A DNA stretch of 64,000 nucleotides from Octopus vulgaris (taxonomy: Eukaryota): positions 167,896,001 through 167,960,000 of the forward strand of contig OX597814.1 of the NCBI GenBank assembly GCA_951406725.2. The letters are read 5' to 3'. A model generated the notes under the pieces. It made no database searches. It saw only the letters and a list, made by a program, of their open reading frames with translations, and was not told the DNA's origin. Below, in pieces: positions 1-64,000 of the stretch (within the stretch, counting starts at the first letter, position 1; each line of letters opens with the position of its first letter). The position numbers and the translations under genes were made by a program.

Positions 1-2219
1 GGCAGTGCTCCAGTGTGGGCACAGTCTAATGACTGAAACACAGAATTAGAAGAATGCTTTTTTTTTCTTAATCTTAAATACATTACCTGTACTGAATATC
101 TTTAAACAAGATGCATCATGGAAAATTGGGTGCTTGGTTTGTTGGTTGGTTGGTTGGTTGGTGGGGGGTGCCCCCATTTTTCTACATATTTCTGTTTCCA
201 TTTTTTATTATGTTTTTATTTTATGTCTCCTGATTACCACTGTTGTATATATGTAATTACACAAACAATTTAGTTGTGTGGCACTAACTTTTTTTTTTTT
301 TTATGTTAAACATACACATAGTTTTGTACTTGTAATGGTTTCCAATTTGGAAAGCAATCATTTCCTGATATATTAAGTAAATAAGCAATCATGTAATTTG
401 ATATTAGTTATTATGCAAAACAAAGCCCCTCAGCTACAAAATACAGTCATTAGTCTCCGTGTGAAGAGATTGTGTGTGTGTGTGTGTGTGTGTTGTGTTT
501 GTGTGTGTGTGTTGTGTTTTATTTATTTATTTTGGCTAATAATATCTGGGTTATTTGTTACATTTTGATGAAACTGATCTTTTTTTTTTTTTTAAACTCA
601 GTACTAATTGCAGATGCTATTAAAATATTATTTTGCAGATTCCCAATTTCCCCTTCCTACCATGCATTTTCCTTTGCTACTATATCATGTTTTCGTATCA
701 TATATTAGCTTGATGGTTTTTGTATTGTTGAAATTTCATTTGCTTAGTTATGTGTGTATATATATTTGGTTGTCAAATCTTTTTGCTTGTTACTTTCCCT
801 TGGGAATTCTCAACTAATTTAATATGTGCTTAATAAGTAAATACATTAAATGCTATCATTTGTCAAATGTTTATCATAATATAAAGTAGGTGGTACTTTA
901 TCTTGTGCATGCATGGAATGAGAATGCTATTTTGACAAAATAAATATTTCCCATACATTATCTTAATTACTTTTAGGAGTCACTGGTTGCCAATACAAAT
1001 TAATCTACAGTGAGAATATATTAGTTGAATGTTTCTACACATACAGGCATTTTATTTACCAATGCAATGCCTGTTCTTTAGTCTTCATCTAATTTCTACA
1101 GATATTTCAGTAAAAGCTATTCTTAAATTTCTATTAATGAAATCCATTCCAGGAAAATTAGGATTAAAAAAATGCCAAGTTGCTACATTCTTATGTATAA
1201 AAATAAAGTTATTGTGTTTGAGATTTGGTTTAGTTGTTGAGGGTGTATTGTTTTTGTAAGAAGTATTTTGACAGATATTTTTAGTTGTTTATTAATTTAT
1301 ATAGAATAAAGAAACAGTGAAATCCTTTTTAATGAGTTCTTCGGTGGAATGAAACATTTATTATCATGCCAAAGACTATATTTTCAGTTTAATTTATGCA
1401 ACATTCCAAGGAATGTAAAGACAAAAGATTTAATAGAAAAGAAAGTCATGTTAAATCATTCTGTTAGAATGCTACTAAACTAGTTACTCATTCTGTGGAT
1501 ATCTTTTCACCCACTGGGGTGCCTTCAGATTCATACAAAGCATATAGGGCAGGTTAACCTGGCAGATCCCATCCTTTTGCAGACTGTACTGAAGAAAGGA
1601 TGTGAAGTCAGTATTTAAAGCCAATAAAATACTTTCTCCTTTATAGCTTACCCTCTCAACATATGGGGATGAACTGCACCTTCTTAATGTACCAATTTAC
1701 ATCTAGGTGTACTAGGCTTTGAAAGTTTAAGTATTTTTCCTTGAGGTACAAATATGAACCCTTTGATCAGCCAACTCCTTGTGGCTGAAACTGTCAATTA
1801 TATTAACCACTTAAATGTTTATTTTATCTTTTATACACACATTGTATGTTTGTTATAAACCAGGGGTCACCAAACTTTTTCAACCATTGACCCATTTTAG
1901 CCATTTCTCCTTTCACATCGACCACTCTCCTCATTTAAAATATCTTAATATCATACCCTACCATACCATATCTTAAATGCGTATCAGGTACTGATGCTGG
2001 CAATTAAAATGTTAGCTAAAGTATATAAGTACGACAAATTAAGAAATTCTATTGAAGATGACACACTTTTCAGATTTAAAACGACATGTATGAGTATACA
2101 GTATTAAACTTTCAATTTTTATGAAATTCTTTTCATGGTTAGAAAATGGGGAAAATGCTTCATATTACTAGAATATCTTTTATTGAAATTGAAATTGACA
2201 TCAACATGAGGGATGAGCA

Positions 2220-3156
2220 TGGTGGTCCTGAATCAAGGCACTGATATCAGGTTGAATGTTGGTCAGTTTCTGTTTCAAATTGCCTCATTCCTCCAGGTTC
2301 AGGCAATTCCTCTGTTTACTGAGAATTGTGTTTGCATGGCTGAAGCTAGCTTCCACCATATAAGAGCTAAGAAATGCCAGAAGGAATGGCTCGGCTGCCA
2401 CTTTAAGATGTGAGTACCATTCACTTGTTTTCTTATTGTACCAAAAGCCACTCAGACTTCTGATCTCAAAAAAAAAAGGCTTTCGCCGCAATATCAACAC
2501 TCAAATCAGAGAGCTCACTTTCAAGCTCTGGGCTCATATTCAAATTTTTAAATTTCATGTCGAACAGCGCCACCATCCATGCTGGAATTTTCATGTTCTC
2601 AATGTCCTCAAACCAAGCATGGAAATTATCTTGCAGTTTTTCCAAGTGATCAGTGAAGATCTCTATATCAGATTCTGAAATACTTCATCCTGAATTCAAT
2701 GAGAAGTGCATCAAGTTTGAAAAATACTTAAAATCTCTTCTCTCCAAAGAATTTTTTGAACAATGCAAATTTCACCTGGAATCCCATGATAACTATCTTA
2801 GCTTGAATTATTGTTACATCCTTGCCCTGCAGACGTTTTCCAATCGCATTAAACTTGGAGAAAATGTCTGCAAAATAAAATGCTTTTCACATTTCTTCAA
2901 TTCGTCATGCTTTTAGAGCTTTAAAATAATCAAGATCTTTGCTTTTTTTTTTCTTTTTCTTTTTGTTACTATGAATCCTTTCCATGTGTCCTTTCATTTT
3001 AGACGGCTTCATGCAATCATTGCTGAAAGTCTTTTCACAAAGTAGGCACATGGGGATCAATTCATTTTTTGGTGAAGTAATAAATCCCAACTTAAAATAA
3101 TCTTGATTGTACTGTCTGCACTTTCTTTTGGCATGATTCTGCACTTTCTCTGACAT
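2220..3156 (-). pseudogene. Broken hAT transposase (BED zinc finger plus C-terminal dimerisation remnant)
   Basis: RKCRQYNQDYFKLGF..PMCLLCEKTFSNDCMKPSKMKGHMERIH is a BED finger as in Buster/ZBED5-type transposases; FLSSYMVEASFS..SKQRNCL is the hAT dimerisation motif. Frameshifts and a large internal deletion. Confidence 0.85.
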
Positions 3157-3201
3157 GATACTGAAAAACAGAAGAAAAGCTTTTAGACTACAATACAAAT
3201 A

Positions 3202-4256
3202 CAGGGTGTCCCAATAATTGTAATCACATCATGAAAATATAACTTTTTTTGGTCAGTTTGGCAAGTAAAACTTTTTGTATGAATCATTTGGAGAAAATTA
3301 TACTCCTGGGCCCATCTCTTCAGGCATAGACTACCTCTGCAAAAGCCAGAGGTAGGTCTATGCCTGAATAAAATTTGTCAAAGACCCTTGACACAACAAA
3401 AGACTTAATGGCAAACCAGACAAAACTGCACAACATTTAAGGTTTAAAATTTCAGATTGTAGCATGCAAGTTTTATACATTATGTACAAGGCCATACCAA
3501 CTGAAATGGTAGAAAGATATGGCGTCTAAGATAGGAATTTAGGAATACAAATGTAGACCTGTGTACTATTATTGACAAATCAAATGTGTCATTTGAGTAG
3601 CAAAATAAAAATTAAAAGTAACATTTTCAAAGGCATATTCCCCAAAATCACAATTTTTTCTAATATGACTATGATAGTTTGACAAAAAGCCAGCAGGGTG
3701 TCCCAAGAGCTCTGGATTTAATTAGGTGGTAAAACGCATAATAATGAAATTACAACAATTACTTGTGGAATGTTATATACAACAAATGTCGCCTATGACT
3801 CCCAAGGATTCTCTGTGTCTTAAGTCATTTTTATACGTGTATGCCTTTATCCATTATGTTGAAAGTGGACCTTGTCGCTGAAGATAATCTTCAAAAAAAA
3901 CAGTTTCCACTTCATGTTTCTCCAACACTCGTTCGAAAAAACCTCGGTGCTTGATTACAAACCCATATTTATAATGTGTTTTAACAATAATAATGTGTTG
4001 TTCCTTTGTTATGTGTTCAATGAGAATGCCAGAGTCCTATTGTTTAATTGCAAATATGGTAAATGACTGACTAAGACACTGTTTATAATGTTCATGTTGT
4101 TGCAGTGAGCTTCACTTCACATGACATTTATGTAAAACTCACACTAAATTGAAGGCCCTACGTAGCATATAGACCAATAAATAAATTTGAATAAGATTTC
4201 ACTAAATGAAATCAGTATTAAAAAATCAAATCTCAAGCTGTTATTGGAACACCCTA
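3202..4256 (-). mobile_element. Tc1/mariner-superfamily deletion derivative nested in the hAT element
   Basis: TIRs CAGGGTGTCCCAATAA / TTATTGGAACACCCTA flanked by TA. Minus-strand remnant KIIFSDKVHFQHNG near 3850-3895 resembles the first catalytic motif IIFSDEAHFHLNG. Confidence 0.78.
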
Positions 4257-5164
4257 TATGTTAAAAAATATTTTCTTTGGATTCCGACCTTTGTCCTACA
4301 TGTGGAGTGAAGATTTGATATATATTTTTTTAAACACTTACATTACTTATAAGTGTAATTCATATGAATAATTTTAAGCATAAACATTTTGATATTCCAA
4401 ATTAATGTATACAATCTTCAATGTATCCAAATGTATTCAAATTTAAACTTATCTTCTTGATAGAGGGACGACTGCTGCATAAAGGATGGCGTAGCGTTCA
4501 AGCAATCAACATTTCATCTTCACAAATCCAACACTTACAATGACATACCAATAAAAACATTTATGAGATATGCATTTAATATCTTATCTCCCCTAGCAGG
4601 TCTAGTCATTTCCATTAGCAAAAACTTGACAGTTCGCATCTCCTCAATCACGCCTCTCAATCTTCGATCATGATACAGATTATGACATCAGGCCTTGAAC
4701 ATTAGCAACAGCAGACTTCTCGTGACAGTGAAAATTTATGATATTTTCCCACGTTTCATAGTGCTGACTAAGTATTTCAAGCAGTTCATCTGGGTGAGCT
4801 GGTCTTTTGCACACTGACCTCCATTCAACCCCTTGACTATCATCGACCCCCTGTAATTCCTTGCTGACCCCTAGTGGGTCCCTCAGACCCCCTTTGGCAA
4901 CCCCTGTTATAAACTTTGCACCTTCTTATGACAGTGAATTGACAGCATCAGTAACATAATGGATAGAATGCCTTGTACTTAAAATATTAGCCTAATCTCT
5001 TCAAATTATACCCCACCCTCTTCAAAAAGGGGAAGACACATTGGATTATGTAGTCTAGGATAAGTTGGAGTGGTTATAGCTGGAATGCTTTTGATCATTG
5101 GTATTTCTCTTCAGAGTTTACTTGGGGTTAAACAACAACAGCAAAACACACATACCTTTTTTTA

Positions 5165-5540
5165 TATTCTTTTTATTCTTTTATTTGTTTGAACAAATCG
5201 ACCCCAGGACTTATTCTTTGTAAGCCTAGTACTTATTCTATTGGTTTATTTTGCCAAACTGCTTAGTTACAGGAACATAAACACACCAACATCGGTTGTC
5301 AACAGATGGTTGGGGGACAAACATACACACACACACATGCACACATACATACACACACATACACACACACACACATATGATGAGCTTCTTTCAGTTTCCG
5401 TCTACCAAATCCACTCACAAGGCTTTGGTTGTCCCAAAGCTATAGTAGAAAACACTTGCCCAAGGTGCAACGCAGTGGGGCTGGACCCAGAAGCATGTGG
5501 TTGGGAAGCAAGCTTGTTACCACACAACCACACCTGCACT
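5165..5540 (-). mobile_element. tRNA-derived SINE (family 1, ccttgggcaagtg core with internal CA microsatellite)
   Basis: Same sequence recurs at about 14558-14960(+), 23158-23425(+), 35330-35745(-), 39680-40005(-), 44948-45270(+), 54970-55300(+) and 57330-57915(-). Head carries tRNA-like A/B boxes. Confidence 0.8.
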
Positions 5541-5779
5541 TGATTTTTATAGTTTTCTTTTTTAAAGATGAGATGTATTTCAATGTATTTATTCAGTGAT
5601 TAACGAGCAATGTAATAATATTAAATTACTACTAAGCTAATCAGCATATTCTGTTATGTCCAATGGCTTTGGAAGGGATTTTGAAACACCTGAACTGAAT
5701 CAGTAGCTTCATTCCCTTTTGGATTTACTATTCAGTTCAGTCCAGGACAACCTTTAGGGAGCAGACTTATAATCTAAAG

Positions 5780-6207
5780 CAGTAGTTCTTAACTTTTTTT
5801 TTTTTGCAGTACCCCCACTTTTAAGTAGTTGTTATGCCTAGCACCAACCTAAGTGGCAAGTGAGGTATCATGACTAAACTAACTTAACATGGATGATAAT
5901 ATATAAATTTTACTCAAAAATGGATTGTATAAGCCTTTAACAGTGAGATAATAAAAAATAAATAAAAAGTTGTATATTTCCTTTATACATTACAAGTTAA
6001 TGATTTCCCTGTGCCTGATGAGATCTCATTTTATTTTCCAACTATTACTAGTTTTATCATATTTAATGTAATTGCTACTATAGGTAAAATTTAGTATGTT
6101 AATTATGTTAGTCCACTGCTCCCTTCACCATCCCCTAAAGCCTAACAACCCCTTCAGCATGCCCAGCACCCCCTTGGAGAAAGTTCCGCCCACACTGAGA
6201 ACCTCTG
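5780..6207. mobile_element. hAT-type MITE
   Basis: Ends CAGTAGTTCTTAAC / CTGAGAACCTCTG; degenerate 8-bp TSD ATCTAAAG / GTCTAAAA. Interrupts another interspersed repeat. Confidence 0.65.
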
Positions 6208-9200
6208 GTCTAAAACATTCTGACCATGTCTGTCCTGTCCTTCTATAAATATTCTGGACTATATTCTCTAATGCATCTTTTTCTTTTTCTTAGAAAGTGG
6301 AATACGATTTGAGGGAGATTTATTTGCTATTTCTAGCAGGTCAAGCAACCATGTAGACAATCTTTCATTGGCTCACTTTGATGCGTGTTGTAGTTGGTAG
6401 CAGTATGTTTAGGTGAGTGAAAGCATAGGAGTAAGCAATAGTCTAATACAAGTAATACAGTACCACTATACTGTATAAATGTATCCTTCCTATTATAACA
6501 CAGCAGGATGAAGTCTGAGGGAGTTTTGGTGTATTTCTAGCAGGTTGAGCAGCCATGTAGCACAGCAGTTCTTAACCTTTAACATAGCAAATTATTAATC
6601 TCTCACCACCCTATGAGAAAAATTTAGCTTTATTGTATTATAGGTAATGAAAATGCTATATTTGGTTGATCAGTGACTTTCACTGGTAAGTCTCTGGAAC
6701 ATAAATATTATCAAAATAGATTCAATATTTAGAGCAAGCGCTTGATGTAGACTATGAAAAACTTCAATATATATTTATTCATAGTAAAAAAAAACATAAG
6801 GAGTCACTTATCAAAAATGATGGCAGGAAAGCAGGAAAAAAATTATATATTGAAGTGAAAACTCAAAACTCCTGATCTAACTTATCCATACAGCCCTCTC
6901 TATTTATGATTTATAATTAAAGAAAGAAAACATTCCTGTTTCTTTCATTCATTTTATTTGAAAATCTATTGTGGCATATAGCATTTTCATTAAATCAATA
7001 TAACTTTTTTTTTTTATAAGTTCTATAGCCTTGTTTAGAGTAAAGCTTTCATAACTCAATAATTAGGATCTTTACTGAACTGAATAAATTTAAACTGTGT
7101 TGCTTTCACTGTGTGATGAGTTTCTTCATCTGCAAATTTAAAAAAAATTATGCTGTTTATTATTATTATTGTCATCATCATCATCATCACTATAATCATC
7201 ATCATCATCATCTGTAAGGGAAAAAATAACGGAAGAGAACACCTGCTATTTTAGAAACTGAACATAAACATGATGACAGATGTAAAATGTAAATCTCTTT
7301 ACTTCAACTACTGAAGTGAACTGACAGTAACAATTCAGTTTGTATTCTTAAACAAACATCACTATAATTGAATATTGAAGCAATTCAAAAACCTTTTCTA
7401 TCAGTTACCTCGACCTTTTTAGGAAAGTATTTCTGTCTTTTTTTGTTTTAATTCACACCAAACTGATATAATGACATAATATGACTTGCACATAGAAATT
7501 TTAATTAGTTTGGTTGCTTTGGAATTTTATTGTTTGTCATCAATCAATACTCTTAGATTTAGTTTACTTTGTTCCTGTCATGATAGATATTTATATTTTG
7601 ATAATTATTTTCTTTATTGATGTATGGTACTTTATCCATAATTATGATACCCAAATAATAGATTTTCATTGTCTTTTATAGTATTTGGGCAGTTGCAATT
7701 AACATTAGCAAATAACTATTGTCAAAGTTCTTGGTTTCTTGTTATACCTGTTATTCTTTGTCAGTTTCTGCTTGACTCCACTATTCTGAAGAAAATCAGC
7801 TTAAATCTATTAAAAAAATATGCTAATTAACTTACAAATTGGTATCCATAATTTTATAATTATCATGCTATATTTAGGGTTAAGAGATTTTTGACAAGGT
7901 TTGATAAACCTTATTTGCAATATTTTACGAAACATAAGGCTTTTGCAGTGTAACTCCAGGTGTGCTTTGATCAAACACTTAGGCCCATAGATTGCCAGCT
8001 GAGTGGCTGTGCAAAAACCACAGATTTGTAGTTCCGGATCTATCATACCTCTGCTTAGCTAACAATCACAATGCACACTCAAATATACAGTGATAAATTG
8101 TACAGGATGCAGTATGTCAGTGCAAGGATGTTAAATTCTCTGTTTCTCTGCACTGTCCAATCTATTTCAGTATTCAATGCTTATTATCAGTGTTCAAAAT
8201 TTTCCTGGAACAACTAGATATATTTTAAGTATTCAGTATCCTAGATATGCAAATAATCTGGCTAGATCTTGTGTTACAAAATATATTTGTTTTTTTGTTT
8301 TTTTTTTGCTTTTTTTCCCCTAAGATTTCATGAAGATCATAAATTCAAAATTTACACTGGAAAGTCTATTCTTATTTTTAAGGAATATTTAAATATTTTT
8401 CTATTGTTAATTTATATCTGGATTTTTGTATTGTTATATTGAGTCAATTTTTCTTTTAATCTTTTACTGAATTTTTTAATACATGCTGGCATTCATCTTT
8501 AACTTTAAAATACTGCATTTTTAAAAATGCAACACATATTTAACATAAAAGTGTTTTGTCTTGAATGCATTTTATTTACATTAAATTTACATGGTTTAGC
8601 ATCTACACCTTTAATTTTCATTTTATATGAATCTTTAAAATGTTAAATATCTGGCAGCTACTTGTACATGGTACTTAGCAGATGTTTGATGAATTTCAAT
8701 GATACTTAAAAATGTGGCATTTATCAGAATGAATAAGTCTCATTATTTTTTAAAATCAAAACCAGATGTCTCTAGTTGCTATGTTTATAACTGAGATTTA
8801 GATAAGTTTTTCACTGATAGAAGAAAATTTTCTGATAAGTATCTCAACAGTTTTCTTAACATTAAATTTCTCTCTACTATCATTTCACTAATTATCTCGT
8901 GATATATGTGTGAGTGAGTGTGTGTGGGTATGAGTGTGTGTATGTGTGTGTGTGCGTGTGCGTGTGATATCCAACTTGATTTTCATATTTGATCAAATAG
9001 TTTTTATAAATTTTCATTCCAGAATGTATTTTTAATTAAAAAAATAGCTTCAACAACCAGGTGTCAGTAATTTTTGATGTTCTGATTTCCTGCCCCATTC
9101 TCTCTCTCCCTCTCTCTCTCTCTCCATCTATCTATCTCCCTCTCCCCCTTCCTCTTTCTCTCTCCCCTCTTCCTCTCTCTACTCCTCTTTCACACACACA

Positions 9201-11394
9201 CACACACACAAATCCAGTTTATTTTTTTAAACCTAGCGAGCTCTTGCTATATATATTTTCATTTTATTTAGTTATGTTATTAGGAAATGTATGTATACAT
9301 TGCATGTGTTATAAGACAACACTACACTAAGTTATATAAAGAAATAAAATGATAACAGGTAATCAAGTTGAAAAAAACTATGTGATTTTGATCATTTTGA
9401 TAATGCTTATTTAAATTTATTAACATTTTGTTGTTTGCATAACTCTTTAAACCTTGACTCTGAGATATCTTCCAAAAACTAAAAGTGGGAAATATCTTAG
9501 AACTTAAAAGGTTAAAACATGACTGATTCATGAATATCTAATAAAAATCTATATTGTTGTCGGTGTTATTCGTTCCACGTGTTTTGAACCTCTACATGTT
9601 CATTGATTTGCTAAAACTAGCAGCCAGACTCCCTCAGTTATACCCTACAGTCTATAAAACAAAGGCCACATGGAACAATGTTGTCCTAGAGACACAATAA
9701 GAATGGCGAGATAGTCAAAGCCAGAATACTTTTCATTATGTGTTTGCTCAACAATAATGTTAGCTCATTACTAAAGAATTATTTGCAAATATAAATGTTC
9801 TTTAGTGTAATACACATTACGTTAGATTACAGACTGTGAGTGTACTAGATGTTGACTTTCTTATATACCTGATTGTATCACTAGAAGTAGTTAGTAGCTT
9901 CTGTTACCTGGATGACATATTTATCAGGTGAAGTGAGTATTCAAAAACTACAACAATCAATATAAGAATGAGTTGACAACATTCTACTGGCAACAAAAAT
10001 CTTCTCCTCCAGACTATATTATATGATGCTTGTTTTAAAAGATTGTAGTGAGATGCAAGCCTTAAGTGCAGAAGACCTACAAAGGCCTGAAAGAAATGAA
10101 GCAAAATGGATATGTATTGTTGGTGTGCAGTTAACTCTCCCTCTCCTCTGAACTACACCTTAGGTCTCCCATATCTTCTTTAACACCTCTTATTTCTGCT
10201 GTCATTCTCAACATCTTCTTATGTCCACCATGGATGCCCCCTCTCCCATTTGTCACTATAGCTACCCTTCTGTACCTCTGATCTCCATCTCTGTCACTGT
10301 ACATCATCCTTCCCCACTCATATGTCCTGTGCCTCATCTCCCTACTTTCTGATCTATCTAAAAGTTTATGAGATGGCTACTCTCCTATCTTCCTTTGCTG
10401 TCATTTATCACCCCATCCTTCCTAAGCCATTTCTGTTCTCACATCATCTGCCCTCCATACTGATATTTACCAACAATGATCCCTCCACCCTTGTTCATCA
10501 CTTAGTACATTCAATCCTACCCCCTCTCTAACCATCTGTCACCCTCCTCTTATGAAATTACTCACATTCTTGTACTTGAGAGTATGCTCTGGCATCCCAT
10601 CACCACCATCTTATTTCCTTTTCATCTACTCCCACCCATCCTTATATAATGCAAGGTAGTCTTGAATCTCCTCAATAGTAAGACACCTGTATTTCTCCCT
10701 TTATCATACTTTAGTCCCTCAACACCTGGCATAAAGCCATCTCTCCTTCTTCCTCCTTTCTCAAATACACTTTCACTCAGTCAAAGGGGCTTTTTCTTTT
10801 CTTATCTTGCAAGTTAATTGGCAACATTACAAGTGCCAGTGTCATGAAAAAAAGGCACCCAGTACATACTGCAAAGTTGTTGACATCAGGAAGAACATCT
10901 AGCCATAGAAGCCATACCCAAGCTGACTTTGGAATTCAATGCAGTCCTTCTGTTTATTAGATCTTGTTGAATCATCCAATCTCTGCTAGCATGGAAAACA
11001 GATGTTTGATGATGGTGATTGTGGTGGTGGTGGTGGTGGTGATGGTGGTGTGTGTTTGCATAGTTCCTTTCTTTGGTCTGTATGCCTTAGGTTTCCAAGA
11101 GCACTTTGTAAAGTGGTTGGTAATAGGAAGGGCATTCAACAATGTAGACAAAGCAGGGATGAATTAATTGTACAAACACTACACTTTACAAGCAATATCT
11201 GCCAATAAGAAATGACATCGACTGTGACACTTGTCCAAACTATGCTAGCATGAAAAGCTGATGTAAAATGATGATGATGATTACAATGATCTCTCTCTCT
11301 CTCTCTCTCTCAAGCTCTCTCTCTCACACATACACACACACACATCATTATCATCATTTAGACTTCATGTCATACTGGTATGGCTTATATATGT

Positions 11395-12145
11395 ATATAT
11401 ATACTATACACAACTGAGGATGTCTGTCTGTAAGGGTATATCACTAAAACTTGAGAACTACCCAACCGATTTCATCTAAATTTTACACATACCTTACTTA
11501 GGGTGCATGGAATGTGATGGGTGAAAGTATTTTCAACTTCTTGCCTAATGTGAGCTCAGAGCAATCTCTTATCTCTTACACTGTTTCGGTATCACATGTC
11601 AAAAGTGAAACAATAACATCCCTATTGTAATGTAATATCATACTTTCACTATTATATGGTTTCAATTTCAATTACTTTCACTATGTATTTGTATACGTGT
11701 TTGTACGTATGTGTATATATATATATATATAATATCTACATAATAAACCTCAACATCTGTGTGTCTGTGCATCTAAAGGACGAAAGGGAATAGAAGATAC
11801 ATAAAAACAAAGCATGTGTTCTCATGTTAAATTTTACAAGAAAGATGATAAGCTACATAAAATTTACTTTCCATTGCAATTAGGGGGCTTAAAGTGGGGC
11901 AAACACCCCCTGTGAAATTTCAAATATCTCCAATTTCAATGAAAATAACAACATAGCTACTAGGTACTAAATGAAGACGATTTCCAAAATTTCACCAATT
12001 TACAATATTATTTAATCCCCCTAATAGGGTTATAGCACAGGACAGAGCCCCTTTGAAAGTGCAAATGAATCCACTTTTCATGGAAGGTACATAAAATTTA
12101 AGTACGTGTTCTTGGAATAAGTGTACTACAAAACTTCAACAATGC

Positions 12146-12150
<5 letters not shown>
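11395..12150 (+). mobile_element. Helitron-like non-autonomous fragments
   Basis: Starts tactatac..gtctgtctgt..ccaaccgatttcat..aaatttt, and a second atctacataata..tctgtgtgtctgt start at ~11732. A reverse-oriented relative lies at ~23600-23892. Recognised by pattern only. Confidence 0.45.
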
Positions 12151-12192
<42 letters not shown>

Positions 12193-12194
<2 letters not shown>

Positions 12195-13300
12195 CCTTTT
12201 AAGGCTACTTTCAAGCCTTCGCCATAACTTGATTTATCTTTCTATCTCTCTCTCTACAAAATTTAACCTTAGGCTAGGCTACCTCAAGCCGTAATCCCAT
12301 CTCTTCCCATCTCTTCCCATCTTTCAGCCATCTTTCAGCCATTGACGGTGCGCCCGCCCCCCCACCCCCACCACCAATACCGATGAACACTGTTCTCACC
12401 GCCAACACCACCAATACTGGTGAACACTGTTCCTCACCCCCCACCACCAATACCAGTATACCCTGTCCTCACCATCTACACCGGATACGCCTTACTCATC
12501 TACACCGGGTACGCCCTACTCCCTCCTCCTCCCCCCACTACCCCTTCTCCTCATATGCTTTCACTGTGAAAAGACAAGCTGCTAGCGCCATAGCTCATCA
12601 ACTGCCCACCGATCTTACGCTTCCTCCTCACACTGCTTCATTCCGACTATCCCCCTTTAGCACCCTCCCGCCTCGTAATATCCTACGTTTTTATTTCTTA
12701 GGAACCTACACCAACCCTTCCTGCCATCGTTCCTCCTTACCCCAACCTTCCCCACTGGTTGCTCCCCTATATTACCCACCTCAACTGGACCCCCCCTCCC
12801 CAACTCAACTCTAGAATATCTGTATTCTTTCCTCTACCTAATAACGTTACTCAGTGACGATAACGAATGTCTTTATTTCTTAGGAACCTACACCAACCCT
12901 TCCTTACTCAGTGACGATAAATGCTGTGACTACAAAGACCCGGGCTGCTTTCTGCAGCAATTCCACATACCCCCTACTCATTCTAAGTACCCCGGATCCC
13001 CAAAGTACCCTGGATCCCCAAAGTACCCCGGACCTCGTTGCCCCCGTGCCGCTGACACGTTAAAATGCTCGAACCGATCGTGACGATGCCGGACCCTCCG
13101 GCCCCTGTGCAGGTGGCACGTAAAAAGCACCCAATCCACTCACGGAGTGGTTGGCGTTAGGAAGGGCATCCAGCCGTAGAAACTCTGCCAGATTCAGACT
13201 GGAGCCTGGTGCGGCCCCTGGCTTCCCAGACCCGGTCAAACCGTCCAACCCGTGCTAGCGCGGAAAGCGGACGTTAAACGATGATGATGATGATGATGAT
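12193..13300 (+). mobile_element. Young CpG-rich non-autonomous retroelement ending in the RTE-type 3' tail with (GAT)n
   Basis: C-rich 5' part with internal short duplications. The 3' part (13110-13300) matches the abundant gcacgtaaaaagcaccc..ggaagggcatccagc..aacgatgatgat repeat. Flanked by TA/CA microsatellites. Confidence 0.65.
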
Positions 13301-13641
13301 ACACACACACATATATATATATTTATATACATGTACATATATGTATATATACATGTATATATATATACATGTATATATACACACACACACATATATATAT
13401 AATAATAATATTAGGGAATAAATTATCATTCCAACCTTACAGGTAAAATTCAGTATAATAATATTAGACCGAATTTCATAATATATAATATATGTATATA
13501 ACTAATTTTATATAACTAAATTAGTTTTATACATGTATGTATGTATATATATATATATAGCAAGAAGAAAATGGAGGGAATCCAGAGGTAGTATTCATCA
13601 GTTGTTAGATATTATAATATATTTATTTATTAAGTGCAGTT

Positions 13642-13763
13642 TCTTACAGCTGTTTCAGCCAAGAGGTCATAGTACCCCATATGTTATTTTCATCTTTTCA
13701 GTATATTATAAATCTGTAGATAAAATTAGGGTACTTAGGCATGCCTCTAGGCTTCGTCAGAGA
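13642..13763 (-). ncRNA. Minimal type I hammerhead ribozyme motif (Penelope-like element associated)
   Basis: Minus strand: TCT CTGACGA AGCC-TAGAGG-CAT..AGTACCC..GGGTACT-ATG-ACCTCTT-GGCT GAAAC AGCT GTA AGA. Intact CUGANGA/GAAA core, long stem II, palindromic stem III, GUA triplet, 3-bp stem I, AATAAA just downstream. Confidence 0.72.
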
Positions 13764-13885
13764 GTTTTTATAAGATAGTCCAAGAAGTTCATAGGGTTAA
13801 TATATGGATATATAAATATACATGGTTCGTCAGAGAGTTTTTTTTATATAAGATAGTCCAAGAAGTTCATAGAGCTAATTTATGC

Positions 13886-13927
<42 letters not shown>

Positions 13928-13942
13928 CATATATTTACATAT

Positions 13943-14553
13943 AGATACCACCACGCTGAAAATAGCAGTCAAAACCTAACTCTAAAGCCACATTAAATGT
14001 TCATATAGCACTAGGAGAGAAGACAAAGCGACAAAATAAACTAGCAAAAAAATTACTGGATAATTTCAGATTCTGGATTTCTGGCTTTGCATAAGAGATG
14101 CTCTGCCTTCTTCAGTGGAATATACTCAGATGGCACATAAATACAAATATATGTATATACAACATACGATATACTTACATATATGAACGTCTGTATACAC
14201 ATATATATGCACGTGTGTACACAACCAGTTTAAATTGCCCGCCCTAAAGCTCCTCGTGCGATATGGTCAGAATAAACACCGCAGTGAATATAATGATGAA
14301 ATAAATATATAAATTTATATAAATAAGGATAAGATCGATATTTAAATATTGATCTAAATAAGTGGCCAGCATGGGAATAAAAACCTTTCAAAGGTAATAA
14401 TTATTTAAAATTATAATTTAGGGTATCTGAGAGATACCACCACGCTGAAAATAGCAGTCAAAACCTGACTCTAAAGCCACATTAAATGTTCATATAGCAC
14501 TAGGCGAGAAGACAAAGAGACAAAATAAACTAGCCAAAAAATTACTGGATAAT
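13943..14553 (-). mobile_element. Retrozyme-like element: 489-bp unit plus 122-bp terminal redundancy
   Basis: 13943-14064 is repeated at 14432-14553 with 4 mismatches. A hammerhead-like motif sits at the repeat boundary. No ORF. Confidence 0.6.
14063..14121 (-). ncRNA. Hammerhead ribozyme-like motif (variant)
   Basis: Minus strand: ATTCCA CTGAAGA A GGC AGA GCAT CTCTT ATGC AAA GCC A GAAA TCCAGA ATC TGAAAT. Stem I is 5/6 paired, AUC triplet; stem II closure and stem III are non-canonical. Confidence 0.55.
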
Positions 14554-14979
14554 ATATAGGTGCAGGTGTGGATGTGTGCTAAGAAGCTTGCTTCCCAACC
14601 ACCCCGTTCTGGGTTCAGTCCTACTGAATGGCACCTTGGGCAAGTGTCTTCTACTATAGCCTGGGGCTGACCAAAGCCATATCAGTGGATTTGGTTGACG
14701 GAAACTGAAAGAAGTCTGTCCTATTTATATATATATACATATATTCATGTGTGTGTATTTGTGTCTGTGTTTGTTCCCCCACCACCACCATCGCTGAGAA
14801 ACCGATTTTGGTATTTTTACATCCCTGTAACTTGGCAGTTTAGCAGAAGATATTAATAGAATAAGAACCAAGCTTACAAAGAATAAGTCCAGAGGTCAAT
14901 TTCTTCAACTATAAGGCAGTTCTCCAGCATGGCCACACTCAAATGACTGAAACAAGTAACAGAGTATATAAACAGTGTG

Positions 14980-15033
<54 letters not shown>

Positions 15034-15036
<3 letters not shown>

Positions 15037-16606
15037 GGGTTGGACAAAATAATGGAAACACCTTAAAATTTCTAACAAATTTATTTTAATATGGGGTAGG
15101 ACTGTCTTTGGCATTGAATTCTATGAGCTATGGACTCATACAAAGTTTGAATTGTTTCCAAAGAAATTTTTGTCCATTCTTCAGCGTAAACAGTCTCCAG
15201 TTCTTTTACTGATGATGGTGGGGGATAACAACTCCTTACTTGTTTTTCTAAAATGCTGCATAAATGTTCAGTAATATTGAGATCTGGAGATTGTGGTGGC
15301 CAGATAAGATGTTCAACTCACTTGAATGTTCCTTGTGCCATTCAGTAACAACTTTAGCTGTGTGAATTGATGCATTATCTTCCTGAAAGATTGCATTTCC
15401 CTCTGGAAATAATGCTGCAACCATAGAATGAATTTGATCAGATAAAATGCTTAAATAGCTATTAATTCTGCCTTGAAGAGGAAGAATTGGACCAGCGGAT
15501 TTCCAAGATATAGCCCCCCCAGATCATCAGAGATCCTCCTCCATGTTTAACAGTTGGAAGAAGGCAGTCCAGGTCAAATGCTTCTTTTGGCTGTCTCCAC
15601 ACATATACTCTGCCAGTGGTTGGAAATAAGGTAAAAGATGATTTGTCTGAGAAAATAACATTCTTCCACTGCTTTAGGGACCAATTCTGTATGTTTTTAC
15701 TCCACATAAATTTTTAGTTAAATATATTCAATGAGAATATTATATACTGAATTTATATTGAGTGCTCTATTGTATTAAAGTATTAATACTATTAAAGTAT
15801 TTATGTATTTAATACAGGCAATTATATATATTTTATATGATATATTATTATTAATATCAGGAAATCAATATTAAAAAATTCTTCAGAAAGATATATATGT
15901 GTGTAAAATAATTGTTTTATTAAATATATATATATATATAAATATATGTAAATATGTATAAGTATAAATTTATAATAATGACATTTTAAAAGTTTCGAAT
16001 TAAGTTTTTAAAGCATTTTACGATCGTTTTGCTTTTTACTCCACTCTAAACGCATTGCAGCGTTTGTTTTTGAAAGTAGTGGTTTTCCGATTACAGCCCA
16101 CCTGTGAAATCCAGCTTTGTGCAGCTCCCGGTGAACAGTTTTTGTGGAAACTGGGTTCTTGAGGTGGTCATTAAGCTCTGCAGTAATAATTCCAGGAGCT
16201 GTATTTTTGTGATCCTTTCTAACAATTTACATAAGAGTCTGACGGTCCCTATCTGAAAGTTTTGGTTTTATTCAAGAGTTTTGTTTCGATGAGGAGGTTT
16301 TTTTCCCTTTCTCAAAGGCTGTCATTACTTTTGAGACAGTACTTCTTGATACACCAGACATTTCAGCTGTTTTCATTACACTAGCGCCTGCCATACGAGC
16401 ACCAATAATTTGGCCTCTTTGAAAGTTCAATAGATCTGTCATTTTAATGAGTTTTAATTACCTTTTTCTGATGATATCTGAAAAGAAACAGCAATTTTAG
16501 CAAAACGTATTAAACAACACTAATAATAAATCAAAAAACATAAAAGTTTAACAAGCCTATGACAGTTTTATAGATATTTCAAAATTATGATGCTATGATG
16601 CTAGGT
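15034..16606 (-). mobile_element. Tc1-family transposon with disrupted transposase
   Basis: TIR CAGGGGTTGGACAAAATAATGGAAACACC after (TA)n. Transposase starts at 16442 (MTDLLNFQRGQIIGARMAGASV) and includes WKNVIFSDKSSF..PTVKHGGGSLMIWG and WPPQSPDLNI. Frameshifted and interrupted; the other TIR is truncated. Confidence 0.9.
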
Positions 16607-18070
16607 GTGTGTGGTTGCATGTAGAAATATGATACTTGGAAGGCTATTGAAGATTAAGTTGATGGCCATTGTACAGGTGTTCTTTAAATGTTATTCTTTA
16701 ATTATCATTTATGTCAGGAACCTCACTAATCTGGGATTCGTTAATCCAGCAACTTCAATGACTCAGGATAATAATTTAAAGTAGTCATTAGTTTGCAGGA
16801 CAGCTGCTGTATCACAGTATAATTCTTACGATCATGAGCTGAGTACCCTAACCACTTTGCCATGTGTCTTCACATAAATATGTGTGTGTGTGTGTGTGTG
16901 TGTGAATACAAACACACACACACGCTGGGCTGATTTCAGTTGCCATTGACCAGATCCACTCATAAGACTTTATCCCCACCAGGCTATACTAGAAGACACT
17001 TGCCCAAGGTACTATACAATGAGACAGAACCTGGAACATGTATGGTCCCAAGATTGTCAGTTCGACATTTATTATCCAAGTAATTTCATTATGAATATTA
17101 CTTTAGTGAACTTAGAAAAACTTTATTTAAAGAGCATTTTTTTCCCTTAATAAATGAAGGTATTTTTATGATATTGATACAGGTACTCAATAAAAATATG
17201 AACATCATATTGTCTACATGAAGTATTTATATTCCAATCTTCTCTAATGTTGTTTAGCCCAGGTCTGCCCTGATCAGATGACCCTATGATGAAATGCATG
17301 CTACCTGTGATTATTCTGTTTTTATAAAAACTGTTTTCTCCAGTAAAATATTATTCTATATATTTTTGTTTAAAGAAAAAAAACCATTAGAGTGTGATTT
17401 AAGAGAGCTTTGGCTGCTGTTTCTGGCAAATTTTCAATCCCATAAAGGTTCCTTCGGCTGTTTATTCTCAGTGTTGCTTGTAAAATTTGTTTTTGTAGCA
17501 TAATGAAGCTTCTCTTGAAAAGCTGTCATTGTTTTGGAAATTATGATTATTGATATTGTAAAGATAATTAATTCCAAAGTGTAATCTGAAACAGCTTTCT
17601 TAAAATTGAAGAATAATTCTATTTGAACTAAAAGTGACTGGAACCATGTATACACACAGACATATTCTTACTTCAATACTAGGATAGTTCCTCCTCAATG
17701 CCAGCTGTGGAAATCCAGATGTGATTGTTTACACTTCAAACTAAATTGGGTTATTCACATGGAAACATGAACTTAGTTTAGCTTCATACCAGAGCTTTGC
17801 TCTTCATTTATTTATCTATTTATTTTACCTCTGTCTGAATTGGGTAGTTAGAATCAATGCTGAGGTTGACACCATTATGCCACTTATGTTGTTGTTGCTG
17901 TTGTTGTTGTTGTAGTTGCTATTGTCATTAGCAGTGTTATTTTTCACTTTGAAAATCAGTTTTAGATAACTATGCCAGAAAGAATATTACTGCTATTATT
18001 ATTTAAAATAATAATAATAATAATTCATTCGTTTATTGGCCACAAGGGCTAACAAAAATTAATAATAATG

Positions 18071-18105
<35 letters not shown>

Positions 18106-19482
18106 TTGTTCGTTTATTGGCCCATAATATTAATTTCTAATATAGGCACAAGGCCTGGATTTTTTGAACAGAGAGGGACAATCGTTCACATCGACCCCAG
18201 TATTTGACTGGTACTTAATTTGTCAACCCTGACCTTGGCAGAATTTGAACTTAGAATGTAGCGACTGGCAAAATGCTGCGAAGCATTTCGTGCAGCATGC
18301 TAACAATTCTGCCAGCTTGCTGCCTTATTTAAAATAATAACAACAATAATAATAATAATAATAATCATCTTCATCCGTGTTCTTTTTAAAAAATATAATA
18401 AATAAATAAGTAAATAAAAGCCACCTCAAACTTTAATATTAGAAGAGGAGAGGAAACTGGTGCTTATAACACACTGGTGAACTACTGTCAAATGTTTAGT
18501 GATATGTGAATGTAATCAGAGAAATTAAGTGAGAGAGCAGGGAAGTGGGCAAGGAAGTAAAAAAAAAAAAAATGGCAAGCAGTCTATCTTGAATGTAATG
18601 CTCTAGCATGGCCTTTGTCATGATGGCTAAAATGAACTTAAGAACCTATCATTATGATATCTGAAAATGGTAAAGAAATGTTTGTGTAAATGTATATAGG
18701 TGTTTGTAAATGTGTGTACAGAGATGCACTGCTTGTAATATCAATATGCTTGAAAAGTTGGCTGCCAATCCAAAGCCAGTTTTTGTTTTATTCTCCCTGC
18801 CTTTCTTTTTCTTTTTCTTTCTTTTTTCCCCCTTTAATCACTAACTGTTCCTCTTTCCCCACACCTTATGTTCCTTCTATTATTGGGAAGAGAAAGGTAG
18901 TAACAAGGAACATACAGAAGTAACTTTTATGTGGCCCCTCTGATAACAACTCTTCCTTGTTTACATTTTCAACTTACTTACATTAAATACTAAGGTAGCT
19001 ATAATTGTATGCATACTACGCTGTGTGTCCCCTTTTCTCCCTTATTTAGTGTTTATCACATAAAAGTATTTTATTTTCTGTTGTTCTTCCTTCATATTAT
19101 TTTACAGCCCCAAATAAATGATCTATAATAGAACATGATTTTAAGAATTATATCTACTTATATAAGACAGTATACAAGTAGATATAAGAAAATTCACTCT
19201 TTTTGTTTGCATTCTTTTTATATACCAAATATTTTGCTTTTATTGTGATATTTTTTTTTACTGGTTTCACTAATTTAAAATGTGGTCATACTGGGGCACC
19301 TCTTACAAGAGGTTTTAGTCAGTCATATTAACCTCAGTCTTAATTCAGTTCAGTACTATTTTATCAATCTTTTTACCAAATACTTTAGTTACCTTTTGAT
19401 GGAAAGAGATGCAACATTATATACATGAACACATGCTCATGCATACACAGACACACACACACTGTGGGCTTCTACAGTTTCT

Positions 19483-19712
19483 TATTTCTTTATTGCCCAC
19501 AAGGGGCTAAACACAGAGGGGACAAACAAGGACAGACAGAGGGATTAAGTCGATTACATTGACCCCAGTGCATAACTGGTACTTATTTAATTGACCCCAA
19601 AAGGATGAAAGGCAAAGTCGACTTCGGTGGTATTTGAACTCAGAACGTAATGGCAGACGACATACTGTTAAGCATTTCGCCCAGCGTGCTAACGTTTCTG
19701 CCAGCTTGCCAC
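19483..19712 (-). mobile_element. tRNA-derived SINE (family 2, gtcgactttgcctttcatcc core)
   Basis: Recurs at about 18130-18325, 37121-37348, 43415-43780, 56330-56450 and 58505-58890. Head has a gagttcaaat B-box. Confidence 0.8.
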
Positions 19713-20453
19713 CTTTTTTTTTGTTTTTCTTTTTTTTTTGGAGCAACGTGAAATGAAGTGTTTTGCTCAAGAACACAACGCATTGCCCAGTCCAGGAATC
19801 GAAACCACAATCTTATGATCATGGTGTTGATAGAATAAGTTTAAGTACCAGTCAAGTACTGGAAGTTGATATACTTGTGCCAATGTTAAAAATCAATAAT
19901 ACTGCCTAGTAAATATTAATGATATGGTTTCCTCTTTATTTGGAATTGAAATTCTATCTTAAACAGCTTGGAGGTGGAGATGGTTCAGTTATATTGATTA
20001 CACTCATCATGTAAACAAAGTACTAAAGCTCCCATTTTACTAAAACAGGAATTGATTTCACCTAATTAAAACTCTGTTGTTCTTATAGATAATGCATTGG
20101 TGGATATCACACTATTGTATCTTCTTACAGATCAAATTAAATGTCTAAATCTGTGATTCTTAACCAAGGTTCATATAATCCTTGAGGATCCATATAATAT
20201 GTTGTTAAAATTTGTCTGCAATAAATTGGTTATATTTCTACAATCTTAATTTTTTTACACAAGTTCTAATAATATTTAATTATAAAATACTAGCTTACAA
20301 GCCATACTCTGTGTGGACTTTTAAGCTAGCTGCTACAGAGGGCTAATTGGGCCTGCAGCGCAAAACCAAATAGAGCTGAATCAATAATACTGCCTAGTAA
20401 ATAGTAATGATATGGTTTCCTCTTTATTTGAAATTGAAATTCTATCTTAAACA

Positions 20454-20784
20454 GCTACATCGGATATCCCAAACATACATATTGGAGACCACTGACTACA
20501 GGAGTTGGAGAAGTTTACCTATCTTGGCTCTACTATCACCTACAACCTATCTCTTGGTGTTGAGCTCAATATACGCTTTGGCAAGGCAGCTGCTGTGATG
20601 GCCCAACTCTCCAAATGGGCATAGGACAACAATAAGCTGACCAAGACCACAAAAATTTAAGATTTACCAGGCATGTGTACTTAGCACTCTACTGTACAGC
20701 AGTGAAACCTGGACGCCATACACATGCCAAGAGCGTCGCCTAAATATCTTTCACTTGCGCTGCCTCCAGGAAATCCTTGCCATC
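20454..20784 (+). repeat. Second copy of an internal RTE segment (matches 22028-22357)
   Basis: Direct alignment by eye, with scattered substitutions. Confidence 0.85.
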
Positions 20785-21059
20785 GCATGACTATAATACA
20801 TGTATAATGACTATATACCCTGGTGGTGTTTGATCAGAGGTTATGGACAGATGAGAATTAATTCTGTAATGCAATCCTTCTGTTGTTCCAGTCCCTAGTT
20901 GAATTCCAACTATTGACCAATTTGTCCCAAAGTTATTTTGATGTAAAATTATCTCCCCCTTGATCTCTGACATCATCTGACAAATGCCAACCAAGCTGGT
21001 GTGAATCAGCCAAGCTTTACCTATTAGAAATAACAAATGCTTTTAAGTCAGATCCCAAT

Positions 21060-22900
21060 GCTGGATATTCAAGAATCAAATGAAGAGCAGATTTTCAATC
21101 CAACACTGCAAAAATGTTTTGCTGTTTCTATCAAGGTTGCCCTCAGTAGCTGCCCATCCTCCTCTGCTGAAAGTAGGTAGAATTATATCAGGGAAGCTTT
21201 GTATACCACATCAATAGATATTTTCAGCATGAGTGAAAGGCAAAACCCAGCTTGGTTCAGTGCTGGGCTCTCAGAGCTGGAACCAGTTATCAAAGCAAAG
21301 CATGGAATATCTCTTTACCATAGAATATTTCTTTACCATAGAATATCTCTTCTCAGTACTGTTGGAAAGACCTTTGCTCACGTTATCCTGTCCAGACTAC
21401 AACTGCTTGCTTCTCGAATTTATCCAGAATCACAGTGTAGCTTTAGAAGAAGCAGATCAACTATTGACACGATATTCCCCATATGCCAACTTCAGGAGAA
21501 GTCCAGAGAGCAGAAAATGCCATTATATATGGCCTTCATTGATGTGACAAAGGCCTTTGACTTGGTAAGTAGAAAAGGCTTCTTCATCCTGCTCCAAAAA
21601 ATCGGATGTCCACCAAAGCTGCTGAGGATCATCAAATCTTTCCATGATTATATTCAAGGCAACATACAGCACAATGGTTCAACATCAGCCACCTTCCAAA
21701 TAAAAAAATGGAGTAAAGCAAGGCTGTGTCCTTACTCCTACATTATTTGGCATCTTCTTCTCGCTGCTGCTGTCACATACCTTTGAGACATCAGATGATG
21801 GAGTGTTTCTGCACAGAAGAAGTAACAGGAAACTGTTTAATCTCTTGCGTCTGTGTGCCAAGACCAAAATCAGAAGCATCCTGATCAAGGAGATACTCTT
21901 TGCTGATGATGCTGCTCTGGTATCACACACAGAAGATGCCCTGCAAAGGCTCATCAACTGCTTTGAGCAAGCCTGTAGCGACTTTGGCATAGTTATCAGC
22001 CTCAAGAAGACCAACATCATAGGTCAGGCTACATCGGATATCCCAAACATACATATTGGAGACCACTGACTACAGGAGGTGGAGAAGTTTACCTATCTTG
22101 GCTCTACCATCACCTGCAACCTATCTCTTGATGCCGAGCTCAATATACGCATTGGCAAGGCAGCTGCTGTGATGGCCCAAGTCTCCAAATGAGCATGGGA
22201 CAACAATAAGCTGACCAAGACCACAAAAATGAAGATTTACCAGGCATGTGTACTTAGCACTCTACTGTATGGCAGTGAAACCTGGACGCCATACACATGC
22301 CAAGAGCGTCACCTAAATATCTTTCACCTGTGTCACCTCCAGAAAATCCTTGGCATCAAATGGCAGAATCATGTCCCCAACAAAAATGTCCTCAAGCAAG
22401 CAGGAATACCAAGCACGTTTGCACTCCTCACACAAAGACATATGAGATGGCTTGGACATGTTAGTCATATGGAAGATGGCAGAATCCCCAAGGACATACT
22501 CTATGGAGAGCTTGCTAGGAGCACTAGGTCTGTGAGAAGACCATTCTTATGATACAAGGATGTTTGTAAAAGGGACATGAAGGCCTGTGATATCAATATT
22601 AGCAACTGGGAAGCAGTTGCCAGCAACTGTGGAGATTGGCAACACACCATAGAAGAGGGAATACAAAGGAGTGACAGAGGGAAAAAAGAGAAATGGAAAG
22701 ATGAGAAAAGATGTCAACAAGAAACTATGACATTACAACCCGCCAAGCAAAGTCTTCGCTACATTTGCAGCACCTGCCAGAGGGAGTGTTTGTCCAGGAT
22801 AGGACTACACAGCCACAGCAGGAGATGTATTAGGACATGAACTGTAAAAACCAGACTAGATTATTTTATGCGCAACTCCATTGTCTCCTGAGACAAAAAG
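21060..22900 (+). mobile_element. RTE-clade LINE, 5'-truncated and internally deleted, with decayed reverse transcriptase
   Basis: RT motifs ISLLSTVGK, PESQCSFR, FIDVTKAFDLV, GVKQGCVL, LFADDAAL, FTYLGS, LLYGSETW, RWLGHV, and a C-terminal CxxC..SRIGLHSH zinc finger. Stops and frameshifts. Confidence 0.92.
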
Positions 22901-25341
22901 GGTGCCAACAATGTGTTGCATACTATGGCTGGTCATACCCCAAAAAATCACTTTATGATGTAACAAAAGGTATATGTCAGCATGACCAGCAAGCTCTCTG
23001 AACACCTGTTGCAAGTAGCATACATTGTTGTCACATCTGTGCAAAAGTAAATCCCTAGCAGGACTGAAGTGCCTCATCCATGTTGCACAGGTCTTCAAAA
23101 AACAATAAAACATTGCTCAAGATTGAAGTGCAGCCATTGGGCACAACTTTTTTAGATGCAGGTGTGACTGTGTGGTAAGACGCTTCCCAACTGCATGGTT
23201 CCAGGTTCAATACTGCTGTATGGCAACATGGCAACTTATGTCTTCTATAATAGAACCCTGGGTTGACCAAACCTTGAGTGGATTTGGTAGACAGAAACTG
23301 AAAGAAGCCCATTGTATGTGTGTGTGCGTTTGTCCCTCATCATTGTTCAACAACCAATGTTGATTTGTTTATGTCCCTATAACTTAGGAGTTTGGCAAAA
23401 AGAGCTTGATAGAATAAGTACCAGGCTTTAAAAAATCAGTACTAGGATCAACTTGTGCAACCAGGATTCAACATAGGATCTATTGTTTAGGAAAATACTA
23501 TTTACTTGTTTAAGGGTTGTACTGGATAAATTGTGAAAATAACTCTAATAGTTCAAATACTAAGAAATAAGCATACTCAATTTCATTTTTACCAAATAAT
23601 TTAGGAAAATGAATGGGCTATTTCCCTTGGCTATATATAAGGACACCTTCCAGGAGCGAATGGGTTATTTCCCTTGGTTTTTAAAATAAAATATATTACA
23701 TATATATAAGGATCCCTTCTAGGGGCCCTATTATCAATTTGTTTTCAACAATCTGAGTATGCCATGAGGTTTCCAGACAGGAGTTCTATTCACATATCAA
23801 GTTTCTTCAAAATCCATAAAACGATATAGGAGGAGTTAGCTGACTGCTCCACAAACACACCCACAGACAGAATTTCCAACATATGTTGTAGATTTGTGTG
23901 TGTATGTCTGTATTTATCCCCCTGCCATCACTTGACAACTAATGCTAGTGCGTTTACATCCCTGTAACTTAGCAATTCAGCAAAAGAGACTGATAGAATA
24001 AGTACTAGGTTTACAAAGAAAAAGTCCTGGGGTCGATTTCGTTGACTAAAACCCTTTAAGGTGGTGTTCCAGCATGGCTGCAGTCAAATGACTGAAACAT
24101 GATTGCTGGCTTGTTGTGCCCTTGAACAAGACACTTTATTTCACATTGCTCCAGTCCACTCAACTGGCAAAAATGAGTAAAACCCGTAATTCAAAGAGCC
24201 AGCCTTGTCACATCCTACATCACTTTGAATTTATCTAAGAACTACTTTAAGGGTATGTGTGTGTTATAGAGTGCTCAGCTACTTGCACATTAATTTCCTG
24301 AGTAGGCTGTTCTGTTAATTGGATCAACTGGAATCCTCATCATCATAACTAACAGGAATACATTTTTTTTTTTTTATGTGTTAAATCAAACAAGACCAAG
24401 GCTCTTCTCAACTGTATTATCTACACTCCTTTACAAACCACTACTACAAGTAAAGTGGATGCATATAGTTGTGGCATCAGCACTAGGGCATTGCCTTGTA
24501 CCCTGCAAAACAAAAAAGGGATCTTCATTGTTCTATATTGATTCCATTCATGGAAAGTGATGTATGTCCCTTTCCTTCTACCAAGATTGATAAAATACCA
24601 GATAAAATAACCTTGTCCAAAGTTACAAACCAATCAGTAGAATGTTTGACAAAGTACATTGTGATATTTGGTTCTATCTCCTTACATTGTAACTTCAGGT
24701 ATTACAAAGGTTGACTTTACCTTTTTGTGGTCAATGAAATAAGTACCAGTCAATTACGTAGATTGATTGAATCAAGCATACCATCTTCCTAAATTAGTGT
24801 TCTTGTGCCTATGCAAGAAAAAAAAATCACATATAGAACACATTATAGTTTCATACATTTATATTTACTTCTAAATTAATAGGCTAAGATTTATCTCTTT
24901 ACTCAGTTTAATTTCTAACCTACATTTCTTCTCCCTTCAAGGAAGGCTCCACTCTGCTTAACCTTGATTTACTCTTTTGCATGTTGTGTGTATGTGTATG
25001 TGTGTGTGTGTTTGTTTATTTTGCTTATATTTGATAAATGGCATGTGTTTACTATCAGGTAATAAGAGTAGCAGAGTAGAAAATACTGTTTTTCTTCTTA
25101 CCTAGTGAATTTGATATATTGTTTAAAATAGATCAGCAATATCAGGGTGCTTTCTATTTTTAGGGTCTGAACAGGATGTTTAAATAGCATCTCTTATGAT
25201 TATCTAGTTGATCTTTTTTTTTTTAATTGAACTTGTCATTTTGTTTTAAATTTTTGTTTCCATTTAAAATTATTTGCAAACTACTATGATTTTGCATTAA
25301 ATTCATCAAACATTTAAAGATGGTAATGTCACTCATTTAAT

Positions 25342-25395
25342 TGATGATGATGATGATGATGATGGAGGTGGGGGTGATTGAGGATGATGATCATG

Positions 25396-25443
<48 letters not shown>

Positions 25444-25471
25444 GCTGTTGCTGCTGCTGCTGCTGCTGCTG
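25342..25471. repeat. Compound (GAT)n/(GTT)n/(GCT)n microsatellite
   Basis: Read directly; produces the poly-T/A/H ORF at 25329-25622. Confidence 0.95.
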
Positions 25472-26806
25472 CAAAGCAACAAGTCGGGTAAGGGTGATGA
25501 GGTGATGGTCTAGGGCTTAGGGGCAGGAGACCCCAGACCTTGAAAAAAAAAATACTTTGGTCATCTTGTTGTAGCCGAGGACTCTTCATTGACGCCCGAA
25601 ACCACTGGGAGGTGGCCCTCAAAGTCGCTGGAAATGGAGATCTCCAGGTCCAAATTCTTAATTGACGGCTGCTGTTGTTGTTGTTCAGCCCCAGGCCAGC
25701 CTTGTTTAAGCCACTTGTGTTCTATCTATGATTGTACAACACCATAAATATCAATCTTTATCCAGTATGACAGAGCAATAGTTACAGGACAAAAGGCACA
25801 ACAACCTACAACTGCAACATGGGCAACACCCTGAAACTATTGATTTAGATAACATAACGACTTAGATGGAAGCACTTCCTCTTGAACAGCTCCAAAGCTG
25901 AAAATAATTTACCTTTTCAATCTTCTCTGATACAATTTTCAGATTTGATGAGAAAGAAGTAACTGCATACAATAAATATATATTTTTTTTTCTATTCTTC
26001 TTCCCATTTTCCTCTTTTAACTCTTCCTCTTTCTCTACCTCCACTTCTGCTTCATCCAGTAATGACCAAAGGATCCTTTTAGTTGTTCAGTGAAGAGCCA
26101 TTTGTTGTTCGTTAAAGTATGTCTGATGTTATTGTTTAGTTCTAGGTTGTTCCTGATGAAATAGGCCTATGATCAAAAACACGTAAGGCCATGATACATA
26201 CACACATATGCATGCACACACACACACACACACACACATTTTTTCATTCATTCAGACATAGTGTATCTAGAATTACGCTATTCAATGTGTACTTAATGAT
26301 GATAGGTTAGAATTTGAGGGAGATGTGGTTGCTATTTCTAGAAAGTTGAATAACCACATGGCTGCATTAGTTTTGATTGGGCTGATGGGTTGTTATTATT
26401 TTTTATCCACACGCATTTGAGAGAGGTCGTTGCCAGTACCGCCTGACTGACACGTAAAAAGCACCCACTACACTCTCGGAGTGGTTGGCATTAGGAAGGG
26501 CATCCAGCTGTAGAAAATCTGCCAAATCAAGATTGGAGACTGGTGCAACCATCTGGTTCGCCAGCCCTCAGTCAAAATCGTCCAACCCATGCTAGCATGG
26601 AAAGCGGATATTAAATGATGATGATGATGACACACACACATACAACTCAGCTTTAATCTAACCAATATGATTATATTCCAGCCATGACTATCCAATATTT
26701 TTTCTTCCCTAAACATAATGTATCTCAGACTCCCTTACCTTATGTGTCCTTTCTTTTCTTCAACACAGTTGAGTGCAAAAGATTTGGATCAGAGGGTGAT
26801 TTAGAT

Positions 26807-26992
26807 CAGTGCCCCACAACTTGTATGCCATGGCACACTGGTGTACTACAAGATGATCCTAGGTGTGTTGCAGTGTAACCTGAATATCATATTTTTTCCT
26901 GATACTTTTAGTTATATTTTTAGGTCAGGTGTGCTGTTGAATTTTGAAAAATATAAGTGCACCATAAGTGAAAAACAGGTTGCAGAGCACTG
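26807..26992. mobile_element. hAT-type MITE
   Basis: TIRs CAGTGCCCCACAAC / GTTGCAGAGCACTG and a perfect 8-bp TSD ATTTAGAT (26799-26806, 26993-27000). Confidence 0.85.
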
Positions 26993-28202
26993 ATTTAGAT
27001 GTTGTTTCTCTGTTTGAAATCACATGGTTCCAGGTTTGATTCAACTGCACTGCACCTGAAATCAATCAGTGGAATGTTTGCACTTGAAATTGGGGATACA
27101 GAAACTGCAAAAGCCTGTTAGCTGGACTGTTTTTGCCCCTGAATAGTAGATTTAATTTATCCCTTGGTTTAACACCACCTCATAACTTTTAGTGCCTTTA
27201 GCAGTATTATCTTTGATGTACTGCTTCCTAATACAGTAATGCTTAAATCATAGTTTCTTCCTCTCTTTCCTCTACATTTTCAAAGGCCTTACAGAAAAGT
27301 TTTTGGGTGTTGTCCTTCTTTCTGTAGCTAAACCATTGAAAAAACAGAAAGAAAGGAAGGAAGGCAGAAAGAAAGAAAGAAACACCCTAGTAGAGTGAGA
27401 AATACTAGCATTCTGTAAATTTGCCAATTTGTACCATAAATCATTGCACTCAGTCAAAACTTGATGCCAAAGACATTCCTTTTGTAATAAGATGTTCATT
27501 ACAAAAGGAAGGTACTTACAAGCCTTGTTTATGTGTAACAGATTATGTGACAACTGAGAGATAATGTAACTAGTATAGGATTTTCAAGATTTGGCACTAA
27601 CTTTTCAGTGGTAAAGCTATTCCACAGGTGACATGTAGTTGGCTTTACAAGTCTAGGCAGTCTTGCTTAGTTGACAGTGCACCAACAGTTCTTAGTAGCT
27701 TCTCTCTCTCTCCTCTTAACTTGAGTAAATAACAATTTTACATTGTTTTTCTTACGGTGTGTGTGTGTGGAAAGAGAGACAGCCAGACATTAAATTAACT
27801 TAATTTAGAATTGATTCTCTTTTTAATATGTAGGAAGCACAATAATTTTGACAATGATTTTAAAAGTCTTGAAAATCTATATTGAAGCTACATAGCCAGT
27901 ATTTTCTTTCATTTGTCCTATTCAATCGATTTTTGTTCTTTTTCTTTTTCTGTTTTTTTTTTAGTTCTGTAGTCATGCTTTTAGAACAAACCACTTCCAT
28001 TTAGAATTAGCGACTGTCCAAATTAAAAATGGATAAACTTTAACATTGCTCCAAAAAATTATATTCTGATCATCAAATTCGATATTCGGACATTGCTATG
28101 GTGATTATTTTGCAGGTTCATTATGGATATATTTAGGAAGGAAAAATCAGTAATTCAAATAGCTCTTGATATTGACTTTCGTTGAAACTGATCATCTATT
28201 TG

Positions 28203-28415
28203 CATTTAATATGATAACCATATTTTATAATTCATCTTCCCATTTGCAGTTAAAGATCAATATCTGTCAAGCGCATTAATTTATAATGAATGTTTCTTGA
28301 ATTTCTGATTACTTCTAATGCTCTATAATGTTACATAATGCTTCACTGTTCCAGATATGCTCTCCTTTCATTTTCTTTTATATCATCTGTTCACAAAGAA
28401 ATCAATGTTTCATTT
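28203..28415. promoter_or_regulatory. Duplicated non-coding element, copy 1 (candidate enhancer or structured RNA)
   Basis: Block-wise similarity to 38972-39188; no open frame; rich in TAAT, ATCAAT and CACAAAG motifs. The duplication is seen, the function is inferred. Confidence 0.4.
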
Positions 28416-28575
28416 GCTTCAGATTTGCCTGTTCCAAGATTGCAAGATTGCTTTTCAACAAATGATTACTCAATCAGTTAAAAGATAACCAGTTTTTTTT
28501 TTGTCTTGTTTTGTTTTGTTATCAAAAGAAATATAGACATGTTTATAAGAATTTTTTTTTTATTATTATTTCCAG

Positions 28576-28687
28576 CTACTATGAATTGGATGACACAGAT
28601 TACAGCTCTATTAATAGATATTTGTCTGAATTAGTGGAGAAATGTGTTTACGATTTGAGCCAGTCATACTGCATTGGAATTGATGAG
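28576..28687 (+). CDS. ASCC3: ASCC3 internal exon A, (S)YYELDDTDYSSINRYLSELVEKCVYDLSQSYCIGIDE
   Basis: Acceptor ttccag at 28570-28575 and donor gtaaat at 28688. Peptide aligns with recalled vertebrate ASCC3 SYYNLGDVSHDSVNKFLSHLIEKSLIELELSYCIEIGE. Ends in phase 0. Confidence 0.93.
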
Positions 28688-28974
28688 GTAAATCCTTTTG
28701 AAATGTGGAATTTCAATCTGTTTTATAATTAATACTAAATAAATACAACTTTTGTAAGTTTTTTTACTAATCTTTATTTCTGAAGCTTTACATACAATAT
28801 AGACCATTGTTTGCATTGTCTGAAAAGATAATAATACAAACCGACCAGATTAAAAATATTCTTCATTAGTGTTTCACAACAGATGTCAGTATTTTATGTA
28901 TTGCCTGTGTTTGACAAATATTACATTGTTTGTTTTGCTTTTTACTTGCTAGGACTGGAGGGGGAGGTAGTGCC

Positions 28975-29560
28975 TTGACTTCTGTAGATCCTCTAAGACC
29001 AGTGAAACTGATGTTGTTAATATTCTGTTTAAATTTTTGCAAGTCGCTATCTGCAAGAAAAACATGTGCAAGAAGGAGATTCCAGGGGGCCAGTGTTTTT
29101 AGAAGGAATAACTGGGCATAATAGTTTATGCAGGTCTTGGTGTGAGATGAACACAACAAGGGTAATGGGAGATGGTGAAACATGTTTGTTGGGTGTATCT
29201 GAATGAAGGAAGTACAAGGCCAGCCAACTCCATAGAACAGAGGCCATTATAGTAGAGTAGAAAAGACAGAAAGAGGAGATAGCATGCATGTGGGCCAGAG
29301 ACTGGAGCATGTCTGTGAGTGACTTAATATCAGTAGGTCAAGTAGTCTTTATCTGGATATAGTCCAAGATGTCTGGGTGCATAGCAGTATACTATCCTAG
29401 ATGTAGGAGCAATAGTCCGTTGCAGGTTTTGCTTTTGTCAGTGATTATTAGGGTCTAAAATATTTTCTAGCCTTCAGGTTTGGGATATAGTCCTAACTAT
29501 GTTAAGCCTTTTACTATGGAAATCAGATATATCCACTCAAAATTTCATTACCCTTAACTG
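28975..29560 (-). mobile_element. Decayed 3' end of a CR1/L2-group LINE
   Basis: Minus-strand LQSLAHMHAISSFCLFY resembles the LQPLSHRRNVASLSLFYRYY C-terminal motif of these LINEs. Confidence 0.55.
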
Positions 29561-29983
29561 CATAAAGTAGTTTTATATACCAGTCTGTCTTTTTGTTGAG
29601 ATACATTGTGTTTGAAACCATTTTCTGTTGAGACCTACCAAGTTTACTGAGGTAGCAGGACTTGCAGAAAAGCCAATTCTTTTTTTTTTTTTTTTTGATA
29701 GATATGTAACATTACTGGAATAATTATGAAATTTAATTTAACAATCAAAGTGTTAAGAATATGCTTTTGCTGAAGGAGACATATGTGATAGTGAGGCCAA
29801 AGATTTAGAGCAAACATGAGAGCTATGTGCCACTCATGTTTAAGATAGGGATGTAAGTGTGTTTTCTTGATATAGATAGTACTTGAGTGGTATTTGGTTG
29901 AGAGGTCCTGCTTCTAGGAAATAAAGGTATACAAAATATACTTTTTGAAATATTGATTGAAATGTTAATGTTGATGTAATGTG

Positions 29984-30394
29984 TGTAGCGGCACAAGCAG
30001 TCAGCGCCATATTGGATGAGATCTCGCGGCAGCCATTGCCATCTCCGAGATTGGAGCGAGACCTCACCTGCATCCATTTGCCATGCACAAGATCACAACG
30101 AGGCTCGTGATGGAAAACTATATAAGGGAAAACCCGATTTAGACCTCTTTCTTTTGGCGCTACTTCACAGCAGTGCTAGCTGAACACCACCACTGACTGG
30201 GCCTTTCTGCATATGTACCTCCAGAGGCAATTTGTGCCTGCACTAACGGAGCTACTACACAACGCACACAGCTTCTGATGGTTGCTGAGAGCTGCACACT
30301 TCACCTATCCTGTAAAACTTGTAAATAAAACCAGTTGTAAATAGCATTTGTACTTGATGTCTTCTCTCTTCGCCTGCCAGAAGCCTGAACTACA
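29984..30394 (+). mobile_element. Solo LTR
   Basis: TGTAG...CTACA inverted termini, TATATAA at ~30119, AATAAA at ~30324, CpG-rich against an AT-rich background. No clear TSD. Confidence 0.7.
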
Positions 30395-32937
30395 CAAAGA
30401 ACAAAAGATGATGGAAGAAGATGATATTCTGATATCATAAACCTTGCCTTCCATTATATGTGTTATAATGGGTTTTCTTTGTAATATTTGCACTTTATCA
30501 TAACTTCTCTCTTAGAATAGAAACTTTCTACTCCAACTTCTCAAACCAAAGAATCCTCACTGTTGCATGTTCTTTGAATTCCCAATATACTATTATTTCT
30601 CTTTGAAACTCAGTATTCTCAACAACAAAAACTGCTAAAATGTATTTTTACCCTGATCAATTACTAACACTTTTACAAGGCTTACATATGTTTCCTACAT
30701 ATAACTGTGCACCCTCTAATCATTGAATTTTATGAGGAAGGAAAGTTATATATTTAAAGATAATCTTTGTTAGCATACCAATAATCAGTTTTATATTTAC
30801 CTCTTTTCCTTCAAATTTTCTATACTTTTCCCATTTCTATTTAATATTACATGCTATGATAACTTTTTTTTTCCAAATTGATTCTTTCACTGATTCTCTT
30901 CCATGCAACATATTAAATCCTTCTTTTTTTTAAAAAAAAATGTTGTTGTTGAGAAGGGAATCAGAATATGCTCTAATTGCCTTAGTATAGTTCCTACAAT
31001 CATATATTACATGGCAAAGTTCAAACCTAACTGAAACATGCTTTATCCATTGTCTATCTCTGTTGAATATTTACTTAGTTACTTCTATGCCAGACATCTG
31101 CTGGAGCAGATATTCTGCTGTTAATTAACAAGAACAACTTAATCTATGTCTAGCTGTTTTCTACATGTAAGGTTTACATCATATAATGATTTTAACACTC
31201 CTTTTATAAGAAGGGTTTGGCTTTATTGGAATTATCCTTAGGACAGCCAATACAAAATGCAAACTCTTTTCCCTTCAACATCTGTTTTTACATGCTTACA
31301 TGGATGGAATTGTTTTTCTTTAAAGAGTCTTTCTCCTTCCTTCTGCTAAGCCATACATACACACACACATATGTTATGTTTGTATGTCCATGCTTGCATA
31401 AGTTGATCAAATTTATGTGAGCACATCTGTCCCCATGGCGGTTGTAGAAATATGTAAAAGCAATATGTATACCAGAACATATGTAACTAGAATAATGTTC
31501 AAGCCGAATATATTTCTTCATGTACAGAGGAAGCAAATTATGATTAAGAGAAACATTGTTTTAAAATCTTTGATAATATGTAAAATTAGTTGTTAGATAC
31601 AATAAAACTGTATGAATAGAGTTGTATAAACTCTCACTGGAATTAATCAACAAACCATATTTTGATTCCCAGCTGTAAGTCATTCTACTTTTATATTGCT
31701 TATATTCTTGAGAAGCAGAGAAACCTTAGAAAATCTCATTTCAACTCTCCTTCAAATACAGGAACTTTTGCTTAAGTATGAAATAAATATTCCATCCTTA
31801 CATAAGCATGAAATCTCAGAATTTTAGGCATTGTGAAATTATGAAGTTGATGATTTTTTTCAAAAGCATTAGAAATTCAATTTCTGCCTGGTACCCACAT
31901 TTGCTGATTTTGATATCACTAACTGGCACTTACGTACCTTTAGGAAAGTCTATATTGTTGAACATAATCAAGCCAGGTCTTTGATCTGAGGATAACTTCC
32001 TCAAACCAGTCTCATGGGCTCTAAAAAGGATCATGGGTGTTGACTTTGTTCTCTAATTAAATTATTTTTAAAAAATGGAAAAAAAGAACATCTGGTCACA
32101 GATTCAGCTTGCTTGAGAAACTTAACCTCAAAAGGTTAACCCTTTTGTTACTCTGTATCTAATTAAACAATAAGTTGCTTAAACAAAATGCTAGGATGCT
32201 AGGTGTTTCCATTATTTTGTCCAACCCCTATATATATATGATTATAGTTTACAAATGAAAACTTTTAGAATTTTGTTTATCGTAGGACCAAAAGCAGTCT
32301 CAAATGGGTTGATAGTAGAAGGATCAAGGGAAAGGGTATTAAGAGTTTGGCTATGTAATTAAAAAGTTAACTTCTCAACAATATAAACTTGGGTTCAATT
32401 CCACTGCACAGTACCTTGAGCAAATGTCTTCTTCTGTAGCCTTGGGTAGGTCAGAGTCTTGTAAGTGAATTTGGTAGGAAAAAACTGTGTGTGTGCAATG
32501 AGTATGTATATACATATGTGTGTGTGAGTGTGGTGTGTATGTATACATGTACTTCTGTAATGAGTGTGTGTGTGTATGTGTTCATGTCCCTTTGTCTTGA
32601 TATGATATCCTAGAGTATCACTGTCATACAGATGGTGTTGTTCGTTAATAATCTTCCATGAAGTCATGTCTGCCTATTGTGCTGTTTATACCTGAAGAAA
32701 CAGAGGAAATATTATCTTAATATTGACAACAGCCAGAGTATCCAACCATAGAAAATCTCAATGCATTTCATCTCACCCATACAAGTATGAAAAAGCAAAC
32801 ATTAAAACTGTTGTTGTTGTCGGTGGCAGCAGCTGCTGCTGGTCACAGTAATGATGATGGTTTTTAATGTAAATGTTATCAAATTTAAGAACCAGTTCGT
32901 ACACATGCAACATGCAGTGAACCTTTTACTCTGAGCG

Positions 32938-33062
32938 AGAGGCCCTTTATTACCAGCAGAGGTAAGAGCTCTATGAACTTTGCCCAGGCTATTCTTATTC
33001 TAGCAGAATAGCCTGGGCAAAGTTCAGAGAGCTCTTTCCTCTGCTGGTGACAAAGGGCCTCT
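32938..33062. repeat. 58-bp inverted repeat with a 9-nt loop
   Basis: Arm 32938-32995 is the reverse complement of 33005-33062 at 54 of 58 positions. Confidence 0.95.
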
Positions 33063-33069
33063 TCACTAT

Positions 33070-33168
33070 AAATAAATCAAAAAACATAAAAGTAAGCAAG
33101 CTTTTGACAGTTTTGTAGATATTTCAAAATTATGATGCTAGGTGTTTCCATTATTTTGTCCAACCCCT
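33070..33168 (-). mobile_element. Isolated Tc1 end, same family as 15034-16606
   Basis: Matches 16525-16606 and ends in AGGTGTTTCCATTATTTTGTCCAACCCCT; another end fragment lies at ~32190-32230. Confidence 0.8.
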
Positions 33169-33773
33169 ATATATATATGTGTGTGTGTGTGTGTGTATAC
33201 ATATATTTATATATACAGAGACCTCATTATACTTTCTTATCTGTGTGGACACTACTCATTAATATAATGCCCACATATGTTAAATCATTACAAACTGCAC
33301 AAGGCATTTCTACTAAATACTACATTAATTATTTAAATGCATCAAATGATGTCAGTTTGTTTCTATAAATCTTTCAAAGACGATGCTGTCTGTTTACTTC
33401 TGAAATGAATTCTCTGAGTGTGTGTGTGTGTGTGTGTGTGTGCGTGCATGTGTGTGTGTGCGTGCGTGCATGTGTGTGTGTGTGTGTGTGTGACAGGTTT
33501 CCACACAGTTTCCATTTACGAAATTCATTCACAAGGCATTGGTCAATCTAGGGTTATAGTAGAAGACACTTGCCCCTGTGCCATGCAATGGGACTGAACC
33601 CCCGAAGTATGTTGTGGCAAAGCAAACTTCTATACCTCAAGGCCATGCCTGCATGCAACCTAACACTGAAACTGAAGAAATTTTAAAAGATGTTTTTCTT
33701 ATTCTTTCAGCATATTTTTTGTACAGTTTTTATTCTGTCACATTCCTAATTTCTGTTGTTATTGCCATGACAG

Positions 33774-33908
33774 GACAATTCCAGAATCCAGCCAACTACC
33801 CTTGGTAGAATAGCATCTTATTACTACTTGAGCCATAAAACTCTCAAGATGTTCCATGAAGAACTGAGTGAAGTTTGTGGAATACCCGAACTTATCAAAA
33901 TCTTGTCT
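33774..33908 (+). CDS. ASCC3: ASCC3 internal exon B, DNSRIQPTTLGRIASYYYLSHKTLKMFHEELSEVCGIPELIKILS
   Basis: cag|GAC acceptor and TCT|gtaagt donor; 135 nt, phase 0/0. Carries the GRIASYYYL motif that opens the Sec63 domain of ASCC3/Brr2 helicases. Missed by the ORF track. Confidence 0.95.
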
Positions 33909-34019
33909 GTAAGTTTGTTTTCTTATTTTTCATTATTATTTGTTGGTTTATTTATGTGCATTAAATAGAAAACTACAGGTGTGAATTGGTAGACAGTTAC
34001 ATACAGTAGTGCCAATCAT

Positions 34020-34372
34020 TTAAAATGGATGGAACACTTGTGGAAGAGGGAGACCCAGGAAGACATGGGATGAAGTATTGAAAGCCAACCTCAAGACACT
34101 GATCTTTATGAAGGAGATAACTAAGGATTGAGATATCTGGTGCATTACTGTACTCAAGGAAACCTGTCCACCACATTAGAAATGATACTGGTGCTGGTGT
34201 CACATAAAAAGTGCTCAGTACACTCTGTGGAGTAGTTAGCATTAGGAAGGGTGTCTAGCAATAGAAACTATGCCAGAACAGACAATGAAGCTTGGTGCAG
34301 CCTTTGGCTTTATCAACTGTGGTCAAACCAACAAACCCATGCTAACATGGAAAATGGATGTGAAATGATGGT
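34020..34372 (+). mobile_element. 5'-truncated RTE LINE end (ORF C-terminus plus 3' UTR)
   Basis: CGRGRPRKTWDEVLK..DIW followed by the aaaagtgctc..ggaagggtgtctagc tail. A reverse copy lies at ~55301-55710. Confidence 0.75.
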
Positions 34373-34503
34373 GTCAGAATGTAGGAATGCTTTATGGTGT
34401 TTGATCTGGTTCTCTGCTCATTGAGTCCAAACCCTGCTGAGATTAACTTGATCTATGATTTTTATGAGTTGATAAATAGAGTGCTACTCCAAGTTCAAAG
34501 GTC

Positions 34504-34534
<31 letters not shown>

Positions 34535-34634
34535 TCATACGTTTCGTCTCATTCGATACCCTGACCCCAATGTTTGTTTTGTCTGTCCTCGTATTGTCCC
34601 CTCTTTTTCTCAACCTTATGGTGAATAAAGAAAT

Positions 34635-34746
34635 TCTCTCTCTCTGTCTCTCTCTCTCTGTCTCTCTCTCTCTCTCTGTCTCTCTCTCTCTCTGTCTCTC
34701 TGTCTCTCTCTCTGTCTCTCTCTCTCTCTGTCTCTCTCTCTCTCTT
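34635..34746. repeat. (CT)n/(CTGT) microsatellite
   Basis: Read directly. Confidence 0.95.
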
Positions 34747-37120
34747 CTATTGCACAGTGATTATGATCATGCTGGATCTCTCAAAATGAAGAAAGGTTGA
34801 GGGAGGAGCTAGGCAACCTCTTTTTATAGAAATACTGATATGCTACTGAAAGTTTTCAATGAGGGCCATATGCGCAGTACAGTGCAGAATGTAAATTAAG
34901 GAGAAAATTTCAAAAGAAATACATTACTACTATTTCATTGATTTGGGGTGGACAGATTGAGCTATCAATAAGATATTCAGTTTCCTTATTTACTTAATTT
35001 ATTATTTGAATCATATTGTGTACTTTGTAAAGGAAATACAAAGAAAAAATATCCTATTCAGTAGAGAACTAAAAAAAACTATGACATTGTAAAACTGAGT
35101 ATGTCATCTTAGTTAAGACACTATTTAGATTGATTATATTATAAACAAGAAATGCAAGCCAGTAAGAGAGGAGAAGTATGGTGGGTTTACTCTATGCATC
35201 CTCATTGATTGATTGAAAGATATTGATATGAAAATCTGTTATTGTTATGTATATTGCAGTTTTTATATCATTGAGATTATCAAAATGAAAACATCATTTT
35301 GCAGAGATAAGAATGACATATCATTTATCCTTTATCTTTTACTTGTATCACTCATTGGACTGCAGCCATGCTGGGGCACTGCCTTGAAGGGTTTTAGTCA
35401 AACAAATTGACTCCAGTGCTTATATTTTTTGCTTAAAGTCTGGTATTTATTTCATCAGTGTATTTTGCTGCACTGCTAAGTTACAGACATAAACATAGTG
35501 TTAGACATAAACAAACCAACTCCAGTCGCCAAGCAGTGGGATGTATGACAAACACAGACACAAAGACACACATACACATACATACACACGACAGGCTTAC
35601 ACACAATTTCTCTCTTCCAAATTCACCCACAAGGCATTGGTCAATCTGGAGCTAAAGTAGAAAACACTTGCCCAAGGTGCCATTCAATGGAATTGAACCT
35701 AAAACCACATGGCTGCAAAGTAAGCTTTGTAACCACACAGCTATGCATGGAGATTATCCAAATTATACTTCCAGTAATTCAGGCAAAATTATTTTAATTT
35801 TCTGAACCATGTTGTAAATTGCACTATCGCAGTATTTAGTGTAAGCAATTAAACATAAAAATATTTCAAATAGTGACTACATTAATTTGAAAGCAAACAT
35901 AAAAAACAAAAACAAACAAACAGAACATGGCTTATAAATTATGGTTAATTTATGCTAAAATGTCTAAGAGGACTAAAATTTCAAATCTTAGTTTGTAAAT
36001 TATTTTTAATTTCAAATTTTCATGATAGAAATTTTTATAAAGTAGAACTGATGCGTGCAAGAGGTAATCAACTAATTAAGTTTTTTGGTGTGGTTTTTTT
36101 TTGTCTTTTATTTATTTATTTATTTATTTAATCTTTGTTCTGGCTTGGCTGATATGAAAATTGTTTTTATTTTTATTTAGCAAAAAAAAAAAAAAAAATT
36201 GTAACAGTTATAGATCTTGATTAAAAATTTTTTCTGTCTGTGGACAACATTTCATCAACACTATATAGCAACAAAGTTTTATAGACCATAAAGATTAATG
36301 TTAGCACTGAAACATTTCACAGATTTTTTTTTTTTTCAGAACAAATAATATTAACAGACAGAATGTTAATATCTTATTTAACAGTTATTGCCAAACAAAT
36401 GGATAAATATTGTTATTTAATTAGGGTTCAGCACTGATCAGATAGATCTATAATCAAAAGGTATTCCAGCTGTGACTATCCTGGTTTTTACTCTGACGGG
36501 GTATATGTGGGACTACATTATCGAGTATACCCTAACTAATTTTCTAAACAGCAGGGTGTCATACAAAAATGTGTGGTTACAATTGGTTTTAAATTTTGGC
36601 ACAAGGCCAGCAATATGTGGTTACTATTGCAAGCTGAATAACCACTTAGAAGTTCCCTTGTTGTTTATATGCAAGTGATATCATGGCTGCATGTAAGATG
36701 GCTTGCATGCAGCCATCTTTACATGTAGCATCAATTTGTATGTGAATTAAGCACAATCATTTTTGATATCTATTTTTCCATGCTTGCATGGGTCAGATGG
36801 AGTAGATTGAGGCAAATTTTCTTTGTCTATTGCCAACCATTACATGACCAGACATGTTTTCACAGAATGTTGTAAATGAAGGACATTCATTTACAACAAT
36901 CAAGTAATGTCAAAATAATGTTAAACATGCATTTACTTTTGCACACACACACACACAGTCAAGTGTGTGTGTGTGTGTATGTCATGCCAGTGCCACTTTA
37001 AAAGCACCCAGCACACACTGTAAAGTGGCTGGTGTTAGGAAGGGCATCCAGTCATAAAATCGAAGCCAAATCAGACTGGAACCTGGTGCAGCTCTCTGGC
37101 TTACCAACTCTGGTCAAACC

Positions 37121-37348
37121 TATTTCTTTGCTACCCACAAGGGGCTAAACACAGATGGAACAAACAAGGACAGACAAACAGATTAAGTCGATTACATCGA
37201 CCCCAGTGCGTAACTGGTACTTAATTTATCGACCCCGAAAGGATGAAGGCAAAGTTGACCTCGGCGGGATTTGAACTCTCAATGTAAAGACAAACGAAAT
37301 ACTGCTAAGCATTTCGCCCAGCGTGCTAGCATTTCTGCCAGCTCGCCG
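37121..37348 (-). mobile_element. Family 2 SINE inserted into an RTE-tail repeat
   Basis: 11-bp TSD CTGGTCAAACC at 37110-37120 and 37349-37359. Confidence 0.88.
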
Positions 37349-38971
37349 CTGGTCAAACCATCGAACCCATGCCAACATGGAAAACAGATGTTAAAGGATG
37401 ATGTTAATGATATGACAGGCTTTTTCTGGTTTCCATCTACCAAATCCACTCACAAGACACTTGTCTAAAGCGTTACATGGTGAAACCAAACCTGAAATCA
37501 TGTGGTTGGGGAACAAACTTCTTAGCCACACAGCCGCACCTGTACCTTACATGGATTTAGACTTTACTAACATGATAGCATTTTTTTTTTTTTGTAATAG
37601 TATATTTGACAGATTTCTCATTTTCCTCTGGTTTAGTTAAAGTAATGCTGCTTAATTACTTTTGCACTAGTAATTATCAAGTCTAATTTTCTTTTATTTT
37701 GTTTTAGGTAATGTTATGTGCTAATTATATGTTCTTAATTCTTAATTCGATAATTATTGTTTTTGAAGTTATTAACTGTTTTGTACTTTGTCCGTGAGTG
37801 AAGAAAACCTTTTTATGTATCTATTTTGAAAGAAAAATAAATGAATCAGAGGTCCTTCCCAAGCCAGATTCTGTGGCATATATATTTCCCACCTGGATGG
37901 AATGCTGCTCTGTTGCAGGATTACTCACTTTTGCCAACTGAATGGACTGGAGCAACAGGAAATGAAGTGTTTTGCTCAATATTGCAACACATCACCTAGT
38001 CCAGGAATCAAAACCACAATCTTACAATCATGATTGCAACATCCTAACCACTAAGCCAAGCACCTTCTCATGAATCTGTTTATCTAAATTTAATTGAAGT
38101 TTTAGCCAGGTTTTGTCTCTCCTGCTGAAGCTATTTCTTAACTTAGTAAAAATAGTTCAGGCATAGCCATGTGGTACTAAGAGGCTTACTTCATAGTCAC
38201 CTATTTCTGGATTTGATCTTATTGCGTGGTACATTTATTTAAGAATTCAAGCATGTCTGTATGATTAAGACTTCACTTCAAAACTACATAGTTTTGGGTT
38301 TGATCTTGATACACAGCACCGTGAGCAAAGAATTTCTATCTTAGCCTTGGGTTGACCAAAAGCTTCAAAGTGGAAGTCCATCAGATGCATATATCATCAT
38401 CTTTGGTAGTAGCTATGGTCACAGTGGCATTTTAATATCCATTTCTCCATGCTTGCATGAGTCACAGAATTCATTGAAGCATATTTTCTGTGATGCCTTT
38501 TCTGATATCAGGCTTCACCTGTTCCCAAACACAGTAATATTTCCTCATTACATGAAGACTGGAAAATATGGAAAACTGCGAACAAAGAACACTGTATTAC
38601 AGTGACACTTATTTATAGCTATTGCACAATATCTCAGACAACACAACACACACACACACACTCATAATGGTCTTCTTTCAGTTTCCATCTACCAAATCAT
38701 TTCATAAGGCTTGGTTGGCCCAAGGTTTTAGTAGAAGATACTTGCCCAAGGTGCCAGAATGCTGTGGGATTGAACCTGAATCCACTGGTTTTAAGAAGTC
38801 AACTTTTGAACCACATAACCACACCTTCATCTTGTATGTGTATATACAAATGTACATAATCCTGGATACATGATCAGAAAATAGTGTTGGGTGTATTCAT
38901 GGCTGGAACCACTTAATCATTGATCTGCTTGATCAGAACTGACCTGGGGTTAAACAGCAACAATGATAAGT

Positions 38972-39188
38972 CATTTAATATGAGGCAGCATTTTATAATT
39001 CCTCTTTCCTTCTGTAGACAAAGATCAATTTATATGTCTATCAGGTGCATTAATTTATAATGAAATCTACTTAAATTTCTGATTGCTTCTAATGTTTTGT
39101 AATATTATATAATGCTAGTTCGTTCCAGATGACGTTCTAGCCATATTTTGTTTTATTGTTTGCTCACAAAGAAATCAATGTTCCATTT
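38972..39188. promoter_or_regulatory. Duplicated non-coding element, copy 2
   Basis: Shares CATTTAATATGA, TTTTATAATTC, AAAGATCAAT, GCATTAATTTATAATGAA, AATTTCTGATT, CTTCTAATG, ATAATGCT, GTTCCAGAT and TCACAAAGAAATCAATGTT with 28203-28415. Confidence 0.4.
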
Positions 39189-42100
39189 ATGTACTTTGTT
39201 TATTTTATACTGCAAATAGTGAACAATAGGCTAGTCTCCAATTCACTGCATTTGTCACTACAAGCACTCCCTTGTCAATCTCACCGTCAGAGTGAGAGAG
39301 TTATAAGGGAGTATCTGTAACACACTGCAGAACAAATATTTCCAGGGTCTTCATTCACAAATGGAAAAGAGGATGACTTTTTTCAGTTTTCTCATAGTCA
39401 TTTACATCCTTTGCTGGTATGCACTGGACAAAGACACACAGACACACACACACATGTATATGTGCACACATATATGCACTTATATATATATATATATATA
39501 TATATAAGTACACATGTGGATGCATTATGGTTGAATGGTTAAGAAGTCTGCTTTGTAGCCATGATGTACCCAGTTCAATTCCACAATGTAGCACCTTGAG
39601 CAAGTGTTAACCCAAGCCTTATGAGTGGAACTGAATATAGAGAAACTGTGTGGAAGCCCATGAAATGGATTTTTCTTTCTGCTTGTTTCAGTCATTAGAC
39701 TGTGGCCATACTGGGGCACCACCTTGAGGAATTTGTAGTTGATTGAGTCAACCCCAGTACTTTTTTTTTTAAAGTCTGGTACTTATTTTATCAGTTTCTT
39801 TTACCAAACCACTAAGTTACAGGGATGTAAACACACACACACACACATATATGAGGGGTTTCTTTCAGTTTCTGTCTACCAAATTCCAAGACGTTGGTCA
39901 ACCTGAGGCTACAGTAGAAGACACTTGCCCAAGGTGCCACACAGTGGGACTGAACCCAGAACCATGTAGTTGGGAAGCAAGTTTCTTACCACACAGCTAC
40001 ACTTGTGCATAATTTATTAAAGATGCAACATTGTCACACAATATCACGCTCATTCTACCGAGAATTACCCCAAGGACACACATGTCTATCTACCATAAGG
40101 TCCAGTCCTTGTTGTGGTGTGATGGCTTGTGTGCCTTAATGACCCTGAGAGGCATACTGTTGGAGTGCAATCTCCTTGTAGGGCCTCCTATGCTACACAG
40201 GTCAAAGGATAGAGAGCAGACTAATATGAACTTCCTCTTCCAGAGGTAAAGGTTAGCTTGCATAGGGCCAACATCCCTACCTAGGAAAAATGGAATGGTG
40301 ATGGAAAGATTAATGATGATTCAAAACCAACAAGACCTCAGGAAGGAAGATTTTCTTTCAGGGAAACATGGCAAGATGGAAGGAAGGATACCCTAAAAAT
40401 AGCTGGGAACAGGATACTGAGGCAAAACTGAAAAAGTAGGGATCGAACTGGAAAGAAACAGAAAAGACAGATTTGGGAACTGTAGAGAGAAATTGTCAAT
40501 GACTTTTGCTCTATGGGGAGCAAATGGCTTGAGTAAGTAACACACGTCTGTGGAATTATCAGCCTCTTACACTCAGAATCAATAATCAGGGAGTTTGTGT
40601 GGTCAAACAATTGAATAAGCATCTTCGAAAACAATAGGGTTTCATTTGCTTTCCATACACTTTCTGTCCATTAAATTCCACTTACAGTGTCAAGCTAAAG
40701 CTATGATAGAAAACACTTGCTTAAGGGGCTACACACTGCAATCAAATGTGAAACCAGATGGTGGCAAAGAAAACTTCTTTTTTATTACATAGTCAGATTT
40801 GCCTGTACAGTTGTTGCTTTGCTACAAATAATTACTTCATCTATTTAGAAGATAAATTATTGTTGTATATATATATTTCTTTTTTTTTTTTTTTTTTTTT
40901 TTTGAAAAGGTAGGGGTATAAAGAAATATAGGCATATTATATGATTTGTTTATTTTTAATCAGATAAATGGAATAATTTCTTAACTTCTATTGAGGAAAT
41001 TAAATTAACCTTGAAAAATAGATAGCAGAGAAAAGAAAATGTTTATCTATTTATTCCACCCATAAGTGTTCTACGGAAATAACTGGAAAGTTTTCAAATG
41101 TGTAATTCTTGAAACCAAAAGTTGACTTGACATTTTTGGTTCCCAGTGAAAACAAAGAGGCAATCTAATTTTGAAATAATGAGATATTGTTGGAGTTGTA
41201 AATGAGAGAAAAGATTAAACACAATTTTAAATTTGTTTGGCGTAGAGCCAATTTGTATAACCCTTTTGTGACCGTATTTCTCATAAAATACACTGCAAAT
41301 GTGTCTCAGTTAATTTTGAAAATAATCAACAATTTATAGGGGTGTAGTAAAATAATTAACATTTTTATTATTATATTAGTGATGGAACATACATTGCGTA
41401 AATTGATAGAAGATTTGAATTTAAATATGAACCCTTCAAAACAAGCAGTTTTGTATTATGTGATGAAGAGTAATATCAGGTTGATTGATACTGAAACAGT
41501 TATGGAAAAGCCACTATCAACCTTATCAATTCTAATGTAGCACTGATGCTTATTTTATCAACCCTGAAAGAATGAAAGATGTAGGAGACCCCAGTAAGTT
41601 TTGAACTCAGGCTTGAGAAGAGTAGAAGCTAAATGTGGTTCAGACTCAGCTAAATGCTGTTTGACATAGTGCTCTACTGACTTGACTATCTCCATTGCTC
41701 TTTGCCATCTTAATAATCTTACCAAAACAATCACTTACCTCAATATTATCATGAATGTGTTGTGTATTTGCATGTGATTATTAATTGATAATGATGAAAG
41801 AACAAGACTACTAAAACTAAAGAATGACATATGTTCTGTCTCTAATGGCATATTCAGAAATCTTATTAAACCTCTTTAGATTATCAAATTGTTTTTTTTT
41901 TTAATCCATGTGGGGTTTCCGTTTTTTTCCCTCATGTCAGATGGGTTTCATGAGTTACAAGTTTGAACATTTCTTAAGCAGGTTGGATTCTCTTCATTAC
42001 AGCAGTTACCAGTTAGTCTTAGTTATTTTCAAACTAAATGATGTAACAGCACTCACAGACAAACAATAACAAGGAGTCTCCTTGCATTGTTCATTATTCA

Positions 42101-42712
42101 GAGAAAGTTGCATTTGATGGTATCTTCTATTAGTTGGAATATTTATCTTCTGTTTACCATCAGCTGAACAATCTTCAATCTCTCCTTCCCCTCTCTCCCT
42201 CTCTCTTGCTCTCTTCCTCTCTCTCTCACTCACACACACACATATGCACACACAAACATCTGTCAAACTTAAATGCTCAAGGCTTTTTATTTGGGGGGCA
42301 GGCTATCCTTTATTGATCACTTCATAACATCCCATTCTTTTCTATTTCCCATGAACTTTATATTCTCATTACCTGAGAATGACATAGTGTTAGCAAATTA
42401 AATAAAGCAATAGCTCTTGTAGAACCATTAGGAGAGGACACAGTTCATCAGTGGTTATATAGTGTTTGAGAGTGATGTATTTAGCAGATTTTTCTAGAAT
42501 ACTATCATGGATGGGGGGGGGCTAGATGCATTATTTCAGATGTGTGATTAGCACTCTAGAGTAAAAGATTTGGGGTTACGGAAAAAAAAGAGATTTGAAT
42601 CAACATGAAATCTTCAAGCTACTAGCTGTACTTTCTTTAACAGAAATTAGCAGAAACAAATAGCATACTATACAATGTCTAAATCCTTTGACTTATTGAT
42701 TTCACTTTGGTG

Positions 42713-43022
42713 TGGAGGTACATGGCCTAGTGGTTAGAGCAGCGGACTCGCAGTCGAGGGATCACGGGTTCGAATCACAGACCGGGCAATGTGCGTGTTT
42801 ATGAGCGAAACACCTAAGCTCCACACATCTTCGGCAGAAGGTAATGGCGAAACTTCTGCTGATTCTTTCGCCACAACTTTCTCTCACTCTTTCCTCCTGC
42901 ATCTTGCAGCTCACCTGCGACGGACTGGCGTCCTGTCCAGGAGGGGAACCTATACGCCAAGAAACCGGGAAACCGGCCCTTATGAGCCAGGCATGGCTCG
43001 AGAAGGAACAAACAAAAAACAA
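42713..43022 (+). mobile_element. Young full-length tRNA-derived SINE (family 3)
   Basis: A box TGGCCTAGTGG, B box GGTTCGAATC, (AAAC)n tail, perfect 14-bp TSD ATTTCACTTTGGTG (42699-42712, 43023-43036). Confidence 0.92.
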
Positions 43023-43076
43023 ATTTCACTTTGGTGAAATTTTCATGATGTTGTAATCTCTTATTTTGTTCTTTAA

Positions 43077-43296
43077 CCCTTTAGCATTCAAACTGGTCGT
43101 ATCCGGTCCAAATATTTAACCTGTTTTATGTTGGAACTGGCTAGATCTGGCCTCTCATTTCAACCTTGCAATGTCATTCTAAAACTAAACAATCACATCA
43201 TCAAAATCTCTAAACTACATGATAATGCATGATTCACTCAAAACAATATAACTAAACAAACATTACATTTGACAAAATAATCTGAATACTAAAGGT
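43077..43296. mobile_element. piggyBac-type MITE
   Basis: TTAA-CCCTTTAGCATTCA...TGAATACTAAAGGT-TTAA; a partial second copy at ~43785-43982. Confidence 0.8.
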
Positions 43297-43565
43297 TTAA
43301 TTTCCTTCCAAAATATTTTCTTTTATAAAAAAATCTTTTCCCTGTCTTCACTGTGTTTAAGTTATATACGACAATGACTTGTGGAAAGTATTGTAGAGAT
43401 GAAAGATAAACTCCTTTGGTTTCAAATTTTAGCACAAGGCCAACGAGTTTGGTGGGAGGGGGGAAAGTTGATTACATTGACCCCTGTACTTAACTGGTAC
43501 TTATTTTATCAACCCCAAAAGGATGAAAAGTAAAGTACACTTCAATGAAATTTGAGCTCAGAGAG

Positions 43566-43719
43566 CACTAGTGTAGCTACATGTGGGGTGGAGGGATGGG
43601 TACTTTTATGGAGGTGGCACCAATTTTGGGTCCGCAGCAGGCAATATGTATTTTTTGTGGGGGACCTGAGGACAGCAAACTGAAGGGCCACACCAGGCAG
43701 CACACTAGCTATGCTAGTG
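43566..43719. mobile_element. hAT-like MITE nested in a family 2 SINE
   Basis: TIRs CACTAGTGTAGCTA / TAGCTATGCTAGTG; decayed 8-bp TSD beginning TCAGA on both sides; the SINE resumes after it. Confidence 0.7.
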
Positions 43720-45307
43720 TCAGAAGTTAGAGACAGATGAAATGCCACTAAGCATTTTGCCTAGCATGCTAACTGTTCTGCCTTATATCTGGCCAAAATA
43801 TTCTTCATGTTTTATGTTCAAACCAGCCGGATGTGGCTTCTCATACCTAACCTACATTGTCATTCTAAAAATAAGCAAGCACATCATCAAAATCTCAAAG
43901 CTACTAGATAACACATGATTAATTCAAAGCAATGTGAGTAAATGAGCATCACATTTGACAGAGTAATCTGAAAGCTAAAGGGTTAAATGACTTGTTAAAG
44001 CCATTTTGGCTACAAATACTTTTACTTCCTCTCTCCTTTATTCATCAACATCTAAAAAATATACGGTAGGTAAATCTGTCAGTATATGTGAGACTGACAG
44101 CAAAGGAGGGAGTGTAAGAGAAAGTTGGAGGGAATTTAAGATTATGAGACCAAATTATTAATTGATAAATCCAGCATTTGTTTCTTTGTTTTAATGTGAT
44201 TAAATGCTAGTTATTAGTATCCAGCCTTAGAAACCATGCCAATGCTAACATTGGAGCTTATCAGCTCTGCAGATAGTTGGATCCTGTCAAACCGTCTAAC
44301 CCATGCCAGCATAGAAATTGGCCAGTAAATGATTATTATGATGATGGTGGTGGTGGTGGTGGTGGCGGCAGCGGTGGCTGTTGTTGTTGTTAAAAAGAAA
44401 AAAAGACGCTTGACCAATGGTCTTTCGGAAATGAAGTCAGCAACAAAATCTGTGAAAAATGGAAGAAAGATAATTTTCAAAAGAGAAGGTGGTTGTGGTG
44501 GTGCTTCTGATCAACTCTGCTCCAGATCAACTCTGGTCACGCAGAACTATAATGAAAGCATACCACTCTCGACCATCCTGTCTTTTTCTTACGAGCACAT
44601 TATCAGTGGCCCTTTCTTTTCCTTTTTTTTTTAAAGATAGTAGAGTGTGATTTGAGGTAGATTGGGCTGCTGTTTCTAATTGTGGAAAGTAGTGGAGGAG
44701 GTGGTGGAGGACTTGAAACTAGAGAATCAATGAAAGAGAAGGTCAGTAGTAGTAAAGATAACAATCAAAGTAGGGGTTGGGGTGGACTATGCAAGTGTTG
44801 GTTATTGCTAACCAAATTGCTGCTGTAGTGGTTCACAAACTGATAAATACCAAGCTGTGCCCTATCACAAAAAATACAAAAATATACAGTAAAATTTTTT
44901 TTTTTTTTTTTATTAATGTGAAAATAGAATAGTTTGTATCCATATACAGGCATGGCTGTATGGTAAGAAGTTTGCTTCCAGAAACCACATGGTTTCAGGT
45001 TCAGTCCCACTACAAGACACACTGGGCTGACCAAAGCCAGGTGAATGGATTTAGTAGGTAGAAAATGAAGGAAGCCCATCATATATATATATAGTTGTGT
45101 GTGTGTGTCTTTGCATTTATGTCTGTTCCCCTCTGCTTGACACCTGTTGTTGGTTTGTTTACATCCCTGTAACTTAGCAGACTACTAGAATACGTACTGG
45201 AGTTAATGTGTTCAACTAAAACCTTTCAAAGTTGCATCCCAGAATGGCTACACTCCAGTGACTGAAACAAGCGTGCACACGCATGCACACACACACACAC
45301 ACACACA

Positions 45308-45504
45308 CAGTATGGCCAAAAGTCATGCACCAAAACATTTGACATTTTATTTGTTTCACGTTATTATATTTTTCATTTTGTTCATCATGTACAAGTATGT
45401 GTGTATTCAATATTTTATTTATTCTATTCAACTTTAGAAAAGTTTGAGTAGGTCTTTGACAATTCCAGAGCATATTGAACTTATTTTGTGCATGACTTTT
45501 AACC

Positions 45505-45507
<3 letters not shown>
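45308..45507. mobile_element. Tc1-type MITE
   Basis: Inverted ends CAG..AAAAGTCATGCAC / GTGCATGACTTTT..CTG followed by TA. Confidence 0.6.
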
Positions 45508-45537
<30 letters not shown>

Positions 45538-45540
<3 letters not shown>

Positions 45541-45720
45541 GGAAAGTTTACGAAAATAAACAAAAGACGAAGGCAGGTGGAGTACAAACAAACAAATGTA
45601 TTAGTATAGCGCTCAGGAATAGAAAAAGTCTTTTACGTTTCGAGCCTACGCTCTTCGACACAGATAAAAACAAGGAGAGAAAAAAATGCGTGTAGGAGCT
45701 AACAATCTATCATAGCGAAT
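45538..45720 (-). mobile_element. Penelope-like short element with a damaged hammerhead motif
   Basis: Homologous to 61210-61400. Minus strand TGTCGA A GAGC GTAG GCTC GAAAC GTA AAAG. Confidence 0.6.
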
Positions 45721-46861
45721 TATATATATATAATTCTTCATTCTTCATCATGGGGCTGGACAAGTTTAAAATGTTCAAAGCCCTTTTCAATTTTATTAAA
45801 CATGGCAATTTGTCCAACCCTTTTCCAGTCCTCACAGCTCCCAGCTCATTGAGAAACACTAGCTTAGAGTATGCATTGTGAAACCAAATTAGAAATAAAC
45901 CAGATGTCTTATGACAACAGATTAACAAACAAATTCAATAACTTTTGTTTTTGTTGGGAGTTAAAAGTTCAGTTGATTTATAATATAGACAACTATAAAG
46001 TGTCTAAAGAAATTATATTGTAATAAGGTCATTTTTCTGATTGTGTGGTTCATTTTTTTCTCTTTTTTTTTCAATGGGGGGGGGGTACTTTTAATATGGA
46101 AAGTTATGAAAAGTTTATTTAATTTCATTCCAAGCATTTTCATAATTAGTTTAGGATTTGATATGAATTATTTATATAAAAAATCTGTGTCAATTAGATG
46201 ATATCTGGAGAAGAAGCAACCTAATTTGCTCGGCCCATTTGTTCTCCCTCCCCCTCTCTCCTTCTCTCTATCTCTCTCTCCTTTTTGTTTTCCTCTCTCT
46301 CACACACACATATACATTACATTGTGTGTATGTGTGTGTGTGTGTGTGTGTATAAAACATAATTTAGACATCTGAGATAAATTATTACCAAGTAAAGATA
46401 AATATCAATTTACAAGTCACCATTAATATTGATATATTGACAAAATACTAATTTGACAGTTATAGGAAAAATAATGAGTCTGAGTCATATATGAAGAGAC
46501 ACCGAAAATGAAATGGCAAATGATTATTCTTTATCATGCCAGGTGATTATCGTAAGGCTCTGAAACATTGATATTAACTCATATCATGTTGGTTTCAATC
46601 TTTGATGTTGCTTCATTAGGGAGAAAGTCAGTATCAAAGAAGTAAATAATCTTGCTGTAACATCTCATCTCCTGTAGCCTAAATTTTTTTCTTTTCGTTT
46701 TTCCTGTTCTTTTTTCCCATTTTTTTTTTTTCTGTGAGAGGGCTGACAGGAATCTAATCATAGTCCACATTTCTCAAACATTTTGAGAGACTGATGTCAC
46801 AGAACAGCAATATCTTGTGATTCTGTTTAAAAATAAACTGATTGTGTGTGTCTGTGTGCAT

Positions 46862-46970
46862 GTGTGTGTGTGTGTGTGTGTGGGTGGATGGATGGACGGA
46901 CGGACGGACGGACGGACGGACGGACGGACAGACAGACAGATAGATATACAAACAGTCAGACAGACAGATA
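46862..46970. repeat. Compound (GT)n/(GGAT)/(GGAC)n/(AGAC)n microsatellite
   Basis: Read directly. Confidence 0.93.
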
Positions 46971-49233
46971 AAGGTTTGTTTGGGTTTAAGCAGGAAGAAA
47001 GGAAAGAGCATGGCCAATTGATTAAGAAGTTCACTTTGCAATCATGAGATCCTAGGTTCAATTCTGCAGCATGGCATTTTGGACATATGTCTTTTATTGT
47101 AATGCAAAAGATCCGGCTTTGTTAAATTTTGAAGTGTTATGCTGATTCTGTTTGAGGTCTAAGTTATATAATGTCTGTGTGTGTTTAATGTAATTGTATC
47201 AACCATTTATATTAATTCAGATCATATTGTTCATTTGACTGAAGAACAGAATGCCCATTGCCAAAACTAGCTGATATTTATTTATTTTGCTTATATATAT
47301 ATATTACTGCTGTTATCGTGAAAGAAGCATCCTATACACTCTGTAAATCAAATTGAACACTAATAACACAGGATTCAAGATGGCTCTCAGTCCTGCTGAG
47401 AACATATATATGTGCTGCCCTTCCCCACACTCACACACTCAGTTGAGGGTTTCATGAGTTACTTGATAACCTCACTAGTGCCAGTGCTGTGAAAAAAAGT
47501 ACCCAAAAACTCTGTAAAGTGGTTGGCATTTGAAAAGGCATCCAGCTGTAGAAGCTATGCCAAAGCAGACAATGGAGCTCAACATAGGAGGACATAATTA
47601 TCCAATTTGTCAAATCCTTTAAACAGTCTATGTCAGCATAGAAGATAGACATTAAACGATGATGATATGTGTGTGTGTGTCTATACATATGTGTTTTTAT
47701 CTATATATGTGTTATCATCATCATCATCATCATACACACACACTCACACACATATACTTTGGGAGGAGAGGTAAGAGAACTTTTCTAGAATTACTTTGTA
47801 AGGGATGGAAGAATACAATATCATACAAATTTTGAACAGTGACTGAGCAAGAGTTTTGTTTAAAGTAGGATTGTATGACAAAAAACCTTTCCTTTATTTG
47901 ACCTGAAAGTTCATTTTTAAAGTAGTTTTTGTTGTAACATCAAAGACAATCAAAACAAAGACATGCAAAACACACATGAGAAGGATTCAAAATGATCTCT
48001 GAGCTATCAGTTTAGATACAAGAGCATTAACATGACAAGGAGGCATTGTTAGAAATCTTACAACACAGCAGAAATAACAATGAGGTGCAAACAGAAGTTA
48101 AGTGTTTTTTATGGTCACAAAGTCCTCATATTTTTATTGTCTTTCATATTCACTTTCTCTGACTGAACTTGTTTAAAAAAAGAAAAACAATCTAAGCATT
48201 ATATTTTTAAACAAACTTTCATAAACAAGTTTTTGTCATACCTAGTTTAATCAAGCTTAGCTCATAACAAATAGATTAAATCAATAAATTGAATACAAAA
48301 AAGGAAAGAAAATTGTACTTATATATACATATATATATATTCTTTTTATCTAGTTTCAGCTCACGAGCTGTGGTGATGCTGTTTTTTTTTTCTCTTCTGT
48401 GAACGTAAACATGAATTTCCGAGTTGTTATCAGATATTTATTGAATGCTCTAACATGTTCAAACCCGTAACTGTTATAGTTGTTAAGCTAATTGATTATT
48501 ATATATATATTCTGTCATTTAGTAGTTGATATAAATCTTCATGATTTTATATGTCAAATGAGATTGGATGATTCGATAGATATTCAACACTGATATTGAA
48601 CAAATTTATAAGTTCATCTTTGTAAGATTTTATTGTCATAAATATTTTATCATTTCCTTTTAAAGAAGTTTTCCAATGTATTTTTCTCTTTCTTTGAAAT
48701 AATATTTCTACCAGATAGTTTACTAATTCAACAGTGTCTTATATAACAACTTATCATTCTCATCTTGTCTTTGTACTGTGTTGTTTTCTTTCTTCATTAT
48801 AGAACATTGTTAGCTAAGTGTGGAGTATGTCTTCATTGGGCTGTAGGTTCACTCTCAACCCTATGGTATAGGTTTCAAGAAATAGAAATTGTTACTTGAT
48901 CTCTACTTTGAACTTACTGAGAAAAATAAATTTTGGAAGAAAATAAATATACATCATAAAGATGAGAAGAAAAGCTCCGTTCTTCAAAGAAGAGCAATCA
49001 ACAAAAGATTATATAGAAGAAAGTTTTATGAGTTTTTTTTCTTCTTTTTTTTTAAACATAAACCTCATGAAGGTAGCTCATTAGTTAATAAAGCACTTCC
49101 AGCCGAAAGCTTTAGTATAATGACTATTGATTGAAGTATAAAGACATTTTATATTGCTGGCTTAGGAAATAAGTTTCTAGTGAGGACACTAAATCTTCCC
49201 TATTTTTTTTTACAAATTAACTAATACACTAAT

Positions 49234-49265
<32 letters not shown>

Positions 49266-51512
49266 TTGCCATAAATGTTTTCCTCTTCTTATTTAGTCTT
49301 TGTCTAAAATCTCTCCTCATGAAACTCATAACTTAAATCACTACTACATTTTTTTTTCTAATTGGTGCTGGGATAGGGCCCAGGATCTTTACACAGTCTG
49401 AGACAGACTGGAGGTAAGGAGACAAGTATTCAGATTGGACTCTACTAAAATTACCTAAGATGCCAGATGGTGGTGTTAAACCAGTTGATGAAATAAATCT
49501 ACCAGCCAGTTTTAGGCCATAGTAGGATTTGAACTCAGAATGTAAAGTGCTGGAACAAATACCATGAAACATCCAGTTCAGCATTCTTGAGGTTCTACCT
49601 GTCCATTGACTTGGATTCATGCCTTTTTATGAACACTGAAAGAATAAGAGGCAAATTTGACCTCAGTATATTTGAATTCAGAATGCAAGAAGTCAGAACA
49701 AGTATCTATTCATGATCTATTATTATAGAAGTTTCCTTTTATTCAAAGACCTCCAACAAGAATTCCATATATTACTGAAATTCAATAATATTACCTCATT
49801 ATTTGGTGCATGATTTTATTGTATTCATGAACAGATGCCTGTCTTCTGTATTTCTTTGTAAATGTAATTCACAATTTTTCAATTCGTGATCAAGCATACA
49901 CAAGCAATATCTCATTAAGAAATAAAAGACTGATTAAATTAGGAAGACAACACATTCATGATAAAAAGGAATTGGATTCCAAGTTAGCTTTCTGCTAAAT
50001 TTCATTGTAGTAATCATCTTAGATTCTGCATCATAGAATGTGCCTAAAATCATCATTGTATTATGTTACAAAGTGATTATTTTGACTAGAAACAGTGTTA
50101 TCTAAAAGCTCCTATTGCTAAGTATTTAGCTGTATGTAATAAATCCCAGTTTTATAGTCAAATAAATAAGAGAAACTTCACTGCTGGGAATAGTATTGCT
50201 AATCTGCTAAGTCGATAAACACCAAGAAATATTTAAAAATTGAAATGAAAGCAACAAAAACTTGCACTACTTTTTCAATCTACTTTTAACATAAAACTTG
50301 TGATGCAAAGTAACCATTTTCAAACAAAAATTTGGTTAAAAAATAAATGAATTTGTGAAAAGTTTGCTTCGTTTTTTTTTTGTTTTTTTTATAGTTTGAC
50401 TTAATTTTGTTGGAATATTTGCATAAGCTACAACAAAGATAATTGTAAAATTAAGTGATTATACCTGAATAATTATTATCATCAAATGAATTTTTAATTG
50501 TATTGTTTTAATTATTGGCTATTCACATCAAATTATATTATTATTTCAGAATCATCATTATCTCCCCCATCCCTGTCCAAACCACCATCATCAATGATTT
50601 AACAATTGTTTCTCCATAATAGCACTGTCTGGACAAGCTGGAGAGCATGTTTGTGTGTGATCTTATGTTTTTGTTAATTTGTTGTAGGAAGCAAAATGTA
50701 GGGAAAAAATAATTAAAATTTTAACAAACAGATACAGGCATAGCTATGTAGTTAGGAAGTTTATATACAACCACATACTTCCAAGTTCAAACCCTCTGCA
50801 TGGCTTCTTGAGCAACTGATTTCTACTATAATCTCAAGTTTACTAACGAATTGCAAATGGAACTCAGTAGCCAGAGACTGTGTGGAAGCCTATTGAATAT
50901 GTATATGTGTCTTTATATACACATGCATGTGCATACACAAACACGCACATATATTCATACTCATATACAAACACATACATGTGTGATACGTTCATTCATT
51001 CAATGTCCAAATGTCCATTTTTCTGTACTAGCAAGGGCTAGACAGAGACTTGTTTTGAAGCAGTATTTTACATCCTGATGCCAGCCCTTAATTTTTTTTT
51101 TCTCAAATTAGGGATTGTTCTTGCATTCCACTGGTCTTCAGATATGTAGAGTGACCATTCTTAATGTCAACAAGGGACAGAAATATCATATCATCACTTC
51201 ACTAAAACACTAACAAACAAAGCTGCTGACTACCAACATTCATATGCACATTCATACACACACACACACGCACATGCTTCCAAACAGTTTTTTTGTTTAA
51301 CAATTCCACTCACAAGGCATTGGTCAGCCTTAGGCTAGAGTTGAAGATGCATGCCAAAGTTTCTATGAAGTGGGATGGACAAAATCCAAAAATTACATGG
51401 TTGTAAAGTGAACTTCTTAACTACATTATCTGCACTACACAACCATGTGTTTGTGTGTGTGTATGTGTATAAGTGAATGACAAAAGTAGGAGTTATGTAA
51501 TCACTTTCATTA

Positions 51513-51591
51513 GCTTACAGCTGTGTTTGCTGTGAAGAACTGTGCACCTGATGTTGAGTGCAAGTGCAACATCTCATAGCTTCCTCAGAGC
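51513..51591 (-). ncRNA. Degenerate hammerhead ribozyme motif
   Basis: Minus strand: GCT CTGAGGA A GCTATGA..TCACAGC AAACAC AGCT GTA AGC. Stems I and II and AGCT-GTA match the layout at 13642, but the GAAA box is mutated. Confidence 0.45.
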
Positions 51592-51827
51592 CATTTCAAA
51601 TATATACACACAAACATGTATATCATCATCATCATTCAACATCTATCTTCCATGCTGGCAGTCCAATAACTGAAAACAGTAAAAGAATAAAACAGTAAAT
51701 ACATTCAACTTGTGAACTGTCATTTCAAATAATTAACCATAATTCATCTAATTTATTAATCTAATCCAGTGCTCTTTTAATTCATTCAGTATAAGAACTT
51801 TTTTCTTCTTGAATATTTTCATCCTAG

Positions 51828-51883
51828 AATTCACATGAATATGCTGAACTACCTGTTCGTCACAATGAAGATCAGCAAAACAG
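51828..51883 (+). CDS. ASCC3: ASCC3 internal exon C, NSHEYAELPVRHNEDQQN(S)
   Basis: cctag|AAT acceptor and AG|gtcagt donor; 56 nt, phase 0/2. Contains the LPVRHNED motif. Confidence 0.93.
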
Positions 51884-53677
51884 GTCAGTTTCTAACATTA
51901 TCTGCCACCAAAATTACCTACAGGTTTTGTTTTTATTTAATTTTTTTTTAATGTTATCAACTATATGATTAATTCACCAGCATTCCAGTTTGTAATAATG
52001 CCATCTTGAAGAATATTCAATATAACTAGTTATAAAATATTATCTTAATTATAACTACATCAGCAGTTTAGAAAAAACTAAAAATTTCAAACAATAAAGA
52101 TGAACCTGTATACAGGTAACATGGCATGTTAAAAATAACAGCCAGATTCTTCTCATATCACACTTTACTGTATTAAAAATGGAAGGAAAGGACATTTTGG
52201 ACACTGTAGTTTTAGATGTATTGTGTTTGTCAAAAGTTCTGGGATTTGTTACACTGGTAATGTATTTTATCACAGATTGGTTCAATTAAAGCTGAGCCGG
52301 GATTAAATAACGTCAAAACTAACCTTAACAATACATAAAACCAGGCTTGTCTAATCAATGTTTATCTACTTCAGTAAATTTTTAATATCCTCTTCTAAAG
52401 TAGATATTAACTTCTTATACTTAATCAACACTTAGGAAAAAAGAAGCAGGTATTTAGATTTTGTGGTTGTCATAAATGTACTAACAAAATCCATGAAATT
52501 AAATGCTTATAACTATAAATCAAAATTGTCAGTCTTCTACTCAATTCACAAGACAATGTTATTTTTCTGTTTATTGAAAAATGTTTTATTTTAGTCATTT
52601 AGTTCTTTTTCTTTTTCTGCAAAGCACCTGTGAATTATTAACTTTTGATTAATTTAGTATGTTAAGTAGCTCTATATATTATATAAGCTTTGATGTATTT
52701 CATTTTAGTGTCAGAACATTTCTTTTATATCATTAATTGTCTTTGAAAAAGTATGAATGCCTCAGCATCCAGTGTGGAACCTTGGGCAAATGTCTTCTAT
52801 TATAGCCCCAAGCCAGCCAAAGTCCTTTGAGTGGATTTGGCAGATGGAACCTCAAAGCAGCCTGTCATGTATGCATGTAACCTTGTTTAGTTATCATGTG
52901 ATTAGCATTATCATCATGTAAGGTTGTTTGTTTCCTGTTTTCCATGTCTGGCTTTGGAAAAGTATTACTTTGCTTGAAAACAGGTGACAGTAGGTAACAG
53001 AAAGGGCATGCAGCCAGAGAAAATCTGATGAACAAATTTCGCCCGACCTATACAAACTTGGGAAAGTGAATGTTAAATGCTGATGATAAAATGCAAACTC
53101 TTATTTCCCTGTTAGATGGAAGACTGATGTTTGTACAAATAGAAAAATGATTTTAAATGTTTTCCAATATTTTGTTCAGTCCTTCTCCCATCTGAGTTTA
53201 GTTTATGCCAAAACTAACATTGTCTTTACTCTTTCTCTCACAATCAATAAAATAAGCAAGCACTCCTATAAAATAATTGAATCTGTACAAAGTCAATTGT
53301 ACAGAAAGCTGTGGGTTTTTGTGCCACTGCTGCTGTGCCAGCTTAGTGAAATGTTTTACAGTTTGAAATCTAGTGTTTGGCTCTTCTGACTTCAAGTCAT
53401 GCTGAAATCAACATTCCATTTCATTCCTCAAGATAATAAATATCATCCACAAATCAATTGACTGTATTGCTGAATTCTTTCCGCTTCAAAATGCTCCTGC
53501 TTGGTTGTAGCTATCTGTCTTCTATTACATTACTTACAACATTGAGAAAATTATGAAGGGTTCACAGTTTTATTTCCCTCTTTTTTGTGCATGTGAGGGC
53601 CTTGTAGTTCCATGTAAGATGTCTTTGTTCTTATATGAAAATAGTTTATCATTACGATATATATTTCTTTTTCCCAG

Positions 53678-53846
53678 TGAACTTGCTCAACAGCTACCAT
53701 TGGAAGTAAGCCCTCATACAATGGACTCATCACATACAAAGACAAACCTACTCCTTCAGGCTCATTTCTCTACTCTTACACTACCCTCCTCCGATTATTA
53801 CACTGACACAAAATCTGTTCTTGACCAAGCAATTAGAATTCTTCAG
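53678..53846 (+). CDS. ASCC3: ASCC3 internal exon D, ELAQQLPLEVSPHTMDSSHTKTNLLLQAHFSTLTLPSSDYYTDTKSVLDQAIRILQ
   Basis: ttcccag|T acceptor completes the AG+T Ser codon from exon C; CAG|gtaagt donor. Motifs HTKxxLLLQAH and DYxTDTKxVLDQAxR are typical of ASCC3. Confidence 0.96.
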
Positions 53847-53946
53847 GTAAGTTATTCTCCTTTGGTCTTCTCCAGACATTGTTCTGCCTCAAAGAAAAAA
53901 TGAAACTAAAAATGAAGAAATTTTTTATTTTTATTCCCAAACTTAA

Positions 53947-54164
53947 CCCTTTTGATATCAACCTGACTGAAGCTGCCACTGGTCCATGATATGATCTTTT
54001 TTATTTAAAGTGGTTTAAATTAAAATATTCTGTCAAAATATGTTAACTTATGTTCCAAATATCAGTTTAATAACATCAAAGTTATGTTACTAAATTTTTA
54101 ATTATTTTCAAGATTAATTGAAACAAATGTGGTGTAATTCAGCAGAAATATGCTAACTAAAGGG
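53947..54164. mobile_element. piggyBac-type MITE (second family)
   Basis: TTAA-CCCTTT...AAAGGG-TTAA; reverse-oriented relatives at ~41258-41500 and ~32135-32330. Confidence 0.72.
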
Positions 54165-54309
54165 TTAACATTTATATTATTCATGCTGTTTAATTTAAAT
54201 TTTCATTAAACAATCTGCTACTGTTGCATACTTTATTAGAAAGAACATTAATGATCAATCGTTGCATTGTTACACTGAAACAAGTTGTCAATGTCAACAA
54301 TGTTGCCTT

Positions 54310-54545
54310 CATCGTCATCATTATCATCATCGCAATCACCATCATCACCATCGTCACCATCACTACCACCACTCCACCATCCTCCTCCTTAGCATCATTC
54401 ATCACCACCACTACAACCATCCTCCTTTACATCATCATTGTCACCACCACCTTCATCATCAGCACCACCACCACCACCATCCTCATTATCATCATCATCA
54501 TCATCACTATCTCCTTATTACCGTCATCATCATCACCACCAACTA
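54310..54545. repeat. Degenerate (CAT/CAC)n trinucleotide tract
   Basis: Read directly; produces the poly-His/Ile/Thr ORFs. Confidence 0.93.
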
Positions 54546-55859
54546 CAACATTGTCTCTTGTCTTTTAATTATTTTCTGAATCTGCAATACATCTTCTCAT
54601 GGGGTGTCTGAATCTCATAGCATCACCTCTGGGGTTTGGATGATAATTATGTACACTTTTAACTCCTTTGTCAAAAATGAACATGTATATTGGCATTAGG
54701 AAGGGCATCCAACCACAGAAACCATGCCAAATCAGACTGGAGCCTGATGCAGCCCCTCAGCTTACCAGCACTGGTCAAACTGTCCAACCCATGCCAGCAT
54801 GGACAACAGATGTTAAATGATGATGATGACAACAATATTTAGATTAAATTTTGACTTGTTTCAGTCATTTAGAAGTTTGAGTTCTAATTTCAAACCCAAC
54901 TTGGAGTGAATGCACATATTCAGGAATAAAACAATTTATATACATAAATAAATATAAATTTGTAGCTGTGTGTGTGTGTGGTAAGAAGCCTGCTTGTCAA
55001 CCACATGGTTTCAGGTTCAGTCCCACTGGGCAAGTGTCTTCTACAATATATCCTCAACCAACCAAAGCTTTGTGAGTGGACTTGGTAGATGGAAACTGAA
55101 AGAATCTCATTGTGTGTGTGTTTATGTTTGTCCCCCACCACTGCTTGACAGCCAATGTTGGTTTGTTTACATTCCCATAACTTAGTGGTTTCGCAAAAGA
55201 GACTAATAGTATCAGACTTAAAATTAAGTACTGAGGTTATGTTGTGCAACTAAACCCAGTGAAGAGGTGGCCCTGCATGGCCACAGTCCAATGACTGAAA
55301 CATCATCATCATTGTTTAACATCTGTTTTCCATGCTGGCATGGGTTGGACAATTTAACAGGAGTTGGCCAAGCAGTAAGCTGTCTAGACTTCAGATTGTT
55401 TGTTGTGGCATGGTTTGTACAGCTGGATGCCCTTCCTAAGTGCCAACCACTTAACAGAGTGTGCTGGGTGTTTTTTACATGCCACCACCACCTGTAAAGG
55501 ACAAGCCTGTATGTATGGATGACAGCGATTTTACTTGGCTTGATGCGTCTTCTCAAGTACAGCAGATTGCTACAACTCCAGGTCCCTTGTCATTTCCTCA
55601 GTGGGGCCCAGCATCTGAAGGTTCTTTCTCACCACTTCACTCCACAACTTCCTGGTTTGACCTCTTCCACAAGTTCACTCCACAATTAGAGCTCAGCACT
55701 TCTTTAAGTAAACATAAAAGCTATAAATATACAAATACATTCTAAAACTAATGCTAATTGTCTTGTAAAATATCAGCTAAGTAACTATAACTCATCTCAG
55801 AACATAGGCATTTAAGTTTCATCTGTGAATTCCATCTTATCTCACTTTTCCCGTGTCTG

Positions 55860-56070
55860 TTGAGCCAAGAAAGAGCTTCTGTATGGTCTCTTGGCCTGCT
55901 AAACATGGAAGCCATATCACCCTCAAACCATCCTATCATCATAAAAATGGACACATTAGATAATGCATGAAGTAAAAAATGCCTAGAAAAAATCAGGATG
56001 GTCATGGCTAGAATACCTTTGTATCGTAAGCCTGCTTGATCATAGCTAACCTGGGGCTAAACAACAACTA
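55860..56070 (+). mobile_element. Abundant old interspersed repeat (gaaatagcagccaaatctccctcaaatcac..ggctggaatgcctttgatc..ctggggctaaacaacaac family)
   Basis: More than ten diverged copies in both orientations, e.g. ~4980-5140, 9610-9760, 17250-17430, 26120-26370, 36420-36660, 44510-44680, 56540-56720 and 63760-63925. Confidence 0.7.
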
Positions 56071-59000
56071 CCACCCATGTCTATTTTCATTTATCTCTGC
56101 CATATATTACACATTCAGGCCATTAATTATCCACTTTATGTGCTTATGAAATGCACTGAAGGTTTCCTCTTCGGAGTTTATCCCATCCCTGTTCATTAAC
56201 TGCAATTAAATGAAGACCTGGGGAAGGAATTAATAAATTTTGTTGCTAGAAATAGCATTCAAACCAGAGGCTTTTGGAAATTTGTTTATGCTAAGAATAA
56301 AGAAATTGTAAAATGCAAATAATATATTCTTTTCTACTCTAGGCATAAGGCCCAAAAATTTTTTTAGGGGGGGGCAATCGATTAGATCGATCCCAGTACG
56401 CAACTGATATTTAATTTATCGACCCCGAAAGGATGAAAGGCGAAGTCAACAGATTGCATAAAGGAAAGCCTTAATGCTATCTATATTATTTATAACTATA
56501 ATGGGTTATGAGTACTAGCCTGGATAAAGTAGGGGTTCAATGTGGTCACTTGACCTGCTAGAAATAGCAATGAAATCTTCCTCAAATCACACCCTGCTGT
56601 CTTGAAAAAGAAAGAATATACTTGGTGACAAACAAATATAAAAGAAAACTGAAATGGTTAAGGCTGGAATATCTGTGATTACAGTTCTGCTCAGTGGCAC
56701 TTGATATAGGGTTAAACTACTAACTGGTTCTGTTTTGCTTTTAGTTCCTCTTATTACTAATCCCTACATGAAGATAAAACACTTCTATTTTGCCTTTTTC
56801 TTCTCTGTGTATGTTTGCGCACGCGCATGAGGTGATAAAGCGTTCGCAATGTTTTATAAATTTAGATGGTAATGATAAAGGGAGGTAACCTTCTAGCACC
56901 AAGATTCCCAAATACCTTTTTAATACGAAAAACATAGAAAATACAATAAGAGAAAAAAATCTATAGTACTGATAGTTTTTCTTTTCCTTTATATTTTTTA
57001 TTGTTGTATAAAAATTAAAGGAATTACCTATTGATATAATTTTGGTATATTTCTTAATAAGGGATTCCAAAATTGATACATAACCTATTTGTTAGGGAAA
57101 AGAGTGAATATTAACTCCTTTTAATACGTTTTATACCTTAATTCACCAAATATTTCCTTACTTTTATTTGAAATATTGAAACCCTTAAATATATTTTAAA
57201 CATGTGGTTTGGGGTTCAGTCCTGCTGCACAGCACCTTGGGGAAGTGTCTTCTACTATAGCACCAGACCAACAAACGCCTTATGAGTAAATGTTGTTGGC
57301 AGAAACTGCTTGGAAGCCCATCTTGTGCATATCTTTTATCTATTGCTTGTTTCAGTCATTAGACTGCGGCCATGGTGGGGCACTGCCCTGAACAATATGT
57401 TTTTTAGTCAAATGAGTTGACCCCAGTAATTATTGTTAAGTATAGTATTTATGCTATCGGTCTCTTTTGCTGAACCACGAATTTACAGGGACATAAACAC
57501 ACCAGCACCTGTTGTCAAGCGGTGGGGGGGGACAAACAAAATCACATACGCATAAATATATATGTGGTTGGACTACACTCACGGAGTGGTTGGCGTTAGG
57601 AAGGGCATCCAGCTGTAGAAATACTGCCAGATCAGACTGGAGCCTGGTGCAGACTCCTGGCTTCTCAGACCCCGGTTGAACCGTCCAACCCATGCTAGCA
57701 CGGAAAACGGACGTTAAACAATGACGACCACGTATGTGTGTGTGTGTGTATACACACATACACAACAGGCTTCTTTCAGTTTCCATCTACCAAATCCACT
57801 CACAAGGCTTTGGTTAGCCTAAGATTATAGTAGAAGACACTTAACCTAGGTGCCACGCAGTGGGACTAAACCCAGAACCATGAGGTTGGGAAGCAAGCTT
57901 CTTACCACAGAGGCATGTGATGGCACAGGGCGTAGTGGTTAGGCTGATGCACTCATGATTGCTAGTTCATGGATTCAATTCCCAAACCGGGCAGTGCATT
58001 GTGTTCTTGAGCAAAGCACTACATTTCACATTGCTTCAGTCTCCTTTCAATCCATTGAGAGTGTTGGCCTGCTTACCTAGCCATTGGGGTGGCATCATTT
58101 GATGGCTGAAACAATGCAAAGTGCATTGTGACCAGGGATGTGTAACAGCATTTGATAGTCTAGTCAGTCATGTGATATATGTCTATGTTTTTATCTTTGT
58201 TTCGGTGTTAGTCACACACACCCCACCACTACCACCACTTCACAACTGCTGTTTATTTACATCCCTATGACTTAGTGGTTTGGCAAAAGAGACAAGTGGA
58301 ATCTGTACCAGATTTTTTTCTAAAAAGAAGGAAGAACTTAATTACTGGCTCAGTTTGTTTGACTAAAAACCCTTCGTGGTGGTGGTGGTGGTGCCCCAGC
58401 ATGCCTGCAATCCAGTGACTGAAACAAATATAAAAGATAAAAGGTTGTACAGTGTAAAAGAATGACAGAATAGTAGTGGGGAAAAAAAGAATAGTAAATG
58501 AATATTGATTTTAAATTTTGGCTCAAGGTCAGTGATTTTGGGAAAGGGAAGTAAGTCAATTACATTGAACCTAGTACTTGTTCTATCAACCCTAGAGGAT
58601 GAAAGGCAAAGGGGACCTCAGCAGAATTTGAACTCAGAGCATATAAAAACAGATGAAATATTGCTAATCATTCTGCTAGTTTGCCACCTATTTTGTGAAT
58701 AAAAAAATGGTCTCAAATTTTGGCACAAGGCCATCAATTATATTGACCCCTGTGTTCAACTGGTATTTATTTTATTGCCCCCCCCCCCAAAAGGATGAAG
58801 GGCAAAGTTGTCCTTGGCAGAATTTGAACTCAGAACATTCAGACGAAACATCACTAAACATTTTGCCCAGTGTGCTAACAATTCTGCCTGTTTGCTCTCT
58901 CTTTGGTTAGTAAATATTAAAAGTATATAAAGTATAAACTGCATCAGGTTAATCTAACAGGGAACATATCCAGGTGCTTTTAGTTTGAATAAAATGAATT

Positions 59001-59341
59001 ATTGAACTTGGGAGCAGAGAAAGTAAATCTACCTCAGCAGCTGTTGTTGAGAGGTTTTATGTAGTCAATCAGCCAAATAGAATTAGCGACCAAATATATT
59101 GGAAATCATACTGCTCTGTTTTATAAAAGAGTGAAGGATGCATTGGATGAAGTAGTCCTGGATTAACATAATGTTCAGAGATAAAGCAAATGGATTTAAT
59201 GCATTTGGTATAGGTTTGTTCAATAAGGGCTGACCTTGTTTAAACAAGCACTTCACTTGAATCATATTATTAGAATTTTGTTCCTCTTTCTCTCCTTCCA
59301 TCACTATTACTGCAATGATGTACATTACTGTTGCTGCTACT

Positions 59342-59378
<37 letters not shown>

Positions 59379-60571
59379 GTGTGTGTGCCTCTGTGCATGT
59401 ATGTGTGCCTCCGTGTGTGTGTGTGTAAAGGTTTGAAGTAAGAATAGAGTAGATATGCATGGCTTAGTTCAAAATATCCATACTTGTGATGTACACAGCT
59501 ATTTACAGATAGAACTACCTTGTGCTAGAATCAAACTTGTTTCACTCAGTATACTTCTATCTTGTCAAAATCAACATAAAAACTTTATATAAAGTATTTT
59601 ATCTAAGGATGATAACTTGAGTTATAAATTATGTCATATCATTGAAAACAACATCAATTAAATGCTTGTTTTTTGCTCTCATGCTTAATATATTGTAACC
59701 TTGACACACATTACAGAGATTAACAGAATTCAGAAAATATTCTTTGAATGATAATTTAGGGTCATATTAATGTGTAAATATTATAAATCAGATAAATTGC
59801 CTGCAGAGTAATAGGAACTAGTTATTCTTGGAAGTCATAGTGATATTTTTAATGTTACTTGTAAGTTCCTAACCATTCATGTACCAGAATTTAGAAATTG
59901 ATTTATTCTTATTGATATTGACCTCACTTTTTTAATTCATTATCATCATTTATATCCCGTATCCATACTTGCATGAGGAAGAGGACTCATCATGGTTCAA
60001 GTTCTTGTTCAGAGTTACTTGCTCACATATCTCAGTTTTTGTATGCTTTTTATGACTGGATGCCCTCCCTAACACTAACCACTTTACAGAGTGTGCAGGG
60101 TTCATTTTATCATAGCACCAGCACTTGAGAGGTTGTCATGTCTTCATCAAGACTAAAGTATCTTCTCAGTTCATATGTTCTCTCAGTTCAATTAGCCAAC
60201 TATTTTGTAGACAGCACCGGAGGATTTTATCATAGTACCTGCACTAGTGAGGTTGTTTTGTATTTCACAAGTCTATAAAGCTCCTAAAATAAGAGGAAGA
60301 ATAGAAAAGGGAGTGGTGATAGAAGCTGAGCTTATGGTAAGACTGTGAGAAAAGCATAAGTATGATGGAGAACAAAGTTATTTATCTGAGTGTGTGACAG
60401 AAGAGAGATTAATAGAAAAAAACATGCTGAGAGTTGGGTATTATTTTTAAAATGATTTATATGCAAATTTGTTTGTACTTATACCTTTTTATTTAATTTT
60501 TTTTTTTTCAGAATGAAATTTATTGTAACATAACATTGTAAAGTGATATCTTTTATTAAACTCATTTGTAG

Positions 60572-60723
60572 GCCCTTCTTGATACCAGTGCTGATCAAGG
60601 GTGGCTTGTGACTAGTATGTGTATCATCAACCTACTTCAAATGGTTCTACAAGGGCATTGGTGTCATGAGTCAACCTTACTTTGTTTGCCACATATCATG
60701 ACTTATCATTTGGAGAGTTTCAG
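60572..60723 (+). CDS. ASCC3: ASCC3 internal exon E, ALLDTSADQGWLVTSMCIINLLQMVLQGHWCHESTLLCLPHIMTYHLESF(R)
   Basis: ttgtag|GCC acceptor and AG|gtaagc donor; 152 nt, phase 0/2. Aligns with recalled AMLDVAANQGWLVTVLNITNLIQMVIQGRW. Confidence 0.95.
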
Positions 60724-61209
60724 GTAAGCAACAAAACAACTTAAGACAAACAATGTGGATCAAACCTTGATTTACTTCCACTAGGAAAAAGTTAAACAGT
60801 TCCAAAAGCTGATTGTTCTAGAGAAAATGGAGGATCCAATAACCTTTTGAGAATATGGGAAGAGAATTATCATCTATTATATATTGTTTTCTAATATGAG
60901 CACAAGTTCACAAATTTGGGAAGAAAGGATGATAATATCTACATGGATCTGTTCTTGGTCCTCTAGTGTTTGTTGCATATATTAACAAAATAGATGCCAA
61001 CTTCATTTCTGTTCCTGAGTTTAGACATGCACATAACATTAAGCTATACCTGGGGATCATATATGGTATAGACCTTTCCTACACATAATCCTGTAATGGA
61101 CTGTTGGCTGTAGACAAGTGCATCAATATACATTTTGGGTGCAAAAAAAAACATGGAATTTGCCTACTTCCAACTCAGCTTCTACTTTAAAAGTCTGCTG
61201 GTGAATATA

Positions 61210-61400
61210 GGGAGAGTTTACGAAAAAAACAAAAGATGAAGACAGGTGGTGTACAAAACAAACAGATGTATTAGTATAATGCTCAGGAATAGAAAAAGTC
61301 TTTTATGTTTCGAGCTTACGCTCTTCTACAGAAAGGGACACAGAAAAAAACAAGGAGAGAAAAAAAAAAAATGTGTGTAGTGGCTAACGATCTATCATGG
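61210..61400 (-). mobile_element. Penelope-like short element with a variant hammerhead motif (61300-61335)
   Basis: Minus strand CTTT CTGTAGA A GAGC GTAA GCTC GAAAC ATA AAAG. Flanked by an 11-bp direct repeat TGGTGAATATA (61199-61209, 61398-61408). Confidence 0.62.
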
Positions 61401-62674
61401 TGAATATAACTTAGGCATTAATGTCAACAATCAGCTATGTTGGATAAACCACATTTCCAAACTTGTAAAAAAAAATCTAAGGCATCATTCAATAAGACCA
61501 TTTGCCAGCTGCTCACTAGCTATATATTTAAAGCTACATATGGCTATAGTACATCCACAGTTGCAATTTCCATCTCCAATTTGGAACCCCCATCTTGTCC
61601 AGAAACCAGATGAATTCTCTCCATCTGTCACTACGTCTTGAGCAGCTTCTTTATCTAGATGTAACACACTAATGCTTCAATGTCTTGTCATCTTTTCATC
61701 AACAGTATTGACCAGTTTTAATTCAGTATTTCTGCCACCTATGAATAAACTCATAAAGTCAAAAAAACAGTATAGTACCCATGACTTTTGGAAACGCTTT
61801 TTGAATGCTCATAATTGTCAAAACATGGAATAATTACCTGCACTGATTGTCAGGACCCTGCATCCTTCAAAAACTCCATGCTTCCTGAAATTTTACAGCA
61901 CTATCCCTGATGTGCCAGTGTTTCCTTCCCTCTTTGACTTGATTTATTGCTGCTTTCTGTTTTTGCTTTAATCTTTTTCTGTTGAGTTGTACTGCACCTG
62001 AGCACTGTATGCAAATAAGCTCAATATTATTATACTAATGCCAGAAAGATGAAAAGTAATGTCTATTCTAGCAGGATTTGTACTTAAAACATAAAAAGAT
62101 GTAACCAAATAACACATGGCATTTTGCCCACTGCTCTCTGATTTTGATAGTCTACCATCTTTTTTATCAGCTGTAATATATTAACAAATGAATGATGTCA
62201 GTTATATCCTGGTTGTGAGGATATTTCCATGGCTAAAGTGTGTAATCTATTGAACAGAAATATATCAGGAACATTCTTATAGTTCTGTATTTTTATTGAT
62301 TAAAACTGACAAAGATATAAAAATAACGATGAATAAATTACTATGTCTGGAGTTAATTATAGAAGTAGTTTTTGCTATAAGATTGCAAGTTGTAAAGAAT
62401 TCAGTTTGATCAAAATAACAATTTAGGATTAAAGATTTGAATAGTATAAATAGATGAGAAATCCTTAAGGAAACAAACTTGTTTAATGAAGGTTCTAAAC
62501 CTGAGAAATTTTGATAGCCAAAAAATATTTGTGGTACAATTACAAGAATTAATGTGCCAAAAAGCATGTAGCCATTCTGATTTGGTTTGTTATGTAAAAA
62601 AAATTAATTTCATTAGAATTGTTTTCTTAAACATCTAATTTTATATTTTGTTTTATTTTGATAAATAAAAACAG

Positions 62675-62792
62675 GAAACCTAACGGTAATTTAATTGAAT
62701 GTTTACCTGAATTAATGGCATTGTGTGATGGCAAGTTCGAAGTGTTGTTTTCAATGTTGAAAGATGAAATGCGTCGAGCCCATATTGAACAG
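62675..62792 (+). CDS. ASCC3: ASCC3 internal exon F, KPNGNLIECLPELMALCDGKFEVLFSMLKDEMRRAHIEQ
   Basis: acag|G acceptor completes the AG+G Arg codon; CAG|gtatgg donor. Aligns with recalled SIESLPELIHACGGKDHVFSSMV. The gene continues beyond the window. Confidence 0.88.
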
Positions 62793-63535
62793 GTATGGAG
62801 ATGGCTTCCAATATTCTTACAGTTTTTTTTGTATCATCATAGCCTGAACTTATTATTTATCATGATTTACTGTCTTTATCAAAATATATTCTTAAAAAGA
62901 GAAATTACTTGATGTTGTAATTTTTGTTTCTAAGATTATGTTTCTATTTTCCCTTCTGATTTTTTAATATAAAACAAAAGTAAATGCTGGAATTCATCTG
63001 TAGTTCTCTTCTATAGCAGATCATTTTCACTCTTTTTATAAATATTAACCTTATTTTCATCATTGGGTGGACGACAGAATTGATATGTTGGACAAAATGT
63101 TGTGTTACACTTAGTTTCATTCCATTGATTATATTTTGCTTTTGATTCTTCCAAGCAAACTAAAATGACTACCTGTTTTGTTTTAATAGACTAATTCTAG
63201 AAGAAGATGGCCCCAGTATGGCCTCAGATCAATGACTGAAAAATTTTCAAAAATATAATATCAACAATTCAATCCTTTACTTGAAAACCTCTAAAATTTA
63301 AATAATTTTTCTAGTGAAAGAGGACCCACAAATGGAAAATTTTTTAAACCACACAGAAAGGCTTTTTTAAGAAAGGGAGTAAGTGGGCATAAAATGAAAT
63401 TATAAAATGTATAACCAACTGAATTTGAACTATTAAAAGCAGATTACATTTAATGAAAAGCAAAACACTCCGAGAGCAAAATTGTTACATGTGTGATTCT
63501 TGGCTAGTGCTAAATTTATGTAAAACCACCTCTAT

Positions 63536-63573
<38 letters not shown>

Positions 63574-64000
63574 CTGAGTATGAAAAATGTAAATGGATAA
63601 AATGTTTAGACTTTGGTTGCACACCTAAGCTGTTCTCTGTAATTAAGCAGGGAAAAATGTTCAGTGTTGGTAAGAACTCTGGAAAGTGAAGAGCTTTTGT
63701 TAAATGACCATCCTTTCTACACAACTATAGAGGTGAACTAACAAGAAAACCTCTACACAGTCACATGACCTGTTAGATATAGCAGCCAAATCTCCCTCAA
63801 ACTGCACTGTACTGACTTAAAGAAAAGATCATCATCATATTAAATGGTTACAATTGGAATGCTTTTTAATCATACAATTGGAATGCTTTTTACCCAATCA
63901 GAGTTGACCAAGAACTATACAACAACAGTTGTTGTGGCCTTTGCATTTTGAAACTGGATGATCTCATGCCTTCTCCCCTTGAGTATTTCTGATTCATCCT

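Follow-up and report, generated by a model that had tools for sequence, protein, structure and literature searches.

The sequence at 13943-14553 of the window (the whole 64,000-nucleotide stretch of Octopus vulgaris DNA analysed here) is probably a degenerate member of a 489-nt family that is scattered through the genome, lacks an ORF and has a conserved hammerhead-type fold; this family would be a non-autonomous Penelope-like element (PLE), or non-LTR retrozyme, that is copied in trans by the RT/GIY-YIG enzyme of PLEs. The size of the family, its fixed 3′ ends, the (TA)n targets, the inversions, the tandem register and the covarying stems were observed directly. An earlier note on this DNA had proposed a retrozyme-like family mobilised by PLE enzymes. 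The proposal agrees with the multi-copy, non-coding nature of the repeat, the family hammerhead, the tandem-register unit and the PLE-type insertion anatomy; the length of 1.25 units that came with it has to be given up.

Structure of the Window Copy

The unit is numbered u1-u489 from 14553 on the minus strand, so that u equals 14554 minus the window coordinate and the predicted cut falls at u485/486. The following features are referred to below, in window coordinates.

13943-14553, minus strand: probable PLE-type element of 489 nt without an ORF, one 611-nt copy made of unit u1-489 followed by u1-122 (sequence comparison)
14432-14553, minus strand: u1-122, first copy; its 5′ edge is at u1, 4 nt beyond the predicted cut position
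13943-14064, minus strand: u1-122, second copy; terminates within hairpin 1, at the junction with the other repeat family and before the usual family ends
14063-14121, minus strand: type I hammerhead variant with core 14115-14109, extra A at 14108 and 14082, GAAA at 14081-14078 and predicted cut at 14069/14068
14422-14438, minus strand: hairpin 1 (u116-132), ~20 nt upstream of the family 3′-end site u~150 (window ~14404) (sequence, end counts, consensus)
14328-14359, minus strand: hairpin 2 (u195-226), immediately upstream of the family 3′-end site u~235-253 (window ~14319-14301) (end counts, consensus)
13551-13942, minus strand: adjacent copy of an unrelated second repeat family with a canonical hammerhead, core 13760-13754, GAAA 13656-13653, predicted cut 13645/13644
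14554-14720, plus strand: 5′ flank of the element, a short TA stretch and then a very abundant repeat; end approximate (sequence, depth, TA-rich loose ends at 14552)

A 122-nt repeat with a period of 489 and 4 mismatches had been described, and this was confirmed, as 13943-14064 and 14432-14553 differ at 13978, 14016, 14029 and 14046; the flanks of both copies diverge immediately on either side. It also holds that the 5′ edge, 14553, lies 4 nt downstream of the point equivalent to the predicted cut, and because this edge is u1, the 4 nt after the cut (u486-489) are missing. As had been stated, there is no credible ORF; the longest stop-to-stop frames within the element measure 40-58 aa and the family consensus has no ORF either, so that a coding remnant is ruled out. 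The 611 nt had further been taken as a unit copied about 1.25 times. This figure is not the length of the original insertion, because the copy abuts another element at its 3′ edge (u122), and the 3′ ends of the family are at u~150 or u~250.

At 13943, the TA-rich sequence of the junction belongs to the copy of the second repeat family at 13551-13942. From 13942 downward the sequence aligns to the TA-rich interior of that family and not to its end. The second-family alignments extend to 13941-13948 in four of 11 loci, and a similar GTAT-rich motif is found before that point in seven of the 11. The position of the edge inside the second family, together with this TA-rich and GTAT-rich context, indicates that the junction is a microhomology deletion or a template switch.

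Hammerhead Motif in the Window Copy and in the Family

The hammerhead fold predicted by the earlier note on the minus strand at 14121-14063 was recovered with the same predicted cut, C17 being 14069 and the following base 14068. Read in order, it consists of stem I (ATTCCA), the core CTGAAGA, an A, stem II (GGC..GCC with an inner GCAT/ATGC hairpin), an A, GAAA, TCCAGAATC, the cut and TGAAAT. Relative to the family, the window copy has G>A changes at 14072 in stem III and at 14066 in stem I, each of which disrupts a C-G pair. Rfam gave no match within the window at the gathering threshold, and a strict hammerhead core scan of the window did not return the motif at 14121-14063, because the base of stem II is A.A and because of the G>A changes at 14072 and 14066. 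The window copy has this single ribozyme only, and it is damaged; such a copy would therefore not release a monomer.

The family consensus retains the CUGANGA/GAAA core with covarying stems, and CTGANGA was present in 73 of 94 full copies. The stem cells were paired in 94.4% over 92 rows, which exceeds all 500 shuffles and all slid controls, and the stems are 94-98% paired with changes on both sides. Across two subfamilies, the both-sided changes were C-G in 14 and A-U in 14 for stem I, A-U in 3 for stem II, and A-U in 14 and U-A in 13 for the inner hairpin; this covariation represents few events between subfamilies, and subfamily 2 was chosen on the 3′ side of the stem I pair and counted after leaving out five of its 20 loci that lacked a full ribozyme. 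In subfamily 2 (L241-L260), stem I changed from C-G to A-U, the inner hairpin from A-U to U-A, and stem II from G-C to A-U in 3 rows.

The extra A before GAAA is near-invariant (103 of 104 scored rows) and disrupts the pair that normally adjoins the core. In 39 copies it produces an A.A mismatch at the base of stem II, and 29 of 94 copies lack the 5′ extra A and have a single unpaired A before GAAA. Hammerhead searches in PMC3088659 discarded candidates with core-adjacent mispairs, and the available portion of the PLE ribozyme literature (PMC4209133) holds no description of an extra A before GAAA. It is reported in the same source that PLE ribozymes acting as dimers have a short, nearly self-complementary helix III, and an extra base after A9 is known; helix III of the octopus family is 3 bp long and nearly self-complementary. 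The axolotl ribozyme HHR_Amex2, which cleaves, carries a U.U mismatch at the same place of stem II (PMC7229834), and U.U was also seen at the stem II base in an ORF-linked PLE family of the same genome (5 of 20 loci). Among predicted Xenopus retrozymes, eight of nine did not cleave in vitro (bioRxiv 10.64898/2026.07.22.740005).

Copy Number, Dispersal and Arrays

The genome assembly that was searched has 227 contigs and a size of 2.8 Gb. A first look with the 611-nt query produced 3750 candidates, 40 of which were scored. Apart from the window copy, the 29 best loci showed 80-91% identity to the window unit and covered 0.86-1.66 units in head-to-tail register. A 23-mer at u125-147 had 828 exact matches genome-wide and the ribozyme 3′ half had 815, and the reversed-pattern controls had 0; the family is thus multi-copy and dispersed, and neither a chance resemblance nor a single-copy unit accounts for it. 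A local tandem duplication or an assembly artefact is ruled out by the identical register at many loci. The GC content of the unit is low (0.31-0.33).

Of the 166 motif-anchored loci, 17 extend beyond u262, and every one of these keeps the tandem register; the longest arm in the sampled loci has 810 nt, corresponding to ~1.7 units. Two cut sites in one arm occur at 10 loci of the pooled set and at only 2 of the 166 anchored loci. No array of two full units was found among the sampled loci, which are a part of the family, and the first 100 ribozyme-motif matches included just two same-strand pairs about one unit apart; the rarity of arrays refers to these sampled loci and first 100 listed matches.

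A splice-donor-like GTAAGT was noticed at u~375-382 (window ~14175), upstream of the ribozyme, and pyrimidine-rich acceptor-like stretches at u10-110 (window 14445-14545), downstream of it; no spliced joint was seen. The pLTRs of PLEs often contain an intron there.

Copy Ends and Insertion Anatomy

The ends were analysed at 88 loci taken in genome order from the first 100 matches of the 23-mer, which avoids ranking bias. The duplicates L032 and L035 were dropped, as were arms of ≤110 nt that start in the low-complexity region u325-400. These loci provided 154 arms, 56 of which end at u140-159 and 62 at u240-259. The copies are 5′-truncated, and their 3′ ends are fixed at two sites, ~150 and 250 nt past the cut, followed by (TA)n; each of these sites is preceded by a hairpin. 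At the junction, (TA)3+ was found in 111 of 134 canonical 3′ ends, counted without a background control, and since the element's own ends are TA-rich, a part of the (TA)n target signal is microhomology.

Head-to-head inverted arms were present in 54 of the 88 loci. Of 55 head-to-head pairs, 41 have one arm ending at ~150 and the other at ~250, and a single pair has two ~250 ends. The two arms share a start point, to within 12 nt, in 17 pairs; the 150-arm reaches further upstream in 17 and the 250-arm in 7, and five pairs are non-overlapping with a twin-priming geometry. It is reported from PLE biochemistry that initiation takes place internally at two sites that define the tail, and that both strands are cleaved and extended at AT-rich DNA (PMC11167929); an inverted-pLTR layout of PLEs has also been described (PMC3846280, PMC8557442). 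We infer that the enzyme nicks (TA)n DNA and that reverse transcription starts inside the RNA at u~150 or u~250, and that often both nicked strands would prime on one RNA, which would produce head-to-head arms of which one has a long end and the other a short one. The cDNA would usually stop early, and in a minority of cases it would pass the ribozyme site into the previous unit, for which an uncut tandem RNA, a religated circle or an end-to-end jump would be required.

The idea that the copy ends coincide with the cleavage site was borne out in part: there is a modest, ~twofold excess of 5′ ends in the 24 nt after the cut, but no clustering of 5′ ends at the cut itself. Among 40 loci of the first sample that reach u20, 15 have their end within u486-u20, against 0 of 25 in the 24 nt upstream (Fisher p=2e-4), in a bin that was picked after viewing the data. 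In the replication, from which 12 overlapping loci had been removed, 78 further loci anchored on u20-45 gave 20/78 against 8/58 with the same bins (p=0.13; per base ~0.014 vs 0.006), and pooling both samples gave p=8e-4. L016 and L086 begin exactly at u486, and most copies that reach the cut site continue past it. The modest step is compatible with a share of the templates beginning at the cut and equally with stalling at the fold; a similar excess could come from stalling at the 3′ edge of the fold or at the U run u13-19. The strongest 5′-truncation/inversion hotspot is u45-68 (window 14486-14509; 26 of 72 loci at risk), which is at least as strong as the step at the cut site and has no ribozyme explanation. 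Short palindromes near u45-68 could allow fold-back.

It seems unlikely to us that the hammerhead is a non-cleaving structural relic or a protein-binding fold and that the match of the 5′ edge is a chance truncation. Such a relic would accommodate the non-canonical extra A, the negative Rfam result and the replication value of the end step, but not the pooled value, nor the retention across subfamilies of the core, the self-complementary stem III and three covarying helices. In published PLE experiments, mutating the ribozyme left insertion in vitro unaffected, and in Anolis none of the reads terminated at the cut (PMC11167929), which speaks for a relic, whereas the mismatch at the same place in the cleaving axolotl ribozyme (PMC7229834) and in the ORF-linked PLE family of the same genome speaks against it.

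Nature of the Template

Where parts of a single insertion overlap, they resemble each other more closely than they do the median other locus in 26 of 27 direct and 55 of 59 inverted cases. The within-copy divergence is not below that to the nearest other locus (0.078 vs 0.064; lower in 10 of 27), and so a single-unit template is not established.

There is a real possibility, which we rate somewhat below an even chance, that the template is a covalently closed 489-nt circular RNA formed by double self-cleavage and ligation, the tandem-register copies being made by rolling reverse transcription. Circles have been demonstrated for coral, mussel and axolotl retrozymes (PMC7229834), all arms exceeding one unit remain in register, and the 10 loci with two cut sites in one arm agree with rolling. 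When folded as a circle, the unit has more structure than its shuffled versions (z -4.2 for the window and -6.5 for L012, 25 shuffles), in part through TA-rich hairpins. However, a closed circle has no 5′ end and therefore does not explain the stops at the cut; the longest arm of 810 nt, the lack of an array of two full units among the sampled loci, the only two same-strand pairs in the first 100 ribozyme-motif matches, and the finding of no private shared variants beyond the subfamily level are likewise against it. Among the runs listed as containing the family, none was recorded as RNA. In assembled contigs of runs presumed to be RNA, the coverage profile of the family resembles that of the genomic data, and such contigs cannot show ends, strand or circles. 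A circle is also compatible with the preferred reading, a non-autonomous PLE copied in trans, as the step that regenerates the tandem.

Under that preferred reading, the window copy would be the cDNA of a longer-than-unit RNA in which the upstream ribozyme was cut and the downstream ribozyme was uncut. The cDNA would have run through one cut site and ended 4 nt before the next, and it may have been joined at u122 to the neighbouring element later, or by template switch. A linear monomer cannot yield more than one unit without a jump, and a longer-than-unit RNA cut only upstream yields exactly the window copy. That synthesis stopped at the cut after more than one unit suggests a template whose 5′ end was free, either a cleaved linear multimer or end-to-end jumping, and not a closed circle; a cleaved linear template fits this stop better than a circle does. 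Source loci with two cut sites do exist (the 10 loci mentioned above) and are rare in the anchored samples (2/166). A fraction of the templates likely begins at the predicted ribozyme cut.

A tentative reading of this fossil record, about which we remain doubtful, is that the non-canonical hammerhead with its unpaired A before GAAA, which standard descriptors miss, cuts in vivo, and that the PLE RT copies RNAs beginning at the cut, primes twice beside the two hairpins, and sometimes crosses the cut on religated or uncut RNA, thereby rebuilding the tandem. If true, the PLE ribozyme would be tied to the transposition cycle, a link that was not seen in an in vitro study.

Autonomous Partner

Intact 781-aa RT+GIY-YIG frames exist in the genome. 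The GIY-YIG family search listed 150 matches, and in the 50 loci examined no similarity to the unit was found. A tblastn comparison of PLE proteins with 211 family sequences gave scattered matches, none of them joined in sense at a common point, and the family has no RT and GIY-YIG ORF between pLTRs, the mark of an autonomous PLE. The PLE fragments beside family copies in L015, L182, L158 and L206 were considered as a partner and were judged to be separate or one-off events.

It could be argued that the unit is the pLTR (promoter, ribozyme and tail) of an autonomous PLE whose long copies were unsampled, and that the short copies are ordinary 5′-truncated stumps. We regard this as improbable. 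The inverted 5′ arm, the optional tail and the ribozyme upstream of the 3′ end are those of the ends of autonomous PLEs (PMC3846280, PMC8557442, PMC4209133), but every arm past u262 (17/166 loci) continues into the unit itself, the arms starting at u213-287 have unrelated DNA upstream, and the tblastn matches lack a common junction.

In L015 (2086-2864) and L182 (618-1416), two of the 211 sequences, a family copy and an L124-type PLE end stand tail to tail in the same TA tract, which would be either a shared target or a paired insertion. L127 and L132 (G000 C16), with many of the GIY-YIG matches, belong to a young autonomous PLE with the 781-aa RT+GIY-YIG frame and many near-identical copies; its 3′ region has a hammerhead-like motif with a UUGAUAA core, read by eye. 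An ORF-linked PLE family (L124, L275, L277, L278, L282, L287) has a hammerhead in which one U on either side is unpaired at the stem II base; its core is often CCGAAGA.

Comparison with Known Systems

Judged from its sequence, the 489-nt family resembles a non-LTR retrozyme in the way it works and most probably is one, a non-autonomous derivative of a PLE. According to PMC7229834 and bioRxiv 10.64898/2026.07.22.740005, metazoan non-LTR retrozymes are likewise ORF-less and low in GC, with a type I hammerhead once per unit, a tandem register, a structured unit and coexisting autonomous PLEs, and the 489-nt unit is inside the surveyed range of 51-972 bp (bioRxiv 10.64898/2026.07.22.740005). In contrast to them, the octopus family is almost never arrayed (<1.7 units) and consists mostly of sub-unit stumps with 5′ inversions, it has the extra A before GAAA, and its 489 nt exceed the 170-400 nt of the circles demonstrated there, the octopus family being known from DNA only. 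With the pLTR and tail of endonuclease-bearing PLEs (Neptune and Poseidon; PMC11167929, PMC3846280 and PMC4209133), it shares a pair of fixed internal 3′ ends, targets rich in AT, head-to-head inversion in which just one arm carries the tail, and a hammerhead whose helix III is self-complementary and which has an additional base following A9. It differs from them in lacking an ORF and in having a tail of ~100 nt rather than 30-40 nt, and the autonomous PLEs sampled in the octopus genome have no sequence match to the unit. HHR_Amex2 of the axolotl (PMC7229834) is similar in its mismatch at the stem II base and its short helix III, and it is expected to work better as a dimer; the octopus family has A.A rather than U.U, and 29/94 copies have the single unpaired A before GAAA.

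Our literature search found no paper on retrozymes of octopus or other cephalopods; supplements, which were outside the search, may list them. The element is not a surprise, because retrozymes and their link to PLEs are already in print. Its value is that hundreds to thousands of copies of one short unit make it possible to compare copy ends with the ribozyme cut and the two priming sites, a comparison that bears on the role of PLE hammerheads and on the circularity of the template. If active, the core variant would broaden the hammerhead descriptors.

Neighbouring Repeats

The second repeat family, which adjoins the window copy at 13943, gave 828 candidates in the genome search, and no PLE ORF matches were found in 11 of its loci. 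Its hammerhead has a long stem II and a palindromic CAGCUG helix III, and the window copy of this family (13551-13942) carries a ~70-nt deletion and a 78-nt local duplication. On the other side, the abundant repeat within the 14554-14720 flank is one that we take to be SINE-like. Further along, the minus-strand translations of 15034-16460 contain decayed transposase fragments, presumably of the Tc1/mariner-like type.
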